Shown in pieces: positions 1 through 63,103 of a DNA stretch of 63,103 nucleotides. The notes under the pieces were generated by a model. The model saw only the letters and a list, made by a program, of their open reading frames with translations. It made no database searches and was not told where the DNA came from. Position 1 is the stretch's first letter. Each line of letters opens with the position of its first letter. Source of the stretch: Treponemataceae bacterium (lineage in GTDB: Bacteria; Spirochaetota; Spirochaetia; Treponematales; Rectinemataceae); assembly GCA_963677895.2 (NCBI GenBank), contig CAXXGJ010000022.1, forward strand, positions 1 through 63,103, given 5' to 3'. The translations under genes were made by a program, and so were the position numbers.

Positions 1-459
1 CTGCTCATCCTCGACGAGCCCGCCAACGGCCTTGACCCGGCCGGCATCATCGAGATCAGATCCCTCCTGCGCCGCCTCGCAGCGGAACAGGGCGTGACCA
101 TCTTCATGTCGAGCCATCTTCTGGACGAGGTCGCCCAGCTGGCCGACAGGGTCGGGATCATCCACGAAGGAAAGCTGGTCGAGGAAATCGACTATCGCGA
201 GCTGCGCGAGCTGGGAAAGATCTCCATCGTCATCACGGTGGACGACTCAGGCAAGGCCGAAAAGATTCTGAGGGAAAGCCTGGGCTTCCTCGAAGTGTCG
301 CGCCCGGACGCGAAGACTCTCCGCGTGGCGGACCAGAGCGCCGAGCCGGCAGCCATCGCCCGAGCCATCGTCGGGGCTGGCATAGGCCTCGAGCGGCTCG
401 CCGCCGAGGAAGAGGATCTGGAGCGCCACTTCATGCGCCTGACGGGAGGTGCGGTATGA
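1..459 (+). CDS. ABC transporter ATP-binding subunit, BcrA/lantibiotic-exporter type (5'-partial)
   Basis: Frame open from base 1: LLILDEPANGLDPAG (Walker B/D-loop) and MSSHLLDEV (H-loop). Stop overlaps the permease start. Confidence 0.9.
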   Translation: MLILDEPANGLDPAGIIEIRSLLRRLAAEQGVTIFMSSHLLDEVAQLADRVGIIHEGKLVEEIDYRELRELGKISIVITVDDSGKAEKILRESLGFLEVSRPDAKTLRVADQSAEPAAIARAIVGAGIGLERLAAEEEDLERHFMRLTGGAV

Positions 460-1244
460 GATTCGCGGCAGTCGTATACACGGAATTCCTGAAACTCCGC
501 AGGAGCAAGGCTCCCTGGATCACCCTCGCCGTCTACACCTTCATGGTGGGGATAGGCGGGTTCTTCATGTGGCTCATGAAGAATCCAGGGCTCGCCGAGA
601 GCCTCGGCCTTTTCGGCAAGAAGGCGCAATTCGCCTTCGGCGGCGAGCCTATCGACTGGGCCACCTTCCTGGGCTTCATCGCGCAGATGGGCGGAATCGG
701 CGGACTCATCATGTCCTCCGTCATCGTGACCTATGTCTTCGGCAGGGAATATGCCGAGGGCACGGCGAAGAACCTCCTGGCCCTGCCGGTGGCGCGGCGC
801 AGTTTCGTATTCGCCAAGATCCTCGTCTCCGCCGCCTGGTTCGGCTGCCTGACGCTCTATATGCTCCCGGGAACCTTCATCGTCGGGAGCCTGGTAGGCC
901 TCGGGACTCTGCAGGCTTCCCTGTTTTCGGCCGCCGCCGGCCGCCTTCTCGCCCTAGCCCTCATGTCCCTCTGCTGTTCCTTCCTCACGGCCTGGGTCGC
1001 GGTGGAAACAAGGGGATATTTCGCGCCCCTGGGCTATTCCATCTTCACCCTCCTCCTCGCCGTGATTTTCGCCGCCACGGGCTGGGGACCCTGGGTGCCC
1101 TGGTCGATCGTGGGCATCTACAGCGGCGCGGCAGGCCCCGAGGCCTCCCTCGGAGGGGGCAGCTTCCTCGTCATCGCGGCGACTGCCGCGGCGGGCATCG
1201 TGCTCACCCTCCGCCACGAGGTCGGCGCCGACAACCTGCAGTGA
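456..1244 (+). CDS. ABC-2 type permease (BcrB/LanE-G-like)
   Basis: N-terminal EFLKLRRSK, motif REYAEGTAKNLLALPV, about 6 hydrophobic segments, ATGA coupling to the ATPase. Confidence 0.85.
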   Translation: MRFAAVVYTEFLKLRRSKAPWITLAVYTFMVGIGGFFMWLMKNPGLAESLGLFGKKAQFAFGGEPIDWATFLGFIAQMGGIGGLIMSSVIVTYVFGREYAEGTAKNLLALPVARRSFVFAKILVSAAWFGCLTLYMLPGTFIVGSLVGLGTLQASLFSAAAGRLLALALMSLCCSFLTAWVAVETRGYFAPLGYSIFTLLLAVIFAATGWGPWVPWSIVGIYSGAAGPEASLGGGSFLVIAATAAAGIVLTLRHEVGADNLQ

Positions 1245-1256
1245 GCTGAAGGACCC

Positions 1257-1898
1257 TTAGGCGAGAGGGATTCTTGTCGTTTTGACGCCGAGCTGGAGGA
1301 GGCTGAACTCTCCCCTGCCCAGGTCGGCGAAACGCGACCTGAACAGATCCAGCGCGGCGCTGGGTACTTCCACCTCCATCCGGACAAGCTCGGCGAATTC
1401 GGCGGGGAGCAGCTTCGCCCGGCAGGCCTCGGCCATTCTCCCGAAGGATTCGTAGAGGCTGTAGGGCAGAGCGACGGAAAAAAGGACAACTTCGACGAGC
1501 TCGCCCCGACGGGCGGCCTCCAGCACCTTCTTGCCCGCCTCGGAATATGCCTTGACGAGGCCGCCCGTCCCGAGGAGGGTCCCGCCGAAATACCGCGTCA
1601 CCACCACCGCCACGTTGCCCAGGCCCGAGCCGCGAAGCACCGAGAGAAGCGGGCGGCCGGAAGTGCCCGAGGGCTCCCCGTCGTCGGAGCAGAATTCAGT
1701 GCTGGATTTGCCGCCTCCGACGATGAAGGCGGGAACGTTGTGCGACGCATCAGGGAATTCCTTTCGTATGGAGGCCATGAAGTTGCGCGCTTCCTCCACC
1801 GTCTCGACGTAGTCGAGGCTCGCTATGAAGCGCGAATTGACGACGACGATCTCCGCCCTGGCGGGACCGAGGGGAACAGGGAATGTTTCATTGATCAT
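1257..1898 (-). CDS. YigZ/IMPACT family protein
   Basis: Motifs SRFIA, DASHN, SDDGEPSGTSGRP and VVVTRYFGGTLLGTGGLVKAY. Start set at ATG 1898 to avoid overlap with the GGDEF gene. Confidence 0.9.
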   Translation of the reverse strand: MINETFPVPLGPARAEIVVVNSRFIASLDYVETVEEARNFMASIRKEFPDASHNVPAFIVGGGKSSTEFCSDDGEPSGTSGRPLLSVLRGSGLGNVAVVVTRYFGGTLLGTGGLVKAYSEAGKKVLEAARRGELVEVVLFSVALPYSLYESFGRMAEACRAKLLPAEFAELVRMEVEVPSAALDLFRSRFADLGRGEFSLLQLGVKTTRIPLA

Positions 1899-1908
1899 AG
1901 GAATCGAA

Positions 1909-3054
1909 TCAGGCCAACGCGATGACCGTTTCGCTGTACCCCTTCTTTTTCGCCGATTTGAGGGCATCGGCGCAGGTTGCGTAAATCATGGGAAAATGTA
2001 TGTCGCGGCCGGCCGGATTGTCAAAGGCCACGGCGCCGATCGAGACGCTGCAGGCTATCCCGTCGGGGGATTTGCGCGAAACGGAGGCGCGGAAGGCTGA
2101 AACGACGCCATCCAGGTGTTCGCGATCCACCCTGTTCAGGAAGACCATGAACTCATCGCCGCTCAAGCGTCCGACGAAGCCGCGCTCACCCGCTTCGTCG
2201 CGGAGGCGTTCGGCTATGCTCAGGATGATGCCGTCGCCGATCACGTAGCCATGCAGCTCATTGATTTCATTGAGTCCGTCGATATCCAGATGCAGCATGG
2301 AAAACGCGGCATTGTCGTAGGAGGCCTTGTCGATCGCCGTCATCATCGCGTCGATGAAACCATCGCGATTGTAGACGCCGGTCACTCCGTCGTAATGAGC
2401 GAGGCGGATCAGGCGGGCATCGGTTTTCTCCTTCGCGAAAAGGATCATGCCCATTCCGCCCAGGATCATGTAGAGATAAAGCCCCACGATCGTGACTTCC
2501 TCGCCCAGGGAAGGCCCGAAAATGACGAGGGCCGGGCCGAGGCGGAGAGCGTCGGCGATGCGGATTCCCAAAGAGATCATCATCAACACGAACAGGACAC
2601 CCATGATTATGCGAAGGGAAGAACCATCCTTCATGAAGAGCGCGCGCAGGACGGCGGGAAGGATGATCACCATGTCGAAGACCGTGATGACGATGATTCG
2701 GATATAGGGATCCACGCCGGCTATGACGGATAGACAGTAAAGGGCGAGGCCGACGAAAAGAGGGATGCGCAGCTTATTCTTGACGTTCGCCGTCAACGCG
2801 TCGGAAAGTCCGAGCAGGGCGAGCGATTCGAAATAGACGCTGACCATGGTCGGCATGGTGTTCAGGATCGCGAATATTTCGAGGGGACGCCAGAGCCTCA
2901 ACAGGACAAAGACATAGGACAGGGTCATCATCAGCTGGGCGAAAAAATGATAGCGGATCGCTTCTTCGGTATATTTCTTGCGATAGGCGCAGAGCATAAT
3001 GAGAATCAGGAAGTTTCCGCTGATCAGAAAAATGAACGACGTTTTTGAATCCAT
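1909..3054 (-). CDS. Membrane-bound GGDEF-domain protein (variant SGDEF motif)
   Basis: About 7 TM segments, then DGVTGVYNR, DIDGLNEINELHGYVIGD and GRLSGDEF. Confidence 0.85.
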   Translation of the reverse strand: MDSKTSFIFLISGNFLILIMLCAYRKKYTEEAIRYHFFAQLMMTLSYVFVLLRLWRPLEIFAILNTMPTMVSVYFESLALLGLSDALTANVKNKLRIPLFVGLALYCLSVIAGVDPYIRIIVITVFDMVIILPAVLRALFMKDGSSLRIIMGVLFVLMMISLGIRIADALRLGPALVIFGPSLGEEVTIVGLYLYMILGGMGMILFAKEKTDARLIRLAHYDGVTGVYNRDGFIDAMMTAIDKASYDNAAFSMLHLDIDGLNEINELHGYVIGDGIILSIAERLRDEAGERGFVGRLSGDEFMVFLNRVDREHLDGVVSAFRASVSRKSPDGIACSVSIGAVAFDNPAGRDIHFPMIYATCADALKSAKKKGYSETVIALA

Positions 3055-3059
3055 ACACA

Positions 3060-3089
3060 ATTTTCGGCGGGAAACTCCCTAATTGTCAA
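3060..3089 (-). promoter_or_regulatory. Putative sigma70 promoter TTGACA-N18-GAAAAT for the GGDEF gene
   Basis: Perfect -35 hexamer on the minus strand. The -10-like hexamer ends 5 nt before ATG 3054. Confidence 0.45.
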
Positions 3090-3097
3090 TACACAAG

Positions 3098-3802
3098 TTA
3101 TTTATTATCGTCGTGGTCAAGTTTCAGGAAATGCCCGAACCGCTCCTTTTTCGTTTCTAAATAGGCCTTGTCCTGTTCGTGGGCGGGCAGCTCGTGCTGG
3201 ACCCTTTCCAGCACCGCGATGCCGTGCTTTTCCAGCTCCGCTACCTTCTCGGGATTGTTCGTCATGAGGCGGACGCTTTTGATGCCGATCTTTTTCAGCA
3301 TGGCCGCGGGGATGGCGTAATCGCGCTCGTCGGCCTTGAAACCGAGGGCGATATTGGCGTCGTAGGTGTCGTAGCCCCCGTCCTGGAGGGCGTAAGCCCT
3401 GAGCTTGTTGACGAGGCCGATGCCGCGGCCTTCGGCCTGATGGTAGAGGACGGCGCCGCGCCCCTCGGCCTCGATCAGGGCGAGCGCTCGGTGGAGCTGG
3501 GGTCCGCAGTCGCAGCGCCGGCTGCCGAAGGCGTCGCCGGTGAGACAGGCCGAATGGATCCGGAGGAGGAGGTTCTCCCCGTCGCCGATATCGCCTTTGA
3601 TGATCATGACATGGTCTTTGCCATCTTTGTTGTTGACGAAGCCGACGATGGAAAAATGGCCGTATTCGCTGGGAAAATCGGCGACCGAGGCCACCATGAC
3701 GCAGACTTCCTCGGCGCAGCCGGCGCAGTTGTCGGCGCCGGGGCAATCGCGGAGCGCCCGCATGTCCTGTCGTATCACTTGTTCGATGGAAGGAATTATC
3801 AT
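3098..3802 (-). CDS. ribA: GTP cyclohydrolase II with a Cys-rich N-terminal extension
   Basis: RIHSACLTGDAFGSRRCDCGPQL, EGRGIGLVNKLRAY, LMTNNPEK and YLETKKERFGH. Confidence 0.95.
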   Translation of the reverse strand: MIIPSIEQVIRQDMRALRDCPGADNCAGCAEEVCVMVASVADFPSEYGHFSIVGFVNNKDGKDHVMIIKGDIGDGENLLLRIHSACLTGDAFGSRRCDCGPQLHRALALIEAEGRGAVLYHQAEGRGIGLVNKLRAYALQDGGYDTYDANIALGFKADERDYAIPAAMLKKIGIKSVRLMTNNPEKVAELEKHGIAVLERVQHELPAHEQDKAYLETKKERFGHFLKLDHDDNK

Positions 3803-5259
3803 TGAATCGTCTCCACGCGTATCATATTCGTTGATCCTTGCTGCGAGAGGGGAAGGCCGGCGACGATGACGACTTTGTCGCCTTCGCTCAGGAGCTTTTC
3901 CTTTTTGCAGATGGCGATGGCTTCGTCGACGACGGCATCGAGCCTCGTGCCCGTGCCGCTGTGCAGGAAGGGGCGGACGCCCCAGTTGAGCGCGAGCTGG
4001 TTGAAGAGTTTCTTGTCGCTCAGGAAGGCGTAGATCGGCATGCGGGGGCGGAGGCGCGAGAGGAGCCGCGCGGCGTGCCCCGTTTCGGTGAGGACGACGA
4101 GCGCCTTGGCGTTGCAGAGATAGGCGACCGAAACCGCGTTGTACGACATTATCGCGGGGATGTCGCCCGTCTTCACTTCGGGCGGAACGTCATGGTGGAA
4201 ATCGACATAGTCGAACTGCTTCTCTACGGCGTCGATGATCGAATGCATGGTTCGCACCACCTGGACGGGATACTTGCCCATGGCCGTTTCGCCCGAAAGC
4301 ATCACGGCGCTCGTGGAGTCGAAACAGGCGTTGGCCACGTCCGATGCCTCGGCCCTCGTGGGCATCGGGTTTTCAATCATGGATTCGAGCATCTGCGTCG
4401 CCGTGATCACGGGCTTGGCGGCCAGATAGCCTTTTCGGATCATGCTCTTCTGGGCGATCGGGACTATTTCTATGGGCATCTCGACGCCGAGGTCTCCCCT
4501 CGCGACCATGATGCCGTCGGACTCGCGGATTATCTCGTCGACGTTGGATAGGCCGCGCGCCGTTTCGATCTTCGCTATGAGCTTGATGGCGGAGCGTTTG
4601 CCGGAAGAGACCGCCGCGCGCTGGATAAGCCTGCGGACTTCCTCTATGTCGGTGGCGCAGCGGACAAAGGAAAGGGCGATGTAATCGATGTCGTGCCCCA
4701 CGGCCCAGAGTATGTCGGCTATGTCTTTTTCCGAAAGGAAGGGAATGGGATAGTCGGCTCCGGGGATCGTCAGGTGCGCCTTGGGACGAAGCTCGCCCTC
4801 GTTGTCGATGCGCACGGTCACGGATTTCGTCCCGCGCTGGACGACGCTTCCGGCGAAATAGCCATCCATGAGAATGACCTTCTGGCCCGGAGCGCAGATC
4901 CTGTCGATATCGGGCAGATTGGTATACACGAGGTTCGGTTGGCCGGCGACGAGCGCCTCTATGCCGACAGGGTCGCGGCTTTCGATGGCGATCTGGTCAC
5001 CGGCTTTTATCGAGATATTCTGCTTGTAGCCGTACAGCCTGATGGCCGGCCCTTTTATATCGGCCATGATGGCGATCGGCTTGCCCGTCTCTTTCTGTTC
5101 TTCCCTGATCATGCGGATGGCCGACTCCGCTTCTTCATAAGTCTTGTGTGAAAAATTAAGCCGAAAGACATCCACGCCCTCGCGTATCATATCGCGGATG
5201 ATTTCGGGCTTTTCCGAAGCCGGACCTGTCGTCGCGACTATCTTCGTTCTTTTATCCAT
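3799..5259 (-). CDS. pyk: Pyruvate kinase
   Basis: TKIVATTGP, RLNFSH, MVARGDLGVE, ATQMLESM, PTRAEASDVANA and MLSGETAMG. Confidence 0.97.
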   Translation of the reverse strand: MDKRTKIVATTGPASEKPEIIRDMIREGVDVFRLNFSHKTYEEAESAIRMIREEQKETGKPIAIMADIKGPAIRLYGYKQNISIKAGDQIAIESRDPVGIEALVAGQPNLVYTNLPDIDRICAPGQKVILMDGYFAGSVVQRGTKSVTVRIDNEGELRPKAHLTIPGADYPIPFLSEKDIADILWAVGHDIDYIALSFVRCATDIEEVRRLIQRAAVSSGKRSAIKLIAKIETARGLSNVDEIIRESDGIMVARGDLGVEMPIEIVPIAQKSMIRKGYLAAKPVITATQMLESMIENPMPTRAEASDVANACFDSTSAVMLSGETAMGKYPVQVVRTMHSIIDAVEKQFDYVDFHHDVPPEVKTGDIPAIMSYNAVSVAYLCNAKALVVLTETGHAARLLSRLRPRMPIYAFLSDKKLFNQLALNWGVRPFLHSGTGTRLDAVVDEAIAICKKEKLLSEGDKVVIVAGLPLSQQGSTNMIRVETIQ

Positions 5260-5286
5260 GTTTCTTCCTCCCGTATCGCTTCCGTT

Positions 5287-5838
5287 TCATATCGAACGTA
5301 TCTGACGGCCCAGACTTAAGCCATTTCCCCTCGCCTGAACATACGCGCGCAACGCCGACCGCGCCGAATCGAAGGCTATCTCGTTCCATGGAATCGTCTC
5401 GGCAGGGAAGCTGGCGACCTCCGCCACCTCTCCGATATCGGCGACGAAACTGGCGACGTCGACGGCGCTAGCCCACGTGTAAAAATACAGATCGCAGGTC
5501 GCATAGGGAATATCCTTATAGCGATATGTATTGGGAAAAGTCACAACAAATTCCATCCACGTCGGCGCCCAGCCCAATTCTTCCCGACACTCGCGCATAG
5601 CGGCATCCTCGGCGCGCTCCGCCGGCTCGACGAAGCCGCCAGGTAGGGTCCAAAAGCCCCGTCGAGGATCCCTGGCTCTTTTTAAAAGCACGATGGACCC
5701 TTCCACGTCGATGATGACTGTCGCCGAAGTCGCCACATTGTGAAAATACTCGAAGCCGCAGTCGGGACAAACCCACTTCTTTCCTTCGAGAAAAGAAATG
5801 CGTGGGCTCGCACAGGAAGGACAGAATTTGAAAACCAT
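5287..5838 (-). CDS. NUDIX hydrolase with N-terminal zinc ribbon
   Basis: FCPSC...CPDC and the Nudix box GGFVEPAERAEDAAMRECREELG. Alternative start at 5895. Confidence 0.88.
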   Translation of the reverse strand: MVFKFCPSCASPRISFLEGKKWVCPDCGFEYFHNVATSATVIIDVEGSIVLLKRARDPRRGFWTLPGGFVEPAERAEDAAMRECREELGWAPTWMEFVVTFPNTYRYKDIPYATCDLYFYTWASAVDVASFVADIGEVAEVASFPAETIPWNEIAFDSARSALRAYVQARGNGLSLGRQIRSI

Positions 5839-5910
5839 CCCGGCATCCGCGGCTCCCGCGGCATCGCCGGCTTCCCTGACGCTCGAAAATTCCATACTAT
5901 CAGTATAGGT

Positions 5911-7777
5911 ATGAACGACAAAGAATACGAGACGCCCGGCCTCCCCGAAAAACAGGACAAATCGCCGCGGCTCTCTCCCGCGGCCGAAAAGAACGCCCGC
6001 TTCCGCGCCCTGGTGCGGCAGGCTCCCGATTCGCCCGGCGTCTACATAATGCGCGATCTCGAAGGCCATATCATCTACGTGGGCAAAGCCAAGGTACTGA
6101 AAAACCGTCTGCTTTCCTATTTTTCTGGAAAGAAAGACATAAAGACGCGGCATCTCGTCTCGCGCGTGGAAAATATCGAATGGATCCTGGCGGGGAGCGA
6201 ATACGACGCCCTCCTCATCGAAAACAACCTGATAAAGGAACATACTCCCAAATACAATATCAACCTGAAGGACGGGAAAACCTACCCGTCCATCCGGATC
6301 ACGAACGAGGAATTCCCGCGCATTTTCAAGACCCGCAGGATCATCAACGACGGTTCCGAGTATTTCGGCCCATTTCCCAGCTCCGAGACGATAGACACCT
6401 ATCTCGAACTCATAAAAAGGCTCTTTCCGCTGCGTCGCTGCGTAACCATGCGCAAGCGCGAGACGCCCTGTATGTACTACCATATCGGCCGCTGCTCCGG
6501 CCCCTGCGCCGGGAAGATTACCCGGGAAGCTTACCTGGAGCGGGTCGGGCAGATACGCAAGCTGCTTTCGGGCGAAACCGCCGAACTTCTCGCCGACCTC
6601 AAGACGCGGATGAGTAAGGCATCCGAGGAATTCTGCTTCGAGGAAGCGGCCCGCCTCCGCGACGCCCTCAAGGCCGTGGACCTCTTCGTGGGCAGAAGCA
6701 ACGTGCAGGACTTCGACCCGGCGGCCAGGGATTATCTCGCGTGGCACTGCGACGGCGATCTGGTCTCCTTCATCGTGTTCACGATGCGGGACGGCAGGCT
6801 GAAAGGGCGCGACAGCTTCATCTCGCCGCTCTACGACACCGAGGAGGAAGCCATACAGGCCTTCCTCACCAGCTATTACGGCGCCGAACGCCTCCCCCCC
6901 TCCTTTCATTTACCTGATGAAGGCTATAGGCACCAAGCCGGTCGCCGAATATTTCAAGAAACAGCTTGGCGTCAAGACGCGCTTCCTTGTGCCGAAGGAA
7001 CAGCGCCACAGCGCTTCCATGAACCTCGCGGCCCAAAACGCCAAGGAAGAGCTCATCAAGAAGCGCAGGGAGATAGGCGACACGCAGGCGCTCCTGGAAC
7101 TGAAATCGGCGCTGGGTCTCTCCTCGGTCCCGACGCGGATCGAGGGCTTCGACATAGCCCACCTGGCGGGCAAAAACACGGTCGCTTCGCTCATCAGCTT
7201 CAAGAACGGCGTCCCCGACAAGAAAAACTACCGGTATTTCCGCATACGGAGCCTCGGGGGCGCCATCGATGACTTCGCCTCCATCCGCGAGGCCGTCGCG
7301 AGGCGCTATACCCGCCTCATCAACGAGGAAGCCGACCTGCCCGACCTCATCCTCATCGATGGCGGCGCCGGCCAGGTTTCCGCCGCCAAGGAAATCCTCG
7401 ACCAGCTCGGCCTCGACTGCGACCTCGCCGGGCTGGCCAAGAAGAACGAGGAAATCTACCTGCCGGACAGGCTCGGCCCCGTCGTACTGCCCAAGGATTC
7501 GCCGGCGCTCCGCGTCCTCGTCGCCATCCGCGACGAAACCCACCGCTTCGCGACCGGTCTTTCCAAGAAGCTTCGAACGAAGGACCTGCGTTTCACCGTG
7601 CTGAAGTCGGTGGAGGGCATCGGCGAGGCGAGGGCGAAGCGTCTGATGAAGAGCTTCGGGTCGCTGGGCGCCATCGCGGTGGCCGAACCCGAGGCCATAG
7701 CCAAGGCGGCGGGCATTTCCCTGGAAAAGGCCCTCGCCGTCAGGGAAAAGGCCGCCCTGTCCTATGGCGCGAACTAG
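5911..7777 (+). pseudogene. uvrC: Excinuclease ABC subunit C, split by a +1 frameshift near 6894-6906 (real or assembly error)
   Basis: First frame has GIY-YIG (PGVYIM..IIYVGKAK), the Cys cluster and FEEAARLRD. Second frame has RIEGFDIAH, DLILIDGG, IRDETHRFA and the HhH motif. The junction is at a C7 run. Confidence 0.9.
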
Positions 7778-7947
7778 GGCCGCCGGAGCCCTGCCGCCCA
7801 AGATAGGCGGCAAAGAAAGGCGGCCAGCGGCCGGCCGCCGACAATATGAAATTCGCGCGTTTCCTCGAGATTACGAGAGCCTCCCCGGCTGCCAAAAACC
7901 ATGGAAGCAGGGTATTATAGATCATTATTTCCCGAAGGAGTGACCCA

Positions 7948-9948
7948 ATGGATATTGCTTCGCTTGGAAAAATCGCCAATTCCGTCCGCAGCCTGACTAT
8001 CGACGCCGTGCAGAAAGCCAACTCAGGCCATCCCGGCCTCCCCATGGGAGCGGCCGAACTCGGCGCTTACCTCTATGGCGCCGCGATGAACTACGACGCC
8101 GAGGATCCCTCATGGATCAATCGCGATCGATTCATTTTGTCGGCCGGACACGGCTCCATGCTGCTTTATTCGATCCTCCACATGGCGGGATTCGCCCTCT
8201 CGCTCGACGACATCAAGAGCTTCCGCCAGGTCGGCTCCAAATGCCCCGGCCATCCCGAATATGGCGTCACTCCCGGCGTGGAGACCACGACAGGCCCGCT
8301 CGGACAGGGCATAGCCAACGCGGTGGGCATGGCCATCGGCGAGCGCATGATGGCGGCGAAGTTCAATACGCCCGACGCGAAAATTTTCGATCATTACACC
8401 TACACGCTTGTGGGCGACGGCTGCCTCCAGGAGGGCGTGGCTTCCGAAGCCTGTTCCCTCGCCGGCCACCTCGGCCTCGGCAAGCTCATCGCCTACTACG
8501 ATTCCAATTCGATCACCATCGACGGCTCTACGGCTATGGCTTTCACTGAGGATGTCGGAAAACGTTTCGAAGCCTATGGTTGGCAAGTGCTGCGCGGCGA
8601 CATGTACGATTTCGAAGGGCTGGCGGCGCTGACGGCAAAAGCCAAAGCCGAAACCGCCAAGCCCAGCCTCATCATCCTCAAGAGCGTCATAGGCAAGGGC
8701 GCGCCGACAAAACAGGGCACCGCGGGCGTGCACGGCGCCGCCCTCGGCGACGAGGAAGTGGCCAAGACTAAGGCGGCCCTCGGCCTCCCGGCCGACGCGT
8801 CGTTCTTCGTGGCGCCAGAGGCCTACGCCTTTTTCGAGAAACACAGGAAGGAACTCAAGACGACCAAGGCAATCTGGCAGAAAGCCTTCGAGGCCTGGGG
8901 AAAGGCCAACCCCGCCCTTTCCGAAGAGTTGAGCGCATGGTATTTCAACCGCCCGATCCATCAGCTCGAAATGCCGGCCTTTGCCCAGGGCGAGAAGCTC
9001 GCCACGCGCGCCGCGTCGGGCAAATGCCTGACGGCCATAGCCAAGGCATGGCCCAACCTTATCGGCGGCTCCGCGGATCTCACCAGCCCGAACGTCACCC
9101 AGCTTCCCGCCAACCCCTCCGGCCTGCCTCTCGATTTCGCGGTGGACAACCCCGGCGGCCGCTACATCCGCTTCGGCGTGCGCGAACACGGCATGGCGGC
9201 CATCGCCAACGGCCTCGCCCTCTACGGCGGCCTGCGTCCCTTCGTCGCCACCTTCCTCGTCTTCGCCGATTATCTGCGGCCAGCGCTGCGCCTCGCCGCG
9301 CTGATGAAGCTGCCGGTCATCTATATTTTAACCCACGATTCCATCTTCGTGGGCGAGGACGGCCCGACCCACGAACCCATCGAGACCCTCGCCTCCCTCA
9401 GGGCGATACCCGGCCTCAAAGTCCTCCGCCCCGCGGACGCCGAAGAGACGGTGGTGGCCTGGAAAATGGCCATGGAAAGAACCGACGGCCCGACGGCCCT
9501 CCTTTTGAGCAGGCAGAATCTCCCCGTATTCGCCAAGGAAGATCCTCTCTGGCAGGAGGGCATGGCGGTCGGCGCCTACGTGGCGCGCAACGCGCCGAAA
9601 GAGCCCGACATCGTCCTCGCGGCTTCCGGCTCCGAAGTTTCGCTTGCCATGAAAGCCGCCGAACTCGTGAGCGTCCAGAAGCCCGGTCTCTCCATACGCG
9701 TCGTATCGGTCCCCGACAGGAACGCCTTCTTCAGGGCTCCGGCGCCGATTCGGGACGTCATTCTCTCCCCACCGGCCAAGGTTTTCGTCGCGGAAGCGGG
9801 CATAGCGATGGGCTGGGAGAGAATAGCTCCCGTCGAGCGCATTCTGTCCATCGAGCGTTTCGGCGAATCGGGCCCCGCCGAGAAAGTCGCGGTTCACCTC
9901 GGTTTCACGCCCGAAGCATTCGCCGAGCTGATACTCGCTTCACTCTGA
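7948..9948 (+). CDS. tkt: Transketolase
   Basis: [42 protein letters not shown] and GEDGPTH. Confidence 0.97.
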
Positions 9949-10085
9949 CCTCGCCGTCGCCCGCCCATGGCCATGAGCTTGGCCACGGGCGGCGACGAGA
10001 GCAGCCTCGGAGCGTCTCGGGGCCTCCTATGGAAGCGGCATGCCTCCAGGAGCCTCTTTCCACTCTCCTTGGCCCGAAGCAGAAT

Positions 10086-10110
10086 CTGATATAATAGATA
10101 ATAGATACCA
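10086..10110 (+). promoter_or_regulatory. Extended -10 (TGaTATAAT) overlapping GATA repeats; putative GntR autoregulatory operator
   Basis: CTGATATAATAGATAATAGATACCA, with the same GATA spacing as the site at 14569-14601. Confidence 0.5.
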
Positions 10111-10230
10111 GCGGCTGATATTATTGTCTTCAAAATGGAACTATGATATCCTTCAAAAATGATGGCAGAGTTATCTGCCGATCATGAAGTACTCGCCACG
10201 GCCTGGTCATTGGCTTGAAAGGGCAATCAT

Positions 10231-10923
10231 TTGGACGAAAAGGACAATTTCGCCATAGAAAAGCGGAGTCTGGCGGAACAGGTGTATCTGTACCTCTGCA
10301 ATTCCATAAGCAGCGGCAGATTCAAATACGGCGAGACCATCAGCACGAAGCGTCTGGCCGAAGAGCTGCAGGTGAGCATGATGCCCATCAGGGAAGCCCT
10401 CAAGCGCCTGGAGATGGACGGGCTCATAGAGATACGTCCCCGCAGCATGTGCCTGTTCCGGACGCCCACCAAAAAGACGATTCTGTCGGCCATAGCGGTG
10501 CGCGAACTGCTGGAAGTGTACTGCGTGAAGCTGGCCTATCCTTCCGTCGACGGCGAGCGGCTGGCCCGCCTGCGCGAACTGATCGGCGCGATGTCGGCGG
10601 CCTTGGCTGAAGATCCCATCAACCTCAAGAAGTACATAAAGTACGACTGGCAATTCCATATGGGATTGTGCGATCTGGCCGACAACGAGTTCATAAGCAA
10701 ATCCTATAAAGAACTGAACCTCCATATGAACATGAATTACATGTACGATATAGGGATAAAGCCGAATGTCTCCCAGACCTTCAAGGACCACATCGACCTC
10801 GTCGACGCCTTGGCGAGCCATTCGCCGACGGCCGTGGCCATCATTGAAAAGCATCTGAGGATCAGCAGGCAAAATATCCTGAGCGGCGAGTTCTTTGCCG
10901 CCCAAGAAGAGGTTCAGCCGTAA
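10231..10923 (+). CDS. GntR family regulator (FCD C-terminal domain)
   Basis: HTH LAEELQVSMMPIREALKRLEMDGL, plus VRELLE and DWQFH. TTG start. Confidence 0.92.
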   Translation: MDEKDNFAIEKRSLAEQVYLYLCNSISSGRFKYGETISTKRLAEELQVSMMPIREALKRLEMDGLIEIRPRSMCLFRTPTKKTILSAIAVRELLEVYCVKLAYPSVDGERLARLRELIGAMSAALAEDPINLKKYIKYDWQFHMGLCDLADNEFISKSYKELNLHMNMNYMYDIGIKPNVSQTFKDHIDLVDALASHSPTAVAIIEKHLRISRQNILSGEFFAAQEEVQP

Positions 10924-10933
10924 ATCCCGGAGA

Positions 10934-11674
10934 TCAGTCCATCAGATAGCCGCCGTTGACGTTCAGCGTCTCGCCGGTTATGAAGGCCGCTCCCTCCGAT
11001 ACGAGAAACAGCGCCGCCTCGGCCACGTCGCCGGCGGTACCCATGCGCTTCAGCGGTATGGATTCCACGACGGAACGCCGCTTTTCCTCCGACCACTCGG
11101 CGCTCATGTCGGTTTCGATCGCGTGGGGCGCCACGGCGTTCACTCTGATGCCGTATTCCGCCAGCTGGCGCGCCAGCGATCTCGTCAGCGCGTTGAGCGC
11201 TCCCTTGGACGCGCCATATACGGGAGCGGCCGTTATATCGCCCATCTTCCCCGCCACGGACGTGATGTTGAGTATGCTGCCGCCATTCTGCTCGATCATC
11301 TGGGGGATTACCGCCCTGCACCAGTAAAAATTGCCGTTGACGTTGACATCCATCACCTGGAGCCACTGGTCCCGGCTCAGGTCCATGATGCCTCCCCTCG
11401 CGATGATGCCGGCGTTGTTCACCAGGATATCGATCGATCCCTTTACGCCGACGATGGTCCGCGCGGCTTTTTCCACCGCGGCGATGTCGGTGATATCCAC
11501 GGAAAGCGACATCGCGTCGAATCCGCGCTGCCTGAGTTGGGTCACCGCGTCGACGGCTTCCCTGAGATCTATTATCACGACGCTGGCGCCTTCGGCCGCG
11601 AACCTGTAAGCGATTTCCTTGCCTATCCCGCGCGCGGCGCCCGTTATGACGGCGACTTTCCCTTTCAGTTTCAT
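10934..11674 (-). CDS. Short-chain dehydrogenase/reductase
   Basis: TGAARGIG, NNAG, YGASK and IRVNAVAP. Confidence 0.93.
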   Translation of the reverse strand: MKLKGKVAVITGAARGIGKEIAYRFAAEGASVVIIDLREAVDAVTQLRQRGFDAMSLSVDITDIAAVEKAARTIVGVKGSIDILVNNAGIIARGGIMDLSRDQWLQVMDVNVNGNFYWCRAVIPQMIEQNGGSILNITSVAGKMGDITAAPVYGASKGALNALTRSLARQLAEYGIRVNAVAPHAIETDMSAEWSEEKRRSVVESIPLKRMGTAGDVAEAALFLVSEGAAFITGETLNVNGGYLMD

Positions 11675-11688
11675 AAGGCTTGGCCTCC

Positions 11689-12969
11689 TCATCCGAAGAG
11701 CAGATTGGGCAGGAACAGGGTAATCTGCGGAAAGAAAACCAGGATGGCGATCATGACTACCGTAGTGAGCAGCCATGGCCACATATTGGCGATGTACTCC
11801 GACATAGGCACCTCCATCACCGAGCAGACGGCGTACATCGCCATGCCTACAGGCGGCGTCATATTGCCCATGGTGATGATCGTGCAGAATAGGATGCCGA
11901 AATGGACCGGGTCCCAGCCCAGCTTGAGCGCCAGGGGCAGGAAGATCGGCGTAAAGAGGAGGATTATCACCGACCCGTCCATGAACATCCCGAGGATGAT
12001 CATGATGATGATGATGAGGAACATCACGACGAATTTGTTGACCGATATCCCCAGGAAGAGGCTCGTGATGAGATCGGGAATCCTTTCAAAGGGAATGCCG
12101 TAGCCGAAAATCCCCGAGAGGGCGATGATGAACATGATGCCGCCCATGTCGAGCACCGAGGCGCCCAGGGTCTGGACTAAATTCGCCAGCGTCAGCTCCT
12201 TATAGGCGAAGAAGCCTACCAGGATGGCGTATACGCACGCGAAAGCCCCTATCTCGGAAGCGGTGAAGATTCCCGCCCTCAGCCCGACGAGGAGGAGGAC
12301 GGGAAAAAGAAGCGCCCAGATGTTTTCCTTCAGCGACGCGAATATTTCCCTCACCGACGAAGCTTTTTCCCGCTCGGGCTTATAGCCTTGGCGTTTGGAT
12401 ACCACCCATACGGTCAGCATGTAGGCGGCCGTCATGATCACGCCGACCATGAGTCCTGAGCTGAAGAGGCGGCCGATGGATACGTCGCCCGTCGTTCCGT
12501 AGAGGATGATTCCCACGCCTGGCGGAATGGTGGCGGTGATCAGCCCCGTCCAGGCCGTGCAGTTGGCGGTGAAGCCCCGGGAATAACCCTGCTTGATCAT
12601 GGCGGGAGCCAGGATGCGGGCTTCCATGGCTGCGTCGGCGATGGCCGAACCCGAAACGCCGCCCATGAGTGTGGAAAGCAGGACATTCACCTGAGCGAGT
12701 CCCCCTCTCATGTGACCCACCAGCACCGATGAAAGCCGCAGGAGCCGGTTGGTGATGCCTGATGTGTTCATGAGGTTGCCGGCGAGGATGAAGAGCGGAA
12801 CGGCCAGAAGAGTGAAGTTCTGTGTCTGCGCCACGGGCAGCTGGATGATCATGGTGAAGGGCAGCTCCGGATGCTGGAGGAAGAAGGCGACCCCCGAAAT
12901 TCCGATGGCGAAGGCCACCGGCATGCCCAAAGCCAGGAAAACCAGGAAAAGAACGCTTGTTATGAGCAT
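11689..12969 (-). CDS. TRAP transporter large permease DctM
   Basis: LLAVPLFILAGNLM, GGVSGSAIADA, DPVHFG and TPPVG. Confidence 0.95.
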   Translation of the reverse strand: MLITSVLFLVFLALGMPVAFAIGISGVAFFLQHPELPFTMIIQLPVAQTQNFTLLAVPLFILAGNLMNTSGITNRLLRLSSVLVGHMRGGLAQVNVLLSTLMGGVSGSAIADAAMEARILAPAMIKQGYSRGFTANCTAWTGLITATIPPGVGIILYGTTGDVSIGRLFSSGLMVGVIMTAAYMLTVWVVSKRQGYKPEREKASSVREIFASLKENIWALLFPVLLLVGLRAGIFTASEIGAFACVYAILVGFFAYKELTLANLVQTLGASVLDMGGIMFIIALSGIFGYGIPFERIPDLITSLFLGISVNKFVVMFLIIIIMIILGMFMDGSVIILLFTPIFLPLALKLGWDPVHFGILFCTIITMGNMTPPVGMAMYAVCSVMEVPMSEYIANMWPWLLTTVVMIAILVFFPQITLFLPNLLFG

Positions 12970-12970
12970 G

Positions 12971-13462
12971 TCAGGCCTCGCTCTTTTCGATTTCTGGCTT
13001 GTTCCGGGAAAGCATCTTTTTCAATTTTAAAATCACCGTGGCCATCTGCAGCAGGCTGCCGACCACCACGCTCAAGGTTACCCAGCTGTAGCTGAAGCCT
13101 GGTATGCCCTGAAACACCCTTCGCCGGGAAAACAGGCTCAGCTTGATGCCATAAAAGAAGAGGGCGGCCAGAAAGGCGAAGATTATGATGTAGGTGACGA
13201 CGGCTATGATCTTTTTAGTCCGCGCGGAAAAGCTTTTCACCAGCAGGTCGATACTCACCAGCTTGTCGGCGCGCAAGGCTACATCAGCGCTGAGAAAGAC
13301 GCTCCAGGTGAAAAGAAAGAGAGAAAGGTCCTGGGACCAATTGATAGGCTGTCTCAGCGTCCTGGCGATCGCGGCCACAAAGATGACGAGACAGGACGAG
13401 GCGAAGCAAAAGGCCGAAACTGATACTTCGGCCTTGCCTATAAAGTCGTAGAGCTTTTTCAT
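12971..13462 (-). CDS. TRAP transporter small permease DctQ
   Basis: 4 TM segments, PINWSQDLS motif, located between dctP and dctM. Confidence 0.9.
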   Translation of the reverse strand: MKKLYDFIGKAEVSVSAFCFASSCLVIFVAAIARTLRQPINWSQDLSLFLFTWSVFLSADVALRADKLVSIDLLVKSFSARTKKIIAVVTYIIIFAFLAALFFYGIKLSLFSRRRVFQGIPGFSYSWVTLSVVVGSLLQMATVILKLKKMLSRNKPEIEKSEA

Positions 13463-13529
13463 TGCGGTTCCTGCTATGCGGGGGTGTGGAATGGCGGAAG
13501 CCTCCAGGATGGAAGTCTCCGCCAGCCTT

Positions 13530-14531
13530 CTATTTTGTCTTGCCCAATTCCTTGTATACCTGGTCCCTCACGGCGAGGATGCCCAGCTTCTGGTAAGCCT
13601 TTTCGCCGGCGGCCCTGAAGGCAGCCATGTCAATCTCGGACTCGGGGATGAAGGTCATGCCCGCGGCCTTGAGCACTGCGAGGCTTTTGGGGTCGATGTC
13701 GTTGAGATAGCTGCGCGAAACCTCGAGACCGGCCTTGTCGCACTCCTCTTCCAGGATTTTCTGGTATTCCGCCGGAAGGGAGTTGAACCACTTGATGCTG
13801 ATCACTTCGAAATTGATGAGGAGGATGTGCTTGGTTTCGCAGGCGTACTTCGTCACTTCCTGGAATTTTCCGCTGGCCGAGGCGGTAAAGGAGAGTTCGA
13901 CGCCGTCGATAGCCTTGGTCTGCAATCCCGAATACATGTCGCCGTAGGCCATGGCCACTGGGGTGGCGCCTATGGCGCGGATCGATTCCTGCCAGATCGG
14001 GGCGGGCGGCGTCCTGATCCTGAGACCTGCCAAGTCCGAAGGTTTCCTGATGGGCTTGTTGGTGACCATCTGCCTGAAGCCCTGGACCCACATGAAGGAG
14101 AGGATCTTGAAGCCCTGGGTCTTCTCGAGTTCGGCCTTCCAGCCGAGGACGGAGGGCAGCGAGTTCAGCTTCTGGACTTCCTCAAGGCTCTCCACGAAAT
14201 ACGGACCGTTCATGACCGCGATTCCTGGCACATACTGTCCGAGGCGGGCGGCGTCGGTGTTCTGCCCCACGTTCGCCCCCTGGCGGATCTGCTCGAGAAT
14301 GTCCTCCTCCACGCCCAGCTGGGCACTCGGGAACACTTCGATCTTGAGGTTGCCGTTGGTTCTCGCCGACACGGCTTCGGCCCATTTGAGGAATGCCTTG
14401 TGGTAGGGATCCTGGGTCGTCAGGACGTGGTTGAACTTAAGCACATACTTTTTGCCGGTGGCCTGCGCGGCGGCGAACGACAGGCCCAGTACCAGGATGA
14501 GGGCTACTAGTAGTGTCACTTTTCTCTTCAC
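13530..14531 (-). CDS. TRAP substrate-binding protein DctP
   Basis: Signal peptide, VFPSAQLG, DLAGLRIRTP (conserved carboxylate-binding Arg) and YSGLQTKAIDG. Confidence 0.95.
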   Translation of the reverse strand: MKRKVTLLVALILVLGLSFAAAQATGKKYVLKFNHVLTTQDPYHKAFLKWAEAVSARTNGNLKIEVFPSAQLGVEEDILEQIRQGANVGQNTDAARLGQYVPGIAVMNGPYFVESLEEVQKLNSLPSVLGWKAELEKTQGFKILSFMWVQGFRQMVTNKPIRKPSDLAGLRIRTPPAPIWQESIRAIGATPVAMAYGDMYSGLQTKAIDGVELSFTASASGKFQEVTKYACETKHILLINFEVISIKWFNSLPAEYQKILEEECDKAGLEVSRSYLNDIDPKSLAVLKAAGMTFIPESEIDMAAFRAAGEKAYQKLGILAVRDQVYKELGKTK

Positions 14532-14568
14532 GATAGACCTCCTTTTCGATCTTGCGGATTCAATCTTG

Positions 14569-14613
14569 CTGATATCTTAGATAGATGATATCTTGATACC
14601 AAGGATCTGTCAA
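14569..14613 (-). promoter_or_regulatory. sigma70 promoter TTGACA-N17-TATCAT for dctPQM, overlapped by GATA repeats
   Basis: -35 at 14613-14608 and -10 at 14590-14585. GATA units start at 14571, 14580, 14587 and 14594. Confidence 0.7.
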
Positions 14614-14620
14614 AAGAAAA

Positions 14621-15523
14621 ATGAAAACCGATATATCGTCTTTAAATCGTTTCCATGTACCGGGACGCATCTGGGTCGAGAACGGCAATGGCAGCCTTCC
14701 GCTCCTGCGTCTTCACGGCGACGCGGGGGACTGCTCGGTCTATCCCTATGGGGCGCATGTGGCGAGTTTCCGCCCCGTGGGCGGCGAGGAGCTGCTATGG
14801 ATGAGCCCATACAGCGCTTTTGAAGAGGGAAAACCCATCCGCGGAGGAATTCCCCTCTGTTTTCCCTGGTTCGGGAAGCACGGTTCGCGGAGTGATCTCC
14901 CCCTTCACGGCTTTGCGCGCACTCGCGTCTGGGATCTCGCGTCGGCGGCGCTTCTCCCGGACGGAAGGACCAGCGCCGTCTTTACTCTCGGCGACGCTGA
15001 GAGCACCCGCACGCAATGGCCGTTCAGGTTCAGCCTCGCGCTGGCCGTCACCGTCGGCGAGAGGCTGGAAATGGAGCTCGAGGTGAGGAACAGCGGAGAA
15101 TCCGCTTTTCGGTACGAGGAAGTCTTCCACACCTATTTCCGCGTCGGCGCCCCTTCGGCCTGCGAGGTCCACGGCCTGGATGGCCTCGGGTACATCGACC
15201 GCGTAAGGGGCGACGTCCGCGCGCTGCAGTCAGGTCCGGCGAAATTCGTCGGGGAGACGGTGAACGCCTACATGGGCGCCCCTGCCATGTGCGAGCTCGT
15301 CGACCATTCCGCCGGCCGGATGGTGCGGGTGGAGCAGGAGGGCATGGACGCGACGGTGATATGGAATCCGGGCGCCGCCGCAGGCGGCGCCAATCCGGAA
15401 ATCCGCGAAGCGTGGAAACGTTTCGTCTGCGTGGAATCGGCCAATTGTCTCGACTACCCTGTTACACTCTCGCCAGGCGAATCCCATCGCGCTATTGTAA
15501 GGCTGAGCGCCGAGAATATTTAA
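14621..15523 (+). CDS. D-hexose-6-phosphate mutarotase (aldose 1-epimerase family)
   Basis: GAHVASF, IRGGIPLCFPWFG, HGFAR, HTYF, VIWNPG and FVCVE. Confidence 0.92.
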   Translation: MKTDISSLNRFHVPGRIWVENGNGSLPLLRLHGDAGDCSVYPYGAHVASFRPVGGEELLWMSPYSAFEEGKPIRGGIPLCFPWFGKHGSRSDLPLHGFARTRVWDLASAALLPDGRTSAVFTLGDAESTRTQWPFRFSLALAVTVGERLEMELEVRNSGESAFRYEEVFHTYFRVGAPSACEVHGLDGLGYIDRVRGDVRALQSGPAKFVGETVNAYMGAPAMCELVDHSAGRMVRVEQEGMDATVIWNPGAAAGGANPEIREAWKRFVCVESANCLDYPVTLSPGESHRAIVRLSAENI

Positions 15524-15547
15524 GCAAGGACCCGAGAGGAGCGTGAC

Positions 15548-16639
15548 ATGAGCGGAGAAATTAGGATAAAACGCGAAGATTTGGAACGATTCTGCGCCGA
15601 TGTCTTCATGAAGCTGGGGCTGTCCCGCGGCGAGGCTGTCGATTCGGCCGAAATCCTGGTGGCGGCCGACGCCCGCGGCATCGGAAGCCATGGAGTCGGC
15701 CGCCTCTGGCGTTACGAAAACGGCATCAAGAAAGGCATCATGTCGGGAGGCGTACAGTCGAAAGTCCTGCGCGAAACGCCCATGTCCCTCGTCCTCGACG
15801 CCCAGGGGGCCATGGGCCTCTCCTTGAGCAAACACACAATGGAGCGGGTCATCGGAAAAGCTGAAGCCGTCGGCGCGGCCTTCGCCTCCATCCGCAACTC
15901 CAACCATTTCGGCATAGCGGGCTTTTATACGGAAATGGCCGCGCGACGCGACATGATAGGCATCTGCATGACCAATACGGCTGCGCTGGGAGTCCCCACT
16001 TTCGGACGCAGCGCCATGTTCGGCACCAATCCCATCGCCGTGTCCGTCCCCGCGCTGAAGGGCCGGATGTTCACTCTCGACATGGCCACCACCTGCGTGA
16101 CGCGCGGCAAGGTCGAAGTCTACGACCGCGAAAACAAGGCCCTCCCTCTCGGCTGGGCCGTGGACACGAAGGGAAAGGAGACAGCCGACGCCCATAGCCT
16201 CCTGGAGGACATGCTTTTCCAGCGCGGCGGCGGTCTCCTCCCCCTGGGCGGCGAAGGCGAGCTGTTCAGCGGTTATAAGGGCTATGGCCTCGCCGTCCTC
16301 GTCGACATCATGACGGCTATCGCTTCGGGGGGAGTTTTCGGCAAATCGGTTATGGACAGCGAGGCCACATCGGCGCGCGTATGCCATTTCTTCGGCGCGA
16401 TCCGCCTGGATCTGTTCCGCGATCCCGAGGAATTCAAGACCGATATGGATCGTATGCTCGCCGAGCTTACCGGCGCCGAGCCGGCCGAAGGCTGCAGCCG
16501 CGTCTATTACGCGGGACTCAAGGAACACGAATCGGAAGTCATTAGCGATGGGATCGGAGTTCCCCTCACCGCGAAGGTAGCGGAGCGGCTGAAACGCATC
16601 GGCGACGATCTGGGGGTGGCCTTTCCGTCTCAGCCCTGA
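15548..16639 (+). CDS. Ldh_2 family (malate/L-lactate/sulfolactate-type) oxidoreductase
   Basis: ADARGIGSHG, NSNHFG, GTNPIA, LDMATT and GYKGYGLA. Confidence 0.92.
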   Translation: MSGEIRIKREDLERFCADVFMKLGLSRGEAVDSAEILVAADARGIGSHGVGRLWRYENGIKKGIMSGGVQSKVLRETPMSLVLDAQGAMGLSLSKHTMERVIGKAEAVGAAFASIRNSNHFGIAGFYTEMAARRDMIGICMTNTAALGVPTFGRSAMFGTNPIAVSVPALKGRMFTLDMATTCVTRGKVEVYDRENKALPLGWAVDTKGKETADAHSLLEDMLFQRGGGLLPLGGEGELFSGYKGYGLAVLVDIMTAIASGGVFGKSVMDSEATSARVCHFFGAIRLDLFRDPEEFKTDMDRMLAELTGAEPAEGCSRVYYAGLKEHESEVISDGIGVPLTAKVAERLKRIGDDLGVAFPSQP

Positions 16640-17235
16640 ATTATCCTGATATAGTTGGTGATTCCGCCGAGAAGCATATCCACGGATATGGCCGTCAGCA
16701 CGAGTCCCATCAATTTCTCGATGGCGCTCAGGAAACGATCGCCAAGCCAATTCTCCAGCCTGGAAGAGCCCAGGAACACGATTGTCGTCACCGCGATGGC
16801 TATAAAAATGGAGCCTATCCATTCGAAGGTTCTATTGGGCGATGATTTGGCGAGAAGCATGACCGTCGTCATGGCCGAAGGTCCCGCGATGAGGGGTATG
16901 GCCAGGGGCACGATGAAAGGTTCGGCTCCCGCCTCGTCCTCGACCAGCTGGCCGCCCGACTTCGGGAATACCATATTGATGGCGATGAGAAAGAGAATGA
17001 CGCCGCCCGCAATCCTCAAAGATTCATCGGAGATGTTCACCGCGTCGAGGAAAGCGGACCCGAAGAAGAGAAAGATCGCGAGCGCGAGAAAAGCGATGGC
17101 GCATTCGCGCAGTATCACGTGCCTTCTGCGCGACGGATCCACATGCTTGAGCGCCGCCAGCAGAAGTGGCACGTTTCCCAGCGGATCGGTGATGAGTATG
17201 AGAAGAATCGTGGCCGACAAAAAACTTTGTTTCAT
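16630..17235 (-). CDS. MarC family membrane protein
   Basis: ITDPLGNVP, LRIAGGVILF and FIVPLAIPLIAGP. Start MKQSF follows an AAGGG-type RBS. Confidence 0.92.
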   Translation of the reverse strand: MKQSFLSATILLILITDPLGNVPLLLAALKHVDPSRRRHVILRECAIAFLALAIFLFFGSAFLDAVNISDESLRIAGGVILFLIAINMVFPKSGGQLVEDEAGAEPFIVPLAIPLIAGPSAMTTVMLLAKSSPNRTFEWIGSIFIAIAVTTIVFLGSSRLENWLGDRFLSAIEKLMGLVLTAISVDMLLGGITNYIRIIQG

Positions 17236-17255
17236 GGTTCCCTTCCTCTTCCGCC

Positions 17256-18122
17256 CTATCGTATCGCTTTCGCCGTCCGCCGCACAGACACGAACGAGGA
17301 AGCCAGCACCGCGGCGATTATGATGAGACCGCCCAGAATGGAACGGAAACCGGGCGCTTCGCGCGTCGCCAAAAACACCCAGACCGGATTGAAGAGCGGT
17401 TCGATGACGGCGATGAGGATGCTTTCCAGTGCCGTTATGCGCTTTATGCCATAGGAGAACAGCACGGCCGCCAGCCCGATCTGAACGACGCCGAGCGCCG
17501 TGATCGCGAAAAGCGACCCGGCGGTGATCGTCGGCGCCGGCATGAAGAGGGAAATGACACCCGCGATGACGGCGGTGAATATATGTCCGAGGAGGAGGGA
17601 GTCCAGGGGCGAGGCGTCTTTCTGTTTGCGCATGAGCACGATGTTCAGGGCGAAGGTCATGCCCGAGAGCGTTGCCGCGATGTCGCCGATCAAGTTCCCC
17701 TTGCCCAGGGAGTCCATGAAGAACAGCACCATGCCGCCGCATATCGCGACGAGGGCGAGCCAATGCTCTATCTTGGGCCTTTCCCTGAGAACGACCGCGC
17801 TTATGAGCGCCACATAGATGGGGGCTCCGTACTGAATGAGAATAGCGTTGGCTGATGTCGTATTCTTGTTGGCGAAAACGAAGAGGAGCATGGTAGAGGA
17901 ATAGGCGATGGCCGATCCCACCTGCAGCGCCGAGAAGCTGAACTTCGGGCGGCGTATCACGGCAAGGAGGAAGAGCGCGGCTATGGCGCTGCGTCCTCCC
18001 GCTATGGCGAAAGGCTGCCAATCGATGAGCTTGATGAAGATGCCGGCCAGGCTCCAGAGAAAGGCGCATCCGGCCATGGCCGCTATTCCCGCCGTTTGCC
18101 GGGACATGTACCGATCCATCAT
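17256..18122 (-). CDS. EamA/DMT family transporter
   Basis: About 10 TM segments with duplicated EamA repeats (ANAILIQYGAP, IEPLFNPVW). Confidence 0.9.
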   Translation of the reverse strand: MMDRYMSRQTAGIAAMAGCAFLWSLAGIFIKLIDWQPFAIAGGRSAIAALFLLAVIRRPKFSFSALQVGSAIAYSSTMLLFVFANKNTTSANAILIQYGAPIYVALISAVVLRERPKIEHWLALVAICGGMVLFFMDSLGKGNLIGDIAATLSGMTFALNIVLMRKQKDASPLDSLLLGHIFTAVIAGVISLFMPAPTITAGSLFAITALGVVQIGLAAVLFSYGIKRITALESILIAVIEPLFNPVWVFLATREAPGFRSILGGLIIIAAVLASSFVSVRRTAKAIR

Positions 18123-18125
18123 CGA

Positions 18126-19808
<1,683 letters not shown>

Positions 19809-19932
19809 AGCGGTACTATATCGAAAATCGCTTTTCTCGTCGCCCCCTGAAACATCCCAACAGGATCTTCAGGCAAAGACCAGAGAGTGTTTCAAGAATG
19901 TCTTTCTATTCAATTATTATTATATTTCAGGA

Positions 19933-20694
19933 ATGAAATATGGCACTCAAATGTTGTTACTGATTCTCGGTCTCGGCGCCGCCCTCGGACTCGGTTCCTG
20001 CGCGGGGAAACTCGACGCCCAGACAGTCCAACCTTCACCCTCGGAAATGCTGCCATCTCCATCCCGAACTCTTCCCAAGGAGAATACAATGACAAAGACT
20101 CCAGCTCCTCCTCCCCCCTGGTCGGCCTCCCCTCCCTTCGCAAGCCATGATTTCGCGAAACCCCTTCCCCTCGCCGGCGATGGCGGTCTCGAATACGCCG
20201 TGCTCGCCGGCGGCTGCTTCTGGTGTCTCGAAGCCGTCTACGAGAACCTCCCCGGCGTCGTCGACGTCGTTTCGGGCTACATCGGCGGATCCGCGCCCCG
20301 CCCTACCTACGAATACGTATCTACGGGCGCCAGCGGCCACACCGAAGCGGTGCGGATCGCCTTCGATCCCGCTCGCGTCAGCTATGATGAGCTTCTGAAG
20401 TATTTCTGGAAGATACACAATCCCACGACGAAGGATCGTCAGGGCGCCGATGTCGGCTCCCAGTACCGATCGGCAATCTTTTATACCAGCGAAAGCCAGA
20501 AAGCGGCGGCCCTCGCTTCGATCGAAAAACAGAAACCCTGGTGGCCCGCTCCCATCGTCACTGAACTTCTGCCGGCCGGCGACTTCTGGATAGCCGAGGA
20601 ATACCACCAGGACTTCTACCGTCGCAATCCCAACTACGGCTACTGCGCCGTCGTCATAGCCCCAAAATTGAAAAAAGCCGGATTCGGGGACTGA
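19933..20694 (+). CDS. msrA: Peptide-methionine (S)-S-oxide reductase, predicted lipoprotein
   Basis: GGCFWC, QGADVGSQYRS and AEEYHQDF. N-terminal lipobox LGSC followed by a Pro-rich linker. Confidence 0.93.
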   Translation: MKYGTQMLLLILGLGAALGLGSCAGKLDAQTVQPSPSEMLPSPSRTLPKENTMTKTPAPPPPWSASPPFASHDFAKPLPLAGDGGLEYAVLAGGCFWCLEAVYENLPGVVDVVSGYIGGSAPRPTYEYVSTGASGHTEAVRIAFDPARVSYDELLKYFWKIHNPTTKDRQGADVGSQYRSAIFYTSESQKAAALASIEKQKPWWPAPIVTELLPAGDFWIAEEYHQDFYRRNPNYGYCAVVIAPKLKKAGFGD

Positions 20695-20740
20695 GCCCGG
20701 CCGGCTTTATCGATTGCGTAGGAGAGGCGGTCCGTGACCG

Positions 20741-21265
20741 TCAGTACTTCCCGACCTGCCGCTGGAAAGCGTTCAGGTGGTTCACGGAACCGTTTTTCAG
20801 GTTGGTGAAAAGGGTCCTCAGGTCCGCGTACTGGCTCCCCTGGATAAGCGGGCTTGCCAGGAATTTGTCATACATGGCGATATTGTCGATTTCCGCCTGT
20901 ACCCCGGCCTTGTAGGCATCGAGGAGGGTAGTTGGCGCCTGAACGTAATTGGCTGCCTCGTCCCTGGGAAACTGCAATTTGTAGGCGGCGAAGGCGTCCT
21001 TGAGCCAGGCGAGGTGGTTCTCTTCGGCGTTCTTTATGTTGCTGAAGGGCCTGGCCGTGCCGAACTTGGCTATTATGGCGACATATTCGGCGCGGGCGAA
21101 GTATTCGTCCTGGGCGGCATAGAGGAGCATATCCTCTATGGTGAGGGAGTCGTCGGCCTTCGCGGCGGCATTGCCGTAAACCGTAAGGGTTCCGGCCGCT
21201 CCGGCCGTCGCGAGAGAAAGGGAAACCATCAGCGCGATGGCGATGGCGCGTACTGTTCTTTTCAT
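20741..21265 (-). CDS. Secreted ferritin-like (DUF2202-like) protein
   Basis: Signal peptide plus di-iron-like motifs QDEYFARAEY, AEENHL, AEIDNIAMY and SVNHL. Confidence 0.75.
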   Translation of the reverse strand: MKRTVRAIAIALMVSLSLATAGAAGTLTVYGNAAAKADDSLTIEDMLLYAAQDEYFARAEYVAIIAKFGTARPFSNIKNAEENHLAWLKDAFAAYKLQFPRDEAANYVQAPTTLLDAYKAGVQAEIDNIAMYDKFLASPLIQGSQYADLRTLFTNLKNGSVNHLNAFQRQVGKY

Positions 21266-21373
21266 TTCGATGCTCCTGTTCTACATTTTCGCCACAGGGT
21301 CTTTTTCGATCTCCTGGTGGCGTATAAATATATAAGCAGGATTCATGCCAACAATAATATAATTATCTATTCA

Positions 21374-21396
21374 TTATGTAATATATATTTACATAA
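21374..21396. promoter_or_regulatory. Inverted repeat TTATGTAA-N7-TTACATAA, putative operator
   Basis: Perfect 8-bp arms in an AT-rich region upstream of the ferritin-like gene. Confidence 0.5.
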
Positions 21397-21455
21397 GACT
21401 ACAGAGAACCCCGAAATCAGCGCGTATGCAAAAACGGGCAATATTTGCCCATTCT

Positions 21456-22241
21456 CTAGAGGTTGGAGACTTCTATATCCTTGAAATAGCGGACGGTGCC
21501 GACCTTGAGCTCGAGGGTCGCGTCCTCGTCGCAGACGATGATGCCCTTCCGGTGGAGCTGGAGGCAGCTGATCGTCCACATGTGGTTGACGCCTTCCTCG
21601 ATGGCATGCCGCAAAGCCCTGGCCTTGTTCTGGCCGTTGGCCAGCACCATGACTTCCCTTGCGTCCATGACGGTGCCGACGCCCACGGTGAGAGCTGTGG
21701 ATGGCACCTTGGCGGGATCGTTGTCGAAAAATCGTCCGTTGGCGATTTTCGTATCCATGGTGAGCGTCTTTATGCGGGTGCGGGAGGAGAGGGAGGAACC
21801 GGGCTCGTTGAAGGCGATATGGCCGTCGGGACCTATGCCACCCACGAAGAGATCGATGCCGTCCGCTTTCTGGATTTTATCCTCGTAGGCGGCGCATTCG
21901 GCTACAAGATCGGGAGCCATCCCGTCGAGTATATGAACGTTCTTGGCGGGAATATCTATATGCGAGAAGAAGTTATCCCACATGAATCGGTAATAGCTCT
22001 GCTGATGTTCCTTCGGCAGACCGACGTACTCATCCATATTGAACGTGACGACATTCGCGAAGGAAACCAGTTTCGCGCGGTTCATTTCGATGAGTCGGCG
22101 ATACATGCCAAGGGGAGAAGATCCCGTGGGCAGCCCCAGCACGAATGGACGACCGGCGGGAGCTCCGTTTATCTTGGCCGCGACGTAATCCGCCGCCCAT
22201 TTGGCCACACCGGCGCTGTTCCGCTGAATGATGACTCTCAT
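21456..22241 (-). CDS. nagB: Glucosamine-6-phosphate deaminase
   Basis: [19 protein letters not shown] and [17 protein letters not shown]. Confidence 0.97.
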
Positions 22242-22298
22242 CGTTGTCTCCTTTCACCTCTGGCGCAAAAATAAGCAGCCTTCATGCCGGCTGCCCCG

Positions 22299-23465
22299 TC
22301 AAGCGGTATGGACGAACTTGCCCTTGACCATGTTTATTATGACAGAGAAATCTCGCGAAAGGATAGCCAAATCGGCAAAAAATCCGGGGCTTATCTCGCC
22401 GCGCTTGGGCAGCTTGAGGATGCGGGCCGGGTTGGAGGAAGCCATCTTCACGGCTACCTCGAGAGGAATGCCGAACTGGACGAGGTTGCTGAGCCCGCTC
22501 AGCATGGTGAGCGAGCTGCCCGCGATGACATCGTCGCATTTTCTATAGAAAAGCTTGTCGCTCAGGTACACGATCTCATGGTTCGCCATGAAAGGCCCCT
22601 CTGCCTGCTCGGTCGGCTTGAGCGCGTCGGTGACGAGGACGATATTGGTATCGGGCTTGTCCCGTACGAGAAGGCGGATGAGATCGGGGTGGACGTGCTT
22701 GCCGTCGGCGATGATCTCGCAGGAAAGGTCGGGTTGGATGAGTATGGCGCCCACGGCGTTGGGGTTGCGGTGGTCGAGCCTGCTCATGGCATTGAAAAAG
22801 TGCGTCGAATGGCGGATGCCGGCCTGCATGCCTTCCAGCATGTTTTCATAGCTGGCATCGGTGTGGCCGGCCTGGAGGACAATGCCGACCTTGTTGCAGT
22901 AGAGGGCCAGCTCGCGCATGCCTTTCAGCTCGGGGGCCACGGTCATGTTGATGATGTGCCCCTCGCTAGCGCCATACAGCCTGTGCATGAGGTCGAGATC
23001 GACGGAACGCACGAATTCCGGGCGCTGGACGCCCAGTCTCGCCGAGGAAATGAAAGGGCCTTCCATATGGACGCCCAGGATGGTGGCGCCTTTTTCGAGC
23101 CCCATCGCGGCCACGATGGAACGTATGCCTTTCGTCATGTCCTCTTCCGACATGGGATAGAGAGTGGGACAGAAGGCGGTGACGCCGAACGCCGCCAGTT
23201 TCTCTGACATCATGAGAATGGAATCGGTGGAAAGGTCTTCGGTGCCGTATCCGGCAAAACCGTGGATATGCGAATCGATAAGCCCCGGCACGAGATAGGC
23301 GCCATCGGCGTCAATGATGGTATCCTGCGCGGAAAAATGTTTCTGGAGAAAACGGCGTTCCGAAAAAACATCGACGATGATCTCGTCTTCGATGAGAACG
23401 GCACTCTCGGGCATCTGGGCGTAGCCGGCGACTACGGTGGCATTGTGGATGCAGATAGATGGCAT
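22299..23465 (-). CDS. nagA: N-acetylglucosamine-6-phosphate deacetylase
   Basis: PGLIDSHIHG, HMEGPF, GHTDA, THFFNAM, DGKHV and IAGS. Confidence 0.95.
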   Translation of the reverse strand: MPSICIHNATVVAGYAQMPESAVLIEDEIIVDVFSERRFLQKHFSAQDTIIDADGAYLVPGLIDSHIHGFAGYGTEDLSTDSILMMSEKLAAFGVTAFCPTLYPMSEEDMTKGIRSIVAAMGLEKGATILGVHMEGPFISSARLGVQRPEFVRSVDLDLMHRLYGASEGHIINMTVAPELKGMRELALYCNKVGIVLQAGHTDASYENMLEGMQAGIRHSTHFFNAMSRLDHRNPNAVGAILIQPDLSCEIIADGKHVHPDLIRLLVRDKPDTNIVLVTDALKPTEQAEGPFMANHEIVYLSDKLFYRKCDDVIAGSSLTMLSGLSNLVQFGIPLEVAVKMASSNPARILKLPKRGEISPGFFADLAILSRDFSVIINMVKGKFVHTA

Positions 23466-23516
23466 ATTACTCCCCGCGTTTTTCGCTTAGCATATAATAA
23501 GCATAAATGAGGATAT

Positions 23517-23549
23517 AAAAAAAGCGCCGGAGCTCAATGCCCCGGCGCT
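23517..23549 (-). terminator. Intrinsic terminator downstream of the TPR-like gene
   Basis: AAGCGCCGG/CCGGCGCTT stem with an adjacent A-run, which is a U-tail on the minus strand. Confidence 0.7.
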
Positions 23550-23576
23550 TCAGCGATTTTGGGAACGTATGGAACG

Positions 23577-25148
23577 TTATTCCGTGGCGCCCGATGTTGC
23601 GTCAGCCTCGGTGGTTCCGCCCTCGGCCGGCGCGACGGTGGTGGTCGTCGTGGCCGCGGCATCGGCAGGGGCGACGGTCGCATCGGCTGGCACGGTCGTC
23701 GCGGTTGCCGTGGCCTCGGTCGCCGGAGCCGCGGTCGCGGGAGCCGCGCTCTGCTGGGCCTGGGCGGCCTTGAGCGCCTCGGTCCACTGCGTCTTCAGCT
23801 CCGCGATCATTCCGAAGACTTCATTGCCTTCCGGATAGGATTTCTTGAAATATTCCTCGGCTTTTTCCAGATCGGTGAGCGCCAAGGTTATGGATTCCGG
23901 GGTCTGCGCCGTCTCGCCGGAAAGCAGGGCCTTGTAGAAATGGAGCGCGGCCAAGGCTTCATCGCCCTCCGCCTTCGCTATCGAGCGCTCCAGATACTTG
24001 AAACCGGACTCGGAATCATTGACGGAGAGCCAGGTCGAAAGAACGGAGCGAATGACATCGGGATTGCCGGGGAAAGCCGCGGTCACGGCATCGGCCGCGG
24101 CATCGGCCGCCACGGCGTCTCCAAGCTGCACCGCCACGACATGACGGATCAGGCCCGGAATGTACTCCGAAGGGAAACTCAGTTCGAAACCAGTCACATA
24201 CTTTTCGAGCGTCACCTTATCCGACGATGCCAGCCCCGCCTTGATGGCTTGGACATAGGCATTGTTCAGCTCGGTGGGGTCTACGGCCACGGCTATCACC
24301 TTGTCCACCAGGGGATATATCTCGGCGTAACGTCCCGTGGAGAAGTAAATCTCGGCCAGCCTAAGGCTGAGGAGATGGTTATCCGGCTCGATGGCCAGAA
24401 GCTTGCCGAGCACCGACTCGGCCGCCTCGAAGCGCTGAAGAGCCACAAGTATCGCGGAATGCCTGTCCAGGCTCTGGACCGTGAAGGTGTCGTAGGCCAG
24501 GGCGCGTTCGTAATTCTCGGCGCACTTGGCGAGTATCTCCTCGTCGGGCTGAAGCCACTGGCCTTGATAATTAGTCCAGACCGTGTGATAGAAATCGCCC
24601 AGCATCATCGAAAGGACGGGGGGAATCGCTTCGCCCTTGTCCTCGATGGCCTTGGCCAGGTCTCCGGGGTTGAATTCGACGGGATCGCTTATATCCACGC
24701 CGCCGGAGCGGGCAAATTCGAGGTCCTGGCCTTCGGCGAGATCGACGAATCCGAATACAAGGTGAAGCGTGTTCTGGGCATAGCCGTCGAGAGCGAGCCG
24801 GATCTTTTCGGCCAGGATAAAGGCATTGGCGTTCGCCGTGTCGTATTCCGACAGCAGCGCCCAAGCGGAATGCCATTTCCCCTGGGTAGCCAGTTCTTCG
24901 GCCTTGGCGATGATCTCGCGATCGGCCGCTACGGCGTCAGCGAAGAAACTGGCGGCCGGGGTCGAAGCCGGGGCGACGGGCTCCGCAGCCGGAACGACGG
25001 GGATTGAAGCCTGGGCGGCCGGTTCCGAAGCCGGGGCTACGGGTTCCTGCGTCTGCGCAAAAAGAAGGCCGGAAGCGGCGAACAGCAGGATCAGCGCCGC
25101 GGCCACTCTGGCCGCAGGCTTTATTTTTCGTATAGAGGATGATTTCAT
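23577..25148 (-). CDS. Exported helical-repeat (TPR-like) protein with Ala/Thr/Pro low-complexity ends
   Basis: Signal peptide ending LLFA-Q, TPR-like segments (LGKLLAIEPDN, LEKAEEYFKKS) and an Ala/Thr-rich tail. Confidence 0.7.
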   Translation of the reverse strand: MKSSSIRKIKPAARVAAALILLFAASGLLFAQTQEPVAPASEPAAQASIPVVPAAEPVAPASTPAASFFADAVAADREIIAKAEELATQGKWHSAWALLSEYDTANANAFILAEKIRLALDGYAQNTLHLVFGFVDLAEGQDLEFARSGGVDISDPVEFNPGDLAKAIEDKGEAIPPVLSMMLGDFYHTVWTNYQGQWLQPDEEILAKCAENYERALAYDTFTVQSLDRHSAILVALQRFEAAESVLGKLLAIEPDNHLLSLRLAEIYFSTGRYAEIYPLVDKVIAVAVDPTELNNAYVQAIKAGLASSDKVTLEKYVTGFELSFPSEYIPGLIRHVVAVQLGDAVAADAAADAVTAAFPGNPDVIRSVLSTWLSVNDSESGFKYLERSIAKAEGDEALAALHFYKALLSGETAQTPESITLALTDLEKAEEYFKKSYPEGNEVFGMIAELKTQWTEALKAAQAQQSAAPATAAPATEATATATTVPADATVAPADAAATTTTTVAPAEGGTTEADATSGATE

Positions 25149-25321
25149 TCTCTCTCCTTGAAATACGCTCGACCGCCTGATCCGGCGGCGCTGAGGACAA
25201 TATCGGACAAATATACCATGGCGGGCAGGCTTTGGCATACTGTCTATTGAACAAACCCAGACTAGTTTTGTATCATGCGTCAGCGCGATTTAAGCAATAT
25301 TTTCTGCGCGAAAGAAGCAGC

Positions 25322-25984
25322 ATGAGCACACCTATCTGGGATACTACCCTGATGCGCCGCATCAGCGCGCTGGACATGATATACGCGCGCGTCGAACGCG
25401 CCCAATCCGAATTCAGAAAAACCGCCGAGGACAAGGGCTCGCCGATCTCCTGCCCCAGTCTCTGCGGAACATGCTGCCTCCATTTCGTCCCCGACGTGAC
25501 GCCTATCGAGGCGGATCGGCTCGCCTATTACCTTCTTACCGAAAAACAAGAAATGATCGACCATTTCATGGCACACAGAAAGGAAGCCGCGGTTATGGAC
25601 GCGGCCTGCCCCTTCTGGGACGCCGACAAGCCCGGGCACAACTGCATGATCTACCCGGCCAGACCCCTCATCTGCCGCCTCTTCGGATTCTGCTCGGTGC
25701 TGGACAAATGCGGAGAACCCGCCTTCGCGCTGTGTCGGCAGATGCCCGACATCGCCGGCAACGATAAAAGGCGATTTGTCGGAGTGACGATGATGGAGCA
25801 GGAATTCGGCGCCATCCCTCCCCTCATGGTCGATTTTTCGCGGGCCATCGCCGCGCTCGACCCCAGCGACGCGGGAGAAAGGACGACGATCGACGAAGCC
25901 CTCCTGCCGGCGTTCTCAAGGGTTTCCCTCGTGCTGCGGCTCGCGGCGGACTCCTCCGAAGATCTGTCGGCATTGCCTGCTTGA
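25322..25984 (+). CDS. YkgJ family cysteine-cluster protein
   Basis: CPSLCGTCC, CPFW and CMIYPARPLICRLFG. Confidence 0.88.
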   Translation: MSTPIWDTTLMRRISALDMIYARVERAQSEFRKTAEDKGSPISCPSLCGTCCLHFVPDVTPIEADRLAYYLLTEKQEMIDHFMAHRKEAAVMDAACPFWDADKPGHNCMIYPARPLICRLFGFCSVLDKCGEPAFALCRQMPDIAGNDKRRFVGVTMMEQEFGAIPPLMVDFSRAIAALDPSDAGERTTIDEALLPAFSRVSLVLRLAADSSEDLSALPA

Positions 25985-26034
25985 AAAAATGGCGGGCAGG
26001 TTATACGGTATAGCTGGCCCAAAGCCGAAGAACA

Positions 26035-26679
26035 ATGAAGAAATACATCGTCCTGGCCGGCAATATCGGAGCCGGCAAATCCACCCTCGTCAGCCTTCTG
26101 GCCGACAAGCTCGACTTCATGCCCTATTTCGAACCCGTCGCGGAGAATCCCTTCCTGAAGGACTTCTATGGCGACATGAAGCGCTGGGCTTTCCATTCGC
26201 AGATCTTTTTCCTCACGAGCAGGGCCAAGGGGCACAGGGAACTCGTCAGCGACCCGCGCTCGGTGGTGCAGGACAGATCCCTCTACGAGGACGCCGAAGT
26301 CTTCGCGAAAAACCTCTTTCTGCAGGGAGCCCTCAGCGACCAGGAGTGGGCGACCTATCGCGAACTCTACCGCACGCTGGCCGCCATCCTTCCGCCCCCC
26401 GACCTCGTCATCTACATCAGGGCATCGGTCAAGACGCTGAAATCCAGGATAGCCAAGCGCGGCAGGGATTTCGAAGCCAAAATACCGGATTCCTACCTGC
26501 AGGGACTCAATACGCTCTACGAAGAATGGATACAGTCGTTCACCCTCGCTCCCGTTCTCTCCGTGCCGGGCGACAGGCTCGATTTCGTGGAGGATTCCCA
26601 TGATCTCGAGGCCATCGTCTCCACGGTGAGAAGGCGCCTCCAGGACAAGCAGACCATGCTCTTTCCCTACGAAATGTAG
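26035..26679 (+). CDS. Deoxynucleoside kinase
   Basis: GNIGAGKST, QDRSLYED and RIAKRGRDFE. Confidence 0.93.
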   Translation: MKKYIVLAGNIGAGKSTLVSLLADKLDFMPYFEPVAENPFLKDFYGDMKRWAFHSQIFFLTSRAKGHRELVSDPRSVVQDRSLYEDAEVFAKNLFLQGALSDQEWATYRELYRTLAAILPPPDLVIYIRASVKTLKSRIAKRGRDFEAKIPDSYLQGLNTLYEEWIQSFTLAPVLSVPGDRLDFVEDSHDLEAIVSTVRRRLQDKQTMLFPYEM

Positions 26680-26765
26680 GGAAGGAGAGGAAGGATTTGC
26701 CGCCGCGAAAATTCAGCGCTATGTTATAGGAAGAAAAATTAAATCCAATATCAGGAGGACCATCC

Positions 26766-27296
26766 ATGGCCAAAATAACGCATAAAGGCAACCCGATTTC
26801 CACGATTGGAGCCCTGCCCGCCCTTGGGAGCAAGGCGCCCGACTTTCTTCTCACGAAAAGAGACCTGAGCGACGCGACTCTCGCGGATTTCGCGGGAATG
26901 GTAAAAATACTGAATATAGTGCCCAGCCTCGACACCGGCGTCTGCGCCGCGAGCGCCAGGGCTTTTAACAAAGCCGCCGATGGCCTGGGCGGCGCCGTCG
27001 TGCTCACCATCAGCCGCGACCTGCCCTTCGCGCAGAGCAGGTTCTGCGAAGCCGAAGGCATCAAGGCCGTCGTGCCCCTCTCGGAACTCCGGAATCGGAA
27101 TTTCGGAAAGGACTATGGCGTCGCCATCCTCGATGGATTGCTGGCCGGCCTCCTATCCCGCGCCGTCGTCGTCCTCGATAAGGACGATAAAGTCGTCTAC
27201 ACCCAGCAGGTACCGGAAATCGGCCAGGAGCCGGACTACAAGAGCGCTCTCGAAGCGGCGAAAAAGCTACTTGCCGCGAATAAAGGGAATATTTGA
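26766..27296 (+). CDS. tpx: Thiol peroxidase
   Basis: VPSLDTGVC, ISRDLPFAQSRFC and EPDY. Confidence 0.95.
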   Translation: MAKITHKGNPISTIGALPALGSKAPDFLLTKRDLSDATLADFAGMVKILNIVPSLDTGVCAASARAFNKAADGLGGAVVLTISRDLPFAQSRFCEAEGIKAVVPLSELRNRNFGKDYGVAILDGLLAGLLSRAVVVLDKDDKVVYTQQVPEIGQEPDYKSALEAAKKLLAANKGNI

Positions 27297-28396
27297 TGAA
27301 CTATGATGCCATCATCGTCGGCGCGGGCCTGAGCGGCTCGACAGCCGCCCGCATACTGGCGGACAAGGGCAAAAAGGTACTCGTGGTGGAAAAGCACCGC
27401 CACATAGCGGGACATTGTCATGATTACCGCAACGAACATGGCATCACGGTTCACACCTACGGGCCGCATATCTTCCATACGAACAACGAGGAAGTGTGGA
27501 AATTCGTGAACCGTTTCACCGATTTCCACTATCTCCAGCACAGAGTCCTCTCCTACGCCGACGGGCAGACCATCCCCTTCCCCATCAACGCCGATACCAT
27601 CAATCAGGTCTTCGGGATCTCCATCGGCGTGGACGAGGTGCCGGCATTCCTGGCCGCCCAGGTAGCCCAGGCGACCTTCAACGACCCTCCGCGGAATTTC
27701 AGGGATGCCGTCGTTTCCCAGGTGGGCGAGCGCCTCTACTCCCTCTTCTTCGAGAAATATACCTGGAAGCAGTGGGGACGGGACCCCGCTCTCCTCTCCG
27801 CCGACATCGCCAAGCGTATACCCGTCCGGTCCAACCGGGACGGGCGCTATTTTTCAGACCGTTATCAGGGCATTCCCTCCAGGGGATACACCGCCATGGT
27901 GGACGCCATACTCGACCATCCGAACATTTCCCTTCTTCTCGGAGCGGATTGGTTCGAGATCAAGGACGACTACGCCACAAACCTGACGATATTCACGGGA
28001 GAGCTGGACCAATTCTTCGGGTACAAATACGGCAAGCTCGAATACCGGTCCCTGGACCTCGTCCTCAAGACCTTCGACGTGGAAAGCTATCAGGAAGCGC
28101 CCGTCGTGAACTATCCCAACGATTACGACTGGACGAGAATCACCGAATACAAGAAACTTCTGGATGAAAAATCGCCCCGGACGACCGTGTGCTTCGAGTA
28201 TTCCAAGGCCGAGGGCGAACCCTTCTATATCGTCATGACCGATGAAAACATGGCCAAACGGGAACGCTACATAGGCGAAGTGGAAAAGCTGGAGGCGTCC
28301 GGCACCCATCTCTTCATCGGAAGGCTCGCCCAGTACAAATACTACAATATGGACCAGGTGATCGCCGCCACCATCGAAAAGGTAAAGGGACTATGA
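27296..28396 (+). CDS. glf: UDP-galactopyranose mutase
   Basis: GAGLSG, YGPHIFHT, YTWKQWG, RYFSDRYQGIP, TRITEYK and GRLAQYKYYNMDQ. Confidence 0.96.
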   Translation: MNYDAIIVGAGLSGSTAARILADKGKKVLVVEKHRHIAGHCHDYRNEHGITVHTYGPHIFHTNNEEVWKFVNRFTDFHYLQHRVLSYADGQTIPFPINADTINQVFGISIGVDEVPAFLAAQVAQATFNDPPRNFRDAVVSQVGERLYSLFFEKYTWKQWGRDPALLSADIAKRIPVRSNRDGRYFSDRYQGIPSRGYTAMVDAILDHPNISLLLGADWFEIKDDYATNLTIFTGELDQFFGYKYGKLEYRSLDLVLKTFDVESYQEAPVVNYPNDYDWTRITEYKKLLDEKSPRTTVCFEYSKAEGEPFYIVMTDENMAKRERYIGEVEKLEASGTHLFIGRLAQYKYYNMDQVIAATIEKVKGL

Positions 28397-29607
28397 AGAA
28401 GGAAATAATCAGCGGGATATTCAACGACTCCTACCCGCCCATCACCGACGGCGTCGCGATGGTCACCAAAAGCTATGCCTTCTGGCTGAACCGCATCGCC
28501 GGACCTTCCTGCGTGGTGACGCCCGATATGCCCGACTATTTTGACCAGGAAGAGTTCCCCGTCTACCGATTTCCATCCATGCCGCTGTCGGTGAGACCCC
28601 CCTACAGATTCGGCGTCAGCCTCATCGGGGAAGCCAAGGAACGTCGCCTTCGGGGCAATTCCATCAAGGAAACCCTCCACACAAACATCTTCGGCATCCC
28701 CTTCGATATCGTCCACACCCACAGTCCTTTTTCCTCGGGTATGCTCGCCTACCGCGTCGCTCAGAAATGGAACATCCCCCTCGTCACGACCTTCCACACC
28801 AAGTACCGCGAGGATTTCATGCTTGCCATGAAGAGCAAGCTCCTGACGGACATAGCCGTGCGACAGCTCGTGGAATTCTACAAAAAAGTCGACTATGTGT
28901 GGGTACCCAGCGAGGAAACGATCGAGACGCTGAGATCCTATGGGTTCAAGGGCGATATCGAAGTCATGCCCAACGGGACCGACCTCATCGTGACCGACGA
29001 GGAACTTCCCGGCCTGCGTTCCTCGGGCGAAAAACTCTACGGAATACCCGCCGGAATTCCGATGCTGCTCTACATCGGCCAGCACATCAAGGAAAAAAAC
29101 CTAGAGATCCTGATGGACTCACTGGGAGTCCTGCACGCCAGGGGCGTCGATTTCAGGATGGTCTTCATCGGCGGCGGCTATCACGCCGACGCGCTCAAGG
29201 AAAAGGCGAAAAACCTCGGGCTCGGCGAGAAAGTGACCTTCAAGGGCATCATCCGCGACAGGGAACAGATCAAGCAGGCCTACGCACGCGCCGACCTCCT
29301 CTACTTCCCTTCGCTCTACGACACGTCCAGCCTCATCGTCAAGGAATCGGCGGGCATGCGCCGGCCTTCCCTTCTCGTTCGGGGATCGTCGACAGCCGCC
29401 GGCGTGCGCGACGGCGAAAACGGCTTCCTAGCGGGGAATTCGGCCGAAAGCATGGCCGACAAGCTGCAGGTCCTTCTCGCCGACAAGGCCCTGATGGACA
29501 AAGCCGGCCAGGGCGCTTACAAGACGCTTTACAGATCCTGGGAGAGCGTGATCGGCATGGTGGCGGAGCGCTACGAGCGGATACTCGGGGACTGGAAGGG
29601 ACGCTGA
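28393..29607 (+). CDS. GT4 family glycosyltransferase (glycolipid synthase-like)
   Basis: DSYPPITDGV, DIVHTHSPF, TFHTKY, KEKN and FPSLYDT. Confidence 0.9.
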   Translation: MKKEIISGIFNDSYPPITDGVAMVTKSYAFWLNRIAGPSCVVTPDMPDYFDQEEFPVYRFPSMPLSVRPPYRFGVSLIGEAKERRLRGNSIKETLHTNIFGIPFDIVHTHSPFSSGMLAYRVAQKWNIPLVTTFHTKYREDFMLAMKSKLLTDIAVRQLVEFYKKVDYVWVPSEETIETLRSYGFKGDIEVMPNGTDLIVTDEELPGLRSSGEKLYGIPAGIPMLLYIGQHIKEKNLEILMDSLGVLHARGVDFRMVFIGGGYHADALKEKAKNLGLGEKVTFKGIIRDREQIKQAYARADLLYFPSLYDTSSLIVKESAGMRRPSLLVRGSSTAAGVRDGENGFLAGNSAESMADKLQVLLADKALMDKAGQGAYKTLYRSWESVIGMVAERYERILGDWKGR

Positions 29608-29687
29608 ATCTTCGTTACCTAGGGGCGCCGCCAGAGCGGCAGCGCCTCTAGGCTGCGCTCCTACATTGAAGTTCCTAAACCGTGCCT

Positions 29688-30143
29688 CTAGCCCGTGACG
29701 CTGCAGGCCGCTCCGCCCGCGATGGACAGAAGCTGGGCGAAGGTCATCGGCACGCCCGTGGAATTCGTGCCCGCCGCGGGGTAGATGGTTTCCCATCGCG
29801 AGAGGCTTTCATCAATATATATTGGAATATTCTCGACGCCGAAAGGGCAGACGCCGCCAGGCCAGAAGCCGGTGAGGGCGAAGGTCTCTTCAGCGCTGGT
29901 CATCGACATTTTCTCGCCGCAAAGCCGCTTGACTTTGCCGGATGAAATCTTCTTGTCCCCTGCGCAGACGATCATGGCCGCGCGGCCGGAAGCTCCCTGA
30001 AAGAGCAGACTTTTCGCGATTTGCCCGACTTCCACCCCGATCTTCGCCGCGGCCGATTCGGCCGTGGGCGTCGATCCCTCTTCAAACTCTAGCGCCGCGA
30101 GACCGTTGGCGTCCAAAATTGCCTTAACCTTGTCTGGTATCAT
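29688..30143 (-). CDS. YbaK/EbsC family aminoacyl-tRNA deacylase
   Basis: QIAKSLLF, TGFWPGGVCPFG and PAAG. Confidence 0.92.
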   Translation of the reverse strand: MIPDKVKAILDANGLAALEFEEGSTPTAESAAAKIGVEVGQIAKSLLFQGASGRAAMIVCAGDKKISSGKVKRLCGEKMSMTSAEETFALTGFWPGGVCPFGVENIPIYIDESLSRWETIYPAAGTNSTGVPMTFAQLLSIAGGAACSVTG

Positions 30144-30151
30144 GGCTGCAC

Positions 30152-30180
30152 ATCATGCCACGACCCCGCGCGCCGGTCAA
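30152..30180 (-). promoter_or_regulatory. sigma70 promoter TTGACC-N17-CATGAT with TG extension
   Basis: -10 ends 8 nt before ATG 30143. No SD sequence is present. Confidence 0.6.
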
Positions 30181-30220
30181 TGAATAGACCTAGCTTTCGG
30201 CGGACGCGGCGCCTGGGCGG

Positions 30221-31984
30221 TCAGGACAGACCGGTGATCTTGCCGGTTTCCGTATCGATATCCATTCCCATATAGCCGGGCTTGGAAGGCAGGCCGGGCA
30301 TGGTGGTTATCTCCCCCGAAAGAGGATAGATGAAACCGGCGCCCGCGGCCAGACGGAGATCGTTGACCGGGAAGACATAGCCTTTGGGGACGCCCTTGAG
30401 GGCGGGATCGTGCGAGAGGGAATACTGCGTCTTGGCCATGCAGATAGGAAGATTCCCGTAGCCGAGCTCGCTGAACTTCTCCATCTCGGATTCGGCCTCC
30501 GGCGAATAGCTCACCCTGTCGGCGCCATAGACCTCCCTCGCGAGGGTGTCAATCTTGTCGCGGATCGGCATCTCGAGGGGATAGAGGAACTTCACCGAAG
30601 AGGGCTGGGAGGCGGCCTTTTCCACGGCGCGAGCCAGATCGGCCGCGCCCTCGCCGCCGAGTTCCCAGTTCCTCGCAAGGCAGGCGTCGGAGGCGCCGGC
30701 GGCGAGGGCGGCTTCGCGGATGAGCCCATGCTCGGCTTCCGTATCGCTCGGGAAGGCATTGATGGCGACAACGACGGGCAGACCGAAGCTCCTGATGATG
30801 CCGATATGCGCCCTGAGATTGTCGAGACCCTTGCCGAGCAGCGCGAGATCCTCATGCGTGTAGGCCGAGGCCAGAGGTTTCCCCGGGGTGACCTTGGGAC
30901 CGCCGCCATGCATTTTCAGGGCTCTCACCGTGGCCACGAGGACAACGGCGTCGGGCATCATCCCGGAAGTCCTGCATTTGATGTCGATGAATTTCTCGAA
31001 GCCCATGTCGGCGCCGAAACCAGATTCGGTGACGACATAGTCGGCCGCCCGCGCCGCCATTTGGTCGGCCAGGACGGAAGAGTTGCCATGCGCGATATTG
31101 GCGAAGGGGCCGGCGTGCACGAAGGCTAACTGTTCCTCGAGGGTCTGGAGAATGTTCGGCTTGAGGGCGTCCTTCATGAGGATGGTCATGGCGCCGGCCA
31201 CCTTCAAGTCCTCGGTGGTGACGGCCTTGCCCGACCTGTCCAAGGCCACGACGATCCTACCCATGCGCTCGCGGAGATCGGCGAGGCTCGTGGAAAGGGC
31301 GAGAATGGCCATCACCTCGCTCGATACGGCGATGTCGAACCCGGTTTCGCGCAAGGGCCCGTTTTCCAGACCGCCAATGCCAACGATGATCTTCCGAAGC
31401 GTCCTGTCGTTCATGTCCATGACGCGGCGCCACAGCACGTTGAAGGGGTCGATGTTGAGCTTGCCGAACCCCAGCTTCTCATAATAGGCGTCCGACCAGC
31501 GGCTCTCGTGATACATGCGCGCGTCGAGGGCCGTGGAACAGAGATTGTGCGCGGCGCTCACGGCGTGGATATCGCCGGTGAGATGGAGGTTGAAATCGGC
31601 CATAGGCACGATCTGGCTGTAGCCGCCGCCGGCGGCGCCGCCCTTTATGCCGAACGTGGGTCCCTGCGAGGGTTGGCGTATAGTCGCTATCGCTTTTTTC
31701 CCTATCCAGCCGAGCCCCTGGGCGAGGCCCACGGTGACGGTAGTCTTGCCCTCGCCGAGGGGAGTCGGGGTTATGGCCGTAACATCGATATATTTCGTGC
31801 GCTTGGCGGCGGCCGACCTGTCGCGGAGAAATTCCAGGCTCACCTTGGCCTTGTCGACGCTGTAATGCTCCAGGTAACGCTCATCGATGCCGTAACGCCC
31901 GGCGATCTCGGAAATAGGCTTTATGGTCGCGGCCTGGGCGATATCGATATCGCTCGGCACGGGATTGCTGCGGACTACGGACAT
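30221..31984 (-). CDS. fhs: Formate--tetrahydrofolate ligase
   Basis: TPTPLGEGKTT, GIKGGAAGGGYSQ, HAGPFANIAHG, CMAKTQYS and TMPGLP. Confidence 0.97.
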   Translation of the reverse strand: MSVVRSNPVPSDIDIAQAATIKPISEIAGRYGIDERYLEHYSVDKAKVSLEFLRDRSAAAKRTKYIDVTAITPTPLGEGKTTVTVGLAQGLGWIGKKAIATIRQPSQGPTFGIKGGAAGGGYSQIVPMADFNLHLTGDIHAVSAAHNLCSTALDARMYHESRWSDAYYEKLGFGKLNIDPFNVLWRRVMDMNDRTLRKIIVGIGGLENGPLRETGFDIAVSSEVMAILALSTSLADLRERMGRIVVALDRSGKAVTTEDLKVAGAMTILMKDALKPNILQTLEEQLAFVHAGPFANIAHGNSSVLADQMAARAADYVVTESGFGADMGFEKFIDIKCRTSGMMPDAVVLVATVRALKMHGGGPKVTPGKPLASAYTHEDLALLGKGLDNLRAHIGIIRSFGLPVVVAINAFPSDTEAEHGLIREAALAAGASDACLARNWELGGEGAADLARAVEKAASQPSSVKFLYPLEMPIRDKIDTLAREVYGADRVSYSPEAESEMEKFSELGYGNLPICMAKTQYSLSHDPALKGVPKGYVFPVNDLRLAAGAGFIYPLSGEITTMPGLPSKPGYMGMDIDTETGKITGLS

Positions 31985-32090
31985 TTTTCACCTCCAGAAG
32001 CGGATTTCCCCGAAGCATCGGCTCTTCTGCCTCATCATCGATTAGATATTACGATAAATTAATATAAGCGCCGGAAAGGGTCAACAACGA

Positions 32091-32858
32091 CTATAGAAAG
32101 CGGGTAAAGCCTCTCGCGACAACGTCCCCGCCCCTCGTCAGGAGGGAAAGCTTGCCGCCGGAAGCCTCGTCGTCGGTCCAGAACGCCGCGACTTCCTCGC
32201 CCAGCTTCACTTCGGACACGAAATCGACCTTCAGTCTGGCAAGGCGTCCGGAACCGCGCTCCTCCATGGGTATGGCGTCGCAGAGCCAGTTGATGAAATG
32301 GGCATTGTTGACATGACCGTTATAGTCTATATGGCGATTCCCCACGTTCAGCCTGAAAGACTCGGCCCAGCCGTCGGAGAGGCCTCCGGAAAAACCGGCA
32401 AAGCCCTCCATATGCTGTATTCCCGTCGAAAGATCGGGATAGGGCGCGGGAAGGTCCGCCTTCATGGCGGGATCGAGGAGGCGTTCGGGCCGCAGCAGCC
32501 TGCGCTTTTCCATGTCGACGATCATGTAATCGTAGAGGGCGCCCGCCAGGCGCCTGCCCGGCGCCGAATACATTTCGATATAGCGGAGCGCGAAAATGCG
32601 ATCGGTGCCAGCCGGCCAGGTGCGCAGGAGGATCTCGTCGCCCTCGCGCGGAAGGTCTTCGATTTCGATATCGATGCGGGAGAGCATCCAGGTCTGGCCC
32701 TTGGCGAACATGGCTCCCATGCCGACCCCGAGCTCATAGGCGTGGTTGCCCGCGATTTCCTGAAAGTAATTGGCCAGCGCCAGCGGGCTGAAAGGCCCGC
32801 CATAGCCGCAGTCGTATCCCCATATTTTGTGTTTCGTCTCGTAAGGTTGAACTGACAT
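32091..32858 (-). CDS. Acyl-ACP thioesterase
   Basis: YFQEIAGNHA, WMLSR and IDYNGHVNNAHFINW (double hot-dog fold). Confidence 0.88.
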   Translation of the reverse strand: MSVQPYETKHKIWGYDCGYGGPFSPLALANYFQEIAGNHAYELGVGMGAMFAKGQTWMLSRIDIEIEDLPREGDEILLRTWPAGTDRIFALRYIEMYSAPGRRLAGALYDYMIVDMEKRRLLRPERLLDPAMKADLPAPYPDLSTGIQHMEGFAGFSGGLSDGWAESFRLNVGNRHIDYNGHVNNAHFINWLCDAIPMEERGSGRLARLKVDFVSEVKLGEEVAAFWTDDEASGGKLSLLTRGGDVVARGFTRFL

Positions 32859-32925
32859 GATCAGACACTATATCAATATCCCACAACATGTGAAAGTCGC
32901 GTTATACTGTGGGCAGAGGTGACAG

Positions 32926-35391
32926 ATGTGTGGAATAGTGTCTTTGATCTATAAGACAGAAAATCCGGACATGGGCAAGGAAGCGGAAGCCCTTCTGAGA
33001 CGCCTCGAGTACAGGGGCTACGATTCGACGGGCGCTTCCTTCATAGACGACAAGCGAGAAATCGTCCTGCTCAAGAAAACGGGCGCGCCTTCCAAGGTCT
33101 GCCCGGCCCTCTCCATAGGCAAGCATTCCGGCCAGCGTTTCATCGGGCAGGTCCGATGGGCCACCTATGGCGCCGTGACCGACGTCAACAGCCAGCCCCA
33201 TCATGTCAGGTGCAAGATCGAGATGGTGGGCGCGCATAACGGCAATATATCCAATACAGACTCGCTCAAGGCATGGCTTTCCTCCCGCGGCCATGCCGTC
33301 ATTTCGGACAACGACGGCGAGATCATCGTCCATCTTGTGGAAGAACATTACGCGTCCAATCAGAGGCTCTCGAGCGCCGACCTGGCCGGCATGCGCCAAG
33401 CCTACGCGGCCTCGGGACTGCGCGACGGCGTCCCCGACGGCGTCCTTCGCATGATCGATGCCATCAGAAAGACTGAGGCCCTCGCGGAAGGCTCCTACGC
33501 GGCCGCCGTGGCCGACCCCAAACTCCCGGGCGTATTCGCCATCAAATCGGGATCCTCGCTCTACGCCGGCGTAGGCAGCGACGCCCGCGGCAACTTCATC
33601 GTCGTCTCGTCGGATCTCACTTCGGTGCTGTCCAAGACGCGAGCCCTCATTCCCCTTTCCGAGGGAGAAGGGCTTTGGTTCACCGAAAACAGCTATCTGC
33701 TCTTCAACCTCAAGGGGACGCCCGCCTTCTCCAGACCCAAGCTCAGGCGCTCGAAATTGTCGGTCAGGGATACCCAGCTCAATCCCCGCTTCAAGCATTA
33801 TATGGAGCAGGAAATAATGGGAAGCTCGGCCAACATGGATCAGATTCTCCGTTACTATTTCAGGAATCCCAAGGAGGAGACGCTCGGCGCCATATTCGAG
33901 GAGAGGAAGGACGAGTGCAAGGAATCAGCCGACGCGCTCGCCGGCCTGTCGGAAAAATTCGGCGACGAACTGCTCAGGAACGAGATGGAAGCGATATTTA
34001 CATCGCCTTCCTGGGCCGACGTGAGCGCGCGCGTCGCGGCCGCCGGAAAGTTCCCCGAGGAAAAGCAAGCCTTTGTCTCGGATGAGGCGGAGCTTCTCGA
34101 CGAGCTGGAACGATTGAGGCCGCGACGCGCCGGCGACCTCGCGCTTATGGATTCGGTGTTCGTGTGGCGGAAGCGCCGCGCCGTGCTGCGCTACCTCAGC
34201 GAACTGAAGTCGGCGCTCGCCGAGACGAACAATTCCGGGGGCAGAATCTATCTCGTGGCCTCGGGCACCTCGTACCACGCGGCCCTCACCGCCGCCTATT
34301 TCTTCAACGGAATCGCGCATCTTCCTATCTATCCCTGCAATCCAGGCATTTTCCGTTCCATGTATTTCTCGTGCATGCGCGGCGACGACTTCATCCTGGG
34401 CATCACGCAGTCCGGGGAGACGAAAGACCTGGTCGACATATTCCAGGACGCCAAGGAAAAGTATCCGGGAATCCGGCGCGCCTGTCTCGTCAACAACGAG
34501 AATTCGAGAATTCCCCAGGAACTTTCCGACTTCTATCTGCCCATCCTCTGCGGACCTGAAATCGCCGTTGCGGCGACAAAGTCCTTTATAAATCAGCTGG
34601 CCATCCTGTACCTCGTGGCATCAAGTCTCGTTCTATCCGAGAGGGAAGTGAAGGAAAAGCTCGTCGCGGCGAAAGCGCTGATGGAAGACAGCATGGAAAC
34701 GACGATGGGCGATATCGAAACCGCCGCCACGCGCCTTTTCGCCAAACCTTCGATCCATATCCTCGGAACGAGCCTTATTGGCCTGGCTCGCGAAGGCGCG
34801 CTGAAAATAAGAGAGGTGGTGCTCAATCACACCGAAGGGTACGATGCCGCGGAATTCAAGCATGGTCCCAATACCATCCTGGGACGGAACACGCTTTTTT
34901 CGCTTTCGGACATGGAACTCCTGCTGGATGAATACAGGACGATGGTGATGAGCGACGGGACGATGGCCAAAGGAAGCGCGAAGGAGATCTTCATTCGGAA
35001 TCCGGCCCTCATCGAAAGACTATTCAGCGCTTATCCCCTCGTCTTCGTATGCCCGCCGGATGACCGCGACGCGCGGATCACCATCAGCCAGATCCACACG
35101 CACAAAATCAGGGGTGCCGACATCATCCTCATAGCCGAGCGCCGGCAGGATCTCGCCCTCGCCGTCGAGGGCAAGCCGATGGGGAGCGATGGATATTGGT
35201 CCAAATATATCGAGATTCCCCACACGGACGATCCGTTCGTATTCGTGTTCGGCGCGGCGATCGTCCTCCAATACCTTGCCTACAGGATGTCGGTGCGAAA
35301 AATGGAGTGGCTCAATGAATTGGGGGTCGCCGACCACGGCGTCCATCCCGACGCGCCGAAAAACGTCTCCAAGTCCATAACCGTCGACTGA
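32926..35391 (+). CDS. glmS: GlmS-like glutamine--fructose-6-phosphate aminotransferase with large insertions (821 aa)
   Basis: MCGI nucleophile, LEYRGYDSTG, RWAT, HNG, SGTSYHA, QSGET, EGALK, EFKHGP and C-terminal PKNVSKSITVD. Confidence 0.85.
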   Translation: MCGIVSLIYKTENPDMGKEAEALLRRLEYRGYDSTGASFIDDKREIVLLKKTGAPSKVCPALSIGKHSGQRFIGQVRWATYGAVTDVNSQPHHVRCKIEMVGAHNGNISNTDSLKAWLSSRGHAVISDNDGEIIVHLVEEHYASNQRLSSADLAGMRQAYAASGLRDGVPDGVLRMIDAIRKTEALAEGSYAAAVADPKLPGVFAIKSGSSLYAGVGSDARGNFIVVSSDLTSVLSKTRALIPLSEGEGLWFTENSYLLFNLKGTPAFSRPKLRRSKLSVRDTQLNPRFKHYMEQEIMGSSANMDQILRYYFRNPKEETLGAIFEERKDECKESADALAGLSEKFGDELLRNEMEAIFTSPSWADVSARVAAAGKFPEEKQAFVSDEAELLDELERLRPRRAGDLALMDSVFVWRKRRAVLRYLSELKSALAETNNSGGRIYLVASGTSYHAALTAAYFFNGIAHLPIYPCNPGIFRSMYFSCMRGDDFILGITQSGETKDLVDIFQDAKEKYPGIRRACLVNNENSRIPQELSDFYLPILCGPEIAVAATKSFINQLAILYLVASSLVLSEREVKEKLVAAKALMEDSMETTMGDIETAATRLFAKPSIHILGTSLIGLAREGALKIREVVLNHTEGYDAAEFKHGPNTILGRNTLFSLSDMELLLDEYRTMVMSDGTMAKGSAKEIFIRNPALIERLFSAYPLVFVCPPDDRDARITISQIHTHKIRGADIILIAERRQDLALAVEGKPMGSDGYWSKYIEIPHTDDPFVFVFGAAIVLQYLAYRMSVRKMEWLNELGVADHGVHPDAPKNVSKSITVD

Positions 35392-35414
35392 ACGGCGGGG
35401 AGGGATGCTTTGCC

Positions 35415-36227
35415 TTACTCGCTTAAATACAGCGCCGCGCCGAGCGCGGTCGCGTACTGGGCGAGTTCGGGGACGATGAAGCGTATGCCATAGATGGGGT
35501 AGAGCTTTTCCAGCACGGTGACCGCCGCCGGAATCTGCATCGTGTTGCCCACGACGACAATCGTCGAGTCGCGCTCGGCGCGTGAAGCGAAGAGCGCCAG
35601 CATGCCCACGGTCTGGAACACCATATTGACAATGCCCGCCGCGAAATCCTCGACGCTTGGTCGATCGGCCATCTTGCCGAAATTGGACGCGGTGGCTTCG
35701 CGCGGCAGCGTACCCACTTCTTTGGAAGAAATATCGCCGACGGTCAGATCGACGCCCTTCACGTCGCCCCGCGAAGCCGCGAGGGCAAGAGTGTCGAAAT
35801 CCGTGATCCCGGCCAGGGCCTTGCCGAGCCCCAGGATCGTGCCTCCACCGATGCCCGAGCCGCCCACATGGCGCGCCTGCCTGCCTTCGGCGTGGACGAT
35901 GGCCGTTCCCGTCCCCACGGAGACGACCAGGGCCCGCTCGGCGCCGGAAAGCTCCAATCCGCCAAGGCCAACGGCCTGGAATTCCTCCACGTGCTCGACC
36001 TTTATGCCGAGAACGTCCTCCCCGATGGCGCTGGAGCCGACGCCGGTCACCGCGAGCCTCGTGATGTCGCCCATCTTCTTTCCGGCCACGGAAAGAAATT
36101 TCCCGATGGCCCCCGCGGCCGAAGTGACGGGATCGCTCGCCTTGACCGTGGCGCAGATTCTTTCCTTATTGGGTCCGAGGCCGACGATCTTGGTCGTCGT
36201 GCCGCCGATATCTATGCCGACTATCAT
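35415..36227 (-). CDS. Type II (Fumble-like) pantothenate kinase
   Basis: GIDIGGTTTK, AVTGVG, EEFQA, SVGTGT, VGGSGIGGGTILGL, DLTVGDI and ASNFGK. Confidence 0.85.
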   Translation of the reverse strand: MIVGIDIGGTTTKIVGLGPNKERICATVKASDPVTSAAGAIGKFLSVAGKKMGDITRLAVTGVGSSAIGEDVLGIKVEHVEEFQAVGLGGLELSGAERALVVSVGTGTAIVHAEGRQARHVGGSGIGGGTILGLGKALAGITDFDTLALAASRGDVKGVDLTVGDISSKEVGTLPREATASNFGKMADRPSVEDFAAGIVNMVFQTVGMLALFASRAERDSTIVVVGNTMQIPAAVTVLEKLYPIYGIRFIVPELAQYATALGAALYLSE

Positions 36228-37090
36228 TATTTCCTCGCTTCTTGGTGTCTGCCCGCGCCGTAAGACGACAGAAAAGCGTCCAACGTCGGCCGCAGCGACG
36301 GATCATTCGCGGCGTTGAACAGGATCGCTTCCAGATAGCCGGCCGGATCGCCCGTGTCGAGTCTCGTTCCGGCGACGCGCGTGAAGGCCATCTTGCCCGC
36401 CTCGATCATGCGGTCCAAGGCGTACGTATGATAATACTCGCCCTTGCCATGTTTCGCCCAACCTTCCTCGAGCCTGTCGAAAAATTCCGGAGTATACAGA
36501 TATCGGCCGATGGACACTTCGTGGCTGGGTTCGCTGCCGCGAGCCGGCTTTTCCACGAAGCCTTTCACGCCGACGCCGTCTTTTTCCGGATCGACGATAC
36601 CGTAGCGGGACACGTCGCCGGGTTCGAATATCGTGGCCAGGATGCACTTGCCCGTTTTATGGTACACGTCGATGAGCTGGCGCGCGAGGGGGATATCGCC
36701 CAGGACCAGATCGTCAGGATAAGCCACGACGCAGGGTTCGCCGCCGATGAGGTTTTTCACCTGCAGCAGCGCGTGTCCGGTGCCCATCATCTCCGTCTGG
36801 CGCACGAAGGAAATGCGCGCCGGCGGCGGGCTTATCAAGGCAAGCTTGTCGGCTTTACCTTCCCTCGCAAAAAGGCCTTCCAGCTCTATCTCGCGGTCGA
36901 AATAGTCCTCGAGGGCTTTCTTCCTCCGCGATGAGATGATGATGATATCCTTGATGCCCGAGGCGATGAACTCATCGACGATATAGGCGATGCTCGGCTT
37001 CACGCCGACGGGCAGGAGTTCCTTGGGAACGGTCTTGGTGACGGGCAGAAAACGCGTGCCATAACCGGCTGCGACGATGATCCCTTTCAT
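36227..37090 (-). CDS. galU: UTP--glucose-1-phosphate uridylyltransferase
   Basis: AAGYGTRFLPVTKTVPKELLP, VRQTEMMGTGHA, FVEKP and IGRY. Confidence 0.88.
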   Translation of the reverse strand: MKGIIVAAGYGTRFLPVTKTVPKELLPVGVKPSIAYIVDEFIASGIKDIIIISSRRKKALEDYFDREIELEGLFAREGKADKLALISPPPARISFVRQTEMMGTGHALLQVKNLIGGEPCVVAYPDDLVLGDIPLARQLIDVYHKTGKCILATIFEPGDVSRYGIVDPEKDGVGVKGFVEKPARGSEPSHEVSIGRYLYTPEFFDRLEEGWAKHGKGEYYHTYALDRMIEAGKMAFTRVAGTRLDTGDPAGYLEAILFNAANDPSLRPTLDAFLSSYGAGRHQEARK

Positions 37091-37097
37091 GGCGTCG

Positions 37098-37126
37098 ATT
37101 CTAGCCCCCCGGCAGCTATTAGGCAA
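37098..37126 (-). promoter_or_regulatory. sigma70 promoter TTGCCT-N17-TAGAAT for galU
   Basis: -10 ends 7 nt before ATG 37090. No SD sequence is present. Confidence 0.6.
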
Positions 37127-37199
37127 GGCTGAGCGAAGGACAATGAAGCGTGGCGGAGATAGCGTCCATATTGATCGGCGAATCCGAGCGCTGCCGATA

Positions 37200-37244
37200 A
37201 ACAACAGGATATCCCCGCGAAATACGCGGAGATATCCTGTTGTT
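37200..37244 (-). terminator. Long hairpin downstream of the flavoprotein gene
   Basis: AACAACAGGATATC-C-CCGCG / CGCGG-A-GATATCCTGTTGTT, 19 paired bases with one mismatch. Confidence 0.7.
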
Positions 37245-37273
37245 ATAATTTAAATGGATCGTGCGAGTGTTAT

Positions 37274-39088
37274 CTATTTCTTGAGGGCGTATTGGGCAGC
37301 GCTTTCTCCCGCGATTTTTCCCCATACTATGCAGCTTGTATTCGCCAAGCCGCCGATGGATGCGCCGCCGCCGATATTGGCTCCGCCCGCCAGCTCTCCG
37401 CATTCGAACAGGCCGGGAATGGGTTTGTCTTTCGCGTCAAGCACTTGCGCAAGCGGATTCATCTTAGGACCGCCCTTCGTGAGCATGACGTAAGGGACTG
37501 TCTTGACGGCATAGAAGGGACCTTCCGTCAGGGGAATCAGGGAGCCGGTCCTGCCGAATTCTTCATCCTTGCCGGACGCGCATGAGGCGTTGTACGCCTT
37601 GACGGTGGCTTTCAGGGCCTCTCCATCAATGCCAGCAGCCTTTGCCAAAGCTTCGAGGGAATCCGCTTTTAAAACGACTTCGCCCTTGACGGCTTCCGCG
37701 TCAAAGCGCGCCCAATTTTGATCCGGTTTGTTGTTCACGACGAAGAGAGGGGTTTGGGATTCCTTCATTTTCTGGGTGAGGATCATGTAGACGATATTCT
37801 CAGACGCGGTTGCCCAAGCTTGCTTTTTCTTTCCGTCCGTGCACCCGAATTCGTCGATGAAGCGTTCCCCGTCTTTGGCAACCCAAATAACTCCCGGGTA
37901 TTTCGTATTCAAGGCGGTCACGGTGTGCTTAAATCCGCTGTCAGAGACGGGAACTCCTCCGGCATAGGCGGGCAGATAACTCATGTTGGAGAAGACAGCG
38001 CCGGCTTTTTCCGCAAATACATATCCGTCGCCCGTCACGAAATCCGGTGAATCCGTCAGGACGTTCTTGAAATTGTATCGATGTATCCACTCCTCATTGT
38101 GACCATACCCGCCCGTAGCCAGAATGATCGATGCGGCCTTGTAAGTGGTCTTTGCTGCGTCGGCAATCACGACACCGGTTACGGCTCCTGATTCGATTAT
38201 GATGTCTTGGACCCGAGTATTCAGGAGAAGAACGATTTTTCCATTCTTGATATGCTTGTAAAGAAGCGGCTTGATCGTCTCCAGGATGGCTACTCCGTTC
38301 CCCTTGACCCTGTGTTCCCGGGGCGTTCCGAACGCATCGTAGGTAGCGGGCTGGGTCGGGATCCTGTCGCCGAAATCGGCGCCCAGCGAATCCATCCAGT
38401 CCACGGCCGCCGCGGAGTTGTCGACATGTTTCTTGGTAAGCTCAGGAATATTGAGGCCACCACCCATCGATTTGATGTCGGCCATGAATTTTTCCGGCGT
38501 ATCCTCGATCCCCGCGGCTTTCTGCATCTTCGTACCGGCTCCGCTCAGGGTACCTCCCGCGTAACGTCCCGATCCGCCTATGTCTCCATTTTTCTCGATG
38601 AGATATACCTTGGCGCCTCGATCAGCCGCTTCGATCGCAGCGTTTATTCCTGCCGATCCCGCGCCTATGACGATAACGTCAGGATTCATGAAGGCAAGAG
38701 GTATGTCCTTTTTCTCGTCAACAATACCTTGAGCTTTTTCGAGGGCCTTCTTCACGGCTGCCTTGATGGCTGCCGAAGTGACGCTGGCTCCAGCGACTGA
38801 ATCTACGTCAACGCTTCCCGCCTTGACGATGGCCGCGGGGATCTTCTCCAGAGCTGCGTCCGCGATGCCCTTTGTCTCGCTCTGGGAGACGATGCCGACT
38901 TTCACTATGCTGTTCGAATTAACGGTTACGGAAACGATCACATCCCCATGCATGCCAGGCGCCGCCGCTTCATAGGTCCCGGCTTTGTATTTGACTGAAC
39001 TATCGCCCGTGCTCGCACAAGAAACGAATAGTATCAAGAAAACGGCGAGAAGCGTGAGGAGTCCAAAAACTCGTGACTTTGTTTTCAT
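37274..39088 (-). CDS. Lipoprotein flavin reductase: FMN-binding domain plus fumarate-reductase/flavocytochrome c-family FAD domain
   Basis: Lipobox LFVSC, FMN_bind segment SETKGI...VDSVAGASVTS, and IGAGSAG, ILATGGYG, TGDG, IPGLFECGE. Confidence 0.88.
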   Translation of the reverse strand: MKTKSRVFGLLTLLAVFLILFVSCASTGDSSVKYKAGTYEAAAPGMHGDVIVSVTVNSNSIVKVGIVSQSETKGIADAALEKIPAAIVKAGSVDVDSVAGASVTSAAIKAAVKKALEKAQGIVDEKKDIPLAFMNPDVIVIGAGSAGINAAIEAADRGAKVYLIEKNGDIGGSGRYAGGTLSGAGTKMQKAAGIEDTPEKFMADIKSMGGGLNIPELTKKHVDNSAAAVDWMDSLGADFGDRIPTQPATYDAFGTPREHRVKGNGVAILETIKPLLYKHIKNGKIVLLLNTRVQDIIIESGAVTGVVIADAAKTTYKAASIILATGGYGHNEEWIHRYNFKNVLTDSPDFVTGDGYVFAEKAGAVFSNMSYLPAYAGGVPVSDSGFKHTVTALNTKYPGVIWVAKDGERFIDEFGCTDGKKKQAWATASENIVYMILTQKMKESQTPLFVVNNKPDQNWARFDAEAVKGEVVLKADSLEALAKAAGIDGEALKATVKAYNASCASGKDEEFGRTGSLIPLTEGPFYAVKTVPYVMLTKGGPKMNPLAQVLDAKDKPIPGLFECGELAGGANIGGGASIGGLANTSCIVWGKIAGESAAQYALKK

Positions 39089-39276
39089 CCTTGTTCAACC
39101 TTTGTTGTAGAATTCTTGAGCTGGAATAATTCCTTTTTGCTCTATTCGCTCTATTATTCATTTAAATCCAGTTTTAAACAATATGATTGCATAAATATCG
39201 ATAAAGAAAGACCATATTTGCTTCATTTTCTTCAGGACGATCCTTTCTCACAACGTCAACACGTCAATTGGCGCGT

Positions 39277-41016
39277 TCAGCCTACGCACCACCCGCCCTT
39301 CCCTTCGTTCTTCGCCTTGTAGAGCCCGCGATCGGCCATTTGCAGGGTCGCCGTCAGCTCCTCGAAGCTGGGCTCGCCGCCGCAGCAGAATGCCACCCCG
39401 GCCGAAACGGTGTATCCGACGACTCTCGGCGCTCCATTTACCGCCGACGCGTCCTGGACCGCGGCGACGCCGGATTGCCTGCAATCCGAAACGAGGTGAT
39501 CGGCGATCGTGTTGGCTACCTCGAGAGGACAACCGCGCAGGACGAGGAGAAACTCGTCGCCTCCGGTTCTCACCACGCAATCGTCGGCGCGGATGTTCCT
39601 CTGGGCGACCCTTACCAGATCGACGAGAATGGCGTCGCCCGTCGCGTGGCCGAAGCTGTCGTTGATGGATTTGAAGTTGTCGATATCGAAGGCCAATACG
39701 GAAAAGGGCTTCTTGAGATCGTCAGCGAGAATCGGCAGTATTTTCCGGTTGTAGCATCCCGTGAGTTCGTCGTGGAGCGCTTCTTCACGGAACGAGGCCG
39801 CCCGTCGCCGCTCCACGATGAGCGCTCTGTAATGACCCAAGGCATCGTAAACCACGAAGCCGCAGGAAGCCAATGCCAGCACGATAAAACCGTAATGGGA
39901 GACCATGATGGCCCCGGGATCGTCCACCAGGACGAGAAGGATGATGTCGCGCGTCGCGCTGAGGAAGGCCACGACGACGCCGAAGACGATGATCCGCAGG
40001 GAACCCGCCTTCCGGGCCTGGCCGGCCACGATCACCAAAAGATAGGTCTGCAGCGGCAGAAAAGCGAGATAGGTATAGCCGTAGAGGCGTTTTATGGCGA
40101 CGATGTCGCCCGGGTAGACGAGAACTAGGGCGAAGCAGGCCAGCTGCATGGCGGTGAAGATGATGGCGAAAATATCCGGTTTTCTGTCGAGAAGCTTCAG
40201 GTAGGCTATCACGAAAAGCGCGGCGCTCAGGTGGCGCAGCGATACGACGATTTTCTTGAAAGCCACGAGCGAGATCGGGAGACGCTCCAGATAGACGAAA
40301 TCGGCGAGGAAAACGGCGACGGCGATACCGGCGATGCCCAGAAGGATGTTGGATAGCCTGCTCAGGTCGTTGAAGATCCCCATGCTCAGGACGATGATCG
40401 AAAACGCCAGGATCGCGCCCATCGAGAGCCAGATCGCGCCGTTGGAAAAGAGCATTAAGAGAAAGAGCCGCGGTCCGTGGCGGTTCGCGTCGATCAGATA
40501 CGGCAATACGGTGATTCCCGCCTCATAGGTGCCCGCTATGCGGGCGTCGATGGTGTTTTCGATCGAAAGCAGGCCGGCGGGAACGGGAAAGACATGCACC
40601 GCGTTCCATATGCTGGATCGCCCATCCTTTGGATCGCCGCGTACGCCTATAGGCAGGCCGTTGAGGGTCACCGCCAGCGAGCTTCCCGCCATCTGCGGAA
40701 ACACGATGGCCCAGTTTTCGCCGCCCGCGATCGCGCCAGGAACGCGAAGCTTCATATGGAATACATAGCCGCCGGACTGGAAGGAGGCATCGCCTGTGCA
40801 GGAAATGAGGATCGGCAGCGCTTTTGTCCCGAGAGAGACTCCATCCCTCTCGATCGCCGCCGAGGGTTCCGCAAGCAGCGCGTCGCGTGGCGCCTTGTAG
40901 GCGGACAGGAAGGCCTGGAGCGCGAAGACTACTAAAAACACCGCGGCGATGTACGCCGCGCTTCTCATGTTCGCTCGAGGGGAAGGTTTGGGCATGCCCG
41001 CCTCGTTTTCCTTCAT
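39277..41016 (-). CDS. Membrane-bound diguanylate cyclase with extracytoplasmic beta-rich domain and about 7 TM segments
   Basis: DELTGCYNR, DIDNFKSIND and RADD..RTGGDEF. Confidence 0.9.
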   Translation of the reverse strand: MKENEAGMPKPSPRANMRSAAYIAAVFLVVFALQAFLSAYKAPRDALLAEPSAAIERDGVSLGTKALPILISCTGDASFQSGGYVFHMKLRVPGAIAGGENWAIVFPQMAGSSLAVTLNGLPIGVRGDPKDGRSSIWNAVHVFPVPAGLLSIENTIDARIAGTYEAGITVLPYLIDANRHGPRLFLLMLFSNGAIWLSMGAILAFSIIVLSMGIFNDLSRLSNILLGIAGIAVAVFLADFVYLERLPISLVAFKKIVVSLRHLSAALFVIAYLKLLDRKPDIFAIIFTAMQLACFALVLVYPGDIVAIKRLYGYTYLAFLPLQTYLLVIVAGQARKAGSLRIIVFGVVVAFLSATRDIILLVLVDDPGAIMVSHYGFIVLALASCGFVVYDALGHYRALIVERRRAASFREEALHDELTGCYNRKILPILADDLKKPFSVLAFDIDNFKSINDSFGHATGDAILVDLVRVAQRNIRADDCVVRTGGDEFLLVLRGCPLEVANTIADHLVSDCRQSGVAAVQDASAVNGAPRVVGYTVSAGVAFCCGGEPSFEELTATLQMADRGLYKAKNEGKGGWCVG

Positions 41017-43019
41017 CGGAAAAGCGATCCCTCGGGAAAATGCCTCGCGGCCAAGCCCTTCAGGCCCAGCTTATCGAGGGTTTCCGCCGTCGGCACTCCC
41101 GTTTCCCCATCCCAGCCCATAGCCGCCCAGTGCAGGCCGACCTTTTCGGCCAGGGGCAGAGTCTTGCCTTTCAAGGGGCCGTTGGAAAGCGGAGGCGCGC
41201 CGCGCATGCGTTCGGTGACGAAACAGTCGCGCGGATGGATTCCCTGCTTGATATTGAAGAGCTGGCGCAGGGTCTGCGCTCGCCTGCCCATTTCCATATA
41301 CTCGTCGGGCGACAGTTCCATGCCCGTCGCCGCGTTGAAAAAGGCGAAAAGATCCCAGTGCTGTACGCCCGTGATCATGGCGAAGAGACAGCCTCCCGCC
41401 ATGTCGGCCACTTGTTTGTAGAGCGTGCCGGCCACTCCCTTCATCGCTTCTTCCTCGGTGGCGCCGTACTCGCGCGACTTCAGGTATACGAGCGGCACCT
41501 TCGGCGCCCAGGACACCCTCGTCCAGAGCCGCATAACGTTGTAATAGACGCCGGAGGCGATCGTGTGGCGTCCCGGCGTTGGGTCGGCCGAGTAGGACAC
41601 TCCCATCTGCGGATCGGCCCGCGAATCGTGCATGCCGGGCTCCTGTCCTCCCGCCTGCGCCGCGAAAGATTCAGAGGAACGCCCCAGTTTCTTCGCTGCC
41701 GCGGCGGCGCCGTCGGCGAAGAGCTCGCCTATGCCCTGGCGCCTCGCCATGAGCTCGAGGAACTCCACGATGGCTTCGCTGCCGCCCCACTTCAGGTCAA
41801 TGCCGCCCAACGCGGCTTCGCTCAGGATTCCGCGTTCCCGGCACTCGATGGCGAAGGCCACGGTCGATCCCGCGGAAATTGTGTCGAGGCCGCTCCTGTT
41901 GCATATGTCGTTGCACCTGAAGATGGACGCATGGTCGTCGTTGAGCAGGAGCGGGCCGAAAGCGGCGTGCGTCTCGTACTCCGGTTTGTGCATATGGCCG
42001 CCGCCGGCGATGATGCCGCTCACGTCGCAGATGCCGCCGCAGCCGATAACGCAGGAATAGCAATGGTATTTCTTCGTTTCGAGGTCCGTGACCTTCTGGG
42101 CGTTGAGCTTTTCGTATTGCGCCTTCGGGAACTCGGCCGGGCCGTCCTTCCAGTTACCCACCGGCGTATCGCCGTTCACCACGCCCCCGGTATTGTTGTA
42201 GATCGTGCCCCAGCGCTTGAAAAACGCCGCGCTCAGGATGCCGTCCATGCGGAAGACGAGGGGCAGTCCCATCATTTTTCCCACGAAGGCCAGGTGTTTG
42301 CCCTTCACGAAGGCCGGGATGTTGGTATTCTTCACCGATTCGGTGAATCGCTTGGAGAGTTCCATCACCTTCTGCGGATTGGCGCAGGGTATTTTGGCGC
42401 TTCCGGATAGAACGATGGCCTTGAGGCGCTTCGAACCCATGACGGCGCCCACACCCGAGCGCGCGGCGTAGCGGCCGCCGTCGTTGGAGATACCGGAGAT
42501 GAGCGACAGGTTCTCGGCGGCGTAGCCTATGGCGGCCATCGCCGGTTTTTTGGCGCCTTTCCACGAGGCGAAAATCGCTTCCTCGGTTTCGACGGCGTCC
42601 TTGCCCCAGAGATCCCCGGCCGGTTCCAGCCGGGGGCCTTCGTCATCGCAGAAAAAAACGACGGGTTGGGCCGAGATTCCCTTGAAGAAGATGCCGTCGT
42701 AGCCGCAGCGTTTTATCGCCGGGGACAGGGTGCCGCCGCAGTTGGCGTCTCCCCAGCCGCCGGTGAGGGGCGACTTGCAGGCCACCATCCAGCGGCCGGT
42801 CATCACCGACCCGGTCCCGGTCAGCGCCCCCGACATGAAGGCGAGCAGGTTTTCGGGACCGAGCGGGTCAGCGCCGGCGGGAATTTCGTCGATGAGAATT
42901 CGCGCCGCGAGGCCGATCCCGCCGGCGCACTCGCGGTACATTTCTTCTGGCGGTGTCCGCGTCTCGAAGGCGCCGCTCCCCAGATCGACGAAGAGCAGCT
43001 TGCCCATGCAGCCTTTCAT
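41013..43019 (-). CDS. Aldehyde:ferredoxin oxidoreductase family (W/Mo-pterin, 4Fe-4S)
   Basis: DPLGPEN, KSPLTGG, GAVMGSKRLKAI, CYSCVIGC, PEYET and GLDTIS. Confidence 0.95.
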   Translation of the reverse strand: MKGCMGKLLFVDLGSGAFETRTPPEEMYRECAGGIGLAARILIDEIPAGADPLGPENLLAFMSGALTGTGSVMTGRWMVACKSPLTGGWGDANCGGTLSPAIKRCGYDGIFFKGISAQPVVFFCDDEGPRLEPAGDLWGKDAVETEEAIFASWKGAKKPAMAAIGYAAENLSLISGISNDGGRYAARSGVGAVMGSKRLKAIVLSGSAKIPCANPQKVMELSKRFTESVKNTNIPAFVKGKHLAFVGKMMGLPLVFRMDGILSAAFFKRWGTIYNNTGGVVNGDTPVGNWKDGPAEFPKAQYEKLNAQKVTDLETKKYHCYSCVIGCGGICDVSGIIAGGGHMHKPEYETHAAFGPLLLNDDHASIFRCNDICNRSGLDTISAGSTVAFAIECRERGILSEAALGGIDLKWGGSEAIVEFLELMARRQGIGELFADGAAAAAKKLGRSSESFAAQAGGQEPGMHDSRADPQMGVSYSADPTPGRHTIASGVYYNVMRLWTRVSWAPKVPLVYLKSREYGATEEEAMKGVAGTLYKQVADMAGGCLFAMITGVQHWDLFAFFNAATGMELSPDEYMEMGRRAQTLRQLFNIKQGIHPRDCFVTERMRGAPPLSNGPLKGKTLPLAEKVGLHWAAMGWDGETGVPTAETLDKLGLKGLAARHFPEGSLFR

Positions 43020-43037
43020 GATTGCCTCCAGACGCGG

Positions 43038-43376
43038 TCAGCGCGCAAGGAAATCTTCGCGGGGAGGAGAAAAAACATCGAGGAGCCGCCCCTTGGCGAG
43101 ACATTTGGTTCCATGCCGCGCGCCGCCGGGAACAAGGACGCAATCCCCTTGCTCCAGCCTGTAGGTCGTCGCGCCCACGAAATAATCGAAGCTTCCGTCG
43201 AGACAATAGGAGATCTGCTCATGGGGATGCTGATGCTCGGCTCCCACGACCCCGGTTTCGAAAATCACCTCGACGACCATCGATTTCTCGCCGTAGGCCC
43301 TCACCTTGCGCGACAGAAGACCGGGATCGAGAATTTCGAGCTTGGCCGCTATGTCCGGGAAAAACGTTCCTTCCAT
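43038..43376 (-). CDS. Cupin domain protein
   Basis: HQHPHEQ metal motif, VPGGARHG and C-terminal DVFSPPREDFL. Confidence 0.9.
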   Translation of the reverse strand: MEGTFFPDIAAKLEILDPGLLSRKVRAYGEKSMVVEVIFETGVVGAEHQHPHEQISYCLDGSFDYFVGATTYRLEQGDCVLVPGGARHGTKCLAKGRLLDVFSPPREDFLAR

Positions 43377-43483
43377 GAAAGTCCTCCGCCCAACGCCGGA
43401 TTTCACCGACGTCAAATTCCGTCTTGACTATATCATGAAATTCTGCGACGATACACGAAATCTTCAAGAAAGGAGCCGAAGCA

Positions 43484-43534
43484 GTGTTTGTAAACGTAAC
43501 GTCATCGTACCGAAACGTACGCGCAGCTGCTTAA
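43484..43534 (+). CDS. Putative 16-aa leader peptide MFVNVTSSYRNVRAAA
   Basis: Strong SD AAGGAG (43470-43475) 8 nt before GTG, a TAA stop, an upstream TTGACT -35 (43424-43429), and alternative stems around the ORF. Confidence 0.5.
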   Translation: MFVNVTSSYRNVRAAA

Positions 43535-43687
43535 GGCTCGAGTACAGAAAGAACACCCCCTTTCTCACATCCTTAAGCATCTCCGCGCCACCAGTCAGCT
43601 GCGCTGAAAGCGAAAGCGCAATCGCCATGCCGGCAGGGATTATTCCCTCCGGAACGGTACCGCACCACGTGCGGGAGCATTAAAATC

Positions 43688-45052
43688 ATGGGCACGCAAG
43701 CCGCAAAAAAAAGCATCGACAATCTTCTTCCAGCCCTGCGCCGCAAGGCGGTGGGACTATTCGGCGTGTACAGAGGGCTTCCAAAACCCCTCTACATGCT
43801 GTGCATCGCCACCATCATCAACTCGATGGGCATTTTCGTGTTTCCCTTTCTCACCCTCTATCTCACCGGCAGGTCCGGAATGAGCCAGGGTGAAGCGGGC
43901 AACTTCATGTTTTTCATCTCGATCGTCTACATACCGGGCAACTTCATAGGCGGGAAACTGGCCGACCGATGGGGACGCAAGCGGCTCATGGTCGTCACGC
44001 AGATAATCTCGGCGGCCCTGTACATCCCCTGCGGCTTCCCTATGTTCTCGAAGTATGTTCCCTGGCTCATTCTCCTGAGCGTGTTCTTCGACGGAATCAC
44101 CGATCCCGCCCGGTCGGCGATGATGACGGATCTCACCACGCCGGAGAACAGGCGCACCGCCTTCTCGCTCCAGTACCTCGTCCACAATCTCGGCTTCGCG
44201 GTGGGATCGCTCATCGCTGGCTTCCTCTTCGAGCACGCATCGTCATGGCTCTTCTGGGGAAACGCGCTGGCCGTCTTCGCCGCCACCGCCATCGTGGGCG
44301 CCAAGGTGGGCGAAACGAAGCCTACCCAGCAGCAGATCGACGCGACCATCGGCACGGGAAGCACAGAGGAGGCCCACAAGGGCTCGCTGGTCCAAGCCCT
44401 GATGTCGCGGCCCTTCCTCATCGTTTTCACGATGATCGTGACCTGGTACGGCTTCGTCTACAACCAGCACCGCTTCGCCCTGCCTCTCCAGACGAAAGCG
44501 CTGTTCGGCGAATCAGGAGCGGCCATCTTCGGAACCTTCATGACGCTGAACGCCGTCCTCGTCATCTTCCTCTCGACGCCCGTGATGGCCCTTTCGAAAA
44601 AATGGAAGCCCATCAATTCGGTGGCGCTGGCCGGAGTCTTCTACGCGGTGGGATTCGGCATGATAGGACTGTCTCGCAATATCTGGCTTCTTTACCTGTC
44701 CACGATCCTGTGGACGCTGGGAGAAATCGTGAACGCCACGAACGAAGGCGCCTATGTGGCGAACCACACGCCCATCTCGCACCGTGGAAGATTCCAGGCG
44801 GTGCTGCCCTTCATCGGGGGAATAGGCTGGACCATAAGCCCTCCCGTCATCGGCAGGCTCATAGACGCCACCAGCCTCGACGCCGCCTGGCCTCTGGTGG
44901 GCGCCATAGCCGCCGTCGCCGCGGGCCTGCTCTGGCTCCTGGGCAAGATCGAGGATCGAACGCTGGCCAGGCGGCCAAAAATCGCCCCGGAAAGCGCTCC
45001 AGGAATCGACCAGAAAGGCGCCGGGGAGGCTTCTGTGGAAATTCGGGATTAA
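43688..45052 (+). CDS. MFS transporter
   Basis: Motif A GKLADRWGRK, about 12 TM segments and N-terminal YRGLPKPLY. Confidence 0.93.
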   Translation: MGTQAAKKSIDNLLPALRRKAVGLFGVYRGLPKPLYMLCIATIINSMGIFVFPFLTLYLTGRSGMSQGEAGNFMFFISIVYIPGNFIGGKLADRWGRKRLMVVTQIISAALYIPCGFPMFSKYVPWLILLSVFFDGITDPARSAMMTDLTTPENRRTAFSLQYLVHNLGFAVGSLIAGFLFEHASSWLFWGNALAVFAATAIVGAKVGETKPTQQQIDATIGTGSTEEAHKGSLVQALMSRPFLIVFTMIVTWYGFVYNQHRFALPLQTKALFGESGAAIFGTFMTLNAVLVIFLSTPVMALSKKWKPINSVALAGVFYAVGFGMIGLSRNIWLLYLSTILWTLGEIVNATNEGAYVANHTPISHRGRFQAVLPFIGGIGWTISPPVIGRLIDATSLDAAWPLVGAIAAVAAGLLWLLGKIEDRTLARRPKIAPESAPGIDQKGAGEASVEIRD

Positions 45053-45153
45053 TGGAGGTATACTGTAGTGGGTGGCGGAGCGGTTTACCGGTCTTCCACC
45101 CAGCCAAGCCACAGGGAAACAAGACCGAATGGACATAAAAAGAGAGCGTTCGG

Positions 45154-45225
45154 TGGGCGATATTGGGATTGAACCAATGACTTCTACCGTGTGAAGGTAG
45201 CACTCTCCCGCTGAGTTAATCGCCC
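45154..45225 (-). tRNA. tRNA-Val(CAC)
   Basis: GGGCGATTAACTCAGCGGGAGAGTGCTACCTTCACACGGTAGAAGTCATTGGTTCAATCCCAATATCGCCCA folds as a cloverleaf with anticodon CAC. It is followed by CCG, not CCA. Confidence 0.96.
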
Positions 45226-45249
45226 ACCCAACGCTCTCGACTGGTGGCC

Positions 45250-45278
45250 ATCCTACCAAAGCCCCGACAGCGTGTCAA
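45250..45278 (-). promoter_or_regulatory. sigma70 promoter TTGACA-N17-TAGGAT for tRNA-Val
   Basis: Perfect -35, 17-nt spacer and TG extension. Confidence 0.75.
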
Positions 45279-45299
45279 GAAGCGGCTTGCGGAGAAACG

Positions 45300-45944
45300 A
45301 TGAGACAGGAAAACGTGAGCATACCCGCAGGATATCCTTCCGGGATAAAAACGCGAAAAAGAGCCACGCGTCAGGAAGTCGTCATAGAACTCACGCGCAA
45401 ATCCATCCATCTTCTGATAGCCTTCGTTCCCCTTCTCCTGTCGATCTCGAAGACGCTGACTATCGCTCTCCTGGCGGTCGGCACCTGCGGTTACGCCGTC
45501 TTCGAGACCTTGCGCATGAAAGGGATCCATATCCCGCTGATCTCCGCCATAACCGCGCAGGCGGCCCGGCTCCGCGACGCGGGCCGCTTCGTCAAAGGGC
45601 CGGTGACGCTTGGACTCGGGGCGCTCGCGTCGGTACTGCTCTTCAGCCCAACCTCGGCCTCGATAGCCATCTATATTCTGGCCTTCGGCGACAGCTTTTC
45701 CAGCATCGTCGGCAAAACCATAGGAAAAGTAAAAATGCCTTTCACGAGGGGCAAATCGCTCGAGGGAAGCCTTACCTGTTTTTTGGTTTCCCTGCTTTCC
45801 GCCTTCGCCATATCGCGCAAATTCGGCCCGTCCCTGATCATCGCCGGCGTTTCCACCTTCGTCGAAGCGCTGCCGGCCAAGGATTGGGACAATATTCTCC
45901 TCCCCCTCGCGGCTGGCCTGACCGCGACGCTCATGGGGTTTTAG
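45300..45944 (+). CDS. Dolichol/phytol kinase-like (CTP_transf_1) membrane protein
   Basis: ELTRKSIH, LAFGDSFSSIVG, KSLEGS and DNILLP. Confidence 0.88.
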   Translation: MRQENVSIPAGYPSGIKTRKRATRQEVVIELTRKSIHLLIAFVPLLLSISKTLTIALLAVGTCGYAVFETLRMKGIHIPLISAITAQAARLRDAGRFVKGPVTLGLGALASVLLFSPTSASIAIYILAFGDSFSSIVGKTIGKVKMPFTRGKSLEGSLTCFLVSLLSAFAISRKFGPSLIIAGVSTFVEALPAKDWDNILLPLAAGLTATLMGF

Positions 45945-45980
45945 CGGGGAGCCGTTTCAGGAGAGCTTCCGCCGGAAAAC

Positions 45981-46808
45981 CTACTGCCAGAGGTAGAATG
46001 AATGCAGTTTGTAGATATAGAGGACGCTTCCCAGCGCCATGGTCACTAACGACACGAGACTGAGCGCCGGCGATCCATCGCGGCTCAGATAATGCGTGCC
46101 GGCCGTCAAGGCGGCGATGCCGAGCGCTATCAGATAATATGCCTTATCGCCTCTCACCCTCACCGCTATAAGATAATTCGCTATCGTTATGAGAATGATC
46201 GCGAGCGAAAACCCTTCGATGAGGCGTCCATAGCCCACCTTGAATATGATGTTCCGCGTCCATATGCCCGTGTTGACAGGCAGAATTGAGACGAGGGCTA
46301 TGCTGATGCCTACGCAGGCGGCCATTATGGAAAACTGTCTGTCGTTCCGCATTCCCGACGCGTAAAGACCGGAGATGAATATGGCGATGTAGCCCAGGAA
46401 TCTCGTGCCGATGTAAAGCTTGTCGATGACGGCCAGCAGCGAATCAGAGCCGCCGTTCAATCCCACGAACAGATGGACGAGCCTTAGGGAATCGAAGGAT
46501 ACCGTGGCGAGCCAGAAGGCGAAAAAGAAGATCTCGGCCGAAACGGTCTTCCTGAAGGTCCTCAGAATGAAGGCACCGACCAAAGAAGCGAAGAAAGCGG
46601 CCGAAAGCGCGTCGGCCAGGGAAAGCGCGAAGGAAGAAATTCGCCATCCTAGAATGGTATGGACCTTGTAGATTTTGCGTTCGATGAGGAAAATCGGGAC
46701 ATCCCTGCGCAGGATGAGAAGAATCGAGAAGGCCAGGGCGAGCAGGAACATGGCGCCGCTCACGCCAAAGAGAATCCAATAGGTGCGTCGTCGGTTCTGA
46801 AGGGTCAC
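45981..46808 (-). CDS. Hypothetical multi-pass membrane protein
   Basis: About 8 hydrophobic segments. GTG start chosen (MTLQNRRR) to leave room for the divergent promoters. Confidence 0.7.
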   Translation of the reverse strand: MTLQNRRRTYWILFGVSGAMFLLALAFSILLILRRDVPIFLIERKIYKVHTILGWRISSFALSLADALSAAFFASLVGAFILRTFRKTVSAEIFFFAFWLATVSFDSLRLVHLFVGLNGGSDSLLAVIDKLYIGTRFLGYIAIFISGLYASGMRNDRQFSIMAACVGISIALVSILPVNTGIWTRNIIFKVGYGRLIEGFSLAIILITIANYLIAVRVRGDKAYYLIALGIAALTAGTHYLSRDGSPALSLVSLVTMALGSVLYIYKLHSFYLWQ

Positions 46809-46897
46809 AGTCGATAAGATAGCGCGAAAAGAAGCCCGCTTGAAGCCCCCGGAGGCGCGATTCGCTTTCCGCGAAGCAGGATGCGCAGCCCATCCGA

Positions 46898-46926
46898 TTG
46901 AAAGAGCCTTCGTTTTTATATATAGT
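46898..46926 (+). promoter_or_regulatory. sigma70 promoter TTGAAA-N17-TATAGT for proS
   Basis: Near-consensus hexamers, with SD GAGGTG downstream. Confidence 0.7.
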
Positions 46927-46956
46927 TCCTTATCTTTTTCCATGGTGAGGTGACCT

Positions 46957-48414
46957 ATGGCCGAAAAAATCACGCCCCGCGAAGTCGACTACTCCCAGTG
47001 GTACATCGACATCGTCCTCAACGCGAAACTGGCGGACTATTCGCCGGTGAAAGGGTGCATGGTGATTAGGCCTCGCGGTTACGCCATATGGGAGCGCATC
47101 CGCGACGAGTTCGACAGGCGCTTCAAGGAAACCGGGCATCAGAACGCCTATTTCCCCCTCCTCATCCCCATGAGCTTCCTCAAGAAGGAAGCCGATCACG
47201 TCAAGGGCTTCGCCCCCGAGCTGGCCGTCGTCACCCACGGAGGCGGCGAGGAACTCGAGGAGCCCTACTGCATCCGTCCCACGAGCGAGACCATCATCTG
47301 GGCGAAGTACAAGGACTGGATCCAGTCCTGGCGCGATCTCCCCCTCCTCATAAATCAGTGGTCGAACGTCGTCCGCTGGGAAAAGCGCACGCGTCTCTTC
47401 CTCAGGACGAGCGAATTCCTCTGGCAGGAAGGCCACACCGCCCATGAAACCGAAAAGGAAGCGGTCGAGGAAACCCTGCGCATGATCGAAGTCTACCGCG
47501 ACGTCGTGGAGCGCTATCTCTGCGTGCCCGTGGTCGTCGGCGTGAAGAGCGAGACGGAAAAGTTCGCCGGCGCCGTCAACACCTACACCATCGAGGCGAT
47601 GATGCAGGACAAGAAGGCCCTCCAGGCGGGGACGAGCCACTTCCTGGGACAGAATTTCGCCAAGGCTTTCGACGTGAAGTATCAGACCCGCGAAGGCGGT
47701 CTCGACTATGTCTGGGCGACGAGCTGGGGCGTTTCGACGCGACTCGTCGGCGCCGTCATCATGACGCATTCGGACGACAAGGGACTCGTGCTGCCCCCCA
47801 CCCTCGCGCCCGAGGAAGCCGTCATCGTCCCGATCTACAAGAACGACAACAAGGCGGCCATCCTCGCCTACGCGGAGAAGACCCTGGCCGCGCTGAAGGC
47901 GGCGGGCATCCGCGCCCTCCTAGACGGCGACGATTCATCGAGCCCCGGCTGGAAATTCGCCGAGTGGGAGATGAGGGGAACCCCGGTGAGGATCGAAATC
48001 GGCCCCCGCGACATGGCTTCGGAAAAACTCGTCCTGGTCCGCAGGGATACGGGCGAAAAATCCTTCGTGGCCGCGGCCGACGCGGCCGACGCCGTCAGGA
48101 AGCTCCTCGACGGAATCCAGACCTCGCTCTACGAGCGCGCCGTGGCTTTCCGCGACGCCAATACCGTGAAAATAGGCTCCAACAAAGAGCTGATGGATTT
48201 CTTCGGCGCCGAAGGCATGGGTACCGCCGACGCCCACGGCGGCTTCGCCGAAGCGCTCTGGTGCGGTTCCGCCGAGTGCGAGGCCGGGCTCAAGGCCAAG
48301 GTCAAGGCCACCCTGCGCTGCCTGCCCCTCGGCCATCAGGAGGGCGTGGACGGAGTCTGCGCTCTCTGCGGAGCTCCCGCCAAGCACAGGGCCATCTTCG
48401 CGAGAAGTTACTGA
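46957..48414 (+). CDS. proS: Proline--tRNA ligase, archaeal/eukaryotic type
   Basis: [40 protein letters not shown], a C-terminal Cys domain ending ARSY, and no INS editing domain. Confidence 0.97.
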
Positions 48415-48436
48415 TTTGATTGTATAACGAAGTTTT

Positions 48437-48464
48437 AAAACCCGGAGACATCTCCGGGTTTTTT
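48437..48464. terminator. Bidirectional intrinsic terminator between proS and the GGDEF gene
   Basis: AAAACCCGGAGA-CA-TCTCCGGGTTTTTT between convergent genes. Confidence 0.85.
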
Positions 48465-48483
48465 CATCGCTTCGCGCCTTCCT

Positions 48484-50013
48484 CTATGACTTCTCTCCGG
48501 AACAGACCCGATCGCGGCCTTCCTTCTTGGCCCTGTAGAGGGCCAAGTCGGCTTCCATAAGCAGCTTTTCCAGCGTCGCGGTCCTGTCGCCCTCATCGGA
48601 TACCGCCACCCCGATGCTGATCGTCGTCGCGATACTCTCATCCCTATAGGAAACGCGAAGCGCCGCGATACTCTCCCGCATGTCTTCGGCCACGGCCAGA
48701 ACCTTTTCGGGATCGATGGCTGTAAGCACGACGATGAATTCCTCGCCGCCATACCTGCCGAGTATGTCGGAAGCGCGAATCCTTTCCTTCAATGTCCGGG
48801 CGACGGCGACGAGAACCGCGTCGCCGGCCTGATGCCCGTACCTGTCGTTGACGACCTTGAAAAAATCGAGGTCGATCATGAGAAGCCCTATTCGGCCGCC
48901 ATAGCGCTGGATACGGGATACTTCCTTTTCCGCGTCGTCGAAAAACCTGTGTCGGTTGAATGTTTTCGTGAGCATGTCGTAGTTGGCGAGACGGTAAAGC
49001 TTCCTCAGCAGACGGTGAAGCCCCGTGACGTCCTTGAACAGGAATACCCGGCCGACATTCTTCTTCCGGTCGATGAGCTTCGTCATCTTGGCTTCGAAGT
49101 AGCGCGTCCGGCCGTTCCGGACGATCTTCAGTTCCTTGTTCCGTGAAGCGGCGCCGTCCAGCGCGACCCCTTCGGGAAAATCGCCAAGCTTCTTCCCGAT
49201 CGCGTCGGCGCTGAGCCAGGAGAATACGGAGCCCGCCGCCTTGTTGTAGTCCGAAATCTTGTCCATGGAATCCAGGATGAGGATGCCCTCGCTGATGCCC
49301 GAGAACACGATGTCCTTGACGAGCTGGTCGGACTGCAAAAAATCGTGGCGCACGATGGCTACCGAAAAAAAGAAAGCCGCCCCCAGGAACCCGAAAGGGG
49401 CAAGATCGATGCCGTAGGGAGACAGGCCGAACAGATAACAGGTTTCGAAGAGCCCTACCCAGGCGGATCCCAGCATCATCCAGAACGAAGTGCTGGCCGT
49501 CCCCAGCTTCGAAGTCCTCCATTGCATGAAAAAAGCCGCGAGACTCAACAGCATCATGGCGTTCGAATAGATGACGAACACGGTGTACCAGGGTCCCTTG
49601 TCCAGCCTTGCGAGGAGCTGCCCGCCCACGACGATGGCCGACACTTCGCGGTAATGGAGATGAAGGAAATCGTTGGTCGCGGAAAAGAAAATGGTGAGGG
49701 TGGGTATCAGGAGGAGGGCGAGATAGATGCCGAAAGATGGCTCGCGCTTGACCCTGGATTTATGGGCGATGAAAAACCATACCGTGGAAATGAAGGACAG
49801 GCCAAAGTATTCGAACTTCAGCCAGAATTTGATCTCCTCCAGGCTTTGGGCCCCCAGCTCGAAGGCATAGCCGGCGACATAGATCATGACCGCTATGGAC
49901 ATGATGGCGAAGAGAGAGGAAAGCTGATTGTGCCGGTGCGCGATGCTGTAGCAGAAAATGCAGAAAAATACGACCGCAGTCAGGTAGAGAATTCCGCGGA
50001 GAAAAAACAGCAC
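48484..50013 (-). CDS. Diguanylate cyclase with N-terminal 7TM (HisKA_7TM-like) and PAS-like domains
   Basis: 7 TM segments, EGILILD..DYNKAA, DLDFFKVVND and RASD..RYGGEEF. Confidence 0.92.
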   Translation of the reverse strand: MLFFLRGILYLTAVVFFCIFCYSIAHRHNQLSSLFAIMSIAVMIYVAGYAFELGAQSLEEIKFWLKFEYFGLSFISTVWFFIAHKSRVKREPSFGIYLALLLIPTLTIFFSATNDFLHLHYREVSAIVVGGQLLARLDKGPWYTVFVIYSNAMMLLSLAAFFMQWRTSKLGTASTSFWMMLGSAWVGLFETCYLFGLSPYGIDLAPFGFLGAAFFFSVAIVRHDFLQSDQLVKDIVFSGISEGILILDSMDKISDYNKAAGSVFSWLSADAIGKKLGDFPEGVALDGAASRNKELKIVRNGRTRYFEAKMTKLIDRKKNVGRVFLFKDVTGLHRLLRKLYRLANYDMLTKTFNRHRFFDDAEKEVSRIQRYGGRIGLLMIDLDFFKVVNDRYGHQAGDAVLVAVARTLKERIRASDILGRYGGEEFIVVLTAIDPEKVLAVAEDMRESIAALRVSYRDESIATTISIGVAVSDEGDRTATLEKLLMEADLALYRAKKEGRDRVCSGEKS

Positions 50014-50110
50014 TGAAATCCTCCATCATCCCTGATCGGGGCGATATGCTATTTTTTTGCACAGCAATTTCCGCTTATGATAAAGATTTCCCGGAGAAAT
50101 GGGTAGTACC

Positions 50111-50138
50111 GGGGGAGAGTATCAGGACACTCTCCCCC
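50111..50138. terminator. 10-bp hairpin downstream of the DUF2807-like gene
   Basis: GGGGGAGAGT-N8-ACTCTCCCCC, with no clear U-tail. Confidence 0.45.
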
Positions 50139-50145
50139 TCCAGGG

Positions 50146-50871
50146 TCAGCGCAGCAACTGCCTTACTTCGCCCGATCCAAAATCGGTTACGGAAATGCTG
50201 GGGTAGCCGCGGTAATACACGGACCCCGAACCGTAAATCCTGGCGTCGAGGGAGTCCAGAACCCGAAGAGTACAGGATCCGGAACCGTTTATCGCCACGA
50301 CAGCCTCGCCGGCGGTGAAACCCGTGGCCTGAATGTTCCCCGATCCGTAGATTCTGGCGTCCAGTCGATCGGAACTGCCCGATAGCTTCATATTTCCAGA
50401 ACCTAGAATGGTCGCGGTGACGTGATCGTATTCGAAATCGCCGGAAATGACGCCCGAACCCTGGTCGGTCATGACGATCGATTGCCCGCTGAAACGGTTG
50501 AGAACGGAAATATTGCCCGAGCCGTAGACGCCGATTTCATTCAGCGTGGGAAGCGTGACATCAACCGTGAATTCCGTATAGCGGTAGAGACTTTTACCCG
50601 GCTGCAGGGCGATGACGAGCGCGTCGTTCTCGGTATGGATATCCAGGTACTCGACGAGGTTCTCGTCGATGGTCACGCTGACCGACCTGGAGGATCCCAT
50701 GCGCAGGCGAACCTGTCCCGAGGTCATGTTCTTCACCGCGCCGTACCCAGAAACGGGCAACGAAGCGGTGACAACCTTCCCGTTTCCGACAAAGTCGCCC
50801 GGAGTGACCGCGATGACGCAGGATGAGGAAAGAAGAGCCAAAAAAAGAAGTGAGAAGATGGCGCGTTTCAT
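50146..50871 (-). CDS. DUF2807 / head GIN-domain lipoprotein
   Basis: Lipobox LSSSC, repeated GSG(N/S/V) beta-helix motifs and VYYRGYP. Confidence 0.88.
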   Translation of the reverse strand: MKRAIFSLLFLALLSSSCVIAVTPGDFVGNGKVVTASLPVSGYGAVKNMTSGQVRLRMGSSRSVSVTIDENLVEYLDIHTENDALVIALQPGKSLYRYTEFTVDVTLPTLNEIGVYGSGNISVLNRFSGQSIVMTDQGSGVISGDFEYDHVTATILGSGNMKLSGSSDRLDARIYGSGNIQATGFTAGEAVVAINGSGSCTLRVLDSLDARIYGSGSVYYRGYPSISVTDFGSGEVRQLLR

Positions 50872-51105
50872 GGAAGTCTCCTGAACGCTGGATATGTCCC
50901 TCATGCGAGGCGACTGGCTGAGCGACGGAGTGCTCGCCCCTTGCGGGCGCGAGGATGTTCGGGTCGCTCGAGAAGAAATATACCACTGTGGGAAAGGTCC
51001 GTCCATAAAAACCGATAATTTTTTATCTTTTAAAACATTTTTAGTCATTCAAATTCCTTCGATATTTCTTGATGGATCGCCCCGCGGGAAGTAGTATAGA
51101 GGACG

Positions 51106-51879
51106 ATGCAGCCAGAAGACTTATTGCTTTTCGCGGCCGACGCGGCGCGACTCATGCTTGAAAGCGGCGGGGAAACCTACCGCGCCGAAGAAACCGCGAT
51201 GAACATCATAACCAGCCAGGGCGGCGTCGAAGCCGAATGCTTCGCCACGAGCACGGGGCTCATGCTCTCCTTCACCGGCGAGGACGGCAAGGTCCACGCG
51301 GTAGTCAGGCGGGTCAAGCACCGCGAGATGAGCCTGGAAAAAGCGTCGCGGATCCACACGATGGTGAGCGGACTCCAGACCGACAGGATCGACATTCTGG
51401 AAGCGACCCGCGAACTCGATGTCATCGAAAGACTGCGCGAACGCCCCTTTGCCATAAGGATGGGAGCGAGCGCCGTCGGCGCCGCCTTCTTCACCCTTCT
51501 TTTCGGCGGAAAACCGGCGGATGCCTTCGCCGCCGCGGCCATCGGCGCCACCCTTTACCTTCTCATACGGGGATTCCAGCGCCTGAAGCTGCCCGAATTC
51601 CTCACCAGCCTCGCCGGCGGAGGGTACGCGGCCATCGCCTCGCTGGGCATTCAAGCGCTCATCGCCCCGATCAACCCCGACATGACCATCATCGGCGTCA
51701 TCATGCTCCTCGTCCCCGGCGTGGCCATCACCAACGCGATACGCGACATCATCGCGGGGGACCTGGTCGCAGGCATCGCCCGCGGCGTGGACGCCTTCAT
51801 CACCGCGGCGGCGATTTCGGCCGGAGCCGGCGGGGCTTTCGCGATATGGAAGCTTCTCGAACTCGGAGGCCTCCGATGA
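51106..51879 (+). CDS. Threonine/serine exporter ThrE-family, large subunit
   Basis: LESGGETYRAEET, MLLVPGVAITNAIRD and GDLVAG. Confidence 0.9.
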   Translation: MQPEDLLLFAADAARLMLESGGETYRAEETAMNIITSQGGVEAECFATSTGLMLSFTGEDGKVHAVVRRVKHREMSLEKASRIHTMVSGLQTDRIDILEATRELDVIERLRERPFAIRMGASAVGAAFFTLLFGGKPADAFAAAAIGATLYLLIRGFQRLKLPEFLTSLAGGGYAAIASLGIQALIAPINPDMTIIGVIMLLVPGVAITNAIRDIIAGDLVAGIARGVDAFITAAAISAGAGGAFAIWKLLELGGLR

Positions 51880-52358
51880 GCCCTGAACTGCTCTCCATAG
51901 TCGGCTGGCTCAAGGGTCCGGCATTCGCGGCCATAGCCACCTCGGCGTTTTCGCTCCTGTTCGGTCTTCACTCGATCGACATCCTGCTGGCCTCGGGCGG
52001 AGCGGCGGTAGGTTGGGCGATATTCCTCGTCGTGCCTCACGCGGGCTCGCCCGCCTTCGCGGTTTTCCTGGCAGCCCTCGCGGCGGGACTCTACAGCGAA
52101 ATAATCGGATGGCTGCGATTCAGGCCGGCCACCGTCTACGCGATAGCGGCCATCTTACCGCTCGTGCCCGGAGGCGGCATGTACTACACGATGCTTTCCA
52201 CCCTCGAGGGCAATTCGACGAAAACGGTCGAACTCGTCATGACTACGCTCATGACCGCTTTTGCCATCGCCGCCGGACTTGCAATTGCCAACGCAGTTGG
52301 TAGAATGATCTACCTCGCCTACTCCCATTGGCTCATGAAAGGAAACAGAAAACCATAA
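51876..52358 (+). CDS. Threonine/serine exporter ThrE-family, small subunit
   Basis: PATVY and ILPLVPGGGMY, ATGA-coupled to the previous gene. Confidence 0.88.
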   Translation: MSPELLSIVGWLKGPAFAAIATSAFSLLFGLHSIDILLASGGAAVGWAIFLVVPHAGSPAFAVFLAALAAGLYSEIIGWLRFRPATVYAIAAILPLVPGGGMYYTMLSTLEGNSTKTVELVMTTLMTAFAIAAGLAIANAVGRMIYLAYSHWLMKGNRKP

Positions 52359-52359
52359 G

Positions 52360-53505
52360 ATGTCGCTGGAAACCTTGTTACGCGTACAAATCGACCTTTT
52401 CGCGCTCGCCATCCTGGCCATCATGGGCGGCTCCATCATCATCAGGAACAGGGATCACCAATTCATGGATTCCAGACTCTTTCTCCGGCTGATCGTAAGC
52501 ATAAGCCTTGTGATCATCTTCGAGGGGCTGAGTTGGATCTTCGACGGAAAGCCCGGCGCCGCCATGAGGATAGCGAGCTATGTCGTCAACGTCATTTTCT
52601 ATGCCCTCATCTTCACGCCGATGGGTGTCTATCTTATTTATGTCGATCACTTCACCGCGCCGAACCGGCCCCTCGTCCTGTCCTTCTATTTCTGGACCGC
52701 CATAGCGGTCGCCGTGATGGGCGCCCTCTTCGCCATTCTAGGTCCTATCAAAGGCCTGCTATTCTACCTCGACGAAAACAACACCTATTTCAGGGGCCCG
52801 CTCAATGGTTTCTTCAACCTACTCATGACCGTCATGGGACTCCTCCCGGCCTATGTACTCGTGAAGCGGCGCAGAACCATACCCAGCCCTTCATTTTACA
52901 ACCTCATCCTCTACCCGGTGATGCCGACCATTGGGGGAATACTCCAGCAGTTCGTCTACGGCACCAATCTGTTTTGGGCGGCCACCGTCATCGCCGTCTT
53001 TCTCACCTTCATCAATGTCCAGAACAGGCAAATCGACAGCGACTACCTCACGGGCGCCTTCAACCGTTCGAGCCTCCAGGAATACCTGGGCACCTTGGTG
53101 CGGAAGGCATGCAGAAACAGAACCTTTGCCGGAATTATGCTCGATCTGGATAATTTCAAGCAGATCAACGACCGCTGCGGTCACGGGACCGGCGACCAGG
53201 CCCTCATCGAAATGGCAAGAATCCTTCATGCCTCGGTGCGTAAAACCGATTTCGTGGCGCGCTACGGCGGCGACGAGTTCATCGTGATCCTCGATACTGG
53301 CGACGGCGCCGTCGTGGATGAGGTCATCGAAAGGATACGCGCCAACATGAAGGCCGCCAACGGCGCCGAAAAGACCTATACGCTCTCCGCGAGCATGGGC
53401 AAAGCGATATTCGATTTGGAAAGAGACAGGAATATCGATACCTTCATCCAGAGGCTGGATGGGCTCATGTACGAAGACAAGACCCGTCTGGCGGTTACCA
53501 TATGA
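52360..53505 (+). CDS. Membrane-bound diguanylate cyclase
   Basis: About 7 TM segments, DYLTGAFNR, DLDNFKQIND and RKTD..RYGGDEF. Confidence 0.92.
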   Translation: MSLETLLRVQIDLFALAILAIMGGSIIIRNRDHQFMDSRLFLRLIVSISLVIIFEGLSWIFDGKPGAAMRIASYVVNVIFYALIFTPMGVYLIYVDHFTAPNRPLVLSFYFWTAIAVAVMGALFAILGPIKGLLFYLDENNTYFRGPLNGFFNLLMTVMGLLPAYVLVKRRRTIPSPSFYNLILYPVMPTIGGILQQFVYGTNLFWAATVIAVFLTFINVQNRQIDSDYLTGAFNRSSLQEYLGTLVRKACRNRTFAGIMLDLDNFKQINDRCGHGTGDQALIEMARILHASVRKTDFVARYGGDEFIVILDTGDGAVVDEVIERIRANMKAANGAEKTYTLSASMGKAIFDLERDRNIDTFIQRLDGLMYEDKTRLAVTI

Positions 53506-53523
53506 ATAAACGCAGGAGTACTT

Positions 53524-56427
53524 ATGTCATTTACGCTTATAGAGGAACGCCCGGTTCCGGAAATTGATTCCATAGCCAGACTCTATCGACATGACGCCAC
53601 CGGCGCCCGCCTGCTTTCCATCGCCAACAAGGACGAAAACAAGGCCTTCGGCATCACCTTCAGGACCCCGCCTTCGCGCTCTGACGGCGTCGCCCATATC
53701 ATGGAACACTCGGTGCTCTGCGGCTCGGAAAAATATCCCGTCAAGGAACCCTTTGTCGAACTGATGAAAGGCTCGCTCAACACCTTCCTCAACGCATTCA
53801 CCTATCCCGATAAAACCGTCTATCCCGTGGCTTCGACCAACAAGAAGGACTTCTATAATCTCGTCGACATCTACATGGACGCCGTACTCAAGCCGCGCAT
53901 CACCGAGGACACCTTCCGCCAGGAAGGCTGGCACTACGAGGTCGACGCCGAAACGGGAGCCCTCGCCTACAAAGGCGTGGTCTTCAACGAGATGAAGGGA
54001 GCGTATTCCGACCCCGACGACTTCCACGATGACCAGTGCCGCCGCTCGCTCTTTCCGGACACGGCATACGGTCTCGATTCCGGAGGCGATCCCGCCGTCA
54101 TACCCCGGCTGGATTATGCCGCTTTCCTGGCATTCCATGAAAAGTATTACCATCCCTCGAACTCCTTCATCTACTTTTACGGGGACGACGATCCGGACGA
54201 GAGGCTGGCATTCATCGACAAGTGGCTCGCGCCCTATTCGCGCATCGAAGTGGATTCGCTGCCTGGGCTGCAGGCGCCTTTCGCGGCGCCCATCACTCGC
54301 ACGGCCGTCTACGAAGGCAAGGAACCCAAGGCCTGGACAGCCGTCAACTGGGCGCTGGCCGAACATGGGGACCAGAAGACAACACTGGGCCTCTCGATTC
54401 TCTCGCACATTCTCACCACCACGCCCGCATCTCCCCTTCGCAAGGCCCTCATCGATTCTGGGCTGGGTGAGGATCTGGCAGGATTCGGCCTCGAGGACTC
54501 GATGAGGCTCGGCGCCTGGTCGGTAGGGCTCAAGGGCGTGCGGCCCGACAAGGTGGCCGAGGTCGAGGATCTAATCCTTTCGGAACTTTCGCGGCTGGCC
54601 GAGGAAGGCATCGATCCTGATACGGTGGAAGCATCCATCAACACAGTGGAGTTCGCCCTGCGCGAGAAGAATTCGGGGCGATTCCCCCGCGGGCTCGCGG
54701 TGATGCTGGAGGCGCTCAACGAGTGGCTCTACGACAAGGACCCGATAAGGGCGCTATCCTTCGGTGCATCCCTCGCCGAAATCAAGAAAGAGGCGACGGA
54801 TGGCGGCGTCTACTTCGAAAGGCTCATCCGCGCATGGCTGCTCGACAATCCGCACCGGAGCACCGTGACGATACTGCCCGATCCGGAAGCCGGCGCGCGC
54901 CGGGAAGCGGAGGAGAGGGCGGCACTGGAGGCCGCGCGCGCCGCTATGTCCGAGACAGACTTGAAGTCGGCGGCGACCGCCGCGGAGCAGCTTCAGCTGC
55001 GACAGAACGCTCCCGACAGTCCCGAGGCCCTCGCCACCATTCCCTCGCTGGAACTGGCCGACCTGCCGAAAAACGCGTCGAGAATACCCTCCGAAACGGG
55101 AACGATCGCTTCCTCCACCCTGCTCTTCCACGATCTTCCGACCAGTTCCATCCTCTACCTGGATCTGGCCTTCCCCTTGAATGGGCTGGGCGAAAGGCTC
55201 CTCCCCTATATGGGGCTTCTCGGCCGGGCTCTCCTGGAAATGGGAACGGAAGACGCCGACTATGTGACGATGAGCCAGGAAATCGGCAAGCATACCGGCG
55301 GCATCGGTACGACAAGCGTGCTCACCACGAAGTGGAACCGTCCCGAGGCCGCGGCTTATTTCGTGTTCAGGTCCAAGGCTATCGTGGAGAAGGTCCCGCA
55401 ACTTCTGGCCCTTCTCGAATCCATTCTCCTCGGCGCGAAACTGGACAACAGGGAACGGTTCAAGCAGATCGTTCTCGAGGAAAAGGCCCAATCCGAGGCC
55501 TCGCTCATTCCTTCGGGCCACCGTCTCGTCGGGCTGAGGCTCCTTTCGAGACTCACCGAGGCGGACCGGATGTCCGAATCCATCAATGGCCTGGAACAGC
55601 TTTTCTTCCTCCGCGCGCTCGCCGAGAGGATCGATTCCGACTGGACAGGCGTGCTCGCCGACCTGAGGGCGGCGCGGGACGCGGTGGTGAGCGCCGCGGG
55701 CGCGATCGTGAACGTCACCATCGACAGGAATGATTTCGAAAGGCTGAGGCCGCGGCTGGAAGGTTTCGTCGCGGCGCTCCCGCAGGGGCAGGCTGGAACG
55801 GCAACCCCGCGGGAACTGGCTGGAACGGCCGGCGCGCCCGCCATGGAACTGCTGACCGCCCCCACCCAGGTGAATTTCGTGGGCAAGGCATATCCGATGG
55901 CCGCCGCGGGCGGCAAACCCTCGGGAGCCTTTCTCGTCGCGAAAAAATATCTCGACACCACCTTCCTCTGGGAAAAGGTGCGCGTGCAGGGAGGCGCCTA
56001 CGGCGGCTTCTCCATGTATGACCTCAACTCGGGCGTTTTCGTTTTCCTCTCCTACAGGGACCCGAACCTCGAAAAAACCCTCGACATCTTCGCGCAGGCT
56101 TCCGAATATCTCGATAAACTCGAAATCTCGGAGGAGGAACTCACCCGCGCCATCATCGGGACCATCGGCGGCGTCGACAGTTATCTCCTTCCCGACGCCA
56201 AGGGCTTCACCTCCCTTGTCCACTACATGACAGGGTACCGCTACGAGGACAGGCAAGTCATGCGTGCCCAGATCCTGGCGGCCTCGCCCGCCGACTTCAA
56301 GGCGCTCGCGGCCTCCATCGCGGCCGCGGCTCCCTACTCCATAGCCGGCGCCCTGAGCTCAACGCAGAAAATAGACGCGCTCCCGGAATCGATGCGCGGC
56401 GGAGCGAAGATCACCGCAGTCATGTGA
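53524..56427 (+). CDS. M16C metallopeptidase (presequence protease/insulinase family)
   Basis: Inverted zinc motif HIMEH, LNAFTYPDKT, GVVFNEMKG, VRVQGGAYGG and SYRDP. Confidence 0.95.
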   Translation: MSFTLIEERPVPEIDSIARLYRHDATGARLLSIANKDENKAFGITFRTPPSRSDGVAHIMEHSVLCGSEKYPVKEPFVELMKGSLNTFLNAFTYPDKTVYPVASTNKKDFYNLVDIYMDAVLKPRITEDTFRQEGWHYEVDAETGALAYKGVVFNEMKGAYSDPDDFHDDQCRRSLFPDTAYGLDSGGDPAVIPRLDYAAFLAFHEKYYHPSNSFIYFYGDDDPDERLAFIDKWLAPYSRIEVDSLPGLQAPFAAPITRTAVYEGKEPKAWTAVNWALAEHGDQKTTLGLSILSHILTTTPASPLRKALIDSGLGEDLAGFGLEDSMRLGAWSVGLKGVRPDKVAEVEDLILSELSRLAEEGIDPDTVEASINTVEFALREKNSGRFPRGLAVMLEALNEWLYDKDPIRALSFGASLAEIKKEATDGGVYFERLIRAWLLDNPHRSTVTILPDPEAGARREAEERAALEAARAAMSETDLKSAATAAEQLQLRQNAPDSPEALATIPSLELADLPKNASRIPSETGTIASSTLLFHDLPTSSILYLDLAFPLNGLGERLLPYMGLLGRALLEMGTEDADYVTMSQEIGKHTGGIGTTSVLTTKWNRPEAAAYFVFRSKAIVEKVPQLLALLESILLGAKLDNRERFKQIVLEEKAQSEASLIPSGHRLVGLRLLSRLTEADRMSESINGLEQLFFLRALAERIDSDWTGVLADLRAARDAVVSAAGAIVNVTIDRNDFERLRPRLEGFVAALPQGQAGTATPRELAGTAGAPAMELLTAPTQVNFVGKAYPMAAAGGKPSGAFLVAKKYLDTTFLWEKVRVQGGAYGGFSMYDLNSGVFVFLSYRDPNLEKTLDIFAQASEYLDKLEISEEELTRAIIGTIGGVDSYLLPDAKGFTSLVHYMTGYRYEDRQVMRAQILAASPADFKALAASIAAAAPYSIAGALSSTQKIDALPESMRGGAKITAVM

Positions 56428-56538
56428 CAGCGCCGTTTTTCCGTGTTATAATCCTTCCCATATGAAAGATGCCGCCCTGGAATTGCTTTCAGGACAACAT
56501 CTTTCATTGTCTTTTCACCAATCTGGAAAGGAGACAAA

Positions 56539-58014
56539 ATGCAGAAAAAAATAAGCGCGGCTTTGCTCATTTTCGCTTGCGTCGCGACATTCGCCGGATT
56601 TGCCGAAGGAACAGGGCCTACTATGGAGGCCGGATTCTTCTTCAATCTTTTCCCTATGTTCGAGTACACGACCCAGGCACAGGTCACGACCGGCTCCGAC
56701 ATCTCAGACCGGGCCTTCGGCGAGTTCTACAACAAGCCCGCTTTCGGCTCGGGCGGCTTTTATTTCAAGACGGGACCGATCACCGCCATCGGCATCATGG
56801 AGTTCCAGCAAGATATCTGGTCCAAGCTCTATAAACAGTCCATTTTCAACATGCCGGATTCCAGGACAGGCTGGGCTCCCGACATCATCGACCTCGGCAC
56901 CTTCTATCCCAACGTCGGCTATGTGGATTACGATTCCAACGGCATAAGGCTTTCTTTGGGACGCAGGAAGATAAAGGACGGTCCCGGCACCTACGGCCTC
57001 GGAATCTCCTCCGGCAACCCTTTCTACGACCATGTCGCGGCATCGCTGGCCGTGCCGATCGGCAGCGGGAAACTGGGCTATGACTATGTCGCGGTGGGCT
57101 TGCAGCGCTGGTCCAACGACGCTTTCACGGGAACCGGAACCCAACCCAAATACTACTTCTTCCACCGGGCTTCCTGGACGGGCAAATACTTTACGATTGG
57201 AATCAACGAATACACGCTCATAGCGGACGCGAATCCCGACTTCCAGGACTGGGGCCCCTTCCTCTTCTACCACAACCTTTTCAACAACCACCAGAACGTC
57301 ATGGCAGGCCTGGACTTCAATTGGACCCCCAAGGATACCTTCGCCTTCTACGGCCAGTTCATCCTGGACGATTTTATGCTCGGCACGGAAACCGGCACCA
57401 ACCCGACGGCCATCGGTCTCTCGGTCGGCACGGACCTGAACCTCATTCCGGGTTCCCAGACGACGGGGGCCAAGTATTACGATTCCGATTACACATACTA
57501 TGTAGGCAGGAGCCAGGTGCCCAAGGGCGGTCTCAATGTCCGCGCCGAGGGCTATCTGCTCTCCAGGTATCTCTACCGCAGACAAAGCGGCGCTCCAAAC
57601 GAAGCCTTTACCGCACAGTACGAAGTCATGTCCAACTGGCCGCAGGGCTATGTCGATGGAAGACCCTTCCTCGCCACTCCCCTGGCCCCCGACACGGCCC
57701 TGGGGAGACTGGCTCTTACTTGGGTCGCCATGCCCTGGGAGGCTTCCTTCGCCTTCGAGTACAGGCTCGTCGGTTCCGAGAGCGGCTTGAAGACCTACGA
57801 TTACAGCACCGTCGACTACACATGGAGCGTTCTCTGGCCCAGCTCTCCGACTACCGAGCTGAGCTTCAAGCTCGACGGAAAATATCGCCTCGGCGCCGCG
57901 TCCATGGCCACGGCGGGCGTCATCCTCGTCCTGGACGAGGGCAGTCCGGCGGTGACCCTGAACGCCGGTTTCGCCCATCAGTTCGCCGCCGGCAAAGGTC
58001 CTTCCATCAAATAA
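56539..58014 (+). CDS. Putative outer-membrane beta-barrel protein (possibly Wzi-like)
   Basis: Signal peptide, many aromatic-rich amphipathic strands, and LSLGRRK, KYYFFHR, FYGQFILDD segments. Confidence 0.55.
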   Translation: MQKKISAALLIFACVATFAGFAEGTGPTMEAGFFFNLFPMFEYTTQAQVTTGSDISDRAFGEFYNKPAFGSGGFYFKTGPITAIGIMEFQQDIWSKLYKQSIFNMPDSRTGWAPDIIDLGTFYPNVGYVDYDSNGIRLSLGRRKIKDGPGTYGLGISSGNPFYDHVAASLAVPIGSGKLGYDYVAVGLQRWSNDAFTGTGTQPKYYFFHRASWTGKYFTIGINEYTLIADANPDFQDWGPFLFYHNLFNNHQNVMAGLDFNWTPKDTFAFYGQFILDDFMLGTETGTNPTAIGLSVGTDLNLIPGSQTTGAKYYDSDYTYYVGRSQVPKGGLNVRAEGYLLSRYLYRRQSGAPNEAFTAQYEVMSNWPQGYVDGRPFLATPLAPDTALGRLALTWVAMPWEASFAFEYRLVGSESGLKTYDYSTVDYTWSVLWPSSPTTELSFKLDGKYRLGAASMATAGVILVLDEGSPAVTLNAGFAHQFAAGKGPSIK

Positions 58015-58043
58015 GAAAAGCGGATCCAGTCAAGAACGAAAAT

Positions 58044-58078
58044 AAAGCGGCGGCCCACGAAGGCCGCCGCCGCTTTTT
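58044..58078. terminator. Intrinsic terminator between convergent genes
   Basis: GCGGCGGCC-CACGAA-GGCCGCCGC stem with T-run and A-run flanks. Confidence 0.75.
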
Positions 58079-58092
58079 CCCGAAACGTCCAT

Positions 58093-58968
58093 CTAGAGCC
58101 CTACGACCGCGCTCGTTTTTTCCCACAAAGTCTTCCGCATGTCCATATATTTCCACCCGATGTCAGGGGCTTTCTCCGCGCAATCGACAAAATAGCCGCC
58201 AGAAATCCCGTCCAGTTCCCTGGATGAGGCAAGATAGACGCTCGTTGCGGCGCCCTCCTCCACGTCCTTCGATTTCCAACGCATGTAAAGCCTGATGATG
58301 GAATCGTACCATTTGTCCAGGGACATTATTTTCGTATCGACGAGACCTGGATGAAGGGCATTGGCGGTGATCCGCGTTCCGGCAAGTCGTTCGGCCAGCT
58401 CCAAAGTGAAGAGAAGCATCGCGAGCTTGGATGCGGCGTAGGCCGAAAAGCCGTTTTTATGCGTCAGGAACCCGGGCCGCTCAAGATCAAGCCTGCCGAT
58501 TCGGTACATGGCCGAGGTCACGTTGACGATCCTGCCGGAGCCGGAAGCTGTAATTATAGGAAGGAGGAGGTTCGTCAGGAGGAAGGGACCGAAATAGTTG
58601 GTCTGCATTGTGGGATGGATGCCGTCTTCTGTAAGTGTATCGCCCTGGGTATAGGTGCCCGCGTTGTTTACGAGGACATCGATGCGGTCGTGCCGTGCGG
58701 TGAGTTCAGCGACGCAGGCGCGCACGGAAGCGAAGGACGCGAGATCGAGGCGAACGGTAGTGACGTTGTCGTTGCCGGTCGCGCGCCTGATCTCCGCGGC
58801 AGCGGCGCCGGCGGCCCCTTCATTGCGGCAGGCCATAACGACGCCGGCGCCGCCGCGAGCGAGTTCCCTAGCCGTCACCTTGCCGATGCCCGCGTTGGCG
58901 CCGGTTATGACGATAGTCTTCCTCAGGAGGGCCGGTGTCTCCCGGCTATACTTCGGCGAAGACGACAA
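58093..58968 (-). CDS. SDR oxidoreductase (retinol dehydrogenase-like)
   Basis: TGANAGIG, MACRN, LDLASFASV, NNAG, YAASKLA and LHPG. Start uncertain (TTG). Confidence 0.9.
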   Translation of the reverse strand: MSSSPKYSRETPALLRKTIVITGANAGIGKVTARELARGGAGVVMACRNEGAAGAAAAEIRRATGNDNVTTVRLDLASFASVRACVAELTARHDRIDVLVNNAGTYTQGDTLTEDGIHPTMQTNYFGPFLLTNLLLPIITASGSGRIVNVTSAMYRIGRLDLERPGFLTHKNGFSAYAASKLAMLLFTLELAERLAGTRITANALHPGLVDTKIMSLDKWYDSIIRLYMRWKSKDVEEGAATSVYLASSRELDGISGGYFVDCAEKAPDIGWKYMDMRKTLWEKTSAVVGL

Positions 58969-59422
58969 TGTAGTTGTGCCCGTATTTCTTGGCGCATTTC
59001 GGGCACGTCGTATAATAGAAGTAATAGTCCTTGGCGATTTTCGCCCTCATGGCGAGATAATCGTCCACGGCCCGGATATATTTGGGAACGTCGTTGTAGG
59101 GACCGTCGTAGACCTTGCTGATGAAGGTGCCGCTCAACGTCACCGTTCCCGGGCCTTCCTTCGCGACGGAGAGGAAAAGTTCCGATTTCCACGGCGAAGG
59201 ATCGTGCATCAGGAGAAGGAAATCCTCCGTCGCGGACGCGATGCCCAGATCCTGCGCCTGTTTCCAGAGTCTGCCTATGCCGGGTCCCAGGAAGCCCGGA
59301 ATGGGCATATGGAAAAGCTGCGGAATCGAGCCTTTCAGGAAAGGCTTATCCTTCCATACGTGTTCGACGCCGTCCCAGGGTTTAGGGTCGAAAACCGGGC
59401 AGCATTCTTTCTCTTCGCCCAT
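58946..59422 (-). CDS. Conserved small protein, GyrI-like effector-binding fold suspected
   Basis: ECCPVFDPKPWD, SKVYDGPY and YYTTCPKCAKKYGHNY. Confidence 0.65.
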   Translation of the reverse strand: MGEEKECCPVFDPKPWDGVEHVWKDKPFLKGSIPQLFHMPIPGFLGPGIGRLWKQAQDLGIASATEDFLLLMHDPSPWKSELFLSVAKEGPGTVTLSGTFISKVYDGPYNDVPKYIRAVDDYLAMRAKIAKDYYFYYTTCPKCAKKYGHNYIVVFAEV

Positions 59423-59443
59423 AATCCACCTCCACTTCCCAGT

Positions 59444-60244
59444 TTAAAGCACGAAAAAGAGGAATACGAGGGCCTCTCGCCACGAAGCCGCGCTGTACGC
59501 CACTTCGTGCGTGCCTATCTTCTGGGCTCCCGGGAAAAAGGAGCCCCGGTGTGCGAGATGATGTTCCTTGAAACGAATCTCGACGTCGAAGCGTCTCGGT
59601 ATGTACTGTTTCTCGATCGCGGGAGGATTCGCGATGGCTTCCGCCACCGTATCCCGGATCATGCGTTGGGCGACATTCGGATGAATCGATATCGATCCAT
59701 TGCCAATGCCCCTGCTCACGGGAGCTGTCCTTATTCCCCAATCCAATCCGTCAGCGAAAGCGCACAACGCCTCGTCGCCGGCCAGGAAGAGGACGGGCAC
59801 GCGGAGGGAAACCGCCGTATAGGCGTTCATGAGAAACTCGCTCGCCTGTATGCCGTTGACCTTCACCCAGACGTTGCCGCCGTTCATCGTGTGGGCCAGA
59901 GGATTGCCGTCCGAGCCGGCCGGCGAATGATAGCCAGTGAAGAGGACGCCTTCGAAGGTCGAGTCGAGACCCGCCATCATGACCTGAGGATCCCGCGTCC
60001 AGGAACGCAGTATCCTCACCTTTTCGGGCAGGGCCGATGGGTCTATATTCCTGCCGGTGCTGTGGGCATCTTTGACGAGGATGTCATCCACGCCGGAAAA
60101 GACGGCTGCCTCGCAGGCAGCCGCCACTTCCTTCGTCATCTGCGACCTGAAATACGCGCTCTGCGCGTCGCCGAGATCGGTTTCCTTCCAGTCCACGATG
60201 CCGCAGGTGCCTTCGATATCGGCGCTCAAATACAGTTTTTTCAA
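59444..60244 (-). CDS. M55 D-aminopeptidase (DppA family)
   Basis: SADIEG, VKDAH, GYHS, LAHT and LAGD. Confidence 0.92.
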   Translation of the reverse strand: MKKLYLSADIEGTCGIVDWKETDLGDAQSAYFRSQMTKEVAAACEAAVFSGVDDILVKDAHSTGRNIDPSALPEKVRILRSWTRDPQVMMAGLDSTFEGVLFTGYHSPAGSDGNPLAHTMNGGNVWVKVNGIQASEFLMNAYTAVSLRVPVLFLAGDEALCAFADGLDWGIRTAPVSRGIGNGSISIHPNVAQRMIRDTVAEAIANPPAIEKQYIPRRFDVEIRFKEHHLAHRGSFFPGAQKIGTHEVAYSAASWREALVFLFFVL

Positions 60245-60260
60245 GATCAGCCTCCGGATG

Positions 60261-61079
60261 CTAGAATTTTGCCGCTCGCGTGGCGATGAACGTATTGATA
60301 TAGGGATCGAGAAGGTCTCCCCAGCCCGACGAATCCTCGAAAAATCCCGTCACGGCGAATCCGGCGGCGATCTGGCCGCCTATCTGGTCTTCGAGGGAGT
60401 GGCCGAATTCCAGCGCTTCCTTGGCCGCCATTCTTTTGGCCAGCAGCTCTTCGGGAAGTTGCGCGATATCGGAATAGGGAATTTTGTAGCGCACGTTCAG
60501 CTTCTGGTTCGTGTCCCATTCCTCCAGGTCGAATATGTAGAGAATAGGGTTGACGAAGCCGGCGAGGAGGACGCCGCCTTTTTTCAGGACTCTGTGGCAT
60601 TCCTTCCATACCGGCCGCACATCGTCGACGAAGATGTTCGACACCGGATGGAATATTAAATCGAAACTGCCGTCGGCGAAGCGCGAAAGATTCCTCATAT
60701 CGCCCTGTTCCTGGCATATGTCGAGCCCTTCGCGTCGGGCTACCATGTCGTCATGCGCGAGCTGGGCGGGGCAGTTGTCGAACACGGTAACCTTCGCTCC
60801 CGCGGCGGCGAGAATCGGAGCCTGCTGGCCTCCGCCGGAAGCGAGGCAAAGAATATCCTTCCCGTTCACTTCGCCGAACCATTCCCGCGGAACGGGTTTT
60901 GTCGGCGTAAGGAGCAGCGACCATTGACCTTTTCTGGCCTCCGCGATTTCCTCAGGCGATACGGGAACGGTCCACTTGTTGCCTTCGGCCACTTCCTTGG
61001 TCCAGGCTTCCCTGTTATAGCTGACAATATCCACGTCGTTCTCCTTCAGAATCCTGGCCGCGCCGATTGGGGCATCCAA
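60261..61079 (-). CDS. Class I SAM-dependent methyltransferase
   Basis: LCLASGGGQQ, QGDM, FDLIFHPVS and RVLKKGG. Confidence 0.92.
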   Translation of the reverse strand: MDAPIGAARILKENDVDIVSYNREAWTKEVAEGNKWTVPVSPEEIAEARKGQWSLLLTPTKPVPREWFGEVNGKDILCLASGGGQQAPILAAAGAKVTVFDNCPAQLAHDDMVARREGLDICQEQGDMRNLSRFADGSFDLIFHPVSNIFVDDVRPVWKECHRVLKKGGVLLAGFVNPILYIFDLEEWDTNQKLNVRYKIPYSDIAQLPEELLAKRMAAKEALEFGHSLEDQIGGQIAAGFAVTGFFEDSSGWGDLLDPYINTFIATRAAKF

Positions 61080-61094
61080 GCGTCGCCGCGGCGC

Positions 61095-62018
61095 TCAGAG
61101 CGTCTTTTCCAGATAGACCGCCCCTTCCAGAGGATTGTACACATAGGCGCCCGTTTCGCGGAAGCCCAAAGATCCGTACAGCGAAAGGGCGGGCCGCATG
61201 GATTTGAGCGTGTCCAGGCGCATAAGCCGATAGCCCTTCGCGCGAGCCTCCTCGATTATCATCAGCGCGAGTTTCTTACCCACGCCCCTGCCCTTGTAGG
61301 CGTCCCTCACGAAGAGGCGTTTCATCTCGCAGATGCCGTCGCCGATTTTCTTCAGGGCGACGCAGCCGCACAACGCGCCGCCGGCTTTGGCGACGAGAAG
61401 CGCTCCGTCGGGTTCGGAATATTTTCCCGGCAAGGTCTTCAACTCCTCATCAATACCCTGGAAACAAAGGTCCAAAGCCATGGAAGCCATATACTCCTCG
61501 ATGAGTCCGCGTATGGCTCCCATGTCGGCGGGTTTGGCTTTGCGATACGTTATGCGCGCGATCTTCGTGGTACCGGAACCGGAGGGCATTTCGGCGAGCT
61601 TGATGGAAAGCAGCGCGAAAAAAGAGTCCACATCATCCGCGGCGCCGATATTGAGGGATATGCCGTGATACTTCTTCCCCTTCGATTCCGCGTACTGCGT
61701 CTTGGCCGCTTCGGGCAAGGGCGCGGCGTTCACCGCGTCTCCCTCGTCGGGCTTGAGATAGAACGTCGTCCGGAAATATCCGTCATAGACGCCGAGCCAG
61801 AACACGGTCTTCTCTTTCGCGGAGACCTTGAGAAGCCAACATTTGGTGTCACGGTAATAGGACCAGTTCTCGACCATTCCGGGGTGGTTTTTGCGCAGCC
61901 TTTCGAAGAGCGTCTCGTAGGCGCCGAAGGCTGTCTCGCCGAGCGCTTCTCTCAGGGATCCTTCCAGAGGATGCGCGGCGGCGCTGAACAATGCCGATTT
62001 TTCCATATCGATTATCAT
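61095..62018 (-). CDS. Two-domain protein: DUF3788-like N-terminus fused to a GNAT acetyltransferase
   Basis: N-terminal WSYYRDTKCWLLK..KTVFW. C-terminal CEMKRLFV, KGRGVG, LDTL and LYGSLGF. Confidence 0.8.
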   Translation of the reverse strand: MIIDMEKSALFSAAAHPLEGSLREALGETAFGAYETLFERLRKNHPGMVENWSYYRDTKCWLLKVSAKEKTVFWLGVYDGYFRTTFYLKPDEGDAVNAAPLPEAAKTQYAESKGKKYHGISLNIGAADDVDSFFALLSIKLAEMPSGSGTTKIARITYRKAKPADMGAIRGLIEEYMASMALDLCFQGIDEELKTLPGKYSEPDGALLVAKAGGALCGCVALKKIGDGICEMKRLFVRDAYKGRGVGKKLALMIIEEARAKGYRLMRLDTLKSMRPALSLYGSLGFRETGAYVYNPLEGAVYLEKTL

Positions 62019-62133
62019 CCGCTATTGTGGCCGATAAATCAACGAACCTCGCGGCTTGTCGCGAGGTTCGTTATTCTGCGGGGCATCGCGCTACAGCAAT
62101 GGATCGGGCGCGAATCGCGGCGAAAAAGCCGGC

Positions 62134-62671
62134 TTACTCGACCTTCCAGTACTCCAGGTGGATGGTGTAGCCGTTCGAGGATTTCTCGATGACGCCGGTG
62201 GGTTCGCCGAGAGCTTCCCTATTTACCACCGAAGAGGGCGCCGTCACCGCCATTGTTTTGGCTGTCTTTCCATCAACGCTCTTCGCGCCGCTGTCGAGAC
62301 CCCGGTATATGGGATCGTAGATGACAGGACCGGCACTGTCCAGGTAGATATAGAAATACGAATCATAAGGGCCATAAGGATCGCCCAAAGTCGAGTAGTC
62401 CGCGGCAAGGTAGTACTTGAAAACATACCTGGCGCTGGTCAGGTAATTGGTCCAGGTATAGTCGGTCCAATATTCGCCGGTACGCGACTGGTAGTAATTG
62501 TCTTCAACGATATAATCAGCCGGTATATATGGATTCGTATCGGAAAAACTGAAAAGAACGTCAGGCCCAACCGTAACCGATATAGACATCACCCTTGACC
62601 GTTATGTAGCAGGAAGAAAACAGCACTGCGACTAGGACCGCCGCCGCCAGCAGAAAACGTTTGCCTTTCAT
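62134..62671 (-). pseudogene. Tyr-rich lipoprotein interrupted by a +1 frameshift near 62564-62570
   Basis: SD GAGG, then MKGKRFLLAAAVLVAVLFSSC (lipobox), with TGA after codon 36. The body continues in the +1 frame to TAA at 62134. Total length 538 nt = 3n+1. Confidence 0.7.
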
Positions 62672-62926
62672 GTTCCTCTCTCCTCGATCAGGGCGTCGAT
62701 TCATGGTTGCGTCGCCCATACTTTACTAACATATCGTTTAATCGATCGTTATATCCACTTTTTGGGGAAAATATCGTTCATTGCGCCGTTGCGGCCGGTC
62801 CTGGCATACCCTCCCCGTTCGCCGCGGTCGACTTCCCGGCCGCGGCTTGGCCGCAGCCTGGCCGCGGCGCGGCGACTCAAGCCCGCGTAGAAGCCCCGCC
62901 CGGAACCATGGTATAGTGGGCGCCGC

Positions 62927-63103
62927 ATGAACATTCTTTCGATATCCGGCGCCGCCGTCGCGCTGAAAGACGGGTTTCTCTTCGAAGGGCTCGACCTGGG
63001 CATCGAATCGGGCGAGCGGATCGGCCTCGTGGGGCTCAACGGCTCGGGAAAAACGACCCTGCTCCGCATCCTCGCGGGCACGCTGCAGGCCGACAAAGGC
63101 GAA
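62927..63103 (+). CDS. ABC ATPase, probably ABC-F/Uup-like (3'-partial)
   Basis: MNILSI...GERIGLVGLNGSGKTTLLRILAG (Walker A). Confidence 0.85.
   Translation, partial: MNILSISGAAVALKDGFLFEGLDLGIESGERIGLVGLNGSGKTTLLRILAGTLQADKGE

Follow-up and report, generated by a model that had tools for sequence, protein, structure and literature searches.

The region analyzed here lies in a window of 63,103 nt (contig CAXXGJ010000022.1 of a Treponemataceae bacterium, family Rectinemataceae), with a divergent cupin gene (43038-43376, minus strand) on one side and, on the other, a gene for an MFS transporter that starts at 43688. The distance from the -35 box to the MFS start is 264 nt, and a short upstream open reading frame (uORF) lies embedded there in a series of predicted RNA stems. 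A preliminary description of this DNA had drawn a promoter, an AAGGAG, a frame from GTG 43484 to TAA 43534 and the arms of several stems, and each of these elements, down to every stem arm, was recovered in its place. The features of the locus are as follows.

43424..43452, plus strand: predicted sigma70-type promoter (-35 TTGACT 43424-29, TG 43444-45, -10 GACGAT 43447-52, 17-nt spacer)
43470..43485, plus strand: leader RBS AAGGAG (43470-75) and segment 1 (43473-77, 43479-85), the 5' arm of helix 1:2
43484..43534, plus strand: uORF with a GTG start, 16 codons and a TAA stop; the frame is open in all leaders
43520..43539, plus strand: segment 2, made up of the final four codons, the stop and GGCTC; this is the strand that switches, with segment 1 or segment 3 as its partner
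43546..43565, plus strand: hairpin AGAAAG/CTTTCT with loop CACCCC (43554-59), predicted in both folds
43571..43588, plus strand: segment 3, made up of CGCGC and a complement to the stop region; rich in C and a candidate site for Rho loading
43596..43620, plus strand: distal pairing site for segment 2 (43596-604), which overlaps with a local hairpin (43600-05/43615-20); partial outside the genus
43624..43658, plus strand: spacer hairpin of variable sequence, from predicted folds
43660..43674, plus strand: last hairpin CCGCAC/GTGCGG, which ends 13 nt 5' of the MFS ATG and takes in the first G of the MFS GGAG
43688..45052, plus strand: MFS transporter gene, 454 aa (Pfam MFS_1, E 3e-40)

Among the regions upstream of 71 homologous genes we found 23 leaders of this kind. 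TTGAC was present at the -35 position in 23/23 of them, and A2 and T6 of the -10 hexamer at 17-nt spacing in 19. The promoter was missing from the list of a consensus promoter scan because its -10 hexamer matches at only three of six positions. The call, already made in the preliminary description, is backed instead by this conservation and by the leaderless g9 genomes, in which a promoter of the same form stands 20 nt 5' of the ATG; that arrangement also shows the leader to be an insert that can be removed from between promoter and gene. Transcription would start near 43459. In three RNA-labelled runs, 5-9% of words were present, and one 151-nt contig of depth 3 corresponded to 43455-43605, which gives neither the transcript start nor its level.

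We assessed how widely the leader is distributed. It lies upstream of this MFS gene in 10 of the 21 genera of the Rectinemataceae, occurring in 22 of 31 regions upstream of the closest orthologues (and missing from nine), in 8/8 metagenome loci of close relatives, and in 1/40 regions upstream of more distant homologues. Other records with the same leader or protein carried the names Spirochaetota and Rectinemataceae. A search with the leader DNA gave matches in 18 of 69 family genomes, one of them spurious, and an RNA model trained on 18 leaders gave matches in 21 of the 69; with its filters off, the model also recovered a divergent leader on which it had not been trained (L074; 19 bits, E 0.03). 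Two weak model hits (L133, L134) were ordinary gene starts and were discarded. Model R2 detected no leader in 114 genomes of the order's other families, nor in 150 genomes of the phylum, in searches that score the best candidates only and that divergent leaders can escape. Rfam had no match at gathering score in the whole window, nor at E values up to 10 between 43300 and 43800, in agreement with the early impression that no riboswitch consensus applies; a T-box was rejected on the same result.

Within the genome, no second copy was found by blastn, nhmmer or RNA models. A regular-expression search for copies yielded 43 candidates, one of which had both downstream motifs, and none of the 24 candidates from a pairing-energy screen was convincing by eye apart from the leader itself. 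A pattern search of 401 phylum genomes produced matches in 15, no more than its reversed-pattern control, and only the match in this window looked genuine. The same kind of scan over species genomes returned 42 hits: 15 were the leader before the MFS gene, 23 had no open frame with a true stop, and four were open and unrelated, so that none of the 42 placed the leader before any other gene.

A quick tree of 50 transporter proteins put the leaders in three separated branches. Two leaderless g9 genomes nest inside the main leader-bearing clade, and L178, from which the uORF part is missing, is the sister of the complete L179; together these placements suggest that the leader has been lost repeatedly. 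One genome, G015, has no uORF part and has kept the downstream hairpins.

The uORF, which translates in this window as (M)FVNVTSSYRNVRAAA, is open in 23/23 leaders, with 16 codons in 20, 15 in two and 14 in one. It ends at the same place with any of the three stop codons (TAA in 4, TAG in 9 and TGA in 10). A neutral simulation, with crude branch lengths derived from 33 nt, predicted stops within codons 2-12 in about 7 of the 17 distinct blocks, and zero stops occurred in 0.6% of runs (P ~0.006). Individual leaders document the same tendency: L021 has an in-frame 6-nt deletion and, in one start-codon replacement, L007 and L049 have lost the GTG and gained an in-frame ATG, with the frame kept both times. 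The encoded residues behave otherwise. Over 1496 codon pairs, differences fell about equally on codon positions 1, 2 and 3 (764/956/897), and of 301 single-base codon differences 214 were non-synonymous and 87 synonymous. The even spread over the three positions argues that the peptide is not the sensor. Conservation of the peptide across relatives, the check that had been suggested for a stalling peptide, was negative, with no amino-acid constraint detected, which argues against an arrest-peptide system. A frame of this length thus appears, from the pattern of sequence divergence, to be selected for translation while its product is not.

Several more specific sensing schemes were considered. 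No codon run of the sort found in amino-acid biosynthesis attenuators was conserved among the peptides, whose composition is a mixture of S, N, V, T and I. Many members end in R-x-A-A, a motif that the three most divergent (L018, L028 and L074) do not have, and the terminal alanine codons invariably read GCT GCT, with ACT GCT instead in some members, meaning that they are kept as nucleotides; alanine sensing was rejected on both counts. Codon adaptation of the uORF in this window is low (at the 3rd percentile among 785 N-termini), a property that L028 and L074 do not share when one genome's codon table is applied to all, and rare-codon sensing was set aside. The peptide ends in AAA, and a tmRNA fragment was dismissed on the Rfam result, which placed the true tmRNA on contig C38 and none within the window. 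ARAGORN reported no tmRNA in the genome, where Rfam did detect one.

Segment 2 can pair with either of its neighbors. In this window the 1:2 fold (43459-545) had a z score of -2.25, with 6/200 shuffles equally stable, and the 2:3 fold (43505-610) one of -3.88, with 0/200. We extended the comparison to 20 representative leaders, the 23 minus the near-identical L003, L011 and L049. Duplex 1:2 beat its shuffles (at most 5/100 as good) in 17 of the 20 and duplex 2:3 likewise in 17; none of the control pairings (1:3, 2:4, 1:4) beat its shuffles in any of the 20, and 3:4 did in 8. The four segments were defined after the sequences had been inspected, making these statistics not blind, and the leaders share descent, such that the counts overstate independence. 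In L018 and L028, among the most divergent leaders, the two switch duplexes were not significant.

Covariation distinguished the two helices. In a 19-sequence alignment, helix 2:3 had 14 two-sided changes versus 6.6 in shuffles (0/500 as high), and slid controls gave at most 4. These changes sit mostly at bases 2 and 3 of the stop codon, and at the third base A-U (10) and G-C (8) pairs are both common. Helix 1:2 was 94% paired in 18 sequences with zero two-sided changes, and is conserved by invariance; the AAGGAG of the leader RBS was invariant in the alignments. The anticipated covariation of the stems was therefore found for helix 2:3 and not for helix 1:2. As read from the aligned sequences, two mutually exclusive helices pass through the uORF stop codon, and the stop is the centre of the predicted 2:3 switch.

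We then imposed a ribosome on the folding model. Without one, helix 1:2 dominated. Over the 20 leaders, a ribosome on codons 1-5 gave a mean of 11-12 bp of helix 2:3, compared with 4 without a ribosome and 0 with the ribosome on the last codon. In growing transcripts of this window, at length 43595, the probability of 2:3 was 1.00 for an early stall as against 0.07 and 0.00 in the states compared. Segment 3 was more than 2 kcal/mol harder to open at the early stall than with no ribosome in 16/20 leaders, and than with a stop-codon ribosome in 15/20. When the ribosome sits on codons 7-9, the model allows helix 1:2 to form again around it; this may be impossible on steric grounds and leaves the limits of the sensing window uncertain.

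The other stems differ in their conservation. A helix between 43521-29 and 43596-604 had been described as a further partner of the switching strand; it is a perfect 9 bp in this genus only, and partial in others. The local hairpin TTGCG..CGCAA that it overlaps recurs in alignment A1. The last hairpin belongs to the consensus structure derived from 19 sequences, in which two of its six pairs carry two-sided changes, and does clip the MFS Shine-Dalgarno region, as had been noted, through the first G of GGAG. For CCTTTCT, two partners had been considered: pairing with AGAAAG (43546-51) was predicted with a probability of 0.96-0.99 in nearly all modelled states, and the Shine-Dalgarno region of the leader was not its main partner. 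The loop of this hairpin carries CACCC, which stands 15-20 nt 3' of the stop in 20/20 representative leaders and is predicted to be single-stranded, in a loop, in both folds.

Base pairing does not account for the invariance of CACCC. With its 3' flank (CACCCCCTTTCT) it is one base off the 3' tail of the genome's own 16S rRNA, and L019 keeps the motif without a clear hairpin. GGGGTG occurs at only 8 of the 1983 gene starts of the genome.

How the switch might act on the transporter gene was examined at the level of termination. No intrinsic terminator (a GC hairpin with a U-tract) was found in this leader, and none was conserved among the leaders: from the stop to the MFS start there were never more than 6 T in 8 nt, and 6 in only 4/20. 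The ~60 nt after the stop had a C/G ratio of 1.7-3.5 and 10-18 YC dinucleotides in 20/20 leaders, and in all 20 the C-minus-G skew reached at least the 90th percentile among 1983 gene-upstream windows (99th percentile in this window). A rho gene is present in the genome, above cut-off. Computationally, the leader thus carries the signature of a Rho attenuator, namely a segment rich in C and poor in G that one of the folds hides, the lack of an intrinsic terminator, and rho, a signature to be read with the caution that Rho sites are not reliably predictable (excerpts of PMC12360218). Rho termination is known in a spirochaete (excerpts of PMC10319736).

Segment 3 could, however, be rich in C simply because it has to pair with partners that contain G.

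We consider that the leader is likely a ribosome-coupled attenuator, as the preliminary description had proposed: the short frame is conserved, exclusive helices are predicted to pass through its stop, helix 2:3 covaries, and the whole element has been lost in some orthologues. It likely senses the position of a ribosome, and not a peptide. With no ribosome on the uORF, segment 2 would fold back onto the leader RBS (1:2), leaving segment 3 free and the gene OFF. A ribosome at the stop codon would cover segment 2, and segment 3 would again be free (OFF). Only a ribosome held at about codons 1-6 would block segment 1 while segment 2 stays free, allowing 2:3 to form and hide segment 3 (ON). Free segment 3 would let Rho end transcription in the hairpin-rich stretch 5' of the MFS gene. 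Segment 3 may also pair with the MFS start region, perhaps as a back-up to Rho. The length of the frame would serve as a ruler, determining the ribosome positions that count, and a logic that is ON only for an early-held ribosome would explain why length is kept and sequence is not. The trigger may be general translation stress, for example ribosome-targeting antibiotics, a suggestion that follows from the peptide-blind design together with the precedents of toiL and bmrB. That the leader is a ribosome-coupled switch, with either output, we regard as highly probable. We rank Rho-dependent attenuation first as the output and translational occlusion second, and both could act together; for Rho taken alone, we put the odds at about even.

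The same switch with a translational output, as in ermC and toiL, is a possible but rather unlikely alternative; here free segment 3 would pair with the MFS RBS or start, and Rho would cause secondary polarity inside the gene. Occlusion of the MFS RBS was hinted at in the preliminary description, and part of the evidence points weakly that way. The 3:4 comparison, in which 8/20 leaders beat shuffles, set segment 3 against the 24 nt that precede the ATG. With segment 2 held, the MFS start (-13..+12) was more than 1 kcal/mol harder to open in 6/20 leaders and easier in 0/20, and a wider start window was harder to open in 10/20. Complementarities picked by eye point the same way: L018 has TGTCTGA at both the uORF stop and the MFS start, several TAG-stop leaders have CCCA opposite ATGGG, and in this window TTAAGC can pair with GCATTAA. 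However, when segment 3 was shuffled the mean z was only -0.9 (below -1.64 in 4/20), windows internal to the MFS gene paired equally well, and the core 3:4 helix had no covariation. Mean accessibility of the MFS start was nearly flat across ribosome positions (0.47-0.53), the start-region shift averaged only ~1 kcal/mol, and several leaders have no clear MFS Shine-Dalgarno sequence. The presence of CACCC in 20/20 leaders, looped in both folds and not accounted for by pairing, would fit binding of a protein or small molecule (e.g., the transported compound) by the loop or the whole fold, with the uORF merely tuning or timing the switch. We think this very unlikely, given that Rfam was negative, that L019 has the motif without a clear hairpin, and that the invariant part beyond the RBS and switch helices amounts to ~5 nt, which is little for a pocket. 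Should the loop instead resemble the 16S tail for a reason, a peptide-blind ruler can be imagined in which the frame carries no information beyond its length, the stop codon also serves as switch strand, the CACCC mimic shuts the leader RBS after one round of translation and the attenuated RNA, once released, shuts the RBSs of other mRNAs. We give this combination a slim chance; if true, one element would be both a small RNA and a sensor of translation stress.

The plainer form of that idea is a dual-function RNA, already raised in the preliminary description, in which the released leader acts in trans and its CACCCC loop covers the RBSs of other mRNAs. The attenuator RNA rnTrpL reportedly acts in trans and offers a precedent, and the invariant CACCC loop, with the near-match of CACCCCCTTTCT to the genome's 16S 3' end, is the sole positive sign. 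That resemblance can, however, reflect pairing with the leader's own RBS; no conserved intrinsic terminator would yield a stable, defined RNA, the element occurs only before this gene, and GGGGTG is as rare at gene starts as reported above, all of which makes a role in trans highly improbable. We judge equally improbable a mechanism of the TnaC/SpeFL type, in which a metabolite and the nascent peptide arrest the ribosome at the stop and shield an adjacent Rho site. The near-fixed 16 codons, the C-rich stretch directly after the stop and the R-x-A-A end of many members would suit it, but the peptide is unconstrained, its alanine codons are kept as nucleotides and all three stops are used; moreover, a stop-codon ribosome would free segment 3 and leave the covarying helix 2:3 without a role. 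Absence from many orthologues, and a G015 without the uORF part yet with the downstream hairpins, could also describe a decaying or non-regulatory 5' leader whose hairpins merely stabilize the mRNA. This is the least credible reading and hardly worth entertaining, as the frame stays open despite heavy divergence, helix 2:3 carries compensatory changes, and leaders occupy three well-separated branches of the tree.

By sequence, profile and fold, the nearest solved relative of the MFS protein is LmrP, a multidrug exporter. The fold match to LmrP (TM 0.67, 21% identity) was made with an alignment-based structure prediction (pLDDT 89; the single-sequence prediction reached pLDDT 44), and transporters of peptides and lipids come close to it in fold score. 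LmrP and MdtH, which with NorA represent the Drug:H+ antiporters, were the best hits, far below the curated cut-offs, and every NCBIfam hit to the protein was under its cut-off. Of three distant plasmid homologues examined (33-38% identity), two adjoin biosynthetic or enzyme genes, neighborhoods that are loosely compatible with export. The protein is presumably an exporter.

Attenuators controlled by uORFs have been studied well in Firmicutes, Actinobacteria and Proteobacteria, and the leader, judged by sequence, has features of that class: a conserved short frame with an RBS before one gene, and exclusive helices that overlap the frame. It falls outside the Rfam families and outside the attenuators that work through intrinsic terminators or through arrest peptides (ermC, cat and cmlA type). 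Arrest peptides are used by the Erm leaders, and ermC has a 1:2/3:4 layout. The early comparison with ermC and cat attenuation is apt for the 1:2 versus 2:3 layout and fails for the arrest peptide, as the peptide here is free; occlusion of the MFS RBS is likewise weakly supported here. The closest systems, by analogy, would be corA and mgtA in layout, and toiL or bmrB in likely trigger.

Salmonella corA (corL) and mgtA (mgtL) also have a short uORF overlapping alternative stem-loops, and their efficient translation exposes a C-rich Rho site that impaired translation hides (excerpts of PMC5314796 and PMC12360218). The corA leader has a further conserved stretch of ~100 nt past the switch, before the gene (excerpts of PMC5314796), and the leader here likewise extends ~100 nt past its switch. 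Those leaders control Mg2+ importers in enterobacteria; here the stop codon is the putative centre of the switch helix and covaries with its complement; no sequence similarity to them was found by Rfam, and none was expected. The E. coli toiL-topAI leader shares uORF-dependent refolding with ermC/ermB and, by prediction, with the present element. Several antibiotic classes stall ribosomes at different toiL codons, the start included (excerpts of PMC12121999). The first seven residues of ToiL are conserved, unlike the free peptide here.

Bacillus subtilis bmrB-bmrCD and vmlR, streptococcal mefAL and msrDL, and whiB7/wblC similarly place a uORF switch before an exporter or resistance gene, and this group forms an 'anti-anti' helix without a ribosome (excerpts of PMC4191407, PMC13689557, bioRxiv 2021.11.29.470318 and PMC11550727). 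The systems of this group use intrinsic terminators, of which none is conserved here, and the present peptides do not conserve MefAL's +X+ macrolide motif. The uORF attenuator of Sinorhizobium meliloti duf1127-1 is relieved by tetracycline and probably Rho-dependent (excerpts of PMC12218461). It too lacks an intrinsic terminator and has a C-rich element following its uORF; in contrast, absence of a ribosome turns it ON and a C-rich element lies inside its uORF, whereas here that state is predicted to be OFF and the hidden element lies downstream. A literature search of mostly non-subscription sources, which included excerpts of two genome-wide RNA surveys (PMC8632094, PMC11109978), returned no case in this spirochaete family and none matching the element. 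The class of mechanism is already known, and the element is real, conserved and apparently undescribed.

The family constitutes a natural experiment, in which the peptide drifts while frame length, the stop-centred helix and the CACCC loop are kept, and in which the leader is partly or wholly lost from related genomes. Should the model be true, this attenuator would be a clean case of one that reads nothing but the position of the ribosome, and it would flag a transporter subfamily of environmental spirochaetes as likely exporters induced by translation stress.

Relatives provide natural variants of the leader upstream of the MFS gene. In one genome (upstream region L072/L178, on G015:C217 before position 11047), a natural deletion has removed the uORF and the switch segments, while the promoter and the downstream hairpins are retained; the leader is complete in its sister genome, G017. 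The entire leader is missing from two upstream regions of genus g9 (L017 and L022), where the MFS ATG follows 20 nt after a promoter of the same form.

The leader and the MFS gene are bordered on both sides by genes on the opposite strand:

Window 41013-43376, minus strand: cupin gene and aldehyde:ferredoxin oxidoreductase gene, pointing away from the leader.
Window 45152-45225, minus strand: tRNA-Val(CAC) gene, converging on the MFS gene, 100 nt past the MFS stop.

A similar short divergent gene is found at the cupin position in most leader-bearing genomes. With the divergent leaders L028 and L074, and in many leaderless genomes, this position is held by another gene, which by eye resembles the ORF at window 36227-37204. 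Read along the minus strand, the conserved TTGACTATATCAT at window 43424-43436 also gives TG-A-TATAGT (43435-43427). This could be an extended -10 box that serves the divergent cupin gene, so the cupin and leader promoters may overlap back to back.

Elsewhere in the window's own genome, contig C38 carries a paralogue of the MFS gene (G000:C38:5272-6507; 35% identity), which lies immediately behind another long open frame and is without a leader of the uORF type. The tmRNA gene of this genome (G000:C38:19329-19690), missed by ARAGORN, scored 163 bits with the Rfam model.

Genome G050 contains a second leader-MFS copy (G050:C7:108838-110392) that is near-identical to its counterpart in genus g11. 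The contamination of this genome is 7%, and the copy may therefore reflect a binning error or transfer.

Distant homologues of the transporter (L207 and L208) are plasmid-borne, flanked in Priestia by ATP-grasp and aminotransferase genes, and in Xenorhabdus by a tRNA-ligase-related gene and reductases. Judged from these neighbours, the gene surroundings suggest small-molecule export clusters.
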